A stretch of DNA of 64,000 bases from a bacterium (GCA_965233585.1 CBDDTI010000745.1:416001-480000), one strand, 5' to 3'. Shown: positions 1 to 64,000, counted from the first letter of the stretch. Numbers and translations: made by a program. Notes: a model not told the origin generated them from the letters alone.

Positions 1-2
1 AC

Positions 3-1343
3 CTCAACACTGTTTATTTTGGTCATGGACTCTATGGCATAGAGCAGGCATCAAAAGGGTATTTTCAAAAATCTACCAAAGACCTGACTCTGGAAGAAGC
101 CGCTTTTTTGGCAGCAATCATCAAAAAACCTTCCTACTACATGAGACGCTCAAAGGAACATCAAACCCCCTCAGGATTCTTCCCCCAAGAAACCCTAAAA
201 AAAGCATTGACAAGAAAGAATTATGTCTTAAAAAAAATGTATGAAAACGAATGGATTAGTCAAAAACAATATGAGCAGGCATTACAACAACCAATCCGTG
301 TGTCTGTGCCAAAATCAAAGCCCAATCATGCACATTACTTTGTCCAACACGTAAGAAAGCTATTAAATGCCAAAGGTTACTCTGTGGCAGGCAGTGGATA
401 CCACATTCAAACCACACTTGATTTAGGATTACAGCAAAACGCTGAACAAGTGGTGCAGGACATCTTTAACCAACCACAATCATTTGACCAAGTGGCATTA
501 GTGTCCCTTCATGCCAAAACAGGAGAAGTCTTAGCTTTGATTGGGGGAAGGGATTTTGAGCAATCACAGTTTAACCGTGCCACACAAGCCAGACGTCAAG
601 TTGGGTCAGTCTTCAAAACATTCATTTATGCCTTAGCATTAGAAAAAGAGTTCTCACCCCAGCAAAAGTTCATTGACGAACCCCTCACATTTGTCTGGTA
701 TGACCAAAACAACCAGCAACACATCTATCAACCACAAAATTTTGACAATCAGTACGGACTAGAACGACTGACTCAAGACTCTGTTTCTCTCCAAGAAGCC
801 TTTCAAATCTCACTCAATACAACGGCAGTGCAGTTATTGCATCAAATTGGCATCAAATATGCTGTTCAAGTGTTGAACCAGATGAATTTAAAACTGTCTG
901 AAGAACAAGGATTGTGCTTGGCTTTGGGTTGTTCTGAAAACACACCCCTTGAAATGACGTCTGCCTATTTGGCTTTGAGCAATCAGGGGCAATACAAGCA
1001 ACCCTCTTTTATCAAAAAAATACACACTCAAGAATTTCAAAACACCCAACCAACTCAAACTATTTTTTCCAAAAAAACTGCTCGTCAGATGAAAGAACTG
1101 TTACACAAGGCTTTGAGTCAAGGCACAGGTCGCTTGGCATATTGGAAGCATCAAGGCTATTTAGGAGGCAAGACAGGAACTAGCAATGACCACAGGGACG
1201 CATGGTTCATCGGTTTTTCTGATGACCTCATCACTGGAGTTTGGCTCGGCAATGACGATGGCACTCCAACCGAAGAAACAGGGGGCAAGACAGCCGCACA
1301 GATTTGGAAAACATTCATGCAAAAATGCCTGAAAAAACCATAA
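3..1343 (+). CDS. Class A penicillin-binding protein (PBP1A family), 5' end outside window
   Basis: Frame is open from base 3 (LNTVYFGHGLYGIEQA, transglycosylase motif). Transpeptidase motifs RQVGSVFK (SxxK), SLN and GKTGT; DAWFIGF. Confidence 0.9.
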   Translation, partial: LNTVYFGHGLYGIEQASKGYFQKSTKDLTLEEAAFLAAIIKKPSYYMRRSKEHQTPSGFFPQETLKKALTRKNYVLKKMYENEWISQKQYEQALQQPIRVSVPKSKPNHAHYFVQHVRKLLNAKGYSVAGSGYHIQTTLDLGLQQNAEQVVQDIFNQPQSFDQVALVSLHAKTGEVLALIGGRDFEQSQFNRATQARRQVGSVFKTFIYALALEKEFSPQQKFIDEPLTFVWYDQNNQQHIYQPQNFDNQYGLERLTQDSVSLQEAFQISLNTTAVQLLHQIGIKYAVQVLNQMNLKLSEEQGLCLALGCSENTPLEMTSAYLALSNQGQYKQPSFIKKIHTQEFQNTQPTQTIFSKKTARQMKELLHKALSQGTGRLAYWKHQGYLGGKTGTSNDHRDAWFIGFSDDLITGVWLGNDDGTPTEETGGKTAAQIWKTFMQKCLKKP

Positions 1344-1363
1344 TTAAAAGAAGCTATGATGAT

Positions 1364-2305
1364 ATGATTCACAGAACACTCCTTGTCTGCCTCACTCTGT
1401 TCTTCTCTTTTCATGCCTTTGCAGGTGAACCTTTGCAAGAGTCCATTTTGCACTTTTGGAAGACGAACCAAAAGTCTCTAGGGCAACAAGACCAACTTTC
1501 TCTAGCCGTGCAAGATTTACAAACAAACCAAATCCTTGTTGAAATTGCAACAACGACTTCTATCAAATCTGCAAGTTTGATTAAATTATTGGTTTTGGAG
1601 GAATTTTTGAGGCATCAAGCCCAAAACCAGACAGTTCAAAATGGCTCAACTCAAAAAGGTCAAGAAGATTTGGTCAAAATGATTCAATACAGTAGCAATA
1701 CCAGCTTTAATAAACTGGTCAAGAAACTGGGAGGGCTTGAAAAAACTCAGAAATTATTGCGTCAAAACTATCCCAACACTACATTAGCCGAATATATTCC
1801 AGAAACAGGCAGAACCTATCAAAATAAAATCATTGTAGAAGAGTTGAGAACCATGCTTCACAGACTGTGGCAACATCGCATCTTAGGAGACCAGTTTTCA
1901 CAACAAGCCAATCGCCAAGCATCACTTGAAATCCTCTGGCTCATGCAACTCCCTCCACCTTCACAAATTGCAGACCGTCTTTACTCCAAAACATGCTTGA
2001 CCCAAGACCCTCATACGCGTTTGTGGGACAAAACGGGATTTGTTCGGGGTTCCAACGGCAATGCAGGAGTGATTGGTTTTCAGGTCAATGACAAAACACA
2101 GGCATACATCATTGTCAGTGTAATTTGGAGAAAAAACCATCAAAGCATCAATTCCGGTGGGAAACTCTGGTTTCAGAAATCAAACTTCATTCATCGCCGC
2201 ATCTCTGAAATGACTTACGCCTACTTCCAAAAACTCTATTCCGGACCCAGCACTTGCGGTGCAACTTTGTTAGAAAAACATCAAAAAGAATCAGTCAAGT
2301 TTTGA
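1364..2305 (+). CDS. Secreted serine hydrolase, class A beta-lactamase-like fold
   Basis: Signal peptide MIHRTLLVCL...AFA from ATG 1364; motifs SASLIK (SxxK), YSSN and DKTG. Confidence 0.8.
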   Translation: MIHRTLLVCLTLFFSFHAFAGEPLQESILHFWKTNQKSLGQQDQLSLAVQDLQTNQILVEIATTTSIKSASLIKLLVLEEFLRHQAQNQTVQNGSTQKGQEDLVKMIQYSSNTSFNKLVKKLGGLEKTQKLLRQNYPNTTLAEYIPETGRTYQNKIIVEELRTMLHRLWQHRILGDQFSQQANRQASLEILWLMQLPPPSQIADRLYSKTCLTQDPHTRLWDKTGFVRGSNGNAGVIGFQVNDKTQAYIIVSVIWRKNHQSINSGGKLWFQKSNFIHRRISEMTYAYFQKLYSGPSTCGATLLEKHQKESVKF

Positions 2306-2438
2306 AATTTAGAAAAGATTCAAGAGGCAATACTGTGAAGATTGTGATGCAATGGGTCTTCAGTTTGATTTAAAAACTTGTCTTATCAACTCATCTGTCA
2401 TATCATGGTTGGTTTTGTTTATTTTAGGGAAGGTTATC

Positions 2439-2750
2439 ATGTATGCAATTATTGAAGCGCAAGGCAAACAGCATCAGGTCTCACCGGGTGATCTCATTAG
2501 TGTAGATCGCCTTGATGCAGAGGTAGGTTCTGTCTTTGAGACAGATAAAGTTTTATTCGTGAAAGATGGTGAGACAGTGAAGGTCGGGACTCCAACAGTG
2601 ACGGGGGCAAAGGTCAAAGGTGAAGTTGTCAAGCATGAGCTTGGCAAGAAAATTCTTGTGTTCAAAATGAAACGTCGTAAAAGATACCGAAAAACACAAG
2701 GATACCGCCATCAGCATACCACCATTAAAATTCAATCCATTGAAAGTTGA
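2439..2750 (+). CDS. rplU: 50S ribosomal protein L21
   Basis: MYAIIEAQGKQHQV...KRRKRYRKTQGYRH; start placed at ATG 2439 after AGGGAAGG. Confidence 0.97.
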   Translation: MYAIIEAQGKQHQVSPGDLISVDRLDAEVGSVFETDKVLFVKDGETVKVGTPTVTGAKVKGEVVKHELGKKILVFKMKRRKRYRKTQGYRHQHTTIKIQSIES

Positions 2751-2818
2751 TTACTTTCTGAGGGTGAATCTTCTTTTTTGATTTTTAACAACATTTATTT
2801 GAGAACAACGAGGATATT

Positions 2819-3076
2819 ATGGCTCATAAAAAAGCAGGCGGTAGCAGCCGCAATGGTCGTGATTCAGCAGGGAAAAGGCGAGGCGTCAAGAAATTTGGAG
2901 GACAAGCTGTCAGGGGTGGCACTGTCTTAGTTCGTCAAGTTGGCTCTACTTTTCACGAAGGAAAAAATGTAGGCAGGGGCAAAGATTTTACCTTGTTTGC
3001 TTTGATTGACGGCATCGTTTCTTTTTCCAAAAGGAAAGGTCGTAAATTTGTCCATGTTGAACCTGCTCACGCATGA
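2819..3076 (+). CDS. rpmA: 50S ribosomal protein L27
   Basis: [16 protein letters not shown]...[11 protein letters not shown]. Confidence 0.98.
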
Positions 3077-4047
3077 GTTTACGGTCTCTTTCTGGAATCA
3101 AACCCACAGGAAGTCCCCATCTAGGCAACTATTTGGGGATGATGAAACCCGCCTTAAAACTTCAACAACAATTCCAAACTTTTTACTTCATTGCAGATTA
3201 TCATGCAATGACCACCTTGCCAGACCCTCAATTCTTACAAAAATCTGCTTACGATCTCACTGCCTCTTTTCTTGCACTTGGGCTTTCTACCAAAGGTCAT
3301 GCGTTCTTTAAACAATCTGATATTCCTGAAGTGACAGAACTGGCTTGGATTCTTGCATGCCTTGCTCATAAAGGAGTGCTTGACCGAGCGCATGCTTACA
3401 AAGATGCGATTGCTAAAAAGATAGAAGTCAACGTTGGGCTGTTTTGCTACCCTATTTTAATGGCGGCAGATATTTTAATTTATGACTCTACTCACGTGCC
3501 TGTTGGGCAAGACCAAAAACAACATCTTGAGATGACACGCGACCTTGCGCTCCGTTTTAATCATGTTTACGGAGAAACCTTTGTCATTCCAGAAGCATTG
3601 ATTGAAAAAGAAGTCGCTACCATTCCCGGCATTGATGGTCAGAAGATGAGCAAATCCTACAACAACACCATTCCTCTTTTTGCAGAAGAAAAAAAGCTCA
3701 AGAAGCTGGTGATGAAAATCGTGACAGACTCCTTGCCTGTGGAAGCCCAAAAAAACCCTGAACACTGCCGCATCTTTGCACTCTTTAAGTTTTTTTCGTC
3801 AGAACAAGAGCAAAAGGAGCTGGCAAAACAATACCAAAAAGGAGGCATGGGATATGGTGAAGCCAAACAAATTTGCTTTGAAGCCATCAATCGTGAGCTG
3901 AAAGATGCCAGAGACAAGTATGTTTCTTTTCGTCAAGACTTGAAAACTCTGGACGGCATTTTGGAACAAGGGAGAGACGATGCACGAAAGGTTGCACAGT
4001 CTGTGATGACTCGCGTCAGAAACAAAATAGGATTATGTCTGAAGTAA
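3073..4047 (+). CDS. trpS: Tryptophan--tRNA ligase
   Basis: [14 protein letters not shown] (HIGH), [20 protein letters not shown] and KMSKS. Confidence 0.97.
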
Positions 4048-5462
4048 ACCTTGACATTCTTTCTTCACGTTATGCAAGTGAGGCAATGAATCAAATTTGG
4101 TCATTGCGTGGTCGCTTCAAGACAGAACGTCAGCTTTGGGTCGCTGTAATGAAAGCCCAAAAAGAACAAGGTTTAGACATTCCGCAAGAAGCGATTGATG
4201 CCTATGAGAATGTGGTTGATGACATTGACCTTGAAAGCATAGAACAGCGGGAAAAGATTTTGAGGCATGATGTGAAAGCACGGATTGAAGAATTTTGTGC
4301 AAAGGCAGGACATGAGCAAATTCACAAAGGCATGACAAGCCGTGATTTAACTGACAATGTGGAACAGTTGCAGGTTTTTCAATCTTTGAAACTAATTGCT
4401 CAAAAATACGTCGCCTGTCTGCTTTCTCTCTCCAACCACTGTGAACGACATGCAACAACCCCTTTAATCGCAAGAACGCATAACGTCCCCGCACAGCCTT
4501 CATCTTTGGGAAAGCGATTAGCCATGTTTGCAGAAGACATGCTGTTTGCTTTGCAGAGACTTGAGGAACTGATTGACGCCTATCCTTTGAGGGGACTCAA
4601 AGGAGCGGTGGGAACACAGCTAGACCAGCAAACTTTGTTTGAGGGACATCTGGAATCTGTTCAAGTGTTAGATGAAAAAGTTCGTCAGTTTTTGGGTTTC
4701 ACAAACAGCCTGCACGCTGTGGGGCAAATTTATTCAAGAAGCCTTGATTATCAAAGTGTCAATCGTCTTTGTTCGCTAAGCGCACCTATTTCAAGTCTGG
4801 CAACAACGTTGCGTTTGATGGCAGGGCATGAGCTGGTCTCTGAGGGGTTTCAAAAAGGACAAGTAGGGTCATCTGCCATGCCCCATAAAATGAATATGCG
4901 GAGTTGTGAGCGTCTTTGCGGGTTTCATCAAATTTTAAACGGCTATTTGACCATGCTTTCAGGCTTAAATGGCGGACAGTGGAATGAAGGCGATGTTTCA
5001 GATTCTGTGGTCAGACGAGTCGCATTGCCAAGTGCTATGTTTGCAATAGATGGTCAGCTTGAGACTTTTTTGACCATTCTTGACGAAATGACGTTTTATC
5101 CGTCATCATTAAACCAAGAATGGCAAAAGCATCTTCCCTTTGCCTCAACCACCGTTTTATTGATGGAAGCCCTCAAAAAAGGCATTGGCAGAGAAGAAGG
5201 GCATGAGGTCATTAAGCAACACGCAGTCGCAACACTCCAAGCCATTCGTCATGGACAAGGTGAGGCGTCTGACTTTGCCAAAAATTTGGGAACAGACCCC
5301 CACTTCCCAATGAATCAAGAAGAGATTCAAACCCTTCTTTCAGATTCAACACGTTTCTTTGCCTCTGCTCATCGGCAAACATTACAGATTGTGAAACAAA
5401 TTCAAGCTCTTCAAAAACGTTACCCAAACGCCTCGCAAATCCGACCCGCTCAAATTCTGTAA
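4035..5462 (+). CDS. purB: Adenylosuccinate lyase
   Basis: RHDVKA, HKGMTSRD, RTHNVPAQP and GSSAMPHKMN fumarase-superfamily signature. Confidence 0.95.
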   Translation: MSEVNLDILSSRYASEAMNQIWSLRGRFKTERQLWVAVMKAQKEQGLDIPQEAIDAYENVVDDIDLESIEQREKILRHDVKARIEEFCAKAGHEQIHKGMTSRDLTDNVEQLQVFQSLKLIAQKYVACLLSLSNHCERHATTPLIARTHNVPAQPSSLGKRLAMFAEDMLFALQRLEELIDAYPLRGLKGAVGTQLDQQTLFEGHLESVQVLDEKVRQFLGFTNSLHAVGQIYSRSLDYQSVNRLCSLSAPISSLATTLRLMAGHELVSEGFQKGQVGSSAMPHKMNMRSCERLCGFHQILNGYLTMLSGLNGGQWNEGDVSDSVVRRVALPSAMFAIDGQLETFLTILDEMTFYPSSLNQEWQKHLPFASTTVLLMEALKKGIGREEGHEVIKQHAVATLQAIRHGQGEASDFAKNLGTDPHFPMNQEEIQTLLSDSTRFFASAHRQTLQIVKQIQALQKRYPNASQIRPAQIL

Positions 5463-5501
5463 AAGAATGTCAAAATTTTCTCATCTTCTGAAAACCTTCC
5501 A

Positions 5502-6209
5502 ATGAGACACTCCAGTCAAAACCCTCGTCAGCTCTCACCCCAAGATTTTCAAAAACGCATCAAACACAATCCTTATCTAGGCAAAATCTACAATTATCAA
5601 GATTGTCTCATTGCACACCCTAACCCAAGCACAAAGCAACGCATTGCCAATTTTTCCAAAGATTCACCACTACATGTTGAGATTGGTTGCGGGTCAGGAC
5701 TTTATATTTCAGAACTTGCCAAGAACCAAAAAGATGCTTGCTTTGTGGGCTTTGAAATCCGTTACAAACGTTTGGTCAGCATTGCCAAAAAAATTGACTT
5801 AAACCATCTTTCAAATGTCTTGATTTTGCGTGAAAAAGGGGAGTATCTTGCAGATTTTTTTGGTGAAGACTCACTGGACTCGGTGCATGTCAATTTTCCA
5901 GACCCTTGGGCGAAGAAATCTCAAAAAAAGCATCGTCTTTTGCAACATTCTTTTTTTGAAACATTGACCAGACTACTGAAGCACAAAGGACGTTTCTTCT
6001 TCAAAACAGACCACCAAGACTATTTTCACTCCGTGACTCAACTTTTGACACATTTCCGTCAGTTTGAAATTGTAGAATATTCTGAGGATTTGCACCAAAG
6101 CCCTTATTTGCAAAATAATATCAAAACAGAGTTTGAAAAATTGTTTTTGTCAAAACTGCAATCTTGCATTTATTATTTGCAATTCATTTATCAAAACCCC
6201 AGCGTATGA
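5502..6209 (+). CDS. trmB: tRNA (guanine-N7)-methyltransferase
   Basis: VEIGCGSG, NFPDPWAKK...HR, FKTD and TEFE motifs. Confidence 0.93.
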   Translation: MRHSSQNPRQLSPQDFQKRIKHNPYLGKIYNYQDCLIAHPNPSTKQRIANFSKDSPLHVEIGCGSGLYISELAKNQKDACFVGFEIRYKRLVSIAKKIDLNHLSNVLILREKGEYLADFFGEDSLDSVHVNFPDPWAKKSQKKHRLLQHSFFETLTRLLKHKGRFFFKTDHQDYFHSVTQLLTHFRQFEIVEYSEDLHQSPYLQNNIKTEFEKLFLSKLQSCIYYLQFIYQNPSV

Positions 6210-7123
6210 TGCCCCTAGAACCTAAAAAAGTGATTGCATTGGTTGGTGCAACAGGTAGTGGCAAGACAGAATTGGCAGTTGAAATTGCCCAAAAGTTTAA
6301 TGGTGAGATTGTTTGTACAGATTCGGTGCAAGTTTATCGTGAATTTGACATCGGGTCTGCCAAACCTAGCCACGAACAACAGCAAGCAGTGAAACACCAC
6401 CAAATTGATGTGATTGAACCTGATGGCTACTACTCTGTGGCAAATTTTGCAAACGATGCAAAAAGGTGCATTCAGCAAATCCATGATGCAGGGAAGCTAC
6501 CCATTTTAACTGGGGGTTCAGGATTGTACTACCGTTGTGCAATCTCGGAAATCGCTGCGATTCCTAGCATTCCCCGACAGATTAAACAGCTGGTGAATGA
6601 ATGGCATCAACAAGGGATTTTGTTTTGCTACCAACAATTAGAAAAACTAGACCCCCAAAGTGCCAATGTGCTAAACGCAGGTGATACATCAAGAATTTTG
6701 CGAGCATTGGAAGTCATGTTGTCCACAGGAAGATCTATTAGAGAACATTGGAATTTAGAAACATTTGGTCAACCCTGTTATGACCTGTTAAGTGTAGGAA
6801 TTTTTTATGAACGTCCAACACTTTACCAAAGAATCAATGCCCGTACCTTGGAAATGCTCAAAGCAGGTTGGGTTGAAGAAACGCAGTCTTTGCGTCAAAA
6901 CTATTCCAAAAATTTACATGCCCTTGGCTCCATTGGATACAAACAGATTGGGATTTTTCTGGAACAAAACATCAGTTATAAATTGATGGTTGAAAAAATC
7001 CAGCAAAAAACTAGAAATTATGCTAAACGTCAGCTGACTTGGTTCCGTAAAGAACGAGATATTCAATGGTTCTCACCAGAACAAAAGCAAAACTGCTTTG
7101 ATGCCATCAGCCAATTCCTTTAG
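6206..7123 (+). CDS. miaA: tRNA dimethylallyltransferase
   Basis: GATGSGKT, DSVQVYREFDIGSAKP, GGSGLY, IGYKQ and TRNYAKRQLTWF; ATG 6206 overlaps the trmB stop. Confidence 0.96.
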   Translation: MMPLEPKKVIALVGATGSGKTELAVEIAQKFNGEIVCTDSVQVYREFDIGSAKPSHEQQQAVKHHQIDVIEPDGYYSVANFANDAKRCIQQIHDAGKLPILTGGSGLYYRCAISEIAAIPSIPRQIKQLVNEWHQQGILFCYQQLEKLDPQSANVLNAGDTSRILRALEVMLSTGRSIREHWNLETFGQPCYDLLSVGIFYERPTLYQRINARTLEMLKAGWVEETQSLRQNYSKNLHALGSIGYKQIGIFLEQNISYKLMVEKIQQKTRNYAKRQLTWFRKERDIQWFSPEQKQNCFDAISQFL

Positions 7124-7288
7124 GTCTCCTGCCTAACGCATTTCTGCCAACTCTCCCCCCATTCTTTTTCATAAATTTCACACTCCCAAAAAACTGTAAA
7201 AATCCTGAAATGTTAATCTTGCAAAAATATTTATTAAAGGCATAATGTACATCTTTTTTTAGCCAGTCACCTCTTTTCCAAAATTCGT

Positions 7289-9082
7289 ATGACAGCTTCA
7301 CCCAAATTGGTAAAAGACTTCACAGACTTTGGTTTGGCAGTCTTGCAAGACAGATACTTGTTAAAAGGAGAAACACCTGATGCGATGTTTATGAGAGTCG
7401 CCAAAAGCTATGCCTACGACGAAGAACACAAACAACGTATGTACGGTTACATGCGTGCCATGTGGTTCATGCCAGCAACTCCCATTTTATCTAATGCGGG
7501 TACTAACAGAGGGCTACCGATTAGCTGTTTTTTGAATAATGTTGACGATTCGCTTGAGTCCATTTCTAGCACGTGGAATGAGAATGTCTGGCTGGCGGCA
7601 AAAGGTGGTGGAATAGGAACTTGTTGGTCTGATGTGAGAAGTGTTGGGCAAACTGTTCAGGGTCGGGGTGGGTCCTCTGGAATCATTCCATTTGTAAAGG
7701 TGATGGATTCTTTGACACTGGCTATTTCACAAGGAAGTTTAAGACGCGGGGCGTCTGCTTGCTATCTGGATATTTCTCACCCTGAAATTGAAGAGTTTTT
7801 AGAAATCAGAAAACCAACAGGAGACTTCAATCGTAAGAGTTTAAACATCCATCAAGGCATCACCATCTCTGATGATTTTATGCGTGCTGTGGTTAATAAC
7901 AAAAGATGGAATTTGATTGACCCTGCAACTAAGGAAGTCAAAAGTAGTGTCGTGGCAAGGGAGCTTTTCCAAAAAGTCATTGAGACACGTATCTCAACAG
8001 GCGAACCTTACATCGTCTTTTCTGACACAGTCAATCGTCATTTAGCACCTCATCATCAAGAACTTGGGCTTCAAGTGAGGCAGTCTAATCTTTGCAGTGA
8101 GATCATGCTCCCCACAGGAGTTGACTACAACGGACAACAAAGAACAGCCGTTTGTTGTTTAGGCAGTGTGAATTTGGAACATTTTGACGAATGGGAAAAT
8201 GACCCGCTTTTCATTGAAGATTGCTTGCTTTTCTTAGACCGTGTCCTGCAAAACTTCATTGAACTGACAGAAAATTTGGAAGGATTTGACAAGGCAAGAT
8301 ACTCTGCCATGCAAGAAAATTCTGTGGGGCTTGGTGCAATGGGTTTTCAATCTTTCTTGCAAAAGAAAAGAATTGGTTTTGAATCAGTGGTTGCCAAATC
8401 TTTGAACGTCAAAATTTTTAAACACATTCATCAACAAGCCACCCAAGCCAATGTGAAGCTGTCAGAATTGCTAGGAGCTTGCCCTGACGCAAAAAACAAA
8501 AGCTATGAGAGACGTTTCAGCTACATGCTTGCGATTGCTCCGACTGCCAACATTTCCATCATTGCAGGTGGTTGCTCCCCTTGTATTGAGCCAATCAACA
8601 GCAACATCTATACTCACAAAACTTTGACAGGCAGTTTTGAGGTCAAGAATAAATATTTGGTCAAACTCCTACAAGAAAAAGACAAAGACACTCAAGAAGT
8701 CTGGGACAAGATCATTGAAGAACAAGGCTCTGTCCAAAAGTTAGATTTTTTGACTGATGATGAAAAAGCAGTCTTTCAAACAGCATTTGAAATTGATCAA
8801 CGTTGGCTAGTAGAGTTTGCAGGCGAACGTGCAGCATACATAGACCAAGGGCAAAGTGTAAATTTATTTATGAAAGGTGATGCCGATAAGTGGGATTTAC
8901 TGATGATTCACATTAAAGCATGGCAATTAGGAATCAAAAGTTTATATTACTTAAGAAGTAGAAGCATACAACGTGCAGGTTTTGCCGGTGGTGTAGAACG
9001 AGACAACACAATCAAACGAGATAAAGTTTTTGCAACTTCGGTTGAAAGAGTTGACTACGAAGAATGCTTATCTTGCCAATGA
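7289..9082 (+). CDS. nrdA: Ribonucleoside-diphosphate reductase alpha subunit (class I, no ATP cone)
   Basis: PATPILSN, ISCF, SNLCSEI, AIAPTA, KSLYYLRS and C-terminal CLSCQ. Confidence 0.96.
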   Translation: MTASPKLVKDFTDFGLAVLQDRYLLKGETPDAMFMRVAKSYAYDEEHKQRMYGYMRAMWFMPATPILSNAGTNRGLPISCFLNNVDDSLESISSTWNENVWLAAKGGGIGTCWSDVRSVGQTVQGRGGSSGIIPFVKVMDSLTLAISQGSLRRGASACYLDISHPEIEEFLEIRKPTGDFNRKSLNIHQGITISDDFMRAVVNNKRWNLIDPATKEVKSSVVARELFQKVIETRISTGEPYIVFSDTVNRHLAPHHQELGLQVRQSNLCSEIMLPTGVDYNGQQRTAVCCLGSVNLEHFDEWENDPLFIEDCLLFLDRVLQNFIELTENLEGFDKARYSAMQENSVGLGAMGFQSFLQKKRIGFESVVAKSLNVKIFKHIHQQATQANVKLSELLGACPDAKNKSYERRFSYMLAIAPTANISIIAGGCSPCIEPINSNIYTHKTLTGSFEVKNKYLVKLLQEKDKDTQEVWDKIIEEQGSVQKLDFLTDDEKAVFQTAFEIDQRWLVEFAGERAAYIDQGQSVNLFMKGDADKWDLLMIHIKAWQLGIKSLYYLRSRSIQRAGFAGGVERDNTIKRDKVFATSVERVDYEECLSCQ

Positions 9083-9123
9083 CCACAATTTGATCATCAC
9101 AAACAACACAACAAAGGAATCTT

Positions 9124-10149
9124 ATGAAAGCGACTCAACTGACACAGGAAAGCAAAGCATACAAACCATTCAACTATCCTTGGGCTTATGAATTTTGGCA
9201 AAAGCAACAACAGATTCATTGGCTACCCGAAGAAATCCCGTTAAGCGAAGATGTGAAAGACTGGAATAGTAAACTCACAGATTGTGAACGTGAATTTTTG
9301 ACCCAAATCTTCCGCTTTTTCACGCAAGCTGACATTGATGTCAGTGGAGGCTATATTGACCGATACATGCCCTTCTTTAAGCCTGTGGAGGTACGTATGA
9401 TGATGAGTGCCTTTGCCAATATGGAAACGGTGCATATTGCCGCTTATGCCTTGCTGATTGAGACAATCGGCATGCCTGATGTAGAGTTTTCAAAATTTCT
9501 GGAATACCAAGAGATGGCAGACAAGCATGAGTTTCTGAACAACTTCAACATGGACACCGAGCAAAATGTTTTAAAAACGATTGCCGCCTTTTCTGGATTT
9601 ACTGAAGGACTGCAACTGTTTGCATCATTTGCAATGCTTCTCAACTTTCCAAGATTTGGCAAAATGCGGGGCATGGGTCAAGTCATCACATGGAGTGTCA
9701 GAGATGAATCCTTGCATTGTGAAGGCATGATTAAGTTGTTCCACGAGTACGCAAATGAAACAGGGGCTTATGATGACAGTGTGAAAAAATCAATCATTGA
9801 TGTTGCCAAACAGTCTGTGGCTCTTGAAGACCGCTTCATTGATTTAGTCTTTCAAGCAGGTGTGATTCATGGCATTGATGCAGATTCATTAAAGCGATAT
9901 ATCAGGTATATTTGTGATTGGCGTCTGAATCAACTGGGAATAGAGGCTCTTTATCACATCAAAGAATACCCTCTGCTTTGGTTGAGAAGCCTGCTGAATG
10001 GTGTAGAACATGCTAACTTTTTTGAAACACGGGCGACAGAATATTCCAAAGGTGCAACTTCTGGAACATGGCAAGACACATGGATTCATTTTGACAAAGC
10101 CTACTCCCACACTCTACAAACATCTGAACCGTTTGAAGAAGCTGCATAA
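9124..10149 (+). CDS. nrdB: Ribonucleoside-diphosphate reductase beta subunit
   Basis: HWLPEE, FFTQAD, ETVHIAAY (radical Tyr), EGLQLF, RDESLH and NFFETRATEY. Confidence 0.96.
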   Translation: MKATQLTQESKAYKPFNYPWAYEFWQKQQQIHWLPEEIPLSEDVKDWNSKLTDCEREFLTQIFRFFTQADIDVSGGYIDRYMPFFKPVEVRMMMSAFANMETVHIAAYALLIETIGMPDVEFSKFLEYQEMADKHEFLNNFNMDTEQNVLKTIAAFSGFTEGLQLFASFAMLLNFPRFGKMRGMGQVITWSVRDESLHCEGMIKLFHEYANETGAYDDSVKKSIIDVAKQSVALEDRFIDLVFQAGVIHGIDADSLKRYIRYICDWRLNQLGIEALYHIKEYPLLWLRSLLNGVEHANFFETRATEYSKGATSGTWQDTWIHFDKAYSHTLQTSEPFEEAA

Positions 10150-10364
10150 ATTCCTATTCCTTCAAAACAACTTTGCAAGTTCTCAACATTGAATCAATAA
10201 CATTGATTGAATCCAGAATTTGCAAAAGCCTGTAACCTTCCAAATGGCAAAGTGGAATTGAAGTGCTGACGACGATTTGCCAGCCTCTCTCAAAACCCCA
10301 TACCTTCATCTCCTGTACTCATTAAATCTTCAAAATGGTTAGGCTTCATTCTTTGAGCTAAAAC

Positions 10365-10384
10365 TTTTCTGAACGTTCAGAAAA
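10365..10384. terminator. Perfect 20-bp palindrome immediately downstream of glmS (terminator or operator)
   Basis: TTTTCTGAAC|GTTCAGAAAA, 1 bp from the glmS stop codon. Confidence 0.45.
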
Positions 10385-10385
10385 A

Positions 10386-12206
10386 CTATTTCACGGTGAC
10401 TGATTTTGCTAAATTTCTAGGTTTGTCAATGTTTCTATTGAGCTTGACTGCCGTGTAATATGCAAAAAGTTGTGCAGCAATCAGTTGAAGTAAAGGAGCT
10501 AACCAAATATGAGTTTTAGGCAAAGTCATGTTCAAATCAACCGCCTGTTTAGCAACGTCATCACCCTCAAATGAAAGACCTATCACAAACCCTTGCCGTG
10601 CTTTGATTTGTTCAATGGCAATTAAAGACCTTTCCCATAGTTCAGATTGCTCTGGTGGTGGAATAAAAAACAGAGAATCAACAGACTGGTCAATCATGGC
10701 AAGCGTTCCATGCTTCAAAAACCCTGCTGACATGCCTTCTGCATGAATATAAGCGACCTCTTTCATTTTTAGAGCTGACTCCATAGCGATTGGGAAGTAA
10801 GCACCACAGCCTAGAAAAAAACAATGATGCTTGAGTTCCATTTCTGCAACAAGGCTTTGAATCGTCTGTGATTGTGTCTGAATCATGGATTGAATGAGAG
10901 AGGGAAATGATTTGAGTGCTTGATGAAAGGTGTCGTACTGTGCTTTTGCGTCTTCGTGCTGAATGACCTGCACTTCAAAGGCAGTTTTAAGCAGAATCAG
11001 CATTTGAGCCAATGCAGCTTTAGTAGAAAGGACACAAATTTCAGGACCAGAACCTTGCATGATGGTGAAGTCTGCAATTTGGCTGATGGTAGAACCCATG
11101 ACATTCACAATCGCCACTGTTGGAGTCTCGTGTAATTTAGCATATTCTAAGGCACAACGCGTGTCATAAGTTTCCCCTGATTGAGAAATCGCTAGTGCAA
11201 ATCCATCTTTTCCTAAAACTGCTAAACTTTCAAATTCATCAGCACTGACTGCCATCGCATGAGTTTTTGAAATTTGAGCCAAGCAATATTGTGCAAATTG
11301 TGCCACGTAGTGAGTTGTTCCAATTCCAACCAAATAACTGTTACGGGATTTTAGCAAAGAACGAGCTAACTTTTGAATGTCTTCTTGGGCAATTTGTAGC
11401 ACTTGCTCACAAGTTTCAGGTTGTTCAAAAATCTCTTTCAGCATGTAATGGTCATAGCCTCCCTTTTTGGTGGCTTGAGTCGTCCATTCCAAAGTCAAGA
11501 CTTCAGATAAAACTTGTTGTTGTGCTTGTAAGGTTTTTACACAATAGAAGTCACTTTTGACACAGGCATATTCTTGGTCACGCAAGATGACAGCTCGTTT
11601 AGTGTGTTCCAAAAAGGCGTTGGCATCAGAGGCAATGAAGTTTTGAGTCTCTCCTAATCCCAAAATAAGAGGGGATTTGTATTTTGCACAAAATAAAGTT
11701 TCAGGCTCGTAGAGGCTCATCATGCAAACAGCAAACGCTCCTTGCATTTGACAGACTGCATGGACAAATGCCTGTTCAACTGACTGAAGCCTTCGGTATT
11801 CACTGGAAATGAGATGTACAAAAACTTCAGAATCTGTTGAAGATTGAAACATAACTCCTTCTGCCTCTAGCTGATGACGTATGCTTTGATGATTGGAAAA
11901 GATGCCATTATGCACGATGGCAAAGTCTTGTTTTTCTGAAAGATGCGGGTGAGAGTTGGGACGATTAACCTTTCCATGTGTTGCCCAACGTGTGTGTGCA
12001 ATGCCAATATGCCCACTCATTGACAAAAAATCTTCCTTGACGTTGACCTCTCTCACTGTCCCTGTGTTCTTTCTTAAATCCATCTGATTTTGATTTAAAA
12101 TTGCCATGCCACAAGAATCATATCCTCTATACTCCAAACTTTTGAGAGCATTCAACAGGTGATTGGCAACAGACATTTGACCCACAATTCCACTAATTCC
12201 ACACAT
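10386..12206 (-). CDS. glmS: Glutamine--fructose-6-phosphate aminotransferase
   Basis: MCGISG, LEYRGYDS, AHTRWATHG, SQSGET and DKPRNLAKSVTV. Confidence 0.97.
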   Translation of the reverse strand: MCGISGIVGQMSVANHLLNALKSLEYRGYDSCGMAILNQNQMDLRKNTGTVREVNVKEDFLSMSGHIGIAHTRWATHGKVNRPNSHPHLSEKQDFAIVHNGIFSNHQSIRHQLEAEGVMFQSSTDSEVFVHLISSEYRRLQSVEQAFVHAVCQMQGAFAVCMMSLYEPETLFCAKYKSPLILGLGETQNFIASDANAFLEHTKRAVILRDQEYACVKSDFYCVKTLQAQQQVLSEVLTLEWTTQATKKGGYDHYMLKEIFEQPETCEQVLQIAQEDIQKLARSLLKSRNSYLVGIGTTHYVAQFAQYCLAQISKTHAMAVSADEFESLAVLGKDGFALAISQSGETYDTRCALEYAKLHETPTVAIVNVMGSTISQIADFTIMQGSGPEICVLSTKAALAQMLILLKTAFEVQVIQHEDAKAQYDTFHQALKSFPSLIQSMIQTQSQTIQSLVAEMELKHHCFFLGCGAYFPIAMESALKMKEVAYIHAEGMSAGFLKHGTLAMIDQSVDSLFFIPPPEQSELWERSLIAIEQIKARQGFVIGLSFEGDDVAKQAVDLNMTLPKTHIWLAPLLQLIAAQLFAYYTAVKLNRNIDKPRNLAKSVTVK

Positions 12207-12239
12207 AAAATAAGATTTAAAAAAGATTAAGAGAGAGAG

Positions 12240-12923
12240 TTATTTTGATTGTTTTAATTCAATGGCATCTAAAATCAGATGAAACACTTGATCAATTTTT
12301 TGATGATCAGTGTCCAGCTCAATCGCATCTGGTGCAGGAATAAGAGGAGCAAGGGAACGTTCTTGGTCTCGTTGATCTCGTTCTTGCATTTGTTTCAACA
12401 CCTCTTCATACTTTGCAAAATTGTTTTGTTCTTGAAGTTGTAGCAATCGTCTTTTTGCCCTGACTTCACCAGATGCTTTCAGGAAAAATTTACAAAAAGC
12501 ATCAGGAAAAATGACTGTTCCAATATCTCTACCCTCCAAAACAGCGCCTTGCTTGAGTCCTTCTTCTTCTGCGGCACTGACAAGTGACCTTTGCTGCAGT
12601 TTCATGTGTTCTCTTATTTCAGAAAAGCAACTAATCTGAGAAGCCAATTTTGAAATCTCCTCCGTGCGAATCGCTTGCGTAACATCAACCCCATTACAAA
12701 AAAAAGTTTGGTCTTGGAAGTGCAATTTGGTTTGACTTCCAATGTCTGACAACACTTGTGGTGTAGTCTCCAGATTTCGTTCCTTCCAAACATAAGCAAG
12801 GCAACGAAACATGGCGCCTGTGTCAACATAAAGGGAGTTTGTCTTGACTGCAATCATCTTGGCAAGGGTGCTTTTTCCTACCCCTGATGGTCCATCTATC
12901 GTAATAATTTGAAATGATTTCAT
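12240..12923 (-). CDS. cmk: Cytidylate kinase
   Basis: IDGPSGVGKST, DTGAMFR, EGRDIGTVIFPDA and RDQRD. Confidence 0.96.
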   Translation of the reverse strand: MKSFQIITIDGPSGVGKSTLAKMIAVKTNSLYVDTGAMFRCLAYVWKERNLETTPQVLSDIGSQTKLHFQDQTFFCNGVDVTQAIRTEEISKLASQISCFSEIREHMKLQQRSLVSAAEEEGLKQGAVLEGRDIGTVIFPDAFCKFFLKASGEVRAKRRLLQLQEQNNFAKYEEVLKQMQERDQRDQERSLAPLIPAPDAIELDTDHQKIDQVFHLILDAIELKQSK

Positions 12924-15454
12924 TTTTGGTTTAGAGAGTGTGTGAGCTTTTCAATCGCCTCTTGTTCTTTAGGTTTTTTAAGTTGTTGGTAGGCGAATTT
13001 GATTTTTTCAAAAATTTTCTTCTTCTCTGGTTGAGGCATTTTTGGGTTGAGATAGATCAACCTCAAGTAAGAGGCAATCGCTGTTTCATACTCTTTGCTT
13101 TGGAACGCCTGTGAGCCTTTTTCTCTAAAAAAAACAAGAGGTGGTTCCGTGTCAAGTGTCTGCAATGCTGTTTGAAGAGACTTTTGAGACTGTTTAAATT
13201 GCCTCATCGCAGTTTGTTCATGGGCTAGTTGAATATTCAAAGCCACTCGTTTTTGTTTGGAAATTTTGGGAGATTTAAGGAAAAACTGATACGCCTGAAT
13301 GAGATTGTTTCGTGTACGTTGCAGCTTTTTAGCCTCCTTTTTGGGGTTATAATGTGACGTCATCAACAACAAAATTTCAAGATATTGTTCATCATAAATT
13401 TGAATGGACTCAAACGATTCAGCATGTTGAATAAATTTAGATTTTAATTGGAGTTGGTTGGCAAGAGATGCGATGTGATAATAACAGATTCTACGATTTT
13501 CAGCGACTGCATAATTTAAAGCATTTTCATAGTATTTCAAAGCATCTTGTTTGTTTTGCAGAGTCAATGCCGTAGATGCCCGTTTCATCAAAATCCATTC
13601 TTTCTGTCTTGGAGTCAGTCGTACTTTTAACATTTGACTACTGGTGCTAATCAGGGTCTCAAGTTGCTTTTTTTGCTCAAGAGCATCAAGTTGCATTCTC
13701 ATCACAGGATACTGTTTGCGGTGTCCAAATTGTTCTATGAGAGAAAGCGCATTGTCCCAGTCTTTTAAAGCCATGGACGACTGCATCCACAATTCTAAAT
13801 GATAGTTTGAAACAGGGTTTTGAGGGTAGTCTTGATGCCACTTTTCAAACAACTTTTTAGAGGTCATATAATCTCTTTGAACAAAGGCAATTTGTGCAAG
13901 TCTATAATAACTTTCATCAATGTACCTGGAGTCTGGGTAACGTTTTATTAAATTCTGAAAAGACCTGTGAGCATTAGAAAAACGATATTGAGACAAGTAA
14001 AATTGACCTAGAAAAAATTGCTTGTCATCACCTCTTTCGCTAGAAGGAGACACTTGATGAAAAGCGAGTCGGTAGAGTTTTTGATGTAATTGATAATGCG
14101 TGACTCCTAACCAGAAAAAAAACTCAGAACTCTGTTCTAACTCCGAAAAGTCTGCAACTAGACGTTGTAAAAATTGAGACGCCTCTTTGATTTTTTTCTG
14201 CTTCAATCTCAAGGCTGCTTGATTAAAGAGCGCTGCTCCTGCTATTGATTTTTGATTTGATGAGCCAATAGCCATATTGTATAAATCAAAAGCAAGTCGT
14301 TGTTTGTTTAACTCTTCATAGGCAATACCTTGCAGTAAATAGTGTTCGCTTAAAAAGAAGTATTGAGGAAGAATTGGGGGATCAAATTGTGCTAGAAAAG
14401 AAAAATTTTTTTGCAAAAAAGCAGCTTTTGCAAGATTGATTGTTTCAGTTCCTGACGTCTCTGGTGGTAGTTGTTTTAAAAGCTGATGCGCTTGTTGAAT
14501 CTGATTTTGAATCAAAGCGAGATAAAACTCTGCCTGAATCAGCAAAAGAGGATTATTTAAACCCCTCTGTTGAAGCATTTGAAAATGTCTAGTCGCTGTT
14601 TTCCAATTTTTATCAAGAAGCTCCAACCAAAACTGGACAACAAAAACTTTCTCCATTTCTGGGTAATTGTAGAGGGTATGTTGGTAGTCTTGGACAAGGC
14701 GAACCACAATCTGTTTGTCTCTTTTTAAAAAGCTGATTTCTGCAATCCAGCCAATAATTGAAACAATATGAGGAGACCTTGGGAATTGTCTTTGAATGCT
14801 TGCAAAAACCTGAAGAGTTTGCTCATAATTTTTTTGACTCATGTAAGTATATGCTTTGAGATACAAAATGCTTTCAATAAATTCTGGCTTTTTAAAATGC
14901 TTTTGGTAGTCTTCAATAGACTGGGTTGCAAGGTTCAACTTTCTACGTTTGACAAGAATCCAAACAAGTGCGTATGCACTTCGTGCAGCATAATCAGTTT
15001 CCATGTTTTGACCTACTGCTTGTTTAAAGTAATTCCTAGCTCTTGTGAGCTGTTTTTGTTCTAACCAAGTTCGTCCAATCCAATAAAGCGAGGCTTGCAC
15101 GATTCTTGGGTCATCTTCACTTTCTAAAATAGCTTTTTCAAATTGGGCAACACTACCCTCAAAATCTCTTGCTTCGTAACGTTTGACTCCCTCAAAAAAG
15201 TAATCCTTTGCATCAACCCAAAAGCTAGGAAAAGACCAATCTTTTGGGACAGGATGTTGATATTGCTCAAAAGGGGGAATTTGTTGAGATTCCAATTCAA
15301 ATGGTTTGGGAATCTGAATGTTCACGTTTTTAGGATAGGGAATTTGAAGATCATAATTGCCTAATTCTGTTGAAATCTCTTGGGGGTATGCAAAAGTCCC
15401 CACTATGACTAAGAAAAATGTGAAGAAGAGTTGCTGACTAAATTTTTGGATCAT
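12920..15454 (-). CDS. Exported tetratricopeptide-repeat protein
   Basis: 844-aa ORF with a signal-like N-terminus and repeated TPR-like helices (e.g. FQNLIKRYPDSRYIDESYYRLA). Confidence 0.8.
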   Translation of the reverse strand: MIQKFSQQLFFTFFLVIVGTFAYPQEISTELGNYDLQIPYPKNVNIQIPKPFELESQQIPPFEQYQHPVPKDWSFPSFWVDAKDYFFEGVKRYEARDFEGSVAQFEKAILESEDDPRIVQASLYWIGRTWLEQKQLTRARNYFKQAVGQNMETDYAARSAYALVWILVKRRKLNLATQSIEDYQKHFKKPEFIESILYLKAYTYMSQKNYEQTLQVFASIQRQFPRSPHIVSIIGWIAEISFLKRDKQIVVRLVQDYQHTLYNYPEMEKVFVVQFWLELLDKNWKTATRHFQMLQQRGLNNPLLLIQAEFYLALIQNQIQQAHQLLKQLPPETSGTETINLAKAAFLQKNFSFLAQFDPPILPQYFFLSEHYLLQGIAYEELNKQRLAFDLYNMAIGSSNQKSIAGAALFNQAALRLKQKKIKEASQFLQRLVADFSELEQSSEFFFWLGVTHYQLHQKLYRLAFHQVSPSSERGDDKQFFLGQFYLSQYRFSNAHRSFQNLIKRYPDSRYIDESYYRLAQIAFVQRDYMTSKKLFEKWHQDYPQNPVSNYHLELWMQSSMALKDWDNALSLIEQFGHRKQYPVMRMQLDALEQKKQLETLISTSSQMLKVRLTPRQKEWILMKRASTALTLQNKQDALKYYENALNYAVAENRRICYYHIASLANQLQLKSKFIQHAESFESIQIYDEQYLEILLLMTSHYNPKKEAKKLQRTRNNLIQAYQFFLKSPKISKQKRVALNIQLAHEQTAMRQFKQSQKSLQTALQTLDTEPPLVFFREKGSQAFQSKEYETAIASYLRLIYLNPKMPQPEKKKIFEKIKFAYQQLKKPKEQEAIEKLTHSLNQK

Positions 15455-15484
15455 TGGTTTAACTAATTGGTTTAATTAAAAGAG

Positions 15485-15513
15485 TTTAAGAGGTTGCTAA
15501 ATGTTGCTAGAAT
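15485..15513 (+). promoter_or_regulatory. Putative sigma70 promoter for dapF
   Basis: TTTAAG-17 bp-TAGAAT with extended -10 TG. Confidence 0.4.
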
Positions 15514-15620
15514 GCAAGTTTGGAAATTTTTTGAAGACCCGTTTTTTCGGTTCTTATCATTTTTCGTCAATCATTTTTGGTGATATGACAACTTTTTAAC
15601 AAACTTTTTGAAAAAGACAG

Positions 15621-16625
15621 ATGCAGATTAATTTTACTAAATGTCATGGTTCTGGCAATGATTTTGTGTTGTTAGACAATGATTTAATTGCAAAAACTTG
15701 GAAAATTGAACAGATCAGTGATTTTGCAAAAAAGGTTTGCCAAAGAACCAGTCTTGTCGGTGCAGATAGCTTAATTTTGATAGAAAGTGATGCCCAATAT
15801 GACGCCCAAATGACTGCCTATAATGCTGATGGAACACCTGCTGAAATGTGCGGAAATGCGTTGCGTTGTGTAGCCAGAAAGTTAATGGAATCCCAACCTC
15901 ATGTTAACTCTTTTCAAGTTAAGATTAGCGATGGAACAGTTTTAAATTGCTGGAAAGATACAATGCTAGCAGACAAGGTTGTGACAATGGGAGTTGAAAT
16001 AGGCAAGGCATCTTTAAACATGGTCAAATGGTTGCCAACATTGATGCAAGAACATGAAGTCTTTCTAAATCAACAAATAGAGATGCTTGATACACAACAA
16101 ACCTTTAGTGCCGTTGCCATTCCAAATCCTCACTTAGTTGCATTTGTAGAAGAAATAGATCAAAAAAAGTTGTCTCAATGGGGTCAGACAGTCTCTGCAA
16201 ACTCTGAAGTTTTCCCTTATGGACTCAATGTCAGCATGGCATCATTGATTGATGCAAACACCATGTTTGTTTTAACTTATGAACGGGGGTGCGGCATCAC
16301 AGCCGCATGCGGTACTGCCATTTCTTCAAGTTGTTATTTGGGAATCCTCCATCAGTTTTTTAGTGAAGGGGAAAAAATCACGGTACATACTCCCGGTGGC
16401 GTCGCAAGTTGCATTGTTCCCTCAATCAAAAAAGGCATCATTCAGTTTTCTGGTAACGCTACTTTTGAGTATCATGCAACCTTAGAATATGACCATCAAA
16501 ATCAGGTTTGTTCAAACCTAAGAAAGTTGCAAGAGTTCAAGACCGAACAAATGGCTTTTGAACACTTTTTGAAGCAAAGACCTTCTGCCGTTTTGGATAT
16601 TCTAAACAACGAAAAAAAGCATTGA
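15621..16625 (+). CDS. dapF: Diaminopimelate epimerase
   Basis: KCHGSGNDF, NADG..EMCGNALRC, NPH and ERGCGITAACGT. Confidence 0.95.
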   Translation: MQINFTKCHGSGNDFVLLDNDLIAKTWKIEQISDFAKKVCQRTSLVGADSLILIESDAQYDAQMTAYNADGTPAEMCGNALRCVARKLMESQPHVNSFQVKISDGTVLNCWKDTMLADKVVTMGVEIGKASLNMVKWLPTLMQEHEVFLNQQIEMLDTQQTFSAVAIPNPHLVAFVEEIDQKKLSQWGQTVSANSEVFPYGLNVSMASLIDANTMFVLTYERGCGITAACGTAISSSCYLGILHQFFSEGEKITVHTPGGVASCIVPSIKKGIIQFSGNATFEYHATLEYDHQNQVCSNLRKLQEFKTEQMAFEHFLKQRPSAVLDILNNEKKH

Positions 16626-16702
16626 TTATCGCTAATTGATGCTAATTGACCTTTCTTAAAAGACCGACTTTTTCGGGGTGCAAACCCTAAGTGTTTTCTT
16701 CT

Positions 16703-18280
16703 TTATAATTTAACAGAATGAATCAAAAGGATTCCTGTTTGTTTCTGAAGTGTTTCAATCACTTGGGGTGCAATGGGTTCATCAATGCCAATCAAAGCCA
16801 TAGCTTTACCTCCTTTGGTGTTTCTTGAAAGGTCAAAACGAGCGATGTTGACGTTCTGATTGCCAAGAGCTGTGCCAATGCTACCGATGACTCCCGGTAT
16901 GTCTCGGTTCACTAAAACAATGAGATTTCCAAAGGCTTCCATCTCAAATCTAAAATCATTGAGCAAGGTAATCCTTTGGTCTATGCCCCCAAGAATCCCA
17001 CCACCAATCACCAATGAATGAGAATCATCATGGAGTTTGAAAGAAAGAACAGTTTTGTAAGATTCGTGTTTGGCAACAACATGACTGCTGATATTCACCC
17101 CAGCATTTTTAGCAATTTGTAGAGCATTGACATAGCTAACGTCATGTGTTTTTTGGAAAAACCCTTTAAGAAAAGCTAATTTCAACAGCATGTCGTCTTC
17201 TTGAGCAAGGACTCCAGAACGTTGGATGAATAATTTTTGAGGTCTAAAATGGAACAACTGGCAGGCAAAGCGTCCTAATTTTTCTGCAAGAGAAGTATAT
17301 TGAGCCACCTGAGAACTCACAGACTGAATGAGGGGCATATTGACAGGGTGATCTACTACTTGACCACGCAATGCTAAAGGGACTTGTTTGGAGATGCTTG
17401 ATGCAATTTTGATTTGGGCTTCCTTCGTTGATGCTCCAATATGAGGAGACATCACCACTTGTTCTAATTTTTGCAAAGGATTCTCTTTCAATGGTTCGTC
17501 TTCCCACGTGTCTATTCCAGCAGCTGCAATCATTCCTGAAACAAGCGCTTGGTATAAATCTGACTCTACAACGATGCCACCACGTGCGGCATTGATGACA
17601 ATCGCACAGGGCTTCATCTGCTCAAAACTTTTTGCATCAATCATTCCTATTGTCTCCTCTGTTTTTGTCGCATGAATGCTAATAAAATCCGATTGTTGTA
17701 GCAGTTTTTCAAGGCAGACAGACTCCACATTTCTATTGACGAAGGCTTCATCAGAGATATAAGGGTCATAAGCCATAACATTCATATCAAAGCCTTGAGC
17801 AAACTTGGCAACGCGAGACCCTACTGTTCCCAGCCCAATGATGCCAAGAGTCTTTTGTTGAAGTTCCAAACCCACAAAAAGATGCCTGTTCCATTTTCCA
17901 TTTGCAGTAGAATGATGAGCAGGAATTAACTTTCTGGCAGCTGCCAAAAGCAGAGCAAAAGTCAACTCTGCTGCAGAGTTCGTATTTTGTGCAGGAGTGT
18001 TCAAGACAAGAATCCCTTTTTGTGTGGCATATTGAATGTCAATGTTATCTACACCAACAGCGGCACGGGCAATCACTTTCAGCTTTGATGCCTTATCAAT
18101 CAATTCTTTTGAAATGGGTGTTTCAGAGCGTGTGATGATGCAATGATACTGGTGAATCACTTCAAGAATTTTATTGGGGTCAAGTTCAGGCAAGAAATCA
18201 ACAGCAAGGTCTGGTTCTTGTTTCAGTGCATCAATCCCAGAGTCATGGATTGTCCCAGTAATCAAAATACGAAATGTCAT
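16703..18280 (-). CDS. serA: D-3-phosphoglycerate dehydrogenase (long form with ACT domain)
   Basis: RAAVGVDNID, GLGTVG, INAARGG, SPHIGASTKEAQ and C-terminal ACT (DIPGVIG). Confidence 0.95.
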   Translation of the reverse strand: MTFRILITGTIHDSGIDALKQEPDLAVDFLPELDPNKILEVIHQYHCIITRSETPISKELIDKASKLKVIARAAVGVDNIDIQYATQKGILVLNTPAQNTNSAAELTFALLLAAARKLIPAHHSTANGKWNRHLFVGLELQQKTLGIIGLGTVGSRVAKFAQGFDMNVMAYDPYISDEAFVNRNVESVCLEKLLQQSDFISIHATKTEETIGMIDAKSFEQMKPCAIVINAARGGIVVESDLYQALVSGMIAAAGIDTWEDEPLKENPLQKLEQVVMSPHIGASTKEAQIKIASSISKQVPLALRGQVVDHPVNMPLIQSVSSQVAQYTSLAEKLGRFACQLFHFRPQKLFIQRSGVLAQEDDMLLKLAFLKGFFQKTHDVSYVNALQIAKNAGVNISSHVVAKHESYKTVLSFKLHDDSHSLVIGGGILGGIDQRITLLNDFRFEMEAFGNLIVLVNRDIPGVIGSIGTALGNQNVNIARFDLSRNTKGGKAMALIGIDEPIAPQVIETLQKQTGILLIHSVKL

Positions 18281-18551
18281 GGTCTTTTTAGATAGTTATT
18301 TTTTGTGATAATTGTTTTTTATGAGGGTTGGAAGTGTTTGACCAGAAAAGACCCCATCTTTTTTGTCAAAAACCCCGAGTTATTTGAGTTTTAGGCAAAA
18401 GTATCAGGAAAACAAAAACTTATTCTAGCATAGTTTTTTGTCATCTGTGATTCTGTGCTGTGTCATTTCATTTTAATCCAGATTTGTGTTAACTTATCTC
18501 AAAGACACACTTGCTCAAAATCATCTCTCCAAACTTTTTTGACTGGTAAGC

Positions 18552-19733
18552 ATGCAAGAATTATTGAGATTTTCTGTTGTAAGCAGTACTGATGAAGAGA
18601 AAAGGACTTTGATAAGTCGTCTGGTTTGTGAAAGCAACTTGCTGATGCAAAGATTGGTTGGCAAAAAGCATACAAAAAAGGCATCTGATCTTAAAAAATC
18701 TTCAATCGCTAATGACAAACCTTCATTGGATTCTGTGCATCTCCACTTCCAAACACCCAATCGCCAATTTACAATGATAGATTTTCTGCATGAGTCGCAA
18801 AATATTAATCATTTGGTTATGAATGCCTCGCATTATGATTTGGTAGTCATCTTGCTTGATGCCCAAAAAATTCCTTCAGAAGACACTTTAAGATACTTTC
18901 ATCTTGCCCAATTTTTAGGACTTGCAAACATTGTCATCTGTGTCAACCAAATAGACCAAACTGGGTACTCTCAACAAGCATTTGATGCCGTCAAAGCTCA
19001 ACTTTTTGTTGAATCTGCTGAAACAAAAGACAACATGCCTGCATTCATTCCTATTTCCACACTCAAAGGAGATAACCTTGCAGAACCTTCCAAAAAAATG
19101 TCATGGTATCAAGGCGACTCACTTTTAAGGCATCTTGAAGAAGTCACCCTACCCCAAAGGCAACATGCCACCCGCTTTGCCATACAGCTAGCTTTGCAAG
19201 GTAGATATGTTGGAAACTTGCTACAAGGTCAACTGAATGTAGGTGAGCAGGTTGGTTTAGGATTGTCTGGAACTCGTACCACCATACAATCCATAGAACG
19301 TAGCGGGCAAGAGGTTTCTTCACTTCAAGCAGGGCAAAGTGCTATTTTGACTTTGTCTGAAACATTTGACCTCAAATGTGGTGATTGGATTTATCGCAAC
19401 CCCACACCTATTTTTGAAAATTATTTTTGTGCCAATTTGTATTGGCAAGGCAGCAATCCTTTTCAAGAGGGTCAACAGTTTGAACTGCGTCAAGGTTGTC
19501 TGAAAACTGTTTGCCGTGTAGATGAATTGATAGGCGTCATTAAAATTAGAAATGGTAGATTAGTGGTGTCTGACCAAAAAAAAGTAGAAGTCAATGACCT
19601 GTTGCAAGCCTCATTGATTGTGGCTGACCCCATCTTATTAGAAGATTACCGAGCTTCCAAAGAACTGGGCATGCTGAGGTTAATTGACGAAAAGACAGGC
19701 TTGACCTGTGCAATAGGAATGCTTGAAGCATAG
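18552..19733 (+). CDS. CysN/EF-Tu-like protein with degenerate GTPase motifs
   Basis: LLRF...TLISRL start, IPISTLKGDN, MSWYQGDSLL..LE and C-terminal LIDEKTGLTCAIGM match CysN architecture, but G1, G3 and G4 are substituted. Confidence 0.75.
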   Translation: MQELLRFSVVSSTDEEKRTLISRLVCESNLLMQRLVGKKHTKKASDLKKSSIANDKPSLDSVHLHFQTPNRQFTMIDFLHESQNINHLVMNASHYDLVVILLDAQKIPSEDTLRYFHLAQFLGLANIVICVNQIDQTGYSQQAFDAVKAQLFVESAETKDNMPAFIPISTLKGDNLAEPSKKMSWYQGDSLLRHLEEVTLPQRQHATRFAIQLALQGRYVGNLLQGQLNVGEQVGLGLSGTRTTIQSIERSGQEVSSLQAGQSAILTLSETFDLKCGDWIYRNPTPIFENYFCANLYWQGSNPFQEGQQFELRQGCLKTVCRVDELIGVIKIRNGRLVVSDQKKVEVNDLLQASLIVADPILLEDYRASKELGMLRLIDEKTGLTCAIGMLEA

Positions 19734-19742
19734 CAATCATTT

Positions 19743-22700
19743 ATGACTTTTCTACGTATTCTTCTGTTGTCCTGCATCACCTTTTCCTCTGCACTTCCTG
19801 CATATCCCCAAGAAGAAGTCGCTTTAAAAGAATACCTTTGGCAACGCATTTATTACACCTTCATCAATGGTGAAAAATCCCTTGCCTATGTCAATGAATT
19901 TGTCCGTCCTTTGCTCACTTTTGGAGACCTCAATGGGGACGGAGAACCTGATTTATTGGTTGGGAAACTAGATGGCACCGTTGCCTATTTTGAAAAAACA
20001 GAAGAAGGCTTTCAGCTGATTGAAGAACAAATGAAAGTTTGGACTAAACAGGCTGATGGAAGCCGTATGTTGAAAAAAATTGACGTTGGAGGTGCCGCCG
20101 CTCCAGAACTTGGAGACTTAGATGGTGATGGTGATTTGGATTTACTCATTGGCTCAAAAGATGGCAGTCTTTTTTATTATGTGAATCAAGGCAACAAGGT
20201 TTTGCATGCCTTAGAGTTGGAAAGTTCTGCATATATGTTCCTGCGTCCGGGCAATGACAGTGTGCCTCGTTTGCATGACACCAACGCTGACCGCTCACTG
20301 GATTTGATTATTGGAACACGTCAAGGTCGCCTCATGTTCTTTCAAAATGCTGGCACTTCTCTGAACGCTAAGTTTTGCTATGCAGGTGAACCCAACTGTC
20401 CAACACCACCTGTTGAGATTGGCAACATCTCACCCGAAGTGAATGCTGTCCCTGAATGGGTAGATTGGAATAGAGATGGACTGCCAGACCTTGCGATTGG
20501 TCGTTCTGATGGTCGGATCAGCTTTTACTACAATCAAGGCACTCGTTTCAACCCTCAATGGCAACTGGAATCCAAACGTTTTTTGTTTCTTGACGCTGGA
20601 AGCTATGCTGCTCCCAACTTTTATGATTTGAACAATGACGGATTTGATGACTTGATTTTAAGCAGTGAATCTTCAAACATCGCACTTTATGAAAACCAAG
20701 AGATTTTGAAAAAAACCTTAAAAGACCATTTTCAACAAAACGAAATCAATTGGAATAACCCCGCCCAACGAATCCTTGACCAATTTTGTCAAGAATTTGA
20801 CGTCCTTTTGGAATGCCTGACAACACTCCAAAACCTTTTTGAAATGACCCCACAAATTGAAAGAACACTTGATGCCTACACCTCAGAAATCTTAAAGCCT
20901 CGTCTTGATGACAGAATCCTCGTGGAACAAAAAGAAGAACCCCTAGAGGAAGCCCTTCAAGAACCAAACGAAGAAGAAGAAGAACAACCAGCCCCTGCCC
21001 AAGACCAGCAACAAGATTCTGAAAGCAATGACCAAGAACCCACTTTTTCAAGGCAAGAAAGTTACCGCAATGAGTTATGGCTGGTGTCCAATAACCTACT
21101 TCAGTTTAAATCTTTTATTCCGGGGGATACTCGCGCCATCTTTTCATCAGGAGACTGGGACCAAGATGGAGACCTAGACCTTATTGTTGGTAGTGCTTCA
21201 GGCATGTTATACGGTTATCAAAATGTTGGCACAGCCAAAGAGGCTCGCTGGCAGACTGTTTCTTCCAAAGCATTTGAGCCATTTCAACGGACATTCAGCG
21301 CTCCAACACTTGGCGACCTTGATGGAGACGGAGACCTAGACCTTCTTGTTGGCAGTCAGAAAGGCACAATAGAATGGATTCGCAATGATGGCACAGCCAA
21401 AGAACCAAGATGGGTGACTGCTGAATTAGAGTTTGCCTCTATCTATGCAGGAGAGTACACCGTTCCCATTTTGCATGATTTGAATCAAGACCAAAAACCA
21501 GACCTCATCATTGGCAACAAAAATGGACAACTTCTTGTCTATAACAACAATAACGTTTGGGACTCCTCACCTTCACATGTGTTTAGAACATCAGGAGAGA
21601 ACCACATTGTGCCAATGTTATTTCAATGGGATCAAGACAACACTCTGGACATTGGTTTTGGAAGTGAAAAAGGTTTTTTAAAAACAATCCGTTCTCATGG
21701 AAGCAAGAATTTTCCAACAAATTGGCTTCTTGAAGAATTACCAGTCTCTGAAGTCCAAATGCCTCCTCAGTTGGCACCCCATGCAATAGACCTCAACGGA
21801 GATGGACAAGCAGACATTCTTGCCAGCAATCAATCTGGAGCCGTCACAGCATGGCTCAATCTTGGGCAAAGAAAAGAAGAAAAAAAGGAGGTTGTCAAAG
21901 CTGCCATTCCAGAAACACCTCCAGTAGAAACTCAATTTGAGGAATTAACGCCAGAAGTCAAAAAATTGCCCAAAATTCCACCAAAGTTTGAAAGGGTGAG
22001 TTCATCTTACCTGACACCCCACCCACCCAAAAGGTCTGCTCCTGCCTTTATGAATGTTGACGGAGATCAAGACCTAGATTTGATTGTTGGCACACGCAGT
22101 GGTGCTTTGTGGCTTTACCTAAACAAAGGGACTGCTCAAAAACCTGTCTGGGAGCTGGATTCAAAAAACTTTTTGCAATATCAGGATTATCCAAACTCTA
22201 CGCCATTGGTTGCTGATTTGGACAATGATGGAGACCAAGACTTGATTGTGAGCAGTGCCACAGGAGTTTTAGCCTATTGGAAGAATGAAGGAGCAGCAGA
22301 CTTTCCAGAACTGGTAAGGGATTTCGTGACGTTGAGCAAGGTCAATGCAGGGTTGAATTCTGTCCCTGCTGTCTTAGACCTCAATCAAGACCAGCTCCCC
22401 GATTTAATCATTGGCATTTTTCGTGGAACATTGGTGCAGTATCAACAATCCATCAATGGACAACTTCCCAAATTCAGTCTGACTAACAGAAGGTATCTTG
22501 ACCTAGATGTTGGAGTTGGCGCCTTACCCATTTTTATAGACCTAGACCGAGACCAACAAGTTGAGCTGATTGTTGGATCTGATAGTGGCAAACTGAAAGT
22601 CTTCAAACAAACAAAAGCAGAAAATCCAAAATCTCTCATTCAGTGGCAAGAAGACACCTCATTCAAGTTGTTTTCCATGCCGATTGGGGCAATCCCTACT

Positions 22701-22793
22701 TTTGCTGACATTGATGCAGATGGAGACATGGACGCATTGGTCGGTAGTGAGGCAGGAACACTCTATTTTTACGAAAATCAAAGTCGTCCCTAA
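19743..22793 (+). CDS. Secreted FG-GAP/VCBS repeat (beta-propeller) protein
   Basis: Signal peptide; many P-x-x-x-D-L-D-G-D-G-D-L-D-L-L-x-G repeats in three blocks separated by acidic or Pro-rich linkers. Confidence 0.88.
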   Translation: MTFLRILLLSCITFSSALPAYPQEEVALKEYLWQRIYYTFINGEKSLAYVNEFVRPLLTFGDLNGDGEPDLLVGKLDGTVAYFEKTEEGFQLIEEQMKVWTKQADGSRMLKKIDVGGAAAPELGDLDGDGDLDLLIGSKDGSLFYYVNQGNKVLHALELESSAYMFLRPGNDSVPRLHDTNADRSLDLIIGTRQGRLMFFQNAGTSLNAKFCYAGEPNCPTPPVEIGNISPEVNAVPEWVDWNRDGLPDLAIGRSDGRISFYYNQGTRFNPQWQLESKRFLFLDAGSYAAPNFYDLNNDGFDDLILSSESSNIALYENQEILKKTLKDHFQQNEINWNNPAQRILDQFCQEFDVLLECLTTLQNLFEMTPQIERTLDAYTSEILKPRLDDRILVEQKEEPLEEALQEPNEEEEEQPAPAQDQQQDSESNDQEPTFSRQESYRNELWLVSNNLLQFKSFIPGDTRAIFSSGDWDQDGDLDLIVGSASGMLYGYQNVGTAKEARWQTVSSKAFEPFQRTFSAPTLGDLDGDGDLDLLVGSQKGTIEWIRNDGTAKEPRWVTAELEFASIYAGEYTVPILHDLNQDQKPDLIIGNKNGQLLVYNNNNVWDSSPSHVFRTSGENHIVPMLFQWDQDNTLDIGFGSEKGFLKTIRSHGSKNFPTNWLLEELPVSEVQMPPQLAPHAIDLNGDGQADILASNQSGAVTAWLNLGQRKEEKKEVVKAAIPETPPVETQFEELTPEVKKLPKIPPKFERVSSSYLTPHPPKRSAPAFMNVDGDQDLDLIVGTRSGALWLYLNKGTAQKPVWELDSKNFLQYQDYPNSTPLVADLDNDGDQDLIVSSATGVLAYWKNEGAADFPELVRDFVTLSKVNAGLNSVPAVLDLNQDQLPDLIIGIFRGTLVQYQQSINGQLPKFSLTNRRYLDLDVGVGALPIFIDLDRDQQVELIVGSDSGKLKVFKQTKAENPKSLIQWQEDTSFKLFSMPIGAIPTFADIDADGDMDALVGSEAGTLYFYENQSRP

Positions 22794-22858
22794 ATTTTTT
22801 GACAAAATATTTTTAAAAGCATTTGACCCTGCTTCAAACACCAAACTTGACAGATTTC

Positions 22859-22887
22859 TTGAAAGATTTGTTTGATGTGGCTAGAAT
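22859..22887 (+). promoter_or_regulatory. Putative sigma70 promoter
   Basis: TTGAAA-17 bp-TAGAAT upstream of the 22955 ORF and hpf. Confidence 0.55.
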
Positions 22888-22954
22888 CTAAGCATTGACT
22901 TCACCAATCAATTTGTGTAGCATTGCCTTCTTTAAGCCAGAGATTTTTAAAAAA

Positions 22955-23146
22955 ATGCGTATCTTAATCCTTGTGGGCATTGGTGTTGCCTCTTTTCTTC
23001 TGTTCTTTATTCCCGGATATTTCTTGTTTGTTTCTAACGATGAATCAATGGATCAAGTTCCGACAGCTTTGGACCAAAGCGACATAGAGCCTTTGCCTCC
23101 TCCCGCTTTTCCTGAGACGCCCGGAGCAGAACCCAATTCTGGTTAG
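22955..23146 (+). CDS. Small single-TM hypothetical protein
   Basis: MRILILVGIGVASFLLFFIPGYFLFV followed by an acidic, Pro-rich tail; start placed at ATG 22955. Confidence 0.6.
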   Translation: MRILILVGIGVASFLLFFIPGYFLFVSNDESMDQVPTALDQSDIEPLPPPAFPETPGAEPNSG

Positions 23147-23185
23147 CTTCATCAATCTTTAACCTTATTCCTTTGCAAAAATACT

Positions 23186-23515
23186 ATGTCTATACATGTC
23201 TCATTTAAAAACCTGAAACAGTCTGAAACAGTCATTGAACATGTGGAAGACCTCATGGCAGACCTTGTCAAAATGACAGATGGCAGATGCCCCTTTCATG
23301 TCAATTTAAACAAAAAAAATGACGAGACTCATCATGTCAACATCATCTGTCACTTCAGAGGAAAGTCTCTTGCCAGCGAAGCAGACCACGAAAACCTTTA
23401 TAAAGCGTTGTCTAAAAGCGTGCAATCTATGAAGACACAGGTGATTCGTAGGAACGAAAAACAAAACGCACATCACTCACTCACTCCCGATTCAGCTGAA
23501 TCCTCTACCCTTTAA
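23186..23515 (+). CDS. hpf: Ribosome hibernation factor HPF/RaiA family
   Basis: IHVSFKNLKQSET..., ASEADHENLYKALSKS...QVIRRNEK pattern of the S30AE family. Confidence 0.75.
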   Translation: MSIHVSFKNLKQSETVIEHVEDLMADLVKMTDGRCPFHVNLNKKNDETHHVNIICHFRGKSLASEADHENLYKALSKSVQSMKTQVIRRNEKQNAHHSLTPDSAESSTL

Positions 23516-23524
23516 AACTCTTAA

Positions 23525-26500
23525 ATGTTCAAGAATTTTTCTTTATTCTTGATAATCCTGTCTTCTTTAGGGTTAGGTGGATTCTACCTGACCCGCTACT
23601 CTCTTAATCATTTTGAACAGGTTGTTTTGTCTTACACAGGTCTGCGTCCTGTTGTTGGGGGTTTTTCATGGCAACACAACCCAGACCAAACTCTGGACAT
23701 CATTTTGGAAGACACTGCTTTGTTTTCTGAAGGTCAGCAACGCAATGTTTTTTCACTAAAAAAGTTGTACGTCCGTTTGAATCTTGATGCCATTTGGAAG
23801 GCAAAACTTCATCTTTTAGATTTCACCTTAGATTCTCCCAAAATGGAGCTATTCATTGATGAAGAAAGCAAAGTGTATCTGGGAGAGTGGAAACTGCCAA
23901 TGAGTTTAAAAACTGCTAGCAATGCTCAATCTTTCATACAAATTGACAAAAAGTTCTTAGTTCAAAATGGTCAAATCTCCTTCAAATATGGTCAATTCAT
24001 TAATCATCAGTTGCAAAATCTTAACATTCATCTTCAAGAGACGGACAACTCACAAGTAATAGTTGGCACTGCAAACTTGGCAAGGGAGCAACAAGAGGCA
24101 GGCGATCTTGCCTTCTTTGCTACATTTCAACAAGACAAGCTGGAAGTCAAATATCAAGCCAAAGACTTCCAAATGCTTTTTGCATCTCCGTCAAATATTT
24201 CAAAAATACAAAGCACTTTGGGCATAGAAGGTCGTTACCTTTTCAATAAAGCCACCAAGCAACACACTCTATTCACAAACTTTCAGGCTCAAGAGACCCT
24301 TTTGCAAACGTTCCAACCTGTCAAACAGTCCATTGCATTTGGAAAAATAAAAGGGTTGATAGACTGGGACAGCAAGCGAGATGGTCAAGTCATACAGATT
24401 AACGTTGAACCTTTTCAATTTCCTCTTGGAAGACTAAAGACCAACATCACACTCAATGTTTCAGAGGACTCTCTTGTCAAAGTCAACTTGACAAGCACAC
24501 CCTTCAGCATTGAAGAAGCAAAACCTTATCTTTTGATGTTTGTGCCACCAGAGGCAACAGATTGGATCAACCGCTCTTTGCTGGGTGGCAACGTTCAAGA
24601 TTTAACTGCACAAATTGAGCTTCCATTTGACAGCCCCAGCATGCTCAAACCTCAATTTCACCTTAAAGCAAATGTTTCTGAAGCAAGCATTGAAACTTAC
24701 GGAGGACTGCCCCAATTCAGGCAAGCGGCAGGTAGCCTTGTTGTCAACAATGAAGGCTTATTTGTCAATGTGGCAAAAGGAAGGTTTTCATCAGTTCAAG
24801 CTAAAGGAGTTGTGGAAATTTTGTTTGATTCGCCTCAAGGTCATGTTCCTTTAAAGGTGGAAGCATCAGGAACGGGTCAAATCAGCCCCGTTTGGCAGGA
24901 CGTGCAACAGTTCTTAGACCTAGAAGTGCTTAATTCACTGACATTGCAAGGCACTGCTGACGCAGCTTTCAGCTTGAAGACCAATTTAGATGATGACTCT
25001 GCTTGGGATATGCTGGTGCATGTGAAACCACAAAAAAGCTCAGGTTTGTTTCAACAGCAAAGAGATTGGAAGTTGGAGCAGATTCAAGGAGATATTTTGG
25101 TCTCCCTTAATGACATCACCTTTCAAAAGGTGCAAACCAAATTAGAAGGGTTTTCTACAACACTAGACGGAGTGATTCATTTTTTCCCACTTTACGGAGA
25201 AGGTCAGTTGCATCTTGCACAACTTCAAACATTGTTACCGATGATAGACCAGCAGTTTGAACCACTACTTCCCAAAAAACTTGATGCGTTTGCTCAAATT
25301 TCTTTTGAAAGGGACGCTTTTGAAAACATTCTTGTCAAATCACAAATGCAACTTCAAGATGGACAAGGAGGCAAGACCAGCGGAACATTGAACTTTGACA
25401 CCTCACACATCAACTTGACACAACAAGGAAGGCTTGCAGGCTCAAAAATCAATCTGCAATACAATCTGGAACACTACAAATTAGAACATCAATCAGGCAA
25501 CTTGGAAATTGAAAATAATGATTTACAGCTCAAACTTGACTTAAAAGCCTCCTCAAATTCCTATGTTGTGGACGTTGATGCCAATGAGATTGACATTGAA
25601 AAAGCGATGCAATGGCAACTTTCCCCCAAGCTGCTCAGCTGGTTTCCTAACCTGTCAAACAATTCTTCATTTTCTGCTCAATCCATCAGTGCCAACCTTG
25701 ATATTCAAAAGGTCATGATCATGCAGTACGAAGGTTTATTACAAGGACGTTTTAATTTTAAAAGGTATGATTCATCTAGTTATGAAGTCAAGGCATCTCA
25801 AGTCAAACTTGATGGCGTACAAGGCAGCGGACTTTTTAAACAGACCCAAAGTCAAAACTTTGTCACGCTTAATTTTCAATTCATTGACCTGCCAAAAATT
25901 CATTCATATTACCAAAAATTTTATCCCACATTTAAAAACTCAACCCCTTCTATGTCTGAAACGGGGTTGTATCATGTAGATTTTTCTATTTACGCATCTC
26001 AAGTCAAATTTTCTGAAGATTTTGTCATTCCAATTCAAACAGAAGGTTCATTCAACATTGCGGATAACAGACAACTCATTTATGCCATTTTTGATCAATT
26101 TCAGTGGGGAGACCAGACTTTGCAACTCTATCTGGTGGATTATCAAGAAGATTTAAAGCTCTATCTCTATTCTCCCAAAGTGCTGTTAGAACCTTATCTT
26201 GAACTTTTTCAACAATTCTCTTTTTTAACAGAGGGAACAGAAGGCAAGGATTCTGCTGATGTTTCGGTAGGCATTCAACTGGTGACCCCAAACTTCCAGA
26301 TAGACCCTCAAATGACAGTGTCTTTGAACACAACCTTTGAGCTTCAAACCCAAGCAGATGATGCCTTTAAACTTAATTTTCAATACCTTGCTTTAAACCA
26401 TTACCAGATGAGGGGAAAGATGTCTCTTGACCAAAACGATGAGAACAATACAAACAATGTGAACATTCAAGCAACATTTGATGACCTCAACTTGTTACTA

Positions 26501-27775
26501 CTCTACCAAGACATCAAACGATGGTCTCCCATTCTCCGTCAACGTTTGATAACAGACTCTCAATCTGCTCAACCTACCGAATCCCACAAAGAATGGTCTG
26601 TTCAATTTGACTTGCAAACCAGTCAGTTGTTCCTTTCTCAACTTGAGACGCCTAGCCTATGGGAGTTACAAAAAGCTAAAGAGTTGACTCTGCAAGGTCA
26701 GTTAGATTTAAGTCCGCAGCAAAGTCATTTACAAATAGACCATTTTCGGTGGGGAGGTCAAAAAGCATCAGGCAAGGCAAACTTGGAAAAAGAAGAATGG
26801 AAGGTATTATTAGACTTTCAACGTTTTGAGCTTCAAGAATGGCTTGATGTGTCTCATTTGATTACAATGTCCCAACCACAGCAAACTAACGATCAGTCTT
26901 CCAATCTTTGGGCTTTTCAGCTTCCAGATTTGTGCCTAGATTTTCAGCTGACTGCTGAGCAATTCCTGTTAAAAGCAGAAGAGTTAGACGATTTAGAATT
27001 GGCTTTTCAGGTGGACGATCAATTACTTGCCATTCATCAACTACGTTGGAGCAAAAATAATGAACAAGTGTTGTCTCTCAACACCACTTTAAGCCCTAAA
27101 GACCAAGAATGGCAGGGAACGTTCAAAAGTGAGATTCAAAGTATTGATGCCTTGCTTGACTTCTTCATTGCATCAGATTCTACCGAATCCTCATCATATT
27201 TGACCCAACGTTCCAATGCTTTGTTAGAAGGAAAGGTGAAATTGGTTCAACTTCCAGAAGGTCTATGGCAACCTGAAATAGACTTTGATTTTACTTTAGA
27301 AGATGGGTCAATTTTGGAAGAATCCACGACTGCCTTGATTCTTGCACCCATTTCTATTCAAAGTTATGTCCGACTCTTCAAGGGGGAGTCTTCTACTTTC
27401 ACACAAGAAGAAATTGTTTATGACAAGATTCATGCACAAGGCAAACTTCAAGGTGCTTTTTTGTCTCTTGAAAGTTTTATCTTTGAAACACCCTTGTTTA
27501 ACTTAGCAGCATCAGGTGAAGCAAAGTTTGACACAGAACAAGCCAGAATGCTTGTTTGCTTGCAACCCTTCAATACATTGGATAGCCTGATTCAAAACAT
27601 TCCTGCAGTTGGCGAGTCATTAGTCAGCGAGTATGGAGGTATTTTTGAGGGTTGTTATTTGAATATTCAGGAGTTTGGAGAGAACACTCAAATCTTTTTA
27701 CCAACTTCTATTGTCCCCGGCGCTTTGAAAAATCATTTGCTGACCGACCCTTCATTTGAGACTTCTAGCAGTTAA
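23525..27775 (+). CDS. AsmA-like/YhdP family large periplasmic beta-rich protein
   Basis: 1416 aa with one N-terminal TM; DWINRSLLGGNV; C-terminal AsmA_2-like segment (YDKIHAQGKLQG...QPFNTLDSLIQNIPAVG). Confidence 0.75.
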   Translation: MFKNFSLFLIILSSLGLGGFYLTRYSLNHFEQVVLSYTGLRPVVGGFSWQHNPDQTLDIILEDTALFSEGQQRNVFSLKKLYVRLNLDAIWKAKLHLLDFTLDSPKMELFIDEESKVYLGEWKLPMSLKTASNAQSFIQIDKKFLVQNGQISFKYGQFINHQLQNLNIHLQETDNSQVIVGTANLAREQQEAGDLAFFATFQQDKLEVKYQAKDFQMLFASPSNISKIQSTLGIEGRYLFNKATKQHTLFTNFQAQETLLQTFQPVKQSIAFGKIKGLIDWDSKRDGQVIQINVEPFQFPLGRLKTNITLNVSEDSLVKVNLTSTPFSIEEAKPYLLMFVPPEATDWINRSLLGGNVQDLTAQIELPFDSPSMLKPQFHLKANVSEASIETYGGLPQFRQAAGSLVVNNEGLFVNVAKGRFSSVQAKGVVEILFDSPQGHVPLKVEASGTGQISPVWQDVQQFLDLEVLNSLTLQGTADAAFSLKTNLDDDSAWDMLVHVKPQKSSGLFQQQRDWKLEQIQGDILVSLNDITFQKVQTKLEGFSTTLDGVIHFFPLYGEGQLHLAQLQTLLPMIDQQFEPLLPKKLDAFAQISFERDAFENILVKSQMQLQDGQGGKTSGTLNFDTSHINLTQQGRLAGSKINLQYNLEHYKLEHQSGNLEIENNDLQLKLDLKASSNSYVVDVDANEIDIEKAMQWQLSPKLLSWFPNLSNNSSFSAQSISANLDIQKVMIMQYEGLLQGRFNFKRYDSSSYEVKASQVKLDGVQGSGLFKQTQSQNFVTLNFQFIDLPKIHSYYQKFYPTFKNSTPSMSETGLYHVDFSIYASQVKFSEDFVIPIQTEGSFNIADNRQLIYAIFDQFQWGDQTLQLYLVDYQEDLKLYLYSPKVLLEPYLELFQQFSFLTEGTEGKDSADVSVGIQLVTPNFQIDPQMTVSLNTTFELQTQADDAFKLNFQYLALNHYQMRGKMSLDQNDENNTNNVNIQATFDDLNLLLLYQDIKRWSPILRQRLITDSQSAQPTESHKEWSVQFDLQTSQLFLSQLETPSLWELQKAKELTLQGQLDLSPQQSHLQIDHFRWGGQKASGKANLEKEEWKVLLDFQRFELQEWLDVSHLITMSQPQQTNDQSSNLWAFQLPDLCLDFQLTAEQFLLKAEELDDLELAFQVDDQLLAIHQLRWSKNNEQVLSLNTTLSPKDQEWQGTFKSEIQSIDALLDFFIASDSTESSSYLTQRSNALLEGKVKLVQLPEGLWQPEIDFDFTLEDGSILEESTTALILAPISIQSYVRLFKGESSTFTQEEIVYDKIHAQGKLQGAFLSLESFIFETPLFNLAASGEAKFDTEQARMLVCLQPFNTLDSLIQNIPAVGESLVSEYGGIFEGCYLNIQEFGENTQIFLPTSIVPGALKNHLLTDPSFETSSS

Positions 27776-27832
27776 TTCTGCTAATTAACAAAAATTTCTG
27801 TTCACCATTCGCAACCCTTATCCTATTTTCTT

Positions 27833-28480
27833 ATGACACAAATTGACCTTAAAACATTACGACAAGAATACATGCTTGCAGGTTTAACACGCAGTGATTT
27901 AAATCTGAACCCTTTTGAGCAGTTCCAAAAATGGTTTCAACAAGCGTGTGACTCCCAAATTCCCATGCCAAATGCCATGCTCCTTGCCACAGTAGATTTG
28001 TCAGGGAATCCCTCAACAAGAGCAGTCTTGTTGAATGAGCTACAAGATGAAAGATTCTTATTTTTTACAAACTATGGAAGTAGCAAGGGGCAACACATTC
28101 AAAATCATTCTACTGTGAGCTTGCATTTTCTGTGGGCGGCACTTGAAAGGCAAATCAGGATTGTAGGCACTGCCACAAAAACAAGTTTGGAACAATCCCA
28201 AAAATACTTTGCCTCGCGCCCCAGAGGCAGTCAGATTTCAGCATGGTCATCTCAACAAAGCCAGCCTGTGAACTCACGTGCAGATTTAGAAGCAGACTTT
28301 GAAACCTTTAGCAAAAAATTTGAAGGTCAAGACGTCCCTTTGCCTGAACACTGGGGAGGCTATGCTGTCCAAGCCACTCATTTTGAGTTTTGGCAAGGTC
28401 GCAGAGACCGTTTGCATGACCGCTTTCAATACCAGCTAGATGCACAAAATCATTGGACTATCCAAAGGCTGTCTCCTTAA
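27833..28480 (+). CDS. pdxH: Pyridoxamine 5'-phosphate oxidase
   Basis: LRQEY, FFTNYGSSKG, YFASRPRGSQ, WGGY and EFWQGRRDRLHDR. Confidence 0.97.
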   Translation: MTQIDLKTLRQEYMLAGLTRSDLNLNPFEQFQKWFQQACDSQIPMPNAMLLATVDLSGNPSTRAVLLNELQDERFLFFTNYGSSKGQHIQNHSTVSLHFLWAALERQIRIVGTATKTSLEQSQKYFASRPRGSQISAWSSQQSQPVNSRADLEADFETFSKKFEGQDVPLPEHWGGYAVQATHFEFWQGRRDRLHDRFQYQLDAQNHWTIQRLSP

Positions 28481-28518
28481 CTGCTACGTCAGACTTTGCC
28501 TACCAGAAGAGTCTCTTT

Positions 28519-28727
28519 GTCATTGAATGCTTGATACAAAATCTCAAAGAAAGAACATGAATACTCTCAAAAAAGAGAGATTGCGGGTCAAGCCCGCAAT
28601 GACTAAGTCCAAGTTAAGCAATAACCAAAAGAAACAAACACGTCACTTGAGTTTTTGACACAAAATCTCAAAGAAAGAACATGAATACTCTCAAAAAAGA
28701 GAGATTGCGGGTCAAGCCTGCAATGAC
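28519..28727. repeat. Palindromic (REP-like) repeat cluster 1
   Basis: Degenerate forward units at 28519-28545 and 28641-28669, each paired with GAGATTGCGGGTCAAGCCYGCAATGAC (28577-28603, 28701-28727); 124-bp period. Confidence 0.9.
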
Positions 28728-29567
28728 GGGAGGCTTCTTTTCCCCTTCTTTGAAGGTCAACAAGCCAGCGGCTTGTTGCTGGCGGGCGTGCCTGACGGGG
28801 TAGTCCTTACTTCTTCGCCATGGCTCACCTTGATCCGCAACTATTCCTGTTTATCCTCTATTTTTCTTTTACTTTATTTTCAACTCTTTCTTAAAAAATC
28901 TGCTAGACTAGATGTTTTTAAATTTAGAAAATTTCAGCTGAGAGGTCAGGATGTCAGAACGTTTAGATAGAATAGAAAAAATCTTAGCAGAAGCCAGTAT
29001 CATTGCTAAAGAAGCCAGTATCATTGCTAAAGAAGCCCATGAAACAGTCAAAGCTGTTGCCAAACAGCAAGAAAAAACTGATGCTCAAATTGCAAGAACT
29101 GATGCCCAAATTGCCAAAGTATCTAAACAACTAGGGGGTTTTGTTAACAACGCAGGTTTAATCCTAGAAGACCGAATCTATCGTTGTTTTGAAGAGGCTT
29201 TAGGACAGAACATTTCTATTGAAATAGAAGGCATTCACTATGACCGTCTCAACAGGAATATCAGTGGAAAATTTGGTCCAACAACTGGACAATATGACAT
29301 CTCTTTGTTCAATCACGACCATGTCTTGATTATAGAAGTCAAAAGAAAAGCACATGTCAACGACATTGAGCAGATTCTCAAGCAAAAGCAAACCTTTCCT
29401 ATTGTTTTTCCTCACTTCAAAAATTTTACCTTTCACTTAGCATTAGCCAGTGAATCTTTTGACAAAGATTTGATGCAAGAAGCCAAAGCCAACCAGATTT
29501 ACCTAATGCAAGAAAAAGCAGGAGTCATTCAAATCATTGCTCCCTAACAGCTTAAACTTCCTTCCTT
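28632..29567 (+). repeat. 936-bp direct repeat, copy A
   Basis: Matches 31145-32080 at a constant offset of 2513 bp with about 26 substitutions (hand count). Confidence 0.93.
28951..29547 (+). CDS. Heptad coiled-coil plus PD-(D/E)XK nuclease-like protein (DUF3782-like), copy A
   Basis: N-terminal EASIIAK x2 and TDAQIA(R/K) x2; candidate catalytic residues E73, D116 and E129-V-K131 (GQYD...IIEVKRK); GAGAGG-like RBS. Confidence 0.75.
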   Translation: MSERLDRIEKILAEASIIAKEASIIAKEAHETVKAVAKQQEKTDAQIARTDAQIAKVSKQLGGFVNNAGLILEDRIYRCFEEALGQNISIEIEGIHYDRLNRNISGKFGPTTGQYDISLFNHDHVLIIEVKRKAHVNDIEQILKQKQTFPIVFPHFKNFTFHLALASESFDKDLMQEAKANQIYLMQEKAGVIQIIAP

Positions 29568-29574
29568 CCTTCTC

Positions 29575-29922
29575 CGTCATTCCGCACTTGATGCGGAATC
29601 TTAAAAACAAGAGTATGAACACTTTCAAAAAAGAGAGATTGCGGGTCAAGCCCGCAATGACTAAGAAACAAGCACATCATTTGAGCTTTTGACACAGAAT
29701 CTCAAACGCTCTCCGTCATTCCGCACTTGATGCGGAATCTATCACCAAACCAAGCATGGATTCCTAGCGTGAATGGATTCCTGCGAAAGCAGGAATGACA
29801 ACTATTGTCATTGAGTTTTTGACACAAAATCTCTCTTAAACCAAGCATGGATTCCTAGCGTGAATGGATTCCTGCGAAAGCAGGAATGACAGGAGAAGTT
29901 TGCAGGCTTGACACGGAATGAT
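29575..29922. repeat. Palindromic (REP-like) repeat cluster 2
   Basis: CGTCATTCCGCACTTGATGCGGAATCT at 29575 and 29714; GAGATTGCGGG...AATGAC at 29635; GGATTCCTGCGAAAGCAGGAATGAC at 29775 and 29866; degenerate units at 29675 and 29807. Confidence 0.9.
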
Positions 29923-30009
29923 GGTTGGCAAGTTGGTACAATTCAGGAGAGATTTCTGTTGGCATATCTAATTCGGCAGTGCACATAGTTAATTTATCTA
30001 TCTTTTTGC

Positions 30010-30038
30010 TTGACAAATTTAGGTTTATCTGGTAGAAC
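30010..30038 (+). promoter_or_regulatory. sigma70 promoter of the cargo operon
   Basis: TTGACA (30010-15)-17 bp-TAGAAC (30033-38) with extended -10 TG. Confidence 0.7.
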
Positions 30039-30111
30039 AGTGAGTTTATTAATTTCCATTAAGTTAGCTTATCTATAAAGTTAGCTATCTGAACAATTTT
30101 CTCAATCCAAT

Positions 30112-30129
30112 TCAGACAATATTGTCTGA
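30112..30129. promoter_or_regulatory. Perfect 18-bp palindrome, candidate operator
   Basis: TCAGACAAT|ATTGTCTGA between the promoter and ORF 30236. Confidence 0.5.
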
Positions 30130-30235
30130 TAATTTTACCCTCTAAACCAACAGGCTATTTTCTCCGATTTCTTTCATAGAGTTGACTTAGAGTAAATTAA
30201 CCTCAAAAAACTTCACTGACTTCATTAACATCAAA

Positions 30236-30454
30236 ATGATGAACCTAGATGACTTAGATCAAGAGCTTGAAGCGATTAGCCAAGAGCAACCCCTCAAAAA
30301 TGTATCCAAATTTCAGATCCCTAATGATGAGGAAGATTTTGACTCTATCTCTAAACAAGGTTTGAAATCTATGTCAGAAGATAAAAGCCTTATAGAAGGA
30401 GCCATCAAAATTCAGGAGAAGTTAGAAAAGAATGAATCAAACAGTTGCCAGTGA
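30236..30454 (+). CDS. Small acidic protein, candidate antitoxin
   Basis: 72 aa, D/E-rich, overlaps the downstream ORF by 23 nt. Confidence 0.55.
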   Translation: MMNLDDLDQELEAISQEQPLKNVSKFQIPNDEEDFDSISKQGLKSMSEDKSLIEGAIKIQEKLEKNESNSCQ

Positions 30455-30914
30455 AAAAGAGCTTCGCTCTCATATTGTTCAAGTTGTCAAAAAATTTGAC
30501 GACGAATTTTTGAAAGATTCCAGAATTGTTGAGTCAAAACTCTATCCGCATATTCACCTCAACAAAAGAGTTCTTGTTGAAGCAATCAAGCATGCAAGGC
30601 TTGATATAGAAAGGATGTCATCTTTTCACATTCCCAAGAACTGCCGTTTGGGGAAAAGTAAGTATGCAGGATTTTTGTCCAAATGGATTGCTAAAATGGT
30701 ACCTTTTTATATTGAGGATGGTCATCCTCTCTCTGAAAACATGTACCTGCTCAACAGTTATTTTGCATTTTGGGTCTTTCGTTCTTTTTTGGATAAGAAT
30801 ATCCCAGAAAAATTTCATATTTATCTTATCTATTCATTACATTTTCGTGATGAAAGAGGTGAAACACTAGCTCTACTTGCTCTGACGTTTCAATCTATCT
30901 CACCCCCAAAATAG
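30432..30914 (+). CDS. Hypothetical protein, possibly divergent Fic/Doc fold lacking the catalytic His
   Basis: KYAGFLSKWIAKMVPF...NSYFAF...FL parallels Doc KAAALL...KNHPF..GNKRTAF...FL, judged by eye. Confidence 0.55.
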   Translation: MNQTVASEKELRSHIVQVVKKFDDEFLKDSRIVESKLYPHIHLNKRVLVEAIKHARLDIERMSSFHIPKNCRLGKSKYAGFLSKWIAKMVPFYIEDGHPLSENMYLLNSYFAFWVFRSFLDKNIPEKFHIYLIYSLHFRDERGETLALLALTFQSISPPK

Positions 30915-30992
30915 ATTTTTTTAAATCACTCAAACGCATCAGCACTGATGCCACCGTCTTGGCAGCTTCCCGAGTCTCTTCTAAAACAGCAT

Positions 30993-31240
30993 CGTCATTC
31001 CTGCGAAAGCAGGAATCTTAAAAACAAAAGTGAGATTGCGGGTCAAGCCCGCAATGACCAAAAAACAAACACGTCACTTGAGTGCTTGGCACAGAATCTT
31101 AAAAACAAAAGTGAGATTGCGGGTCAAGCCTGCAATGACCAAAAAAACAAACACGTCACTTGAGTTTTTGACACAAAATCTCAAAGAAAGAACATGAATA
31201 CTCTCAAAAAAGAGAGATTGCGGGTCAAGCCCGCAATGAC
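30993..31240. repeat. Palindromic (REP-like) repeat cluster 3
   Basis: CGTCATTCCTGCGAAAGCAGGAATCT at 30993; GAGATTGCGGG... units at 31032, 31113 and 31214; degenerate forward units at 31072 and 31154. Confidence 0.9.
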
Positions 31241-32080
31241 GGAAGGCTTCTTTTCCCCTTCTTTGAAGGTCAACAAGCCAGCGGCTTGTTGCTGGCGTGC
31301 GTGCCTGACGGGGTAGTCCTTACTTCTTCGCCATGGCTCACCTTGATCCGCAACTATTCCTGTTTATCCTCTATTTTTCTTTTACTTTATTTTCAACTCT
31401 TTCTTAAAAAATCTGCTAGACTAGATGTTTTTAAATTTAGAAAATTTCAGCTGAGAGGTCAGGATGTCAGAACGTTTAGATAGAATAGAAAAAATCTTAG
31501 CAGAAGCCAGTATCATTGCTAAAGAAGCCAGTATCATTGCTAAAGAAGCCCATGAAACAGTCAAAGCTGTTGCCAAACAGCAAGAAAAAACTGATGCTCA
31601 AATTGCAAGAACTGATACTCAAATTGCCAAAGTGTCCAAACAACTAGGGGGTTTTGTTAACAACGCGGGTTTAATCCTAGAAGACCGAATCTATCGTTGT
31701 TTTGAAGAGACGTTAGGGCAGAATATGTCTATTGAAATAGAAGGCATTCACTATGACCGACTCAACAGAAACATCAGTGGCAAATTTGGTCAGACCACTG
31801 GACAATTTGACATCTCTTTGTTCAATCACTGCCACGTCTTGATTATAGAAGTCAAAAGAAAAGCACATGTCAACGACATTGAGCAGATTCTCAAGCAAAA
31901 GCAAACCTTTCCTATTGTTTTTCCTCACTTCAAAAACTTTACCTTTCACTTAGCATTAGCCAGTGAATCCTTTGACAAAGATTTGATGCAAGAAGCCAAA
32001 GCCAACCAGATTTACCTAATGCAAGAAAAAGCAGGAGTCATTCAAATCATTGCTCCCTAACAGCTTAAACTTCCTTCCTT
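31145..32080 (+). repeat. 936-bp direct repeat, copy B
   Basis: Matches 28632-29567. Confidence 0.93.
31464..32060 (+). CDS. Heptad coiled-coil plus PD-(D/E)XK nuclease-like protein (DUF3782-like), copy B
   Basis: 192/198 residues identical to copy A. Confidence 0.75.
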   Translation: MSERLDRIEKILAEASIIAKEASIIAKEAHETVKAVAKQQEKTDAQIARTDTQIAKVSKQLGGFVNNAGLILEDRIYRCFEETLGQNMSIEIEGIHYDRLNRNISGKFGQTTGQFDISLFNHCHVLIIEVKRKAHVNDIEQILKQKQTFPIVFPHFKNFTFHLALASESFDKDLMQEAKANQIYLMQEKAGVIQIIAP

Positions 32081-32149
32081 ACTTCACACACCCATAACTT
32101 TTTCTGACTCCTGATTTTCTCTTTTGCCTTGCCACGACTTTTGTTCTTT

Positions 32150-32348
32150 GAGATTCCTGCTTTCGCAAGAATGACAACTATTGTCATTAAGTGCTTGACA
32201 CCAAATCTCAAACGCTCTCCGTCATTCCGCACTTGATGCGGAATCTTAAAAACAAGAGTCCGAACACTTTCAAAAAAGAGAGATTGCGGGTCAAGCCCGC
32301 AATGACCAAAAAAACAAATCCGCAGTGACGACTTGAGTTTGACAGAAT
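32150..32348. repeat. Palindromic (REP-like) repeat cluster 4
   Basis: Units at 32150-32175, 32183-32209, 32220-32246 and 32280-32306, plus a partial unit near 32331. Confidence 0.88.
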
Positions 32349-32502
32349 AACGACTTGAGCTTGCTAGCTTCCCCTCAAATTTACTTCTTTTTTCAACTTT
32401 TTTGAAAAATTTTTAAAACCCCTTAAATTTTTTTCAAAAACCCTCAAACCCCCGTCTTTCCTAACCTCCCAGTCTGATCCTTTTTCAACTTTTAAAAATT
32501 TT

Positions 32503-33262
32503 GGCATTGTTAATTAATAAGTGATAGCTGATTATTCCGTTTTGCCATGAACAAAAGAACAGAATATTGTAATGCTTTAAGAGACTTGCTGTAACATTTG
32601 GTTTTCCTTCTCATTCTTGCCAAGAAATGTCTCAAGAGAGAATTATACCCTTCTACCGTGTATGTTTCTGCCTTGGAACATGTATGAATTTCTTTGGGAA
32701 TGACTTGTTTGTAAGCCTTGCAGTGATCAGTCATCACCTGAAGAGGTTTTGTTTCCTTGACCTTGTCCCATAAATGCCTACAGGCTTTTGAGTCTCTGTT
32801 TCCAAGCATACAATTGATAAATTGCTTCCCACGTCTATCAACAGCAATCCAGAGCCAGCAGTAGTTTTTTTTGACTGGATGTAGGTGTACATTTCATCAA
32901 TTTCCATAATTTCAATGTCTGTGTCCTTTCTTAATGCCTTGAGCTGTTCGCCAAAACTACAGACCCAATTATAAACTGAAACATGAGAACAATTCAGCAA
33001 ACGACCGATTGACCTGAAACCAAGACCCTCCAAATACAACTCTAATGCTCTTCTTTTGATCTGTGGTGAGATTTGACCACGATAGGACTTGGTATATTGA
33101 TAGTTGCAGGCATTGCAACGCCTCCTCGGTTTACCATATAAAAAACCATTCTTAACCGTCTTCTCACTTTCACATCTAGGACACGACTTCATTGCTACAC
33201 CATGACTATCAATTCAATTAAATGAACTTAATATCGCATATCACTTATAGTTTAACAATACC
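32503..33262 (-). mobile_element. IS1-family insertion sequence (760 bp)
   Basis: 24-bp terminal inverted repeats GGCATTGTTAATTAATAAGTGATA / GGTATTGTTAAACTATAAGTGATA (20/24 match) enclose InsA- and InsB-like ORFs. Confidence 0.92.
32510..33192 (-). CDS. IS1 transposase InsAB, joined by a -1 frameshift
   Basis: Zinc finger CPRC...CNAC, HTH and EIDEM; A8C run at 32864-32872 shifts into NYCWLWIAVDR...TD...VEGYNSLLRHFLAR..RKTKCYSKS. Confidence 0.9.
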
Positions 33263-33273
33263 CTAAAATCCAA

Positions 33274-33306
33274 AACCTAGCTTTTACAAAAAAGCTGGGT
33301 TCTTTT
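33274..33306. terminator. Intrinsic terminator-like hairpin
   Basis: AACCTAGCTTTT-loop-AAAAGCTGGGTT followed by CTTTT. Confidence 0.5.
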
Positions 33307-33359
33307 CTTCTCACTCTCAAGGTTAAAGATTTTGTTTTTCAGAAAGATGGACTCAACGT

Positions 33360-33491
33360 TTACTCTTCGTTGACGGTCAATTTGATTGTGACAGAATCTG
33401 ATGTTGGCATGGGTAAAATGATGGGAAAAGTAGGCGGGTCAGTCGTTACAACCACTTTGACAGTAAATTCTCCTGGGTCTTCAAAAATAAA
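33360..33491 (-). pseudogene. 3' remnant of a PKD/Ig-like domain gene
   Basis: FIFEDPGEFTVKVVVTTD...SDSVTIKLTVNEE*, with an upstream in-frame stop and no credible start. Confidence 0.45.
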
Positions 33492-33513
33492 TTAGAACTG
33501 CGTCAGGTCTTAA

Positions 33514-33693
33514 CGTAAGGAAGTCTTAGACGGGGAGACTAAGCTGATTAAAGTTGACTTTAAAAGCGAACTCGCAACCAAGCAAGATGTTCAGAATATC
33601 AGAGATGGGTTGAAAGAGGTCAAAGATGACATTCAAAATGTCAGAGATGAGCTGAAAGATGTTAGGAATGAATTAAAAAAGATCCCCTATTAA
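33514..33693 (+). pseudogene. Remnant of a coiled-coil (ELATKxD; DUF1640/Bdr-like) gene
   Basis: ...KSELATKQDVQNIRDGLKEVKDDIQNVRDELKDVRNELKKIPY* with no ATG start. Confidence 0.5.
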
Positions 33694-33760
33694 ACTGGTA
33701 GCATGATGCCGATATTGAATTTCTCCAAAACTTTTGTGAACAGAAAATGAAAGGTATCAC

Positions 33761-34288
33761 CTAAAGAGTTAACTTATCAAAGAGTTGTTGTGCAGGTTCA
33801 AACCCAAGACTTGCTGCCTTTTCTGCACATTGAGACGCCTGCTGAATTTGACAGGTTGCATGATAAAGCATTCCCAAGTTATACCAACTATGCGCAGAGC
33901 TTGGAAACTTCTTGACAAGTTTTGAAAAAATATCAATCGCTTTGTCATATTGCTTGTGCTTGGCTTGCCAAATACCCCTTGCAAAAGCTTTGTTGATACG
34001 GACTAAATCTATTCCTTCCTCTTCATTGATCTCATTCCATTCATCAATAATATTAAGATGTTCCTCTTGACTGGTCTTTTGTGATGGAATTTGCTGTTGT
34101 AATCGCTGTTCATACTCGTGACGTTCTCGCAACAGAATTTGCTCATGTTCCTGACTCAATTCAATTTGCTTTTGCAAGGTGACACAAATCTTTTGTGAAT
34201 CTTTCAACAATTTTCTGAGCTGTTTAATCTGTTCTTTTTGAATTTTAATTTCTCGTTTCAGGGTTTTTACCTCGTGTTCTTCTGTCAT
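33761..34288 (-). CDS. Coiled-coil plus TPR protein
   Basis: N-terminal coiled coil; C-terminal TPR (YDKAIDIFSK...PSSAHSWYNLGMLY). Confidence 0.8.
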   Translation of the reverse strand: MTEEHEVKTLKREIKIQKEQIKQLRKLLKDSQKICVTLQKQIELSQEHEQILLRERHEYEQRLQQQIPSQKTSQEEHLNIIDEWNEINEEEGIDLVRINKAFARGIWQAKHKQYDKAIDIFSKLVKKFPSSAHSWYNLGMLYHATCQIQQASQCAEKAASLGFEPAQQLFDKLTL

Positions 34289-34297
34289 AACTCTGTT

Positions 34298-35380
34298 TTA
34301 TGAGAGTGAAGTTGTTCCTATCATTTCGCTGATATGCCGAACCCCATCTTGCTCTAAAAGTTGAATCAAACCTTGATGAATTTTTTGAACAATCGCAGGT
34401 CCTTGGTAAATCATACTTGTATAAATCTGAATCATTGATGCCCCTGATAAAAAACGTTCATAAGCATCTTGTGCTGTTCTGATACCACCAACTCCAATGA
34501 TGGGCATCGTTGGAGGTAACGCTTGATAAAAAGTCCGTAAGACTTCATTTGCTCGTTCTTTGAGAGGTGTTCCACTCAAGCCACCTGTTTCACCACAGAA
34601 TTTTTGGGTTCTCAACCCCTCACGTGAACATGTCGTATTGGTTGCAATGATTCCGTCAATCGCTTTGGATTTGACAAGAGATGCAATATCGCTGAGTTGA
34701 TTGTCTGACAAATCTGGCGAAATTTTGAGCAAAATGGCTGTGTTGCTTTGTTGTTTTGTTTTAGCAGAAACGACGGAGTCTATCAAATTTTCAAGCAAAG
34801 AGGCTTCTTGAAGTTGCCTCAAGTTTTCAGTATTTGGTGAACTCACATTGATCACCACATAGTCTGCAAGATGTTCTACTGCGCAAAATGCCTTCACATA
34901 ATCGTCAACAGCAGACTCAAGAGGAGTGACCTGATTTTTGCCAATGTTAACGCCCAAGACTCCTAACGGTTGATGATTTTGCAGACGCTTGACCAATGCC
35001 CGAACCCCTGAGTTATTGAATCCCATGCGGTTAATCAATGCCTCATCTTGAGTCAAACGAAACAAACGAGGCTTGGGATTACCCGATTGAGCCAAAGGTG
35101 TGACTGTGCCAACTTCTACGAAACCAAAACCCAACGCAAAAAACGCATTAAACGCCTTGGCATCTTTGTCAAGACCTGCTGCTAATCCTAAAGGATTTTT
35201 AAACTTCTTGCCCCAATATTCTACCTCAAGCTGAGGATATGATTGACAATGCAAGGTATTCAATAACTTTAATGCTGGCTGATATTTTGAGAATTGTTGA
35301 AGCAACCAAAGAGTCTTGTCGTGGGCAGACTCGGCATCTTGCATGAATACAAATGGTCTAATTGCAGAGTAAAAGGACAT
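34298..35380 (-). CDS. pyrD: Dihydroorotate dehydrogenase (quinone), class 2
   Basis: NPLGLAAGLDK, GNPKPRLFRL, NRMGFNN, NVSSPNT, KISPD and GGLSG. Confidence 0.97.
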   Translation of the reverse strand: MSFYSAIRPFVFMQDAESAHDKTLWLLQQFSKYQPALKLLNTLHCQSYPQLEVEYWGKKFKNPLGLAAGLDKDAKAFNAFFALGFGFVEVGTVTPLAQSGNPKPRLFRLTQDEALINRMGFNNSGVRALVKRLQNHQPLGVLGVNIGKNQVTPLESAVDDYVKAFCAVEHLADYVVINVSSPNTENLRQLQEASLLENLIDSVVSAKTKQQSNTAILLKISPDLSDNQLSDIASLVKSKAIDGIIATNTTCSREGLRTQKFCGETGGLSGTPLKERANEVLRTFYQALPPTMPIIGVGGIRTAQDAYERFLSGASMIQIYTSMIYQGPAIVQKIHQGLIQLLEQDGVRHISEMIGTTSLS

Positions 35381-35616
35381 CAGTTTGTTCTTGAATCAAA
35401 CAAGGATTGAGAAAACGTCATCATCTTTTCTTGAGTCAATTCATGGGAGTCATCAGGATAGACATCTTGAAAGATTGTAAAACCCAACATATTCCATGCA
35501 ACCAAACCTTCCTCTACGGTCAATTCTTCATCTTCCATGACTTGCAAAAAACCCCTCACAGCTTGTTCTACCTTCAGCCTGCGTTTGGCATCGTCTAGTG
35601 GTGATTGTTCTGACAT
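35380..35616 (-). CDS. Hypothetical protein
   Basis: 78-aa ORF tightly packed between argH and pyrD. Confidence 0.7.
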   Translation of the reverse strand: MSEQSPLDDAKRRLKVEQAVRGFLQVMEDEELTVEEGLVAWNMLGFTIFQDVYPDDSHELTQEKMMTFSQSLFDSRTN

Positions 35617-35619
35617 CGT

Positions 35620-37113
35620 TTAAAAGCTCCATTGTGAACATTGATGATATGCGTCATGGATCACCTGTTGACGCTTTTGGATAGACTTCTGCACCGCTTG
35701 AAATTCATTATCAAGTGAATCCAGATGTTTTTGGATTTGACTTTGTGAAGGCGATCCAGTGTGTTGCCTGCGGTTGATGACAAACTCTGGATCACCCCAA
35801 AGCTCAAGCTCATTTTGAGGAATATCCGCTTGTAACCCCGATTCTTCCAATGCACGGCTCAATGCCTCTGTGGAAAGTTTCCCTGTTTTTTCAGAATATC
35901 TGACAGCATTGGCAAGAATATGATAGGCATCTCTAAAAGGAAGGTTCAATCGTTGCGCAAGCAAATCTGCCACGTCCGTTGCATTCATAAACCCTAAATG
36001 ACACAGATCTTTGGCACGTTCGCCATTGAATTTGAGGCTGTCAAAAACTCCTGACAGGATTTGAAATGCAGGCAAGCACTCACGAATGACATCAAAAACC
36101 AGATATTTGGATTGTTGTGAGTCACGATTGTAACCGCTCAAGCTAGCCCGCTGAGCACCCATGATGCTGAGAAGCGTCCCTTGAGCATAGGCTGCTTTGG
36201 ATTTAATCACTTCTGCAAAATCTGGGTTTTTCTTCTGTGGCATGATAGAAGACCCTGTTACGAATGCCTCATCAATTTGCAAAATTGCAACGTAGGGAAA
36301 GCTCAAAATAATTAAATCCTGTGCAATCATACTCAAGTGATTCATTGCAAAGACATAAACTTGCACCAACTGTGCTTCACTTTCACCACGTGAAGAAATG
36401 CAATCTAATGTATTCACTTCTACACCATCAAATCCAAGCAAGTGAGCTGTCATTTCTCTGTCAATATTCCAAGACGAACCAAACGACGCTGCCGCCCCCA
36501 AAGGACATTGATTCAAGATTTGGTAGCATGCAGCCGCTCGCTTACAGTCTCTCAAAATGGCTTGTAAATAAGAACAAAGCCAGTGTCCCCAAGAAGTCAG
36601 CATCGCAGGTTGGTAGTGGGTAAAGCCGGGCAAAGTTTGTTTGCCATCGCTGCTGGTAACGCACTTGAGCAGGATTTTTGCCAAATATTCAATTTGGGTC
36701 TCCAAATTTAAGCATTCTTGACGTAAATAAAGCCTTAAATCACAAGCGACTTGGTCATTACGACTGCGAGCTGTGTGAAGTCTTCCACCAACATCAGCCC
36801 CGCAATGCTCAGTTAGAAACGATTCAATGTTAATATGGACATCTTCTTTGGCAGGATCAAGCTCAAATTGATTGTCTGAAATCAGCTGTTCAAGTTTTTT
36901 CAAACCTTGAAGTAAAGAGTTTGCAGTAGTGTGAGAAATGATGCCCTGCTTAGCCAGCATGATAGTATGCGCCCTGTTTGTCCACAAATCGTAAGGCATC
37001 AAAAGGGTATCTGCCATAGGCAGTGCCGCAACGTCTCTTCCCGCACAGAACAAAAGATTTGCTTCATTAGGAGAGACAGAAAGATGCCCTCCCCAAACTT
37101 GTTGAGAGTGCAT
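35620..37113 (-). CDS. argH: Argininosuccinate lyase
   Basis: EDVH..IE, LHTARSRNDQV, PGFTHYQPA and TGSSIMPQKKNPD. Confidence 0.95.
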   Translation of the reverse strand: MHSQQVWGGHLSVSPNEANLLFCAGRDVAALPMADTLLMPYDLWTNRAHTIMLAKQGIISHTTANSLLQGLKKLEQLISDNQFELDPAKEDVHINIESFLTEHCGADVGGRLHTARSRNDQVACDLRLYLRQECLNLETQIEYLAKILLKCVTSSDGKQTLPGFTHYQPAMLTSWGHWLCSYLQAILRDCKRAAACYQILNQCPLGAAASFGSSWNIDREMTAHLLGFDGVEVNTLDCISSRGESEAQLVQVYVFAMNHLSMIAQDLIILSFPYVAILQIDEAFVTGSSIMPQKKNPDFAEVIKSKAAYAQGTLLSIMGAQRASLSGYNRDSQQSKYLVFDVIRECLPAFQILSGVFDSLKFNGERAKDLCHLGFMNATDVADLLAQRLNLPFRDAYHILANAVRYSEKTGKLSTEALSRALEESGLQADIPQNELELWGDPEFVINRRQHTGSPSQSQIQKHLDSLDNEFQAVQKSIQKRQQVIHDAYHQCSQWSF

Positions 37114-37114
37114 T

Positions 37115-38446
37115 CTAAAATCCTAGCTTACTTAAAAGTTCATCAACTGACTCTGTCTCACTTTCTGCGACATTTGATGTTTCAGCAATAGCGCAAACAC
37201 TTGTTGATTCCAAATAAAGCTGTTCAAAACTCTGAATCAATGCTCTGTCGGTAGAAGTCTCTTGTCTTTGTTGTCTGGGGCTACAAGAATCTCTGGCAGC
37301 TCTCACATATTCTGCAATGAGATGATTGACTTTACCAATCCACATCAAAGAATTTTCACAAACTAGATACCAAAAATATGCCTCATCAAACTCGCTCTTG
37401 AAAACACCTCGTCTTTGAAGGTATTCACTGGCTTTGATGGGTTGAATCATTTCACCATCAAAAAATGATTCCAAAAACTCTTCTCGTAAACACAAACTAC
37501 GATAGACACCTGATTGCTCCAGTGCATTCCATAAGTCCAACGCATAATCTGAAAGCCCTAATGGTTCAGGTTGTGTGACAACAGGTGACTCTATAGCTTC
37601 TACATAGACAGGAATTTGTTGAGCTTCTATGGCAAGACGATTGAGCAAAGAAAACATGAGTCGGTTCAGATTTTCAATCTTCCCCATTGCATGAAGTTTT
37701 GCCATCTCAATATAAATTTCTTTGGTGTTGACGTCTCCTAAACTTTTCAATTTAAGAGAATCTACTTCAATACTTTCACTTTTCAATAGCTCTCGCAAAG
37801 TGATACCAACAGAAATATCAGGGTGCAACTCGTTATTGAAGAATTGATTGAATAGCAAAATAGACAATCGTTCCTTTTTAAGCGTAGCAGAGTATTTTCT
37901 GATACTGATTTCTTTTTGTTTGAGCTTGTATTGGTCATGGATCAACCTTGCAAGACGTTTGCTTAAAACATCACCAAAAAGAGAGTACATGATGGTATTT
38001 TGTGAATATTCTGGAGCATTGTTCCTTTTTTCGGAATTTTCCAAAGCATCAATGACATCTGGTAAAGAAGAAAGGTCAATGCCTAAAAGCAATGTTTCCC
38101 CTAACGATTCTGCTGTTGCTCCTCTTGGTTCTCCCAAAATACATCGTTCTCCAAACAACGTGAAAGGTTTGTGCATCATGTCTATTTTTTCCTCTACGCC
38201 CTCATCATTTTTTACAAAAATGTTCAACGCTCCATCAATTAAAATATAGATTTCTTGATCAAACATACCTTCTTCAATACATCGCTGTTTATCAGAAAGT
38301 TTGACAAATTTAGCATATTGAAAAATTTTGTGAAGTAATTCATCAGGGGCATCTTTGAAAAGGTCGCACTGGTGCATGATGCTAACAAATCGTTCTTGTC
38401 CATGTGCAAGCGTGTTCTTTAAGTAGTTTGTTGCTGGTGTGTCCAT
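37115..38446 (-). CDS. Cyclic-nucleotide-binding domain protein
   Basis: N-terminal cNMP-like barrel (IEEG...IYILIDG...FGERCILGEPRGAT); C-terminal region unknown. Confidence 0.75.
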   Translation of the reverse strand: MDTPATNYLKNTLAHGQERFVSIMHQCDLFKDAPDELLHKIFQYAKFVKLSDKQRCIEEGMFDQEIYILIDGALNIFVKNDEGVEEKIDMMHKPFTLFGERCILGEPRGATAESLGETLLLGIDLSSLPDVIDALENSEKRNNAPEYSQNTIMYSLFGDVLSKRLARLIHDQYKLKQKEISIRKYSATLKKERLSILLFNQFFNNELHPDISVGITLRELLKSESIEVDSLKLKSLGDVNTKEIYIEMAKLHAMGKIENLNRLMFSLLNRLAIEAQQIPVYVEAIESPVVTQPEPLGLSDYALDLWNALEQSGVYRSLCLREEFLESFFDGEMIQPIKASEYLQRRGVFKSEFDEAYFWYLVCENSLMWIGKVNHLIAEYVRAARDSCSPRQQRQETSTDRALIQSFEQLYLESTSVCAIAETSNVAESETESVDELLSKLGF

Positions 38447-38469
38447 CGTCTATTGGTCTTGAAAAGTTA

Positions 38470-38485
38470 TGGCATTTGGTTTGCA
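38470..38485 (+). promoter_or_regulatory. sigma54 (-24/-12) promoter of flgBC-fliE
   Basis: TGGCAT-TTGGT-TTGCA matches TGGCAC-N5-TTGCW, 45 bp upstream of the flgB ATG. Confidence 0.8.
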
Positions 38486-38530
38486 TTTGAATCGCTAGAT
38501 TATAACACAATCCCTGAAGCTGAACAAAAA

Positions 38531-38947
38531 ATGTCAAACTTTCTCAACACCAAGTTATTAACACTTGCAGAAAAATCTCTTGACTTTAGAACCAAACGAC
38601 AGGATTTGCTTGCATCAAACATTGCCAATAAAGACACCCCAGGATACCAAGCAGAAGATTTAGTCTTTGAAAAAAATCTAAAGAAAGCACTTCATGCAGA
38701 CCAGCCCGGTCCTTTGAAAATCACGGACGTTAGACACATGGACGGCAACGACACGCCACCACTTCAAGTGACTGAAGCCCAAAGGATCCGCAGCGCTGCA
38801 CCTTTTGTCAACTTTAATGGCAATACAGTAGACTTAGACAAAGAGATGTCAAAAATGGCAGAAAATCAGCTCATGTACAATGCGACAACTCGGGTGATTT
38901 CGCATCAGTTCAGGGCACTCAAAACCGCTATTTCAGAAGGGAGGTAA
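38531..38947 (+). CDS. flgB: Flagellar basal-body rod protein FlgB
   Basis: RQDLLASNIANKDTPGY, NGNTVDLDKEM and ENQLMY; start placed at ATG 38531. Confidence 0.95.
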   Translation: MSNFLNTKLLTLAEKSLDFRTKRQDLLASNIANKDTPGYQAEDLVFEKNLKKALHADQPGPLKITDVRHMDGNDTPPLQVTEAQRIRSAAPFVNFNGNTVDLDKEMSKMAENQLMYNATTRVISHQFRALKTAISEGR

Positions 38948-38950
38948 TTT

Positions 38951-39400
38951 ATGAGCTTTCTCGCATCAATGGGCGTCAGTGTTTCAGGAATGGTCGCACA
39001 ACGGCATCGTGTCAATACCATTTCTGAAAATATTGCCAATGCACAAACAACAAGAACCCCCGAAGGAGGACCTTACAGACGCAGAGAAGTTGTCTTTGCC
39101 GCTGTTTCAAATGACCGCACCTTTGAGGAAGAGCTAAAAAATCAAGACCGTTCTGTCTCAACAAATACAGAAGTCAAGGTCGTTGGAGTCGTACAGGACA
39201 ATCGGGCGCCCATTTTAAAGTATGAGCCTTCACACCCTGACGCTAATGCTCAAGGTTATGTTGAGTATCCAAACATCAATGCGATGGAAGAATCTGCCAA
39301 TCTGATGCTGGCATCGCGTTCGTATGAGGCAAACATTGCGGCATTCAATGTCTCTAAAAGTATGATTCAAAGTGCCTTAGACCTCAACAAACCTGTTTAA
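38951..39400 (+). CDS. flgC: Flagellar basal-body rod protein FlgC
   Basis: ENIANAQTTRTPEGGPYRRR, YEPSHPDA...GYV.YPN and ASRSYEAN. Confidence 0.96.
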   Translation: MSFLASMGVSVSGMVAQRHRVNTISENIANAQTTRTPEGGPYRRREVVFAAVSNDRTFEEELKNQDRSVSTNTEVKVVGVVQDNRAPILKYEPSHPDANAQGYVEYPNINAMEESANLMLASRSYEANIAAFNVSKSMIQSALDLNKPV

Positions 39401-39436
39401 AATAGATTTTTTTGAATTTCAAATCAGGACAAAACC

Positions 39437-39742
39437 ATGAGTCAAATGATTAAAAACAACGTTGTTCCAAATTTAACGCTTCAAAGAAATGTAGAACAAA
39501 ATCATTCTTTTCAAGCAAAGTCTGGGGGGTTATCAAACACCTTTTCCGCACTTCTTAAAGAAGTGAATGAGCAACAACTTGAAGCAGAAAGAAAGCAAAC
39601 AGAGTTCCTGACCTCTCCAAATAAAGACGTTCACGGAACAATGATTGCGATGGAAAAAGCTGATATTTCTCTCAAAATGCTTTTACAGGTCAGGGGGAAG
39701 TTGGTTTCTGCTTATGAAGAAGTGATGCGTATGCAAGTTTGA
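39437..39742 (+). CDS. fliE: Flagellar hook-basal body protein FliE
   Basis: DVHGTMIAMEKA...QVRGKLVSAYEEVMRMQV. Confidence 0.95.
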   Translation: MSQMIKNNVVPNLTLQRNVEQNHSFQAKSGGLSNTFSALLKEVNEQQLEAERKQTEFLTSPNKDVHGTMIAMEKADISLKMLLQVRGKLVSAYEEVMRMQV

Positions 39743-39779
39743 TGGTAAATGAAACGATGTGGGTCAATTTGTTTTTAAA

Positions 39780-40781
39780 TTAAAAATAAAACAAAAAATT
39801 TGCGTGAATGTCTTGTGCAAAAGGAGCATTTCTTCCCCTCAAAGGGTACGAAGTGCCTAAACGCAACAAAAATGGAAGGGACGTCTTGCCTTCTTCCAAA
39901 TCAGACAGACTCCCCCAACCTACTCTTGCTTTGACGTTCCAAAGGAAAGAAGGGTCTCCTTGATCTTCACCTGCAATTTTGGTAGAGTCTTTCTTCCAAT
40001 AATCAGTTCCTGCCCCTGCAAAAAAATTTGAAAATTGAACGCTGGACTCATACTTGAATCCCAGACGGAAACCTTGTTTGTATGATCCCTTGACACCTGT
40101 CAAAGTCTCTCCTTGCTTTGTCCAGTCTTGGCTTGCTGAAAGTTTTAAGTTGTGCCTGACTCCATCAGCGAAAGGAAACCAGCTCCAGTGCAACAACGTT
40201 CCAACTCCCCTAAATTCACGACTTGACTCAACAGGCATGATTCCTATCGGTTCTCTATTCTCAGGGTACTCTATTCTCATTGCCCAACGAAAATAAAAGA
40301 AGTCTGTCTGCGTTAGGAGTTGAGTGATTTTGAACTGAATTGCACCAAGACCTGATGTCTCTTTTGATTCCAGATTTTCAACAGCCTTTGACAACTGCTG
40401 TTGGTCTTCTGATGAAACATTGTCAGCATTGACAATCTCCAGTGATGAGCTTTGCTTGTCACGCACGATGGGTATAGCCATTTGAAGGAACCAATTTTTA
40501 GAAAGACCATAGTTGATGCGAAGTGTAGTAATTTCATCAGTTCTTTCAAATTTTCCCTCTAGTTGGTCACGGAAAGATTGTGAGCGAATCAAAACTTGGT
40601 ACAAAGGTTTGACATGACGGTCTCCATCAAATGCCTCGTCATATCGCATCAATTCATAGTCTAATTTGACTTTTACAACTCCTTCAGGAATCGCTTCCTC
40701 TGTTTCAGATGCGAATCCTAATTGATTCATAAACACTATCAAACACAAGGTTTTCCTTAAAAAGGATTTGATGTTTTTCAC
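39780..40781 (-). CDS. Putative outer-membrane beta-barrel protein
   Basis: GTG start overlapping the maf stop (GTGA); signal-like N-terminus, amphipathic strands and C-terminal Phe (ANFLFYF). Confidence 0.6.
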   Translation of the reverse strand: MKNIKSFLRKTLCLIVFMNQLGFASETEEAIPEGVVKVKLDYELMRYDEAFDGDRHVKPLYQVLIRSQSFRDQLEGKFERTDEITTLRINYGLSKNWFLQMAIPIVRDKQSSSLEIVNADNVSSEDQQQLSKAVENLESKETSGLGAIQFKITQLLTQTDFFYFRWAMRIEYPENREPIGIMPVESSREFRGVGTLLHWSWFPFADGVRHNLKLSASQDWTKQGETLTGVKGSYKQGFRLGFKYESSVQFSNFFAGAGTDYWKKDSTKIAGEDQGDPSFLWNVKARVGWGSLSDLEEGKTSLPFLLRLGTSYPLRGRNAPFAQDIHANFLFYF

Positions 40782-41365
40782 TCTTTCCAATTTGCCCAAC
40801 CTTTTTGAATTAAATCTTGTAAAATTTGCCCCATTGGAAACCCAACAACATTATCAAACGCCCCCTGTATCCATTTAACAAATGCCGAGCCTAGACCTTG
40901 AATTGAATATGCTCCTGCCTTGTCAAATGACTCACCTGTTGCAAGATATGCCTCAATCCACTGCTCATTCATTTGATAAAACATGATTTTCGTTTCAACT
41001 ACATCAACAACCTGTTGACTTGAGGAGGTAAGACAATAACCAGAATAGACATGATGTATGCCTCCGTTTAAACATTTTAGCATTGTTTTTGCTTCTTCAT
41101 AGTCTTTGGGCTTGCCGAATATTTTTCCATCTTTCACAACAACGGTATCTCCTGCTAGGACTAACGATTCAGGATAACGTTTTTGTGCTTTAAGAGCTTT
41201 GTCTTGAGAAAGCCTTGCGACATAGTCTTTGGGAGATTCATCAGACCCTGCTGTTTCATCAACGTCAGGGGGATAGACTTCAAATTGGAATCCATAATAT
41301 TTCAATAGATCGCTCCTTCTTGGAGAACTGGAAGCAAGACAGAATGGAAGAGTCTGCTCAATCAT
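40778..41365 (-). CDS. maf: Maf family nucleotide pyrophosphatase
   Basis: LASSSPRR, AGDTVV...GKP, DKAGAYSIQG and NVVGFP. Confidence 0.93.
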   Translation of the reverse strand: MIEQTLPFCLASSSPRRSDLLKYYGFQFEVYPPDVDETAGSDESPKDYVARLSQDKALKAQKRYPESLVLAGDTVVVKDGKIFGKPKDYEEAKTMLKCLNGGIHHVYSGYCLTSSSQQVVDVVETKIMFYQMNEQWIEAYLATGESFDKAGAYSIQGLGSAFVKWIQGAFDNVVGFPMGQILQDLIQKGWANWKE

Positions 41366-41407
41366 GGGGGATTGAAAGAAGAATTAAGGTGTTGTCTAAA
41401 TGGCTCA

Positions 41408-43243
41408 TTATGAATTTTCAACGTTTAGCTTGTCTCGTAAGTTGTCGGCATAATAATCAAAAATTTTGCGTGCAATTTGACCAGAAGCTGAACCACCACT
41501 GCCACCATGTTCTACTAAAACTACAACAGAAAGTTCGGGACTTTCAGGTGTGAAGGAGGCAATCCAAGAATGTGCTTGGTAGTCTTTTTGTTCTTTTTTT
41601 TCATCACTCCAAAATCGTGTAGAATCATGCCCAACGACTTGTGCCGTTCCTGTTTTAGCAGCAATATTCAATTTGGAAGTGTTTAAAATCCGAGCTGTGC
41701 CATTTTTTTCTTGTACAGCAGCTGTCATGGCTTCTCGCAAAAGTGCTAAATATTCAGGTTTAAATTCATGTTCTGTTTGATATTGAGTTCGTTCAGAAAG
41801 TAACAGCTTAGGTTTCACGACAAGACCATCGTTGGCTAAAATATTGATAAAATTGGCAACTTGTATTGGCGTCACATTCAAATAACCTTGACCGATTGCC
41901 ACAGTCAAAGTCTCCCCATGAAACCACTGTTCTCCTAAAGCCTTCAGCTTCCATTGAGAGTTTGGCAAAATTCCTATTTTTTCATTGGGTAAAATGATTC
42001 CTGTTTTTTGACCAAATCCAAACATCTTTGCGTATTTTGCCAGCTGATCTATTCCAACTTCCAAGGCAGATTTATAAAAATACACATTGCATGACTCTTT
42101 GATGGCTTTTCTCAAATTCACAGTGCCATGTCCTCCCTTCTTCCATGCCCAGCATTTAAAGGGCTGTTTTCTGCCTTTGATGTAAAAGAATCCAGGGCAA
42201 TGATGTGTTGTCTCTGAATCAACCACTCCCAAATCTAAAGAGGCATACGCTGTCACAATTTTGAAGACAGAACCCGGTGAATAAATTCCCTGTATAGATT
42301 TATTTTCAAGAGGATGTTCAGGGTGATTGAGCAATGCTTGCCAGTCTTTAAGGCTGATTCCATCGGAGAAAAGGTTTGGGTTGAAAGTTGGGAAACTTGC
42401 CATTGCCAAAATCTCACCAGTTTTAGGGTGCATGACTAAGACAGAACCTGTTTGCCCCTCCATCCATTCATTGATTTTAGCTTGTAAATCAATGTCAATC
42501 GTCAAAGAAACATCTTCTCCGGGAACAGGAGCAATCCTTTGTCCTAAGGTATGAAGTTCTCTACCAACATAATCTACTTCAACTTGCTTGCCTCCATCTG
42601 TCCCAACAAGAGTACTATTGCTGACTTTCTCAACTCCTGTTTGCCCTATGACCATGCCAGAATATTTTTTCCCTTTGGCAATCTCTTCAGTTTGATTTTC
42701 CTGCCTCTGACTCACATAACCTAAAACATGAGATGCCTGACCTTGATAGGGGTAATATCTACGTGACTGAATGCTGATAGTTGCACCTAAAAAGTCATTT
42801 TCATAAGTTTCTAAGAGAACTGCTTGTTCGTAGCTTAAATCTGTTTGTAGAATGATTGGTTTAAAGCGTGCAGAGTAGCGATTTTGGTCAATAATTTTTT
42901 TCAAATCTTGATACGGCTTTTTGAGAACGTACGACAAATTACGTAAAGTTACCTCTAAATCTGGAGTATCTTCACGAATCAATGACAATTCATAAACTGG
43001 TCTGTTGTCAGCAAGGGGCTTACCATGCCTATCATAGATGAAACCTCTTGGAGCTGCTTCAGGAGCAAGACGAATCCGATTGCCGTTGGCATAGTTAAGA
43101 TAAGTGTCTCCCTTCACGATTTGCAGATGCCACAGTCTTGTCGCAGTAACCCCAAAACTCAAGGCTAAGCATAAAGTCAAAAAACTTCCTCTTGTACAAA
43201 ATAAGCTACATTCTTCTGATTCTAAAGGGTCTTGGTCAATCAT
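41408..43243 (-). CDS. mrdA: Penicillin-binding protein 2
   Basis: APRGFIYDR, YSPGSVFK, SCNVYFY and KTGTAQV; follows mreBCD. Confidence 0.94.
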   Translation of the reverse strand: MIDQDPLESEECSLFCTRGSFLTLCLALSFGVTATRLWHLQIVKGDTYLNYANGNRIRLAPEAAPRGFIYDRHGKPLADNRPVYELSLIREDTPDLEVTLRNLSYVLKKPYQDLKKIIDQNRYSARFKPIILQTDLSYEQAVLLETYENDFLGATISIQSRRYYPYQGQASHVLGYVSQRQENQTEEIAKGKKYSGMVIGQTGVEKVSNSTLVGTDGGKQVEVDYVGRELHTLGQRIAPVPGEDVSLTIDIDLQAKINEWMEGQTGSVLVMHPKTGEILAMASFPTFNPNLFSDGISLKDWQALLNHPEHPLENKSIQGIYSPGSVFKIVTAYASLDLGVVDSETTHHCPGFFYIKGRKQPFKCWAWKKGGHGTVNLRKAIKESCNVYFYKSALEVGIDQLAKYAKMFGFGQKTGIILPNEKIGILPNSQWKLKALGEQWFHGETLTVAIGQGYLNVTPIQVANFINILANDGLVVKPKLLLSERTQYQTEHEFKPEYLALLREAMTAAVQEKNGTARILNTSKLNIAAKTGTAQVVGHDSTRFWSDEKKEQKDYQAHSWIASFTPESPELSVVVLVEHGGSGGSASGQIARKIFDYYADNLRDKLNVENS

Positions 43244-43716
43244 CGTTTCTCAAAAAAAGGGAGGCATAAAGACACCATAATTAAAAAAGCAAATTCTGCT
43301 AAAAAAGATGGTAATGTGTATCGGAATAAGAAAAGTTGCCACTGTGTTTCAGGAATCACAATATTAAACAACGTTAAGGATAACACTTTTTCCAAAAGCA
43401 ATAACCCTGTCATAGGAATTGCAATCGTTACCAGATTTTGTGTCTCAATCCAAGAAGCCAAAGCATAGGCTAAAGAGCTAATCAAAAGCCATGAAAGCGC
43501 ATAGATTCCAAGATACTGATGAGAAAGTGAATCAATGATAGCTCCCACCAAAAGAGCTAAAAAAACAATAAAAAAATGTTGATTCCTCAAGGTCAAAATC
43601 AAGGGAATGACTAATGATAAATGAGGTTTTACAGAAAATAAAGAGAGTTGATTTGCAACCAAAATATGCACTACTAACCCAAATAAACTGCCCAGAGTCC
43701 AAAACATTGGTCTCAT
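43240..43716 (-). CDS. mreD: Rod shape-determining protein MreD
   Basis: Hydrophobic multi-TM protein with KPHL and GAIIDSLS...G; lies between mreC and mrdA. Confidence 0.85.
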   Translation of the reverse strand: MRPMFWTLGSLFGLVVHILVANQLSLFSVKPHLSLVIPLILTLRNQHFFIVFLALLVGAIIDSLSHQYLGIYALSWLLISSLAYALASWIETQNLVTIAIPMTGLLLLEKVLSLTLFNIVIPETQWQLFLFRYTLPSFLAEFAFLIMVSLCLPFFEKR

Positions 43717-44537
43717 TGTGAACTCAGTCGCAATGATAAATTTTGGTTGGCAATCACAAAGACCCCTTCAATCTTTTCAAAATCAACAGCCGTTTGAATT
43801 TTAGCAGTTTGAAACAGGGCATGGTCTTCACTTTTAATGCTGGAGATGGTACCAACAAGCAAGCCTTTGGGGAAAATTCCACTTAAACCACTGGTCACAA
43901 TTCTGTCACCTACCTTAATTTCTTCTCTACGAGAAATTTGACGCAATTCTACTCCGTCATGTGTTCCAAAAACGATGCCCTTGCCTCTTGTCCTCTGAAT
44001 CAGAGCAGGAAATCTCATTCTTTGGTCTAAGATTAATTGCACACTTGAATGAGAGTTTGAAACAGATTGGATTCGTCCAACAACACCTTCTTGAAGCATC
44101 ACAGCAAAATTACGTTTGATGCCTTCTGCTCGGCTCAAGCTAATAAACAATGTACGGTGGTAGCTGTCTAGTGACTGCCCTATCACATCAGCAAATTGAG
44201 TAGAAAACGTATTCTTGCGTGCAAACTCCAATTGAGTCTTCAACCGATGGTATCTGACAGACTCTTCCATGTAAAAAGAAAGTTCTTGTTCTAATTGGGC
44301 AAGCCTTTTTTTCAAATAGACATTTTCTTTTTTTAAATTGACAAGGTAGAAGTACTTGTTAATGACTGATGTGATGTGGTTTTGTGTTTGATGAAAAAAA
44401 CGAAGAAAAGGAGAAGTAAAAATATCAAAGACTGGATGTGACCTGGAAGTGAAGGGGTAAAAAAAGAGGTACCCTGCAACGAGTATAGAGGTTGCAAAAA
44501 AAATGACGATAGCATAATTCTTTTGAATCCAGCTCAC
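43713..44537 (-). CDS. mreC: Rod shape-determining protein MreC
   Basis: LKKEN..LK coiled coil, GVVGRI and GDRIVTSGLSGIFPKGL. Confidence 0.93.
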   Translation of the reverse strand: MSWIQKNYAIVIFFATSILVAGYLFFYPFTSRSHPVFDIFTSPFLRFFHQTQNHITSVINKYFYLVNLKKENVYLKKRLAQLEQELSFYMEESVRYHRLKTQLEFARKNTFSTQFADVIGQSLDSYHRTLFISLSRAEGIKRNFAVMLQEGVVGRIQSVSNSHSSVQLILDQRMRFPALIQRTRGKGIVFGTHDGVELRQISRREEIKVGDRIVTSGLSGIFPKGLLVGTISSIKSEDHALFQTAKIQTAVDFEKIEGVFVIANQNLSLRLSSQ

Positions 44538-44579
44538 AAGCTTCTTTGAATGAAAACTTTTATTTGGCTGTCACGATGT

Positions 44580-45614
44580 TTACTGATCTGCAACGATTGC
44601 GGCAAGTAATCCAATTTGGTCTAACATGAGTCCTGTTCCTTTAGCAACGCAAGTCAAAGGGTCGTCTGCATGAAAAACAGGCAGCCCCGTATGTTCTTTG
44701 ATGAGTGTGTCCAAACCGCTTAAAAGCGAGCCTCCACCAGCTAACACAATCCCTTTGTCAACAATGTCAGATGAAAGTTCAGGGGGGGTTTTTTCAAGTG
44801 CATTGCGTACGGTCTGAATGATTTCACCGCAAACATCTGCCAATGTTTCTCTGATTTCATCTTCAGTCAAAACTAAGGTTTGAGGAATCCCTGTGACCAA
44901 GTCTCGCCCTTTAATGTCTAGTGTTTTTCCCTCCTGTGAAGGATACGCTGAACCAATATTGATTTTGATTTCTTCAGCAGTGCGGTCTCCGATAAGTAAG
45001 TTGTACTTTTTCTTAACAAATTGAATGATTGTGTCGTCCATTGCATCGCCCCCTACCTTTGCAGATTCACTGTACACAATTCCTGCCAAAGAAATGATAG
45101 CAACTTCTGTGGTACCCCCTCCGATGTCAACAATCATATTGCCCCTTGCTTCTGTGATTGGAAGCCCTGCACCAACAGCAGCTGCCATTGGCTCTTCTAC
45201 AAGAAAGACCTTTTCTGCACCAGCAGACTCCGCAGATTCACGAACTGCACGTTTCTCAACCTGTGTGATTCCCGAAGGCACAGCAATCACAATTTGAGGT
45301 TTAAAGGAAAGCCCACGTATCTGAACTTTACGAATGAAGTACTTCAGCATCTCTTGCGTCACATCAAAGTCTGAAATGACTCCATCTTTCATAGGGCGAA
45401 TTGCTGTGATATTGCCCGGCACACGACCCAGCATTTTCTTGGCTTCTTCACCTACTGCTAAGACTTTATTCTCTCCTCTATTGCCTTTTTGAATTGCCAC
45501 GACAGAAGGTTCTCTAATCACAATTCCTTGATTTTTGATATAAACCAGCGTGTTTGCAGTGCCAAGGTCAATAGCAATATCTTGTCTAAAAACATTTTTG
45601 AGGTAAGACCACAT
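44580..45614 (-). CDS. mreB: Rod shape-determining protein MreB
   Basis: IDLGTANT, EPSVVA, EEPMAAA, DIGGGTTE and PPELSSDI. Confidence 0.98.
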   Translation of the reverse strand: MWSYLKNVFRQDIAIDLGTANTLVYIKNQGIVIREPSVVAIQKGNRGENKVLAVGEEAKKMLGRVPGNITAIRPMKDGVISDFDVTQEMLKYFIRKVQIRGLSFKPQIVIAVPSGITQVEKRAVRESAESAGAEKVFLVEEPMAAAVGAGLPITEARGNMIVDIGGGTTEVAIISLAGIVYSESAKVGGDAMDDTIIQFVKKKYNLLIGDRTAEEIKINIGSAYPSQEGKTLDIKGRDLVTGIPQTLVLTEDEIRETLADVCGEIIQTVRNALEKTPPELSSDIVDKGIVLAGGGSLLSGLDTLIKEHTGLPVFHADDPLTCVAKGTGLMLDQIGLLAAIVADQ

Positions 45615-45653
45615 AAAGTAATTTTGTCAGTTGGAAAAATCTGTATAAACCTG

Positions 45654-46226
45654 TCAAAGTTGTTGGTACCCACTCCAACGAGAGACCAAATCATGCTCAA
45701 TTCTTGCCAAATCTAATGCTCGTCCGACACTGTGATTAACGATGTCATCTATTGACTGAGGCAAGGAGTAAAATGCAGGAGCAATAGGAGCAACGACCGC
45801 TCCCATCTCACTGACACGCAACATGCTTTGGATATGACCAATGTGTAAAGGAGTCTCACGAAACATTAAAACAACTCTTTTTCGTTCTTTTAACATGACG
45901 TCAGCTGCCCGAACAATCAATGTGTCAGAAACTCCTGTTGCAAGGCGTGATAGCGTATTCACCGAACAAGGTGCAATGAACATGCTGTGAACTGGGAATG
46001 AACCACTTGCGATAGGTGCAGCAAGATTTTTATTGGAATAGACTTGAGTGGCAATGTCTTTGATCGTCTTAAGATTCCAAGAGGTTTCATAAGCTAAGGT
46101 TTGGGCACCAGAGTTGGAAACAATCAGATGTGTCTCAACATTGGGAATCACAGCAAGGTGTTCCAAAAGCCTGACACCATAGATTGCTCCCGTTGCTCCT
46201 GTGATTGCGACGGTAATTCGTTTCAT
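45654..46226 (-). CDS. ubiX: Flavin prenyltransferase UbiX
   Basis: ITGATGAIYG, IASGSF, PCS, RAADVMLKER, RETP and PAFY. Confidence 0.93.
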   Translation of the reverse strand: MKRITVAITGATGAIYGVRLLEHLAVIPNVETHLIVSNSGAQTLAYETSWNLKTIKDIATQVYSNKNLAAPIASGSFPVHSMFIAPCSVNTLSRLATGVSDTLIVRAADVMLKERKRVVLMFRETPLHIGHIQSMLRVSEMGAVVAPIAPAFYSLPQSIDDIVNHSVGRALDLARIEHDLVSRWSGYQQL

Positions 46227-46413
46227 AAATCCTAAAAAATTATCAAGAGGATTGTCAGAATGAGAATGACGTCAACAACTATGACACCTGTCTTAATTTT
46301 ATTTTGGACAGATTCATTGAGCACGTCAAAGTTTCTCTTCAAAAACTTCATGAAAAAGCGGGCTTGAGATTCAACCAGTTTCATCAAATTCCTTTGTTTT
46401 TATATGAGGTGAG

Positions 46414-48198
46414 TTATTCTTTGAATGATTCTAACAATTTACTTCGTGTAGGGTGTTTCAGCTTCTTAAGTGCCTTGGCTTCTATTTGACGGATTCTTTC
46501 ACGCGTGACGTCAAAGTCTTGCCCAACCTCCTCTAAGGTATGGTCTTTTTTCTCATCAATGCCAAACCTCATGCGCAAAACCTTTTCTTCCCTCGGGGTT
46601 AAGGTGCTTAAAGCACTCCGTGTGAGTTCCTTGAGATTAGAATATGTTGCAGAATCACTAGGATTCAAGACTTTATCATCAGGGATAAAATCTTTCAATT
46701 GTGAATCATCATCGTCTCCAATTGGAGTATCTAAAGAGATAGGTTCTTTTGAGATTTTTAGGACTCGTCTCACTTTAGCAACAGGAATAGAGACCCTTTC
46801 TGCAAGTTCTTCTGGGGTTGGCTCACGCCCTTTTTCTTGCACCATAGAACGATTAGTCCTCATCAGTTTATTGATGGTTTCAATCATGTGAACGGGAATG
46901 CGAATTGTGCGGGCTTGGTCTGCAATCGCTCTAGTAATGGACTGCCTGATCCACCACGTTGCGTAAGTTGAAAATTTATAACCCCGCTTGTATTCAAACT
47001 TATCTACTGCCTTCATCAAGCCGATGTTGCCTTCTTGAATCAAATCCAAAAACTGCAACCCACGATTGGTATATTTCTTGGCAATACTAATCACAAGCCT
47101 CAAGTTTGCTTCAATCAGCTGGCTTTTAGCAATCGTTACCTTTCTTTCTGCAATCTTAACGCAGTTGACCTGCTTTTCAAACTCCTCAAGGTCTAGTTCA
47201 GTTTGAGCCACCCGAATTGCAACACGAGAACGTGCATTTTCTATTTTTTCGTGAATCCTACGAGTGATACGAAATGAACGTCCATTTTTAGAAACTTCTT
47301 CTTCAAGTTGCTGACGGACTGACTTGCTGGCTTTGTGGTACTTGGTAAAAAATTCGTCAACCTCTTCAAGAGTCCATTGAAGCTCTTCTAAATAAACCTT
47401 CATCTCGTTTTTGGATTGCACAATATTGTCTCTGTGCTTCAAGACAAGACTGCTCATTGCCTCAATTTGACGTGAGTTGAAGTTGATTTCATCTTTAATG
47501 ATTGTTTTGATTTGTCCCATCATCTCATCAATCTGTTTCTGTTTTTTAGCCGATATTTTTTTACTGCCACTGCGAACAGATAGCACTTTCTTATACAGAC
47601 TTTCAATTTGGCGAAGATATTTGAGAACAGCACTTTTTGCTTTATTTTCATCTTCAATAATCTGAAATTCGTCATCTAATCCAGAAATGATATGACGAAT
47701 GCGGACTTTGTCTGTTGATAATTTTTTGATAAGATTGATCAAGTAATTGATAATCAAAGCAGATTTTGAAAAAATCTCTAATAACTCTTGTTGTCCTTCT
47801 TCAATGCGTTGAGAAACTTGAATTTCTCCCTCACGATTCAACAAATCAATCTGCCCCATTTCACGCAAGTACATACGCACAGGGTCTTCTATGCTTTCCA
47901 TACCGATTTCAAACTCTACTTCATCAGAGAGTTTGTCCTCTTCTTCCTTAAAGTCTTCTTCAATACGATTGATGCTGATGTTGTTTTCGTCCATCACATC
48001 AATATCAAGTTCAGCAAGAGAGATATAAACTTGCTCTATGTCGTCAGGGGAAACATTCACCTCTCTGAGGTATGTATTCACGGTATCCAACGCGACAAAC
48101 CCTCTCTCCTTTCCTTCTGTAATGAGTTCTTTGGTCACTCGCTGAATTTCTTTTTGCGTGTTTTCTTTTTCATCAGATAAATCAGAAACTTTTGTCAT
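46414..48198 (-). CDS. rpoD: Primary sigma factor RpoD
   Basis: [35 protein letters not shown] and [14 protein letters not shown]. Confidence 0.98.
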
Positions 48199-48376
48199 CA
48201 GAACAATCTCCTCGTAGATTAAGTGGGAAAGTGAAAAATAGTAATAGGGAGGGTGAGAATAGCAAAACTTGCTATTATATCATCACACAATTATTCTGTA
48301 AAGATGATAGAGTCGTTTTTTGAGAGTGTTCTTGAGATTTGATGGAAGCTGGGAGGAAAAGAACCGAACGTGGAAA

Positions 48377-48868
48377 TTACTTGGACTTGATTGCCTTTTG
48401 GTTTTTGTATTGCTGCGTCATAAAACGATCCACCTCCCTTAGCCTTGTCTCAGGTGCTTGTTTCTGATTCAGCTTTTTTTGGAAAGAAGACCTGTGCGAG
48501 ATAAACTTTGCATAACGTCTCTGTCTTGCATTCATTGTTTGAGAAAGCTCTTCGTTTAGCCCGTTATAATTCACCCTAGCCTCTTCTAATCCTTTGCGTT
48601 TGGCAAGTTCTTCTCTGGAACGCTTATAATTAACAGATTGGTATTCGGAATAGCTTTGATACAGTTCTGCATCAGAACGATGAGGAATAGGCTGTTGCTG
48701 CTGAAACTGACGATGCTCTTGCATTCTTAAGAAATTCTCACGACTATCTGAAACCCATTTACGATATTCGCTCTGCGTCTGTGGATGTCCGTAAGGAGAG
48801 TATTCCCTGTGAGACTGGCATGACTGCAACAAAAAAGAAACCAACATAATCAGCAAAAATTTTTTCAT
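48377..48868 (-). CDS. Putative lipoprotein
   Basis: MKKFLLIMLVSFLLQSC lipobox; start placed at ATG 48868. Confidence 0.7.
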   Translation of the reverse strand: MKKFLLIMLVSFLLQSCQSHREYSPYGHPQTQSEYRKWVSDSRENFLRMQEHRQFQQQQPIPHRSDAELYQSYSEYQSVNYKRSREELAKRKGLEEARVNYNGLNEELSQTMNARQRRYAKFISHRSSFQKKLNQKQAPETRLREVDRFMTQQYKNQKAIKSK

Positions 48869-49068
48869 AGCAAGCTCATATAAAAAATCCATACAATACT
48901 TATCGGAAGCCTTTGGAAAATCTGAAGTCACTTCATTTCATTTAGATACTGATCCACCCATCGCTAAAACCCAAGGTAAGGCTTGGCTTTTGAACAACGA
49001 TTTAAAATTCCACTTTCCTAAAAGAGTATGCTAGAATTTGAGATTGGTTTCTACTCAATTTTTGAAGC

Positions 49069-49308
49069 ATGGCAGATCCGTCACTTAAAAATCTGGAAAA
49101 TGTACTGGGTCGTTACTACGTGGATCAAGAGTGCATTGATTGTCATCTCTGCTCTCAAATTGCACCTGACAATTTTGCACGTAGCATCATTGGGGGCTAT
49201 GACTATGTTTCTATGCAACCCAGCTGCCCTCTGCAAGAGGAACTTTGTCAAGAAGCCATGGAATGTTGCCCCGTGGAAGCCATTGGAGATGATGGAGATG
49301 TTTTTTAG
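49069..49308 (+). CDS. Single-cluster ferredoxin
   Basis: YYVDQECIDCHLC...AP..F...CPVEAIG. Confidence 0.9.
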   Translation: MADPSLKNLENVLGRYYVDQECIDCHLCSQIAPDNFARSIIGGYDYVSMQPSCPLQEELCQEAMECCPVEAIGDDGDVF

Positions 49309-49332
49309 TTCACACTGTTTCAAAAGGTTTTT

Positions 49333-50028
49333 ATGAAATTTAATATTGTCTCTGACAATCAAACTCAAGTTTCTCCCTCTTCTGATGTTCATTCTGAGAT
49401 TGAGAAACTGGTCAAAGACCATCCTGTTGTCCTGTTTATGAAAGGTACACCAGAAGCCCCCCAATGTGGTTTCTCTGCAAAGACTTCGCAAATTTTGAAT
49501 GCGTGGAAAGTGCCTTATGAGTCATTCAATGTGTTGAGCGATCAAAACGTCCGTGAAGGCATTAAGGCGTATTCCAACTGGCCCACCATTCCACAGCTTT
49601 ATGTTAAAAGTGAGTTCGTAGGAGGTTGTGACATCATCACAGAGCTTTCAGAGTCAGGAGAATTGCAGGAGATTTTACAAGAAGCTCTTCCTGACATGGT
49701 CATCACGCCACCCCTTCCTCCAGCTGAAGTCCAACGCATTTCTGTTCAAGAAGCACAAGACATGCTGACAAAAAATAGCCACCTCAAACTGCTAGACTTA
49801 AGCCACTCATCAGAACATTATGATTTGGAAATTGAGCAAATACAAAGGTTGGATCAGTTTCTTGTAGATGAAATTTTGCAGACATGGGAAGAAAAGACGC
49901 CATTGATTTTGGTTTGCGATCACGGGATTCGTTCTATTGAGGCAGGGAATTTTTTTGCCGCACATGGCTTCCAGAATATTTATAGCGTAGATGGAGGACT
50001 TGCTGCATGGTCAGAGGCTTTAACTTAA
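49333..50028 (+). CDS. grxD: Monothiol glutaredoxin (Grx4/GrxD) fused to a rhodanese domain
   Basis: FMKGTPEAPQCGFS, WPTIPQLY and GGCD; C-terminal CDHGIRS...GF.NIYSVDGGLAAW. Confidence 0.9.
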   Translation: MKFNIVSDNQTQVSPSSDVHSEIEKLVKDHPVVLFMKGTPEAPQCGFSAKTSQILNAWKVPYESFNVLSDQNVREGIKAYSNWPTIPQLYVKSEFVGGCDIITELSESGELQEILQEALPDMVITPPLPPAEVQRISVQEAQDMLTKNSHLKLLDLSHSSEHYDLEIEQIQRLDQFLVDEILQTWEEKTPLILVCDHGIRSIEAGNFFAAHGFQNIYSVDGGLAAWSEALT

Positions 50029-50047
50029 TTTAAAAGGAGAATAACAA

Positions 50048-50419
50048 GTGGATTTTCAAAAAGAATATGTAGTGCAACTGACAGAAAAAGCGGCTGAGGT
50101 CGTCAAGAATGCGTGTGCTGAAGAGCAAAAGTCGCCTGAAGAACAATTTTTAAGATTGTGTGCCGCACCCGGCGGCTGTTCAGGCTACAAATATAAACTA
50201 GACTTTAACGCTCCTGAAGACGTCAGCGACAATGACCTTTCTTTTGATTCACACGGCATCAAGGTAGTCGTCAACCAAAAAGAACTCTATGATGTCATTG
50301 GTTCAGTGGAAATTGACTACACTGATGCCAATATGGTAGAGCAAGGGTTTGTTTTTAAACCCATCTCCAATAGTCTGCAATGTGGCTGTGGTCAGTCATT
50401 TACAGCGATCAAAAGATGA
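50048..50419 (+). CDS. A-type Fe-S cluster carrier (HesB/IscA/ErpA family)
   Basis: GGCSGYKY and C-terminal CGCGQSF. Confidence 0.92.
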   Translation: MDFQKEYVVQLTEKAAEVVKNACAEEQKSPEEQFLRLCAAPGGCSGYKYKLDFNAPEDVSDNDLSFDSHGIKVVVNQKELYDVIGSVEIDYTDANMVEQGFVFKPISNSLQCGCGQSFTAIKR

Positions 50420-51060
50420 CAACATTGTTGCAAGGTCTTCATTCTCTTCCTGAATTGGTTTGTATTGGTTTATTCATTTATAAATGGCTTTTAATCATTC
50501 ATATTTTATTGACATGGTTAAATCCTGACCCTTCAATGCCTGTCGTCAAGTTTTTAAGGCGTTGTGCTATGCCTGCATGGCAACTTGGTCTTTGGATTGC
50601 ACCTGACAGGTTTGTCCGTTATGCTTTGTACTTTGGCGTCTTAGGAGTCTTGTTTTTACAAGCATGGATTCCAGCCTTTTTGGAATCTACATTGCTCTTA
50701 TTGTCTGCTCCTGAAATCAAGTCTGCCTTTTCTCCTTTTGCTGTTCAGCTTGTAGGTCATACTGCACAAGCCTTTCTTCTGATTCTCAACAGCCTTGTTT
50801 GGTTTGTCATTATTCTGTTGGCTCTTTACTTTGTGTTGACTTTAGTCCGTGCAGGAAATAGCCCCATCACATACATGATTTACAGCATGAGTGTACCAAT
50901 TCTACAACCTGTGAGAAGATTGCTTCCACCTTCAACAAAATTTGACTACTCAGCACCTCTTTCTGCTGTGGTTTTAGTTTTGTTTAGTTCCTTTGGATTG
51001 ATGCCTCTTTCTGCTTACTTTAGCTTGCTCTCTTTACCTGTGCAAATCTGTGTCCTATGA
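50416..51060 (+). CDS. YggT family membrane protein (two YGGT-like repeats)
   Basis: LLTWLNPDPSMPVV.FL and PILQPVRRLLPP...DYSAP; ATG 50416 overlaps the upstream stop. Confidence 0.75.
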   Translation: MTTLLQGLHSLPELVCIGLFIYKWLLIIHILLTWLNPDPSMPVVKFLRRCAMPAWQLGLWIAPDRFVRYALYFGVLGVLFLQAWIPAFLESTLLLLSAPEIKSAFSPFAVQLVGHTAQAFLLILNSLVWFVIILLALYFVLTLVRAGNSPITYMIYSMSVPILQPVRRLLPPSTKFDYSAPLSAVVLVLFSSFGLMPLSAYFSLLSLPVQICVL

Positions 51061-51096
51061 CTTTCAAAAACCTTAACTTAACCTTTTAAAAATTTT

Positions 51097-53148
51097 ATGA
51101 AAACCCTAAAGATTGCCCTCATCTTTCTCAGTTTCTTTTGTATAAATCTCTCTGCTCAGCCTGCCAAACAAGAGCTAAAACAAGAATATGTTAGGTTCAT
51201 TGTCAAAAGGTTGGTTTCCATTCACTACTCCCGTCAAGCACTTGATGATAAGATGGCAGAACGTATTTTTAGGTTATACCTCCGCCAGATTGACCCAAGA
51301 CGTCATTATTTTTTAAGTGAAGACATCAACTCGTTTAAACCTCAAATTAGAAAGATTGATGATGCTCTCAAACGTGGCGATGTAGAACTGGCTCTTGAGA
51401 TTTTTAGCGTATTTAAAGAACGTTATCAAAGCTACCTCCAGTATGTTCAAACGCTTGCTGAAGAAGAACTAGTATTTGATACAGATTTAAAAATTGAGAT
51501 AGATCGCAGTAAGGCAAACTATCCCGAGACACAAGAAGATGCGCAAGCCTTGTGGCATGCAAAATTTCAGTTTGATATGCTCAATGCAACAAATGGCAAG
51601 CCAAGTATAGAAGAAGCAAAAGAACAGGTTTTGAAAAATGCACGTTCAGTCCAAAAGCATTATGCAGCATATTCTCATAATGAAGTCGTGGCACTCTATC
51701 TCAATGCACTAGCAAATGCGTATGACCCTCATACAACTTATTTACCACCTGTTGAGAAAAAAACTTTTGACATTAATATCCGCTTGTCTCTGGAAGGGAT
51801 TGGTGCAAGTTTACAGTGGGAAGACGGCTATACGATTGTCTCTTCCATCATACCTGGGGGAGCAGCTGAACGTCATGGGAAGCTCAAACCACGAGACCGC
51901 ATTATTGGAGTAGCACAGGCAAATAGACCATTTGAAAGTGTAGTGGATTGGAGAATCAACGATGTCATCAAACTGATTCGTGGCAAAAGAGGCACTACAG
52001 TTCGTTTGAGAGTCTTGCGTCAGGAAAAAGGAGAGGAACAAGTTCACACAATGTCCATCGTACGAGATAAAGTTGTTTTGAAGGCAAGAGAGGCTAAATC
52101 TGTCATTTTGAAGCCTGAGGAATCTGTTGAACAAGACTTTTGGAATATTGAAGTCAAAAATCGGATTGGTCTCATACGGTTGCCATCGTTTTACACAGAC
52201 TTTGAGGGTCGTCAAAAAAACCCTAGCGATTATAAAAGTGCTTATCGCGACGTGCGGAAGATTCTTTTTGATTTCAAAGAGCGAGGTGTAGAAGGTGTGA
52301 TTTTAGATTTACGTAACAATGGAGGAGGTGGACTTGGGGAAGCGATTGACATGGGCGGTTTGTTTTTGGGCAAAAAACCTATTGTTGCTGTCCGAAGTTT
52401 TAACAGCAACATCAGTGTCAAGGTGGCAAGACAAGCAAGGGTTTATGATGGTCCCCTGCTGGTACTACAAAGCCGTGTCAGTGCTTCTGCATCAGAAATT
52501 TTAGCAGGTGCATTGCAAGATTATGGACGCGCCATCATTGTAGGAGATGAGCAGTCTTTTGGCAAAGGCACTGTCCAAAGTATAGACGAATTGCCTGCCA
52601 ATCTAGGTGCATTGAAAATCACCATTGCACAGTTTTACAGAGTATCTGGAGGCTCCACACAAAACAAAGGCGTCGCATCAGACATTGTTTTGCCCTCGTT
52701 CAATGACGTCAACGACATTGGAGAACGCTTTGTGGACTACTCTTTGCCTTGGAAAAGCATCAACCCTGTTCGCTATCAAAACAATTTAGAAATCAAACCA
52801 CACATTGAAAAATTGAGGGCTTCATCTCAAAAACGTGTGAAGAAGTCTGAAGATTTTCAAGACATTGTCAAGGAAATCACAAATTATCAACAAAATGTCA
52901 AATCACGGAAATTCTCTACAATCGGTCAACTTCAAGAAGAATATCAAGAAAGGAAGGAACAAAGAGAAGCGGCACTGAAAAAACAAAGCCAAAACCAAGA
53001 TGAAAATGACACAAGCACAAAACCAGATGAATCCAAGTATCAGCAAAGTTTAGAAAAGTTTGGTTATTTTAACCCTGCAATGCAAGAAAGCATTCTCATT
53101 TTGCAAGATTATATTAGTTTCTTAAAAGACACTAAAAAGTCTCTTTGA
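51097..53148 (+). CDS. prc: Carboxy-terminal (tail-specific) processing protease, S41A
   Basis: YDPHTTY, LSLEGIGA PDZ, LDLRNNGGG, SASASEI, GKGTVQ and STQNKGV. Confidence 0.92.
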   Translation: MKTLKIALIFLSFFCINLSAQPAKQELKQEYVRFIVKRLVSIHYSRQALDDKMAERIFRLYLRQIDPRRHYFLSEDINSFKPQIRKIDDALKRGDVELALEIFSVFKERYQSYLQYVQTLAEEELVFDTDLKIEIDRSKANYPETQEDAQALWHAKFQFDMLNATNGKPSIEEAKEQVLKNARSVQKHYAAYSHNEVVALYLNALANAYDPHTTYLPPVEKKTFDINIRLSLEGIGASLQWEDGYTIVSSIIPGGAAERHGKLKPRDRIIGVAQANRPFESVVDWRINDVIKLIRGKRGTTVRLRVLRQEKGEEQVHTMSIVRDKVVLKAREAKSVILKPEESVEQDFWNIEVKNRIGLIRLPSFYTDFEGRQKNPSDYKSAYRDVRKILFDFKERGVEGVILDLRNNGGGGLGEAIDMGGLFLGKKPIVAVRSFNSNISVKVARQARVYDGPLLVLQSRVSASASEILAGALQDYGRAIIVGDEQSFGKGTVQSIDELPANLGALKITIAQFYRVSGGSTQNKGVASDIVLPSFNDVNDIGERFVDYSLPWKSINPVRYQNNLEIKPHIEKLRASSQKRVKKSEDFQDIVKEITNYQQNVKSRKFSTIGQLQEEYQERKEQREAALKKQSQNQDENDTSTKPDESKYQQSLEKFGYFNPAMQESILILQDYISFLKDTKKSL

Positions 53149-53157
53149 AAAAAATTT

Positions 53158-53187
53158 TTGACACTCACTGCATTTTTGTGTTAGAAA
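53158..53187 (+). promoter_or_regulatory. Putative sigma70 promoter of sdhCAB
   Basis: TTGACA-18 bp-TAGAAA with extended -10 TG. Confidence 0.5.
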
Positions 53188-53226
53188 TTATAGGATTAAA
53201 TTTTTTGATTCTCGCGTGTTAAGAAC

Positions 53227-53850
53227 ATGGAACCCTCATTTATTGCCAAACGCATTCATAGTCTAACAGGAATCGTTCCTATCGGACTATTTCTTGTCTA
53301 TCACCTCTACACACAACTTTACTTGAGTAGTGGAGCAGAAGCCTACAACAATAAAGTCAATAGCTTTTATGACAGCCCTTTGGCATTTTGGTTACTTGCC
53401 ATTTTTGTCTATATCCCTTTGATTTTTCACTCCATTTATGGGGTCAAACTTTGTTTTGAGGCAAAGGTTCAGCCAACATATCAGTACTTTGGTCATTTGC
53501 TCTATTGGCTTCAACGTGCCAGCGGAATTGGTGTGTTTCTGTTCATTCTTGCTCATCTTTGGAATGCGAAGGTTGCCCCAATACTTGCTGATGAATGGGG
53601 AACTCATTATGAACATCTTCACGAAGGTTTTAACGACCCTCAAACAGGATTGATTACCTTATCAGTTTATACGCTTGGAATTTTAGGGGCATGCTTCCAC
53701 TTTGCAAATGGAATCAACACTTTTTGCATGACATGGGGCATCGCAACCACTCCTAAATCTCAAAGCAGGGTGATGAAATTCAGTATCGCGCTTTTTATCA
53801 TTCTTGCTTCAATGGGATTTTATGGCATTGCTTCATTACTGATGCAATGA
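53227..53850 (+). CDS. sdhC: Succinate dehydrogenase cytochrome b subunit (five-TM, Bacillus type)
   Basis: KRIHSLTGIVPIG.FL..H, FHSIYG, QRASG...AH and FHFANG...WG; four heme-ligand His residues. Confidence 0.92.
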   Translation: MEPSFIAKRIHSLTGIVPIGLFLVYHLYTQLYLSSGAEAYNNKVNSFYDSPLAFWLLAIFVYIPLIFHSIYGVKLCFEAKVQPTYQYFGHLLYWLQRASGIGVFLFILAHLWNAKVAPILADEWGTHYEHLHEGFNDPQTGLITLSVYTLGILGACFHFANGINTFCMTWGIATTPKSQSRVMKFSIALFIILASMGFYGIASLLMQ

Positions 53851-53982
53851 GGTTTTTGAGTTACTTTGTCCAGATAAGATGAAGACACTTGAAGAAATAA
53901 CAATTATTCTGGTTCTCTAGCTTGATACATTGCTATTATTTTATTCAAAGAAAACAATGCTCATTGAAACAATTATACTACA

Positions 53983-54072
53983 ATGACTAGCTTTTTATGG
54001 ATATTGACCATAGCAATTACTTCCGTTGCGACCATAGGAACTTTGATTGTTTATTTTGACGGCAAAAAATAA
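53983..54072 (+). CDS. Possible 29-aa single-TM peptide
   Basis: MTSFLWILTIAITSVATIGTLIVYFDGKK* in the sdhC-sdhA gap; no clear RBS. Confidence 0.3.
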   Translation: MTSFLWILTIAITSVATIGTLIVYFDGKK

Positions 54073-54145
54073 AAAAATTCTGAACATTCTTAACGTAGGT
54101 TAGTTTTAGTTTAGGCAAAAAAGACATTATTTAGAATTTAGAACT

Positions 54146-56074
54146 ATGCAAAAAGTCATTGTCATTGGAGGAGGTTTGGCAGGTTTGGCAGCAACCATGA
54201 AAATTGCTGAACAGAAAATGCCTGTCGCCCTTATCTCATTTTTACCCGTCAAACGTTCTCATTCTGTTTGTGCGCAAGGTGGTATTAACGGGGCAGTTAA
54301 CATCAAAGGAGAAGGAGACTCTCCAGACATTCATTTTTACGACACGGTCAAAGGAGGGGATTTTCTTGCACATCAGCCTCTATGTAAAGACATGTGCGCC
54401 CATGGTCCATTCGTGATTAACCTCATGGATCGGCTGGGTGTCCCATTTAACCGTACATCTGAAGGAAATTTAGATTTTAGGCGATTTGGTGGGACGTTAC
54501 ATCATCGCACTGCATTTTCTGGTGCAACAACAGGTCAGCAGTTGCTTTATGCACTTGATGAACAAGTACGTAAATATGAAGATGAAGGTTTGGTTGAAAA
54601 GATGGAATGGCACGAATATCTTGGAGCAGTCTTAGATGATTCAGGGGTTTGCGTCGGTGCCGTCGTTCATAACTTGCGGACGTCAACCATCACAACATTG
54701 CGAGGTGCTGCTGTGATTCTTGCAACAGGTGGTCCGGGTTTGGTTTATGGTCGTTCTACCAATTCGGCAGTCTGCACAGGGACGGCAGTCACTTCAGCCT
54801 ATCTACAAGGTGCAAAATATGGCAACGGTGAGTTTATCCAGATTCACCCTTCTGCAATACCGGGACAAGATAAACTACGTCTGATGAGTGAGTCTGCAAG
54901 AGGTGAAGGCGGAAGAGTTTGGGTGCCAAGAAAAGCGGGGGATTCAAGACCACCCAAACAAATACCAGAAGAGGAAAGATTTTATTTTCTTGAAGAACGT
55001 TATCCTTTGTTTGGAAATCTTGTGCCGCGCGACGTGGGATCAAGAGAAATTTATGATGTGTGCGTCAATTCAGGTTTAGGCGTCGGGGGAGAAAACAAAG
55101 TTTATTTAGATTTGACCCATCACTCAAGAGAGTTTTTAGATAGAAGACTGGGAGGAATTTTGGAAATTTATCAAAAATTCACTGGTAGCGACCCCCGTGA
55201 GCAACCAATGGAAATTTTTCCTGCTGTGCATTATTCAATGGGAGGAATTTGGACAGACTACCAACGTACTGAAGATGGTTTCATTGACCATTCTTCACCA
55301 CGTAACCAGATGACTTCTATTGAGGGACTTTATGCCGCAGGTGAAGCGGATTATCAGTACCACGGAGCCAATCGTTTAGGTGCAAACTCTCTCTTGAGTT
55401 GCATTTATACAGGTCTGATGATGGGGCCGGGCGTTGTGAATTATGTTAAAAGTTGTTCAAAGGCGGTAGATGATTTAAGTTCCAATGTTTACGATTCATA
55501 CGAAAAGTTATGGCAAGGTCATTTTGATTCTATCAAACAGATGAAGGGCAAAGAAAATCCTTATGCACTCCATGAAGAGCTTGGAAATTTGATGATCAAT
55601 AACGTCTTGATTGTCAGGGACAATGCAAAACTAAAGAAAACATTAGATTTAATTGAAGAAATAGAAAAACGTTGGCACGATATAGAATGTGTTGACACTC
55701 AAACTTGGAGCAATCCCACGCCAAGCTATGTCAACCAACTTTACAATATGATTCATCTTTCTAAGATCATTGCTAAAGGAGCATTGATGCGTGATGAATT
55801 TAGAGGTTCTCACTACAAACCAGATTTTGATTTGCAACAGCCTAAAGATTTCAAACCCGATTCTTATTTAGAGTATCTGAAGCTAAAAACAGAGAACATT
55901 GCCCTTGATGATAAATTCAAACCTGAACATTTAGAATACATGAGACGATTTGAAGCAAATAATGACCAGTGGCTTAAATCAACCATTGCATCTTATCAAG
56001 ACAACCAACCAAAAATCACTTATGAGGAAGTAGATACGTCTCTTATTACACCACGTCCTAGAAAATATGATTGA
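54146..56074 (+). CDS. sdhA: Succinate dehydrogenase flavoprotein subunit
   Basis: GGGLAG, RSHSVCAQGGIN, QIHPS, SESARGEG, HYSMGG and HGANRLGANS. Confidence 0.96.
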   Translation: MQKVIVIGGGLAGLAATMKIAEQKMPVALISFLPVKRSHSVCAQGGINGAVNIKGEGDSPDIHFYDTVKGGDFLAHQPLCKDMCAHGPFVINLMDRLGVPFNRTSEGNLDFRRFGGTLHHRTAFSGATTGQQLLYALDEQVRKYEDEGLVEKMEWHEYLGAVLDDSGVCVGAVVHNLRTSTITTLRGAAVILATGGPGLVYGRSTNSAVCTGTAVTSAYLQGAKYGNGEFIQIHPSAIPGQDKLRLMSESARGEGGRVWVPRKAGDSRPPKQIPEEERFYFLEERYPLFGNLVPRDVGSREIYDVCVNSGLGVGGENKVYLDLTHHSREFLDRRLGGILEIYQKFTGSDPREQPMEIFPAVHYSMGGIWTDYQRTEDGFIDHSSPRNQMTSIEGLYAAGEADYQYHGANRLGANSLLSCIYTGLMMGPGVVNYVKSCSKAVDDLSSNVYDSYEKLWQGHFDSIKQMKGKENPYALHEELGNLMINNVLIVRDNAKLKKTLDLIEEIEKRWHDIECVDTQTWSNPTPSYVNQLYNMIHLSKIIAKGALMRDEFRGSHYKPDFDLQQPKDFKPDSYLEYLKLKTENIALDDKFKPEHLEYMRRFEANNDQWLKSTIASYQDNQPKITYEEVDTSLITPRPRKYD

Positions 56075-56098
56075 TTCAACTTAACAACGAGTATTCCT

Positions 56099-56851
56099 AT
56101 GTCCCAAAAGAAAATCACCATTCAGGTTCAACGACAAGACAAACAAGATGCTGTAGCTTATTGGGAAACGTTTGAGCTACCGTATCGTCCAAACTCCAAT
56201 GTCATCTCCTGTCTTATGGAAATTCGCAAAAACCCTCAAACAAAAGAAGGAAAAAAAGTGTCTCCTATAGTTTGGGAGTGTAATTGCTTAGAGGAGGTTT
56301 GTGGTTCTTGCACAATGGTCATCAATGGTCAGGTTCGGCAGTCGTGTAGTAGTCTCATTGATCGTTTAGAACAGCCCATCAAACTACAACCCATGAGCAA
56401 ATTTCCTGTCATCAGAGATTTGGTGGTAGATCGTTCACGAATGTTTGCAAATTTGAAGAAAGTCAAGGCATGGGTGCCTGTTGATGGATACCATGATCTT
56501 GGAAAGGGGACAAATATTCACGAAAAGCAACAACAAATCGCATATCATCTGTCTGAATGTATGACATGCGGTTGTTGTATGGAAGCATGCCCTCAATTTA
56601 CACGAGATAATTCATTTGTTGGTGCTGCTGCTATCAGTCAGGTTCGTCTTTTTAACATGAATCCAACAGGTTCAGGTTTAAAGGAAGAACGACTTAATGT
56701 TCTGATGCAAGATGGTGGAATTGCTGACTGTGGCAATGCTCAGAACTGTGTTAAAGTCTGCCCTAAATCTATTCCTCTGACAGAATCCATTGCAGAGATT
56801 GGTAAACAAGTCTCCTTTCAATTCATCAAAAATATTTTTCAAGCTCGCTAA
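56099..56851 (+). CDS. sdhB: Succinate dehydrogenase iron-sulfur subunit
   Basis: CLEEVCGSC, CMTCGCCMEACP and CGNAQNCVKVCP. Confidence 0.96.
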   Translation: MSQKKITIQVQRQDKQDAVAYWETFELPYRPNSNVISCLMEIRKNPQTKEGKKVSPIVWECNCLEEVCGSCTMVINGQVRQSCSSLIDRLEQPIKLQPMSKFPVIRDLVVDRSRMFANLKKVKAWVPVDGYHDLGKGTNIHEKQQQIAYHLSECMTCGCCMEACPQFTRDNSFVGAAAISQVRLFNMNPTGSGLKEERLNVLMQDGGIADCGNAQNCVKVCPKSIPLTESIAEIGKQVSFQFIKNIFQAR

Positions 56852-56884
56852 TCGTCCTAACTTTTGATTTTTTAAGATTCAACC

Positions 56885-56920
56885 GCTCAAATTCTAACTC
56901 AAGGTTTGAGCTTGTTTTTT
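56885..56920 (+). terminator. Intrinsic terminator after sdhB
   Basis: GCTCAAATT...GGTTTGAGC stem followed by TTGTTTTTT. Confidence 0.55.
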
Positions 56921-57023
56921 AAAAATCCATTCCTGCATCATTTTTTCATGACGAAGTTATGACTAGATTTAATCTTCAAAAGGACATACAATAGCACACT
57001 TGTAACTTTATAGAGTAAAAACA

Positions 57024-57509
57024 GTGTTCGGTAAAACCAAAAATACTTCCACCCCAAAGGGAACAACCTACATTGGAATAGGAATGAAAGTGGAGGGCAC
57101 AGTCCGCAGTTCTGGCACCATTCGCATTGATGGTGAAGTCATCGGAGATGTAGAGTGCCAAGATGAGGTGATGATTGGTTCTCAAGGAATCATCACAGCA
57201 ACAATCCGCGCAGCAAAAATCGTTGTTAATGGCAAAGTAGAAGGGAATCTTTTTGCAAATGATTATGTAGAAGCACTCAATGGTGCCTTCATCAATGGAA
57301 ATGTCACAGCGCCACCGGGTAAGTTACGTATCCACGAAGGAGCAGTGATTCAAGGACAGTCTATTCCTGATGAATCTCTGAGAAACCAATCACCACCTTC
57401 TTTTGCCGGGAAAGAGACAAAACAAGGAACACCAAACAAGACAAGTCAGACGTCTGAAAAGGCAAAAGAGATAGAAGATCCCCTAAAGAAGTCCAAAAAA
57501 ATAGATTAA
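57024..57509 (+). CDS. Bactofilin (polymer-forming cytoskeletal protein)
   Basis: TYIGIGMKVEG...IRIDGEVIGDV...VNGKVEGN...IHEGAVIQG beta-helix repeats. Confidence 0.9.
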   Translation: MFGKTKNTSTPKGTTYIGIGMKVEGTVRSSGTIRIDGEVIGDVECQDEVMIGSQGIITATIRAAKIVVNGKVEGNLFANDYVEALNGAFINGNVTAPPGKLRIHEGAVIQGQSIPDESLRNQSPPSFAGKETKQGTPNKTSQTSEKAKEIEDPLKKSKKID

Positions 57510-57533
57510 TTTCTCTATCCCCCCGCTCTGTCA

Positions 57534-58394
57534 TTACATCAAATCCAAGCTGCGTGAAAATCCTGCTTGTTTAGGAAACAGCGAATGACTAAATTGAAAG
57601 CGAGTGGGAGCTTTCACTGGGATTTGTAGTGTTGGGACAATCAGAGGCAATGCCTTCCTCTTCAGCATCATCTTTGCGTCATTGCAGATTTTAGATTCTC
57701 CATCAATTTGTAGCCGAAAGCTTTCTTTTGTAGGCTGAATGATCATACAATCCTTGTCATTCAGTTGTAACTCTGAGGAAAATCCATATCTAAATTCTAG
57801 CCGACTCTTTCTCATTTCATCTATGTTCACGTACAGAGAATGAATAGATGAGGAATGTAACTTTGCAGTAAAATTTTGACCATGCAAAATCATAGACCGC
57901 TTATGATTTTCAAGATGTTCATCAACTTTCTGTGAAGAATTGAAAAACTTTGACCCTGCTGAACACTTACTCCAAAAATAATTGACCTCCCCATCAACGA
58001 TGACTTGACCGAAGTCAAATGTAAAAACTTGTTCTTGATTGAAGATGTCAGAGGCATATTTCAGTTGTCCACTAAGTAAACAAAGCCAAGCACTTTCTAA
58101 TTTGGAAACAGACCATGCTCCTAACTTCAGCTCCTGCCTTGACGATTCAGTTAACTGTAAGACTTCTTTCGCAACTCTCAAGACCATTTCTGGGGTTGAA
58201 AGAACCACAATTTTCTTGAAACCATTTTGAAAGACTTGATGAAACGCATGTTGAAGACTTGACGTATCTGAAGCAAAAAAGGATTCCCAATATGCCCCAT
58301 TGGCTTTGAGAATCGGAGACATTTTTTTCCACAATGCAGACATTTGTGCCAAATTCAGATCATCTAAAATCAGACAGCCAGCTGTGGGTTTCAT
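57534..58394 (-). CDS. Hypothetical protein, possibly degenerate diacylglycerol-kinase-like fold
   Basis: FDFGQV...NYF...SAG, LQIDGE and ALPLIVP resemble the DAGK C-terminal half; no GGDG motif. Confidence 0.5.
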   Translation of the reverse strand: MKPTAGCLILDDLNLAQMSALWKKMSPILKANGAYWESFFASDTSSLQHAFHQVFQNGFKKIVVLSTPEMVLRVAKEVLQLTESSRQELKLGAWSVSKLESAWLCLLSGQLKYASDIFNQEQVFTFDFGQVIVDGEVNYFWSKCSAGSKFFNSSQKVDEHLENHKRSMILHGQNFTAKLHSSSIHSLYVNIDEMRKSRLEFRYGFSSELQLNDKDCMIIQPTKESFRLQIDGESKICNDAKMMLKRKALPLIVPTLQIPVKAPTRFQFSHSLFPKQAGFSRSLDLM

Positions 58395-58403
58395 TTGTTT
58401 GGT

Positions 58404-58973
58404 CTATTTGGGTAAATTTGACAAAAGTGCATCAACTTGACTAGTCAGATGCTGAACAGATTGTCTATTGTCTATGATATGAGTTGCAAAACGTTGTCGT
58501 TCTTCAAATGTTGATTGCGAGTGAATCCTTTGCAAAACCTCTGTTTCTGTCCACTGATTGCGTCGCTTGATTCTCAAAATCACTTGCTCAACCGAGGCGT
58601 CAACAAGCCAAACTTCTTGGCATTTGTGATGCCAGCCTGCCTCAACCAACAATGCCGCTTCCAAAAAACACAAACGACTTTCACTAACTTGTTGCTCAAT
58701 ACGTTTTCCGATATAAAACCAGCAAATCCTATTGAGTTTTTGTAGTTCATCGGGATTAGAAAAAACGACAGATGCTAACTTTTGACGATCAATCACTTGA
58801 TCTTGAGACAAAATTTTCTCACCAAATTGTGTTAGAACTTCGTCAAAGGCTTCTTCTTGCAAAACTAAATGCCCTAACTTGTCAGCATCAATCACAATAT
58901 AACCCTTAGATTTCAAATAGTGGGAAATGGTACTTTTACCAGACCCAATGCCCCCTGTGATTCCAATTAACAA
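58404..58973 (-). CDS. coaE: Dephospho-CoA kinase
   Basis: IGITGGIGSGKST, IDAD, IDRQKLASVVF, EAALLVEAGW and IIDN. Confidence 0.95.
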   Translation of the reverse strand: MLIGITGGIGSGKSTISHYLKSKGYIVIDADKLGHLVLQEEAFDEVLTQFGEKILSQDQVIDRQKLASVVFSNPDELQKLNRICWFYIGKRIEQQVSESRLCFLEAALLVEAGWHHKCQEVWLVDASVEQVILRIKRRNQWTETEVLQRIHSQSTFEERQRFATHIIDNRQSVQHLTSQVDALLSNLPK

Positions 58974-58987
58974 TTTTTCCTATTTTC

Positions 58988-59866
58988 CTACTTTTTAGAT
59001 TTTTCAAGAAACTTTGCATCAAATTTTGGTTCAACCACACCTGCAACATCAAGTTTGATAGAAAAAATGCTCCCATTCATTGGATTGTCAAACCGCTCTT
59101 GCTGAGTCAATTTATGGCATGCAGTCGTCACATAAAGCGTCTTCAAGTCGGCTCCTCCAAAGGCAATCATGGTACAGTTTTTTGCAGGAATCACGATTTC
59201 ACGGTCTATCACTCCTTCAGGAGAGATGCGAACAATTTTGGAAGAACCAAAAAGTGCTGACCAATAGTATCCTTCAGCATCAACACATGCCCCATCAGGT
59301 TTTTCATTTTCAAACTGATAAAACACACGCCCACAAGAAAGCGATCGTCCATCATAGTCAAAGCAATAAATGGTACAATTCCGAGAGTCAGAATAGTAAA
59401 GAACTTTTTGGTCTAAGCTAAATGCTAATCCATTGCTTGTTGTCACATTGCCAGTTTGGTAAATGATTTTGCCTTCAGAAGACAGCTTGTAAAGATGTCC
59501 ATCTCCTGCATTAGAACTCATGCTACCAACCCAAAAATTACCTAAACTATCACAACGTCCGTCATTCAACCTGTTATTCGGTTTATCAGGTTCAGGATTA
59601 CCCAAAAAGACAAAATCTTCACTTGTGAAACTTTTGAGAAAATACAAACCACTTTGAAACGCAAGAATGAACCCTCCTTGTCTGCAAAGTGAAACACAAG
59701 CCACCACCTCTTCAAATTGACGCACCTGATGCCTTTGAGTCTCAGGACAAAAGCAATGAAGCTCACATTTGAGAATATCTACCCAATACAAAAGCTGATT
59801 GACCTCGTCCCATCTTGGACATTCTGCAAGCTCCGATTGCGTATCAATAACCACTTCCAAAGTCAT
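58988..59866 (-). CDS. SMP-30/gluconolactonase/LRE family protein
   Basis: ECPRWD, WVDI, RLNDGRCD, SNGLAFS, PDGACVDAEG and FGGADLKTLYVT. Confidence 0.93.
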   Translation of the reverse strand: MTLEVVIDTQSELAECPRWDEVNQLLYWVDILKCELHCFCPETQRHQVRQFEEVVACVSLCRQGGFILAFQSGLYFLKSFTSEDFVFLGNPEPDKPNNRLNDGRCDSLGNFWVGSMSSNAGDGHLYKLSSEGKIIYQTGNVTTSNGLAFSLDQKVLYYSDSRNCTIYCFDYDGRSLSCGRVFYQFENEKPDGACVDAEGYYWSALFGSSKIVRISPEGVIDREIVIPAKNCTMIAFGGADLKTLYVTTACHKLTQQERFDNPMNGSIFSIKLDVAGVVEPKFDAKFLEKSKK

Positions 59867-59973
59867 TTGACTCCATGCAAACCATGAAGATCTTGAATGT
59901 CCATTTCAATCATATCAAATGAAGAGAGACCCACTAGCGTTAGTCAAATGTATTGTGAAGGAGGGATTCAAAA

Positions 59974-61926
59974 CTATTTTTGGTCAAAACGATGTGCAAC
60001 AATCTTGTAAAGTTTTGCCTCAATGAAAATGTCCAGCAAATCTGAATCAATGTGAGAGTCCTTTGCTTCAAACTTCAAAATATCCAATGCTCTTTCTTCG
60101 GGAATTGCCTTTTTATAGGGGCGGTCCCACGCAGTCAGTGCATCATAAATGTCTGCAATGGTCATCATACAAGATTGTAGGGGGATTTGATCACCTTGCA
60201 ACTGACGAGGATACCCTGAACCATTCAGTTTTTCATGGTGTGCGTAAGCAATATTAGGAACGTCAATGAGGTTTTTTGACCAAGGAATCATGCGTAAAAA
60301 ATTATAGGTATGCGTCACATGACTTTCAATCTCTTCACGATCTTTTTGTGTCAATGTTCCTTTTGGAATAGAAAGAGACTCTACTTCATTTTCCAGCAGG
60401 TATGGCATAAATTTCTGACTCTCCACATATCCTAATTTTGCAATATGATGAAGTTGTTCAAACCCCTCTTTTGCTAAAACTGTTGGTTCATTGCATTGAA
60501 TAATTGCCTCCAAGTAAGAATCTAATTCAACAAGTTGGTTTTGAAGTTCTTTTTTTAAGGAATTGACTTGTATCATTGCTTTTTGACTAGCCCCCCCATT
60601 CATAAAACATCGTAGTTGTTGATGCACAGACTGAAGTTGTAAATGTTTGCGAATGAGTCCAAAACGATTCAATATAACCTCTAATTCATCAGGATAAAGT
60701 TTTTTTGCTTTCACTAATACGCTTTCTCGGACTCCAATTTTTCCAAAGTCATGTAGTAATGAAGCATACCTAATCGTATGAAGCTGGTCAGACGTAAACT
60801 TAACGTGGGCAAACTTTCCTGTCTGCTGACGTTGGACAGCCTCTGCAATGCCTAATGTGAGTGCAGCAACACGGCTAGAATGCCCAGATGTCGTTGGGTC
60901 TCTGGACTCAATTGCACGAACACTTGCATTGATAAAACCATCAAATAGTACTTGGATGGAGTCAACTAGTCTCTTGTTATGCAAGACCATTGCTGCCTGT
61001 GCCGCAACAGATTCTAAAATTGAAACCATATTACTTTCGTATGGAATCACTTTTTTTAAAACATCGTCAGGGTTACCTAATACCTCACGGTAGCTAGATT
61101 TACAGTTGATGAGTTGAATAACCCCAATGATTGGTCCCGATTGAACAAACATTGGAACAGTCACCATAGATTTCGTACGATAGTTGATCTGCCTGTCAAA
61201 ATCCTTACCACCCCAGTGGTATGTTTCTTCTTCTGGAATCTCATACACATCATCAATCACTAATGTTTGTTTTTCAAGAGCAACATATCCGTAAATAGAA
61301 CTTCTATCAATAGGAAGAACCGTTGAAGAAAAATTGATATTCCTTGAGTAATTTTTTGTAATTTCAAAACGAAACCGTTTGCCTTGAAAAAAATCTTCAT
61401 CCGATTCCAAAGCTCCGGGAGTCCTTTCAATTAAATACAAACTACCTGCATCAGCACAACCGATTTCCATCGCTCGATCAATGATTAGGTTCAACAACTG
61501 ATCCAATTCCGTAGTTTGCGCAAGAGCAACTCCAATTTCATTGAGCTTACCGATTGAAAATTTCTGGGTGTCTATACTTTTTTGCAAACTTTGAATTTGT
61601 GTATCCTTTTTCAAATCATCACAAGCCCGCAAAATAGCAGTTTTCCAAGCAATACTAGAAGCATTCCGAGGAATACACGTAAAAACAGAAGGATAATCTT
61701 GAGTGATTGGAGTGTCTTCTACCAAAATAAACCTTACATTCTGAGGCACAGATGACCATTGACAATAAGAATGTTCATAAGCGACAATGACATGAGCAGT
61801 GCTTTGGTCAGTTTTGAAAGGCTTACCATCATATCCATTGTGAACGCGACCTGTTTTCTTCAGTGATGAGAGACAAGAGTCCTCCAACGTTATCCCTTGA
61901 GGAATCCAAATTTCTGTAACAACCAT
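59974..61926 (-). CDS. GAF plus HD-GYP domain phosphodiesterase
   Basis: GAF (FDRQINYRTKSM..VPM, GVIQLIN); RDPTTSGHSSRV, LHDFGK, HHEKLNGSGYP and ADIYDALT..RPYK. Confidence 0.92.
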   Translation of the reverse strand: MVVTEIWIPQGITLEDSCLSSLKKTGRVHNGYDGKPFKTDQSTAHVIVAYEHSYCQWSSVPQNVRFILVEDTPITQDYPSVFTCIPRNASSIAWKTAILRACDDLKKDTQIQSLQKSIDTQKFSIGKLNEIGVALAQTTELDQLLNLIIDRAMEIGCADAGSLYLIERTPGALESDEDFFQGKRFRFEITKNYSRNINFSSTVLPIDRSSIYGYVALEKQTLVIDDVYEIPEEETYHWGGKDFDRQINYRTKSMVTVPMFVQSGPIIGVIQLINCKSSYREVLGNPDDVLKKVIPYESNMVSILESVAAQAAMVLHNKRLVDSIQVLFDGFINASVRAIESRDPTTSGHSSRVAALTLGIAEAVQRQQTGKFAHVKFTSDQLHTIRYASLLHDFGKIGVRESVLVKAKKLYPDELEVILNRFGLIRKHLQLQSVHQQLRCFMNGGASQKAMIQVNSLKKELQNQLVELDSYLEAIIQCNEPTVLAKEGFEQLHHIAKLGYVESQKFMPYLLENEVESLSIPKGTLTQKDREEIESHVTHTYNFLRMIPWSKNLIDVPNIAYAHHEKLNGSGYPRQLQGDQIPLQSCMMTIADIYDALTAWDRPYKKAIPEERALDILKFEAKDSHIDSDLLDIFIEAKLYKIVAHRFDQK

Positions 61927-62017
61927 TTACCCTCTTTTATAAAATTAAAAAAATCAAACTTTAACTTCAAATTGTAAGAAGTAAAACTACTAAAAAGATA
62001 CCTTAAACACAACATAA

Positions 62018-63667
62018 ATGAAAGAAGAATCAAAACATTTTATCCAACAAATCATTGAAGAAGACCTTGCGTTGGGTCGTACCAAACGGCTCATCACACG
62101 TTTCCCTCCTGAACCTAACGGCTTCCTGCACATTGGTCATGCTAAAGCAATCTGTCTCAATTTTGGACTAGCTCAAGAATACGGAGGAGATTGTTTTTTA
62201 CGTCTTGATGATACTAATCCTCAAAAAGCAGACAAAAATTATGCTGAATCTATCTGTGATGCGATTCGTTGGCTTGGCTTCCAATGGAAAGATGAAATTC
62301 GCTATACCTCTGATTATTTTGAACAGCTTTATGACTATGCCAAACAATTAATTGAACAAGGCAATGCGTATGTTTGTGAGTTAAGCACTGATACAGTTAG
62401 GGAGTATCGTGGAGACTTAAAAAATGCAGGACAAAACTCTCCTCATAGAGAACGTCCCATTCAGGAAAATCTGCGACTTTTTGAAGCCATGCGTGCAGGG
62501 GAATACCCTGAAGGAACGATGACATTACGTGCAAAAATTGACATGTCAGCTCCTAATATCAACTTACGCGACCCAACAATCTATCGTATTCGTCATCAAA
62601 CACATTATCGTACTCAAACCACTTGGAACATCTACCCGATGTACGACTTTGCTCACTGCTTGTCTGATGCGATTGAAGGCATTACACACTCTCTTTGCTC
62701 CTTAGAATTTGAAGACCATCGTCCTCTATACAACTGGTTTTTAGAAACACTAAACATTGCCAACCCTCCCAAACAAATTGAATTTTCACGTCTCAATTTA
62801 GAATATACGGTCACAAGCAAAAGACAGCTGACAACATTGGTGAATGCAAACCTAGTATCAGGTTGGGATGACCCTCGTTTGCCTACTCTTTTAGCTATGA
62901 AAAAGAGAGGATACCCGCCCCAAGCAATCAAGAATTTTTGCAAGTTAATCGGTATTTCCAAATCAGAGTTTCATGCTCCGATTGAAGTCCTAGAAAGTTG
63001 CATCAGAGATGAGCTAGATCAAAACTCTGCTCGTGCTATGGCTGTGTTAAATCCTTTAAAAATCATCATTACAAATTATCCTCAAAGCAGCGAAACACTA
63101 ACAGCCAGTAAATACCCCAAACAAGAAGAATTAGGCACTCGTTTGATTCCATTTTCAAGAGAAATTTACATTGAACAATCTGACTTCTCAGAGAACCCAC
63201 CACCAGGCTACAAACGACTTGCTCCTCAAGGAAAAGTGCGGTTGCGTTACGGATACGTCATAGAGTGTGAAGAAGTGATTTATTCAGAACAAGGAGAGGT
63301 GATAGAACTTCATTGTAAATACTACCCTGAATCTAAAGGGGGCAAAGCTCTAGCTAGCGGAGAAAAAGTGAAAGGCATTGTCCATTGGGTGAGTATTGCC
63401 CATGCCATTCCAGCACAAGTCAATATCTATGGTCACTTACTTCAATCTAAGGTCTTTGATAACAACCTTTCTGTAACAGACCAACTAAATGACAATTCAC
63501 TGACCATCTACCAAGCGTATCTTGAACCTTCTTTGCTTGAAGCCAATACCGAACAAACCTATCAATTTGAAAGACAAGGCTATTTTAAACTGACTTCAAA
63601 CCCATCAAACATGATTTTTGCCCAAGTCATTCAGCTAAAAACTTCTTGGCAAAAATCTCAAAAGTAA
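62018..63667 (+). CDS. glnS: Glutamine--tRNA ligase
   Basis: TRFPPEPNGFLHIGHAK, YPMYDFAH, CSLEF, GWDDPRLPT and QFERQGYF. Confidence 0.97.
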   Translation: MKEESKHFIQQIIEEDLALGRTKRLITRFPPEPNGFLHIGHAKAICLNFGLAQEYGGDCFLRLDDTNPQKADKNYAESICDAIRWLGFQWKDEIRYTSDYFEQLYDYAKQLIEQGNAYVCELSTDTVREYRGDLKNAGQNSPHRERPIQENLRLFEAMRAGEYPEGTMTLRAKIDMSAPNINLRDPTIYRIRHQTHYRTQTTWNIYPMYDFAHCLSDAIEGITHSLCSLEFEDHRPLYNWFLETLNIANPPKQIEFSRLNLEYTVTSKRQLTTLVNANLVSGWDDPRLPTLLAMKKRGYPPQAIKNFCKLIGISKSEFHAPIEVLESCIRDELDQNSARAMAVLNPLKIIITNYPQSSETLTASKYPKQEELGTRLIPFSREIYIEQSDFSENPPPGYKRLAPQGKVRLRYGYVIECEEVIYSEQGEVIELHCKYYPESKGGKALASGEKVKGIVHWVSIAHAIPAQVNIYGHLLQSKVFDNNLSVTDQLNDNSLTIYQAYLEPSLLEANTEQTYQFERQGYFKLTSNPSNMIFAQVIQLKTSWQKSQK

Positions 63668-63695
63668 AAATTTCATTCCCAACTTCGTTGATTCT

Positions 63696-64000
63696 ATGAT
63701 TCAGTTTGTTATCAAAAACTTCTGGAAGTTTCTTTTAGTTTTAGTTGCCTTTAACTTCCTTCACGTTTTAGTCACTAGTTCTGCAATTATCAGCGCTGTT
63801 CCTATCTTTGACTTAATCTTACACCCCGACCTTGAAGGAATCAGTGACGTGACTAATCAAGTCATTACCTATTTTAAAAAATGGGATATACCGATTAGCC
63901 TCACAACTTTTATGGTTGTTCTTGGAGGCTTAACCATTGTACGAAACATCTTCTCATTACTTATTCGGCGTTGTACCATTTCCTTGACTAATAAAGTCGG
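63696..64000 (+). CDS. Membrane protein, probably the N-terminus of an ABC exporter (runs off window)
   Basis: Open frame MIQFVIKNFWKFLLVLVAFNFL...AVPIFDLIL...GGLTIVRNIF to the window end, with two TM segments. Confidence 0.6.
   Translation, partial: MIQFVIKNFWKFLLVLVAFNFLHVLVTSSAIISAVPIFDLILHPDLEGISDVTNQVITYFKKWDIPISLTTFMVVLGGLTIVRNIFSLLIRRCTISLTNKV

Follow-up and report, generated by a model that had tools for sequence, protein, structure and literature searches.

The window analysed here is a 64-kb stretch of contig C745 in the bacterial genome G000, and the interval between pdxH and TPR-pyrD within it is a small accessory island. Its left housekeeping border is pdxH (pyridoxamine 5'-phosphate oxidase; 27833..28480, plus strand), which matches the Pfam families PNPOx_N (84 bits) and PNP_phzG_C (68 bits). 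Beyond this gene lie four clusters of short hairpin repeats; their orientations are denoted > and <. Cluster 1 (28519..28727) comprises two composite units of ~ 88 nt with a < hairpin at the end of each (28580-28600, stem GCGGG, and 28704-28724, stem GCAGG with one mismatch), and with blastn its segments gave ~ 100-130 further matches in the genome. Cluster 2 (29571..29919) contains hairpins at 29579 (>CCGCA), 29638 (<GCGGG), 29718 (>CCGCA), 29777 and 29868 (both <CCTGC) together with degenerate units; cluster 3 (30990..31243) contains those at 30997 (>CCTGC), 31035 (<GCGGG), 31116 (<GCAGG) and 31217 (<GCGGG); and cluster 4 (32148..32309) those at 32153 (<CTTGC, one mismatch), 32224 (>CCGCA) and 32283 (<GCGGG). 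The clusters bracket three gene units, namely two ORFs of 198 aa and, between them, a pair of overlapping ORFs. All 14 hairpins of the window are located between 28580 and 32303. The initial annotation was therefore correct in recognizing four repeat clusters, in placing them around three gene units and in finding no such repeats elsewhere in the 64 kb.

The two 198-aa ORFs, p198a (28951..29547) and p198b (31464..32060), are both on the plus strand and belong to larger duplicated segments. Copy A (28628..29661) consists of a hairpin unit, an upstream block, the gene and a downstream hairpin doublet; pairwise alignment demonstrated that copy B (31141..32306) is collinear with it and in direct orientation, with an extra segment of ~ 132 bp (~ 32082-32215) located 3' of the gene. 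Mismatches number 4/323 in the upstream part and 2/91 in the downstream doublet, while within the gene they number 0/145 in codons 1-48, 21/230 in codons 49-125 and 2/222 in codons 126-199. Thus, 23 of the 597 nucleotides differ between p198a and p198b, 21 of them in codons 49-125, and the two genes form a mosaic, nearly identical at both ends and 9% divergent in the centre; no donor of this central patch was found among the extant copies. The two nuclease modules are the product of a recent duplication in direct orientation, 1.0-1.2 kb in size, around a unique orphan gene pair. The description of three self-contained modules consequently stands as far as repeats at the borders are concerned but not as regards independence, since a single segmental duplication, flanking hairpins included, accounts for modules 1 and 3. 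A GC-rich block at 28729..28833 (plus strand), in which a decayed hairpin unit is embedded, has homologs at three other loci (C723:34689-34793, C747:905901-906005 and C747:942185-942261; 83-84% identity, blastn), where the sequence directly follows the stop codons of large lipoprotein genes.

The middle unit (30236..30914, plus strand) is composed of ORFs of 72 aa (30236-30454) and 160 aa (30432-30914) that overlap by 23 nt. The pair occurs once in the genome, which bears out the view that the middle module is unrelated to its neighbors. It has no match in Pfam, NCBIfam, PADLOC or PHROG and just three remote homologs, and its AF2 model (pLDDT 57) is too low in confidence for use. A promoter of its own had also been proposed; the consensus scan revealed no promoter-like site on the plus strand upstream of 30236, and the region as a whole contains four promoter-like sites versus 7.7 ± 3.0 in shuffled sequences, so this promoter is at most putative.

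Approximately 190 bp to the right of the last hairpin, an element with a frameshifted transposase occupies roughly 32494..33262 on the minus strand (ORFs 32734-33192 and 32510-32809). From its sequence, it can be assigned to the IS1 family, with a predicted two-frame InsA/InsB-type transposase between terminal inverted repeats. The NCBIfam model transpos_IS1 (NF033558) scores the ORFs at 93 and 70 bits, both under the cut-off of 100 because the gene is split over two overlapping ORFs, and Pfam DDE_Tnp_IS1 scores 38 bits. In the genome, blastn returned 37 matches to the element, and 32 of these are near full length with 98.7-100% identity. Among the 46 other crude ORFs of the window that were scanned, 40 have Pfam matches, all to ordinary cellular families, six have none, and no integrase, transposase or recombinase was detected. 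The earlier statement that the window shows no integrase, recombinase or RAYT/TnpA(REP) gene is thus true of these 46 ORFs, but a transposase is present by virtue of the IS1 element.

The 198-aa product had been described as a heptad-repeat protein with a PD-(D/E)XK-like domain, and structure prediction agrees: a long N-terminal helix (residues 2-61, coiled coil) precedes a C-terminal PD-(D/E)XK fold, whose nearest neighbors are XisH, the nuclease domains of Card1 and Can2 and the small subunit of R.BspD6I; Foldseek assigned a probability of 1.00 to these and to NucS. E73, D116, E129 and K131 are invariant, and the last three, which constitute the D...E-x-K core, are without exception the same across 16 paralogs and across 50 members of the family. 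A Pfam search of the window p198 proteins at E <= 0.1 yielded no match, DUF3782 included, apart from chance coiled-coil hits. A profile of the C-terminal domain retrieved 1216 cluster representatives, and some remote relatives have sub-threshold matches to DUF3782 (3 of 30 relatives, all under the cut-off), PDDEXK_10, Card1_endonuc or NERD. To our knowledge, none of the DUF3782 family members has a known function. These proteins are described as prokaryotic endonucleases with a coiled-coil stalk and a PD-(D/E)XK domain (PMC4786415), and p198 shares with them a variable-length N-terminal coiled coil and a C-terminal PD-(D/E)XK domain (PMC4786415). We therefore consider p198 to be a predicted coiled-coil PD-(D/E)XK nuclease of DUF3782 type, although it differs from that family in having no Pfam match and in its extreme copy number (~ 35 in this genome versus 0-2 in 40 relatives).

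What, then, are the hairpins? We defined them as ATT, a 5-nt stem, a loop of 4-6 nt, the complementary stem (at most one mismatch) and AAT, with a GTC or GAC flank. All 14 hairpins of the window belong to one family, GTC-ATT-[5-nt stem]-CTTGA/GAAA-[stem']-AAT-C, with the head (C/T)GTC-ATT, the ends ATT(C/G)C...G(G/C)AAT and a unit length of 21 nt in most copies. Genome-wide, 430 oriented copies were counted, of which 413 lie on six contigs with a combined length of 2.96 Mb. At the mean density of these contigs, 0.53 hairpins would be expected in 3.83 kb; at least 10 were found in 9 of 737 4-kb bins, with a maximum of 14. Neighboring units in the arrays mostly alternate in orientation (>< and <> being the commonest) and carry mixed stems, with spacers of 13-38 nt (gaps of 10-39 nt in the commonest arrangements). 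The same arrays also contain a separate 41-copy family headed by GTAG, and the homologous lipoprotein-to-p198 spacers of three loci harbor differing numbers of repeat units. When the clusters were folded, each unit formed an 8-bp hairpin on its own (z from -3.8 to -5.5); the ~ 88-nt composite units likewise resolve into separate short hairpins with both ends unpaired. The hairpin repeats occur at ~ 100 other places in the genome, mostly adjoining unrelated genes. Thus, they are a dispersed, genome-wide family of REP type arranged in mosaic arrays, comparable to the BIMEs of E. coli and the NIMEs of Neisseria, and not local cassette sites. Their initial reading as REP- or dRS3-like palindromes, a kind prone to recombination, is supported.

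These data raise the question of whether the repeats are tied to the nuclease genes. A hairpin lies within 300 bp of 20 of the 29 p198 paralog ORFs versus 201 of 2602 ORFs overall (7.7%), counts that include tandem copies, which are not independent. When rows were collapsed to loci by hand, 17 of 21 p198 loci had a hairpin within 700 bp, and a p198 paralog is the direct neighbor of 78 of the 413 hairpins. The anticipated statistical link with the 198-aa family is therefore real, and "frequent passenger" is a fair description of the nuclease. The link is not specific, however: other expanded families are equally enriched within 300 bp (lipoproteins, 35/75; DUF1640-like proteins, 15/34; IS1, 22/101), and adjacency rises from 4% for singletons to 26% for families of at least 20 members. 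Genome-wide mapping thus placed the paralogs beside hairpins, but lipoprotein, DUF1640-like and IS1 genes likewise. No hairpin was found within 700 bp of the five-gene subfamily-4 p198 array (three genes mapped) or of the third subfamily-1 copy, and the hairpins that do flank paralogs are irregular in type, position and orientation. Since tandem copies are not independent counts, the link could be mere co-duplication; it could also reflect the tolerance of repeats in dispensable DNA.

Across the phylum, the hairpin pattern was detected in 17 of 88 genomes, and a reversed control pattern gave zero in all of them. Stems are compensatory and lineage-specific (CCTGG/CCAGG in G005 and G015, CCGGG/CCCGG in G016, and CCGCA, GCGGG and CCGTG in G000); because flanks and loop are kept while stems co-vary between genera, the pattern argues for recognition of the hairpin by a conserved protein. 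The GTC-ATT...CTTGA...AAT-C frame, putatively that of a protein-recognized hairpin, persists across at least two families of the phylum. Hairpins and nucleases are not co-distributed across the 88 genomes: G007 has 13 nuclease copies and one hairpin and G070 has 10 and none, whereas G005 has 139 hairpins and one nuclease copy, and G076, G078 and G006 have 39, 15 and 11 hairpins, respectively, and no nuclease. Among 25 homolog loci scanned in other genomes, a repeated GC-rich hairpin motif was present at three, all in G007, which belongs to another genus and in which one nuclease homolog adjoins a local array of six CCAACG-N4-CGTTGG palindromes (seven with a degenerate one); this exact pattern was not found elsewhere in G007.

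Y1_Tnp matches were found in all 16 other hairpin-positive genomes versus 23 of 71 hairpin-negative ones. G005 encodes a 312-aa Y1 + DnaA_C protein whose best NCBIfam hit is the REP-associated tyrosine transposase (73 bits, cut-off 80), and its gene is flanked by degenerate hairpin units in inverted orientation; flanking units were seen at this one of the four Y1 loci examined in relatives and not in G076, G009 or G016. In G000 itself, a single RAYT-like ORF (C747:112027-112707) scores 65 bits with NF047646 (cut-off 80) and 25.7 bits with PF01797 (cut-off 23); it was missed by the six-frame Pfam search. Three GTAG-type palindromes are inserted in frame in this ORF, which is thus riddled with REP insertions, and no GTCATT-type hairpin lies within ~ 3 kb of it. 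None of the 11 matches to tyrosine recombinases (PF00589) in the genome is on contig C745, IS110/Piv-type genes (PF01548, PF02371) gave no match, and no TnpB was found in the genome. The search for a mobilizing enzyme suggested earlier accordingly returned one RAYT-like ORF below the NCBIfam cut-off, but neither an IS110/Piv gene nor a tyrosine recombinase on the contig.

Among known systems, a close parallel is provided by REP/BIME/REPIN elements with RAYT (Y1) transposases, described in Proteobacteria (PMC3116915, PMC3337134, PMC5581495). The family studied here is similar in its hundreds of short GC-rich extragenic palindromes, which are clustered, alternate in orientation and have short spacers, in its conserved flank with a variable compensatory stem, and in the Y1 transposases of every other hairpin-bearing genome of the phylum, including the flanked RAYT-like gene of G005. 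A GTAG head 5' of the hairpin is typical of RAYT-linked REPs, whereas the head here is GTC-ATT, and the RAYT-like ORF of G000 differs in being under the curated cut-off, REP-inserted and not flanked by the GTCATT family. The NIMEs of Neisseria, in which 20-bp dRS3 inverted repeats (ATTCCC-N8-GGGAAT) flank RS elements, are also described as forming long, many-unit arrays with different spacers and IS elements among them, located beside genes for surface proteins and other multi-copy genes and variable in unit number (PMC1797815); all of these features recur here, as do inverted repeats of 20-21 bp with conserved ATT(C/G)C...G(G/C)AAT ends. The phylum is unrelated, however, the sequence is different and does not conform to the dRS3 consensus, and G000 yielded neither an IS110/Piv-type recombinase nor a filamentous phage. 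Only in architecture are the two alike.

We consider it likely that the locus is a small accessory island composed of ordinary parts, namely REP-type hairpin arrays, a recent nuclease-module duplication, a unique two-gene insert and IS1. By virtue of their portable homology and secondary structure, the arrays would serve as hot spots that favor duplication, ectopic recombination and gene conversion among neighboring paralogs, and so would build up and be amplified together with these paralogs. Spread of the hairpins would be due, as in relatives, to an RAYT-type Y1 transposase and not to the nuclease. A functional tie between the coiled-coil PD-(D/E)XK protein and the hairpins, in which structure-specific nicking of extruded hairpins mobilizes them or drives copies of the nuclease gene into arrays in an RAYT/REP-like manner, is unlikely. 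The strong co-location, the invariant catalytic D, E and K, the palindrome array beside the G007 homolog and the lack of a flanked RAYT for the GTCATT family in G000 are in its favor, but it is contradicted by the separate distributions in the 88 genomes, by the hairpin-free subfamily-4 and subfamily-1 copies, by the irregularity of the flanking hairpins, by the equal enrichment of other gene families and by the rarity of hairpin motifs at homolog loci elsewhere. The separate distributions also speak against the role of mobilizer that the initial annotation had considered for the nuclease. Quite improbable, too, is a bolder variant in which the arrays are co-opted recombination landing pads, the nuclease, dedicated and structure-specific, sets the initiating nicks in extruded hairpins and the whole works as a NIME-like generator of diversity; if true, such landing pads would shuffle and amplify variable families of coiled-coil and surface proteins, the 35-copy nuclease family among them.

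Could the hairpins instead operate mainly at the RNA level, as terminators or stabilizers of mRNA 3' ends that are simply duplicated together with the genes on which they act? Some E. coli REPs have been shown to have these roles. The terminator scan found 13 terminator-like sites (3.6 ± 2.1 in shuffled sequences), of which five are a GCGGG hairpin followed by CTCTCTTTTT, and in tandem p198 arrays a > GCGGG/GTGGG unit recurs ~ 110 nt 5' of the following gene. At this locus, however, the five GCGGG sites are terminator-like on the minus strand only, opposite to the flanking genes, the other stems have no T run, and both orientations are represented among the units, which also form long arrays, so that we regard this explanation as doubtful. 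Least credible by far is an integron-like locus, in which the clusters are attC-like sites where the three modules are inserted and excised by a site-specific recombinase whose gene lies elsewhere. Integron cassette arrays have an adjacent tyrosine recombinase, IntI, with attI and Pc, and one attC per cassette, all in the same orientation and each forming a single long imperfect hairpin. Repeats do border all three modules, the small genes are co-oriented and separated by imperfect palindromes, and the 88-nt composite units are themselves imperfect palindromes of attC-like size. Nevertheless, there is no IntI, no tyrosine-recombinase match on this contig (0 of 11), and no IS110/Piv-type gene or TnpB in the genome; the units number 2-5 per border and are mixed in orientation, instead of one oriented site; the units fold as separate 8-bp hairpins with unpaired ends and not as one long attC; the repeats are dispersed genome-wide, mostly beside unrelated genes; and modules 1 and 3 are a single duplication, repeats included. 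The idea of an integron-like cassette locus is thus not upheld, and neither is that of an undescribed system, as REP/NIME-type arrays and a duplication do not constitute a new kind of system.

The supposed cassette system thereby becomes a documented example of REP/NIME-type mosaic arrays from a phylum that is little studied and for the most part uncultured. It may be of interest for genome plasticity, as the arrays concentrate beside lipoproteins, coiled-coil proteins and the 35-copy nuclease family, and the extreme expansion of this DUF3782-type family provides a handle for its study.

The stretch of 4.8 kb that follows pdxH (27833-28480) has no equivalent in the ordinary cellular gene set recognised by Pfam, which accounts for 40 of the 46 other crude ORFs scanned in the window. 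It contains four palindrome clusters, two ORFs of 198 aa, an overlapping pair of ORFs of 72 and 160 aa, and an IS1-family element. A sequence counted as a hairpin if ATT was followed by a stem of 5 nt, a loop of 4-6 nt, the complementary stem (at most one mismatch) and AAT, with either GTC on one flank or GAC on the opposite flank. Under these rules the window holds 14 hairpins, all within 28580-32303, an interval in which 0.53 would be expected from the mean density of hairpin-bearing contigs; only 9 of 737 4-kb bins contain at least ten. Each repeat unit forms its own 8-bp hairpin, with folding z-scores of -3.8 to -5.5 against shuffled sequences. The number of hairpins, their excess density and their folding therefore establish that the repeat clusters reported in the initial annotation are real and absent elsewhere in the window. 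The only Rfam match, to FtrB, was at chance level, scoring 26 bits where the gathering score is 66. Upstream of pdxH, a 1416-aa ORF (23525-27775) gave no Pfam match at E <= 1e-5.

The two segments encoding the 198-aa protein (p198) had been taken for separate, self-contained cassettes, but they represent one duplication. Segments 28628-29661 (copy A) and 31141-32306 (copy B) are collinear, hairpin units included: each comprises one hairpin unit, a 220-nt upstream block, the p198 gene and a downstream hairpin doublet, with about 132 additional bases 3' of the gene in copy B. Most of the differences fall in codons 49-125 (21 of 230 positions), against 0 of 145 in codons 1-48 and 2 of 222 in codons 126-199; the upstream part differs at 4 of 323 positions and the downstream doublet at 2 of 91. 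This mosaic divergence is consistent with gene conversion. No donor of the divergent central patch of p198b stands out among the other copies, and the two further members of the same paralog group (subfamily 1) agree with A or B in a mixed manner. Part of the upstream block (28729-28833), which includes a decayed hairpin unit, resembles the sequence that lies 3' of large lipoprotein genes, past their stop codons, at three loci elsewhere in the genome, all with a p198 paralog downstream; judging from this match, the gene unit of the window was copied from a locus of this type. The number of repeat units differs among the three homologous spacers, which indicates that the arrays are dynamic.

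The insert between the copies (about 29920-30990) occurs once in the genome (G000), and its proteins are orphans, with no match in Pfam, NCBIfam, PADLOC or PHROGs and no usable match in the protein atlas; the AF2 model of the 160-aa protein has a pLDDT of 57. The IS1-family element (32494-33262) has 32 near-full-length copies in G000 at 98.7-100% identity and thus was probably active recently. Derivation of the hairpins from IS1 as MITEs was rejected because the IS1 ends, as read from the sequence, do not resemble the hairpins.

These data raise the question of whether the hairpins are local cassette sites, as initially proposed, or belong to a wider family. The family is dispersed: 430 oriented copies were found in G000, 413 of them on six contigs (C745, which carries the window, C746, C747, C723, C295 and C729; 2.96 Mb in total) and the remaining 17 on 15 of the other 741 contigs, so the local reading is not borne out. 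Read from the GTC side, nearly every copy has the loop CTTGA; the most frequent stems are CCGCA (88 copies), GCGGG (75), CCGTG (55) and CCTGC with a GAAA loop (35). Adjacent units are mostly opposite in orientation, with gaps of 10-39 nt and mixed stems. The heptamer of a (CCGCAAT)17 tract elsewhere in G000 is identical to the 3' arm of the GCGGG hairpin (..GCCCGCAAT-GAC); a REP unit may have given rise to this tract. The six contigs also hold all 32 tblastn matches to the 198-aa protein and all 37 IS1 blastn matches. The other 741 contigs (9.05 Mb) are similar in GC, with a lower long-ORF coverage of 0.41-0.85 in the 12 longest ones checked versus 0.84-0.94 in the six; more than one organism or set of replicons may be combined in this assembly.

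Another important question is whether the hairpins are tied to the nuclease-like protein, which had been proposed as their mobiliser or frequent passenger. On the three large contigs, a perfect hairpin was found within 500 bp for 18 of 29 paralog hits, compared with 6.9% of 20,000 random segments; within 300 bp, hairpins accompany 20 of 29 paralog ORFs, compared with 201 of 2602 crude ORFs overall. The co-occurrence within G000 is thus strong, and p198 is confirmed as a frequent neighbour of the arrays, but the association is not specific, since other families are enriched as well: hairpins lie within 300 bp of 35/75 members of the lipoprotein superfamily, 15/34 DUF1640-like ORFs and 22/101 IS1 ORF pieces, and near 26% of ORFs in families of at least 20 versus 4% of singletons. 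The neighbours of the 413 hairpins are lipoprotein genes (111), single or small-family genes (104), p198 paralogs (78), IS1 (45), DUF1640-like genes (39) and other multi-copy genes (36). The hairpins flanking the paralogs are irregular in type, place and orientation, a five-gene array and a close paralog lack them altogether, and the one-to-one pairing of four stems with four p198 subfamilies that we looked for was not seen.

Across the phylum the two families are not co-distributed. Some genomes are rich in p198 and poor in hairpins (G007, 13 copies and 1 hairpin; G070, 10 and 0), and others show the reverse (G076, 39 hairpins and 0 copies; G078, 15 and 0; G006, 11 and 0; G005, 139 and 1). 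Because these distributions disagree, the nuclease is unlikely to be the mobiliser of the hairpins. One oddity points toward a tie: in G007, which belongs to another genus, one homolog (locus L036, G007:C364:2397-4864; positions about 445-1390 of the locus) has, at a distance of about 50 bp, a local array of six palindromes GGTTCCCAACG-N4-CGTTGGGAACC (seven with a degenerate one) in alternating orientation, whose exact 16-nt pattern is absent from the rest of that genome.

The DUF1640-like genes form a crude coiled-coil family of 34 members, likened to DUF1640 on inspection by eye (e.g., C746:87695-88216, C723:31803-32201, C729:76632-77105 and C747:908105-908551). Most of the proteins start with METALLFDTLKTSKHLQAAGF and carry ATKE(Q/D)-type repeats in variable number. 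Their genes often directly adjoin nuclease paralogs of subfamily 3, an arrangement suggestive of a recurrent pair.

The AF2 model of p198 (pLDDT 80) consists of a helix (residues 2-61) and an alpha/beta domain. Its best Foldseek matches in the PDB are XisH (2okf, 2inb), the small subunit of R.BspD6I, the nuclease domains of Card1/Can2, and NucS; at the sequence level, Can2 (E 0.46) was the sole PDB entry retrieved with the p198 profile. Residues E73, D116, E129 and K131 are invariant among 16 paralogs, and the D, E and K also among 50 remote family members. The profile of the C-terminal domain matched 1216 cluster representatives at E <= 0.001; among the 30 scanned, the hits were Card1_endonuc (8, one above the cut-off), PDDEXK_10 (5), NERD (4) and DUF3782 (3). 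The family is described in PMC4786415 as PD-(D/E)XK endonucleases on a coiled-coil stalk, with no known function. A word-based homolog search returned only proteins of G000 itself, and a related-locus scan of genome contigs found nothing. The p198 profile has 35 matches in G000, many in tandem arrays; among 40 relatives it has one or two matches in 7 and none in 33. The coiled-coil N-termini of the paralogs differ in length through in-frame repeats of 21 nt and longer (28989-29037 and 29073-29114 in the window). N-terminal modules such as MSERLDRIEKILAEASIIAKEA are common to otherwise distant subfamilies, so the stalks have been shuffled among the paralogs.

What, then, could be the source of the hairpins? 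The pattern GTCATT-N5-CTTGA-N5-AATC was present in 17 of 88 genomes of the phylum, with the highest counts in G000 (312), G005 (139), G076 (39), G009 (30), G016 (29), G015 (17), G078 (15) and G006 (11) and lower counts in the rest, while the reversed control pattern gave 0 in every genome. Lineage-specific compensatory stem changes (CCTGG/CCAGG, CCGGG/CCCGG, CCGCA/TGCGG and others) point to selection on the hairpin structure. The family is old and probably linked to REP-associated tyrosine (Y1) transposases (RAYTs). Pfam Y1_Tnp matches were found in all 16 other hairpin-positive genomes versus 23 of 71 hairpin-negative ones, which is only a tendency because kin are not independent. The complete genome G005 encodes a 312-aa protein with Y1_Tnp (53 bits) and Bac_DnaA_C domains, which among NCBIfam models scores highest against "REP-associated tyrosine transposase" (73 bits, cut-off 80); degenerate, inverted units of the family lie on both sides of its gene, one at 465 bp on the upstream side and two at 175-210 bp on the downstream side. 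No such units were present at the other three Y1 loci fetched (G076, G009 and G016).

In G000 a six-frame Pfam search for Y1_Tnp found none, and tblastn with the G005 and G076 Y1 proteins reached only E 3.6. The NCBIfam model picked up the only RAYT-like ORF, C747:112027-112707 (L071:2027-2707), at 65 bits (cut-off 80), with 25.7 bits to PF01797 (cut-off 23), an HUH-like motif (MPNHIHGII) and a tyrosine motif (FYDH). Three in-frame insertions of GTAG-headed palindromes give this ORF a repeated peptide, and it may be a RAYT that is decaying or has been colonised by REPs. The nearest 3 kb or so around the ORF contain no GTCATT hairpin. The second REP family of G000, GTAG-GGACAAAC-CCAAGT-GTTTGTCC, has 41 copies on the core contigs, 34 of them within 300 bp of a GTCATT hairpin and none in the window. 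In places its units are tandem, about 100 bp each, alternating with GTCATT hairpins (e.g., C747:941400-942330). The genome-wide search for mobilising enzymes yielded this one RAYT-like ORF; neither IS110-type genes nor TnpB were found, and none of the 11 tyrosine recombinase matches in G000 lies on the contig of the window. The integron-like cassette reading of the locus does not pass the tests that define such a system.

The best pdxH matches in 24 relatives, none of the same genus, are at most 49% identical, and at the 11 relatives' pdxH loci fetched there are no neighbours common to the window within 1.5 kb of pdxH. Five public runs from two studies, with no RNA run among them, cover 50% or more of the words sampled from the stretch. 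The four runs compared all consist of short Logan contigs ending at the hairpin clusters (e.g., at 28565, and a piece spanning 29885-31042), and the many joints in them have short sides (21-35 nt) and fit other genomic repeat copies.

Alternating units, short gaps and mixed stems are the architecture of E. coli BIMEs, and Neisseria NIMEs are a still closer match. In the account of PMC1797815, NIMEs consist of dRS3 inverted repeats of 20 bp on either side of variable RS elements; they form long dynamic arrays that adjoin genes for surface proteins and include IS elements. The locus after pdxH is a mosaic repeat region of the REP/NIME type that surrounds a recently duplicated paralog; a unique insert and IS1 lie alongside. 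By analogy, we infer that its arrays would act like the known repeat arrays that favour recombination beside multi-copy genes.
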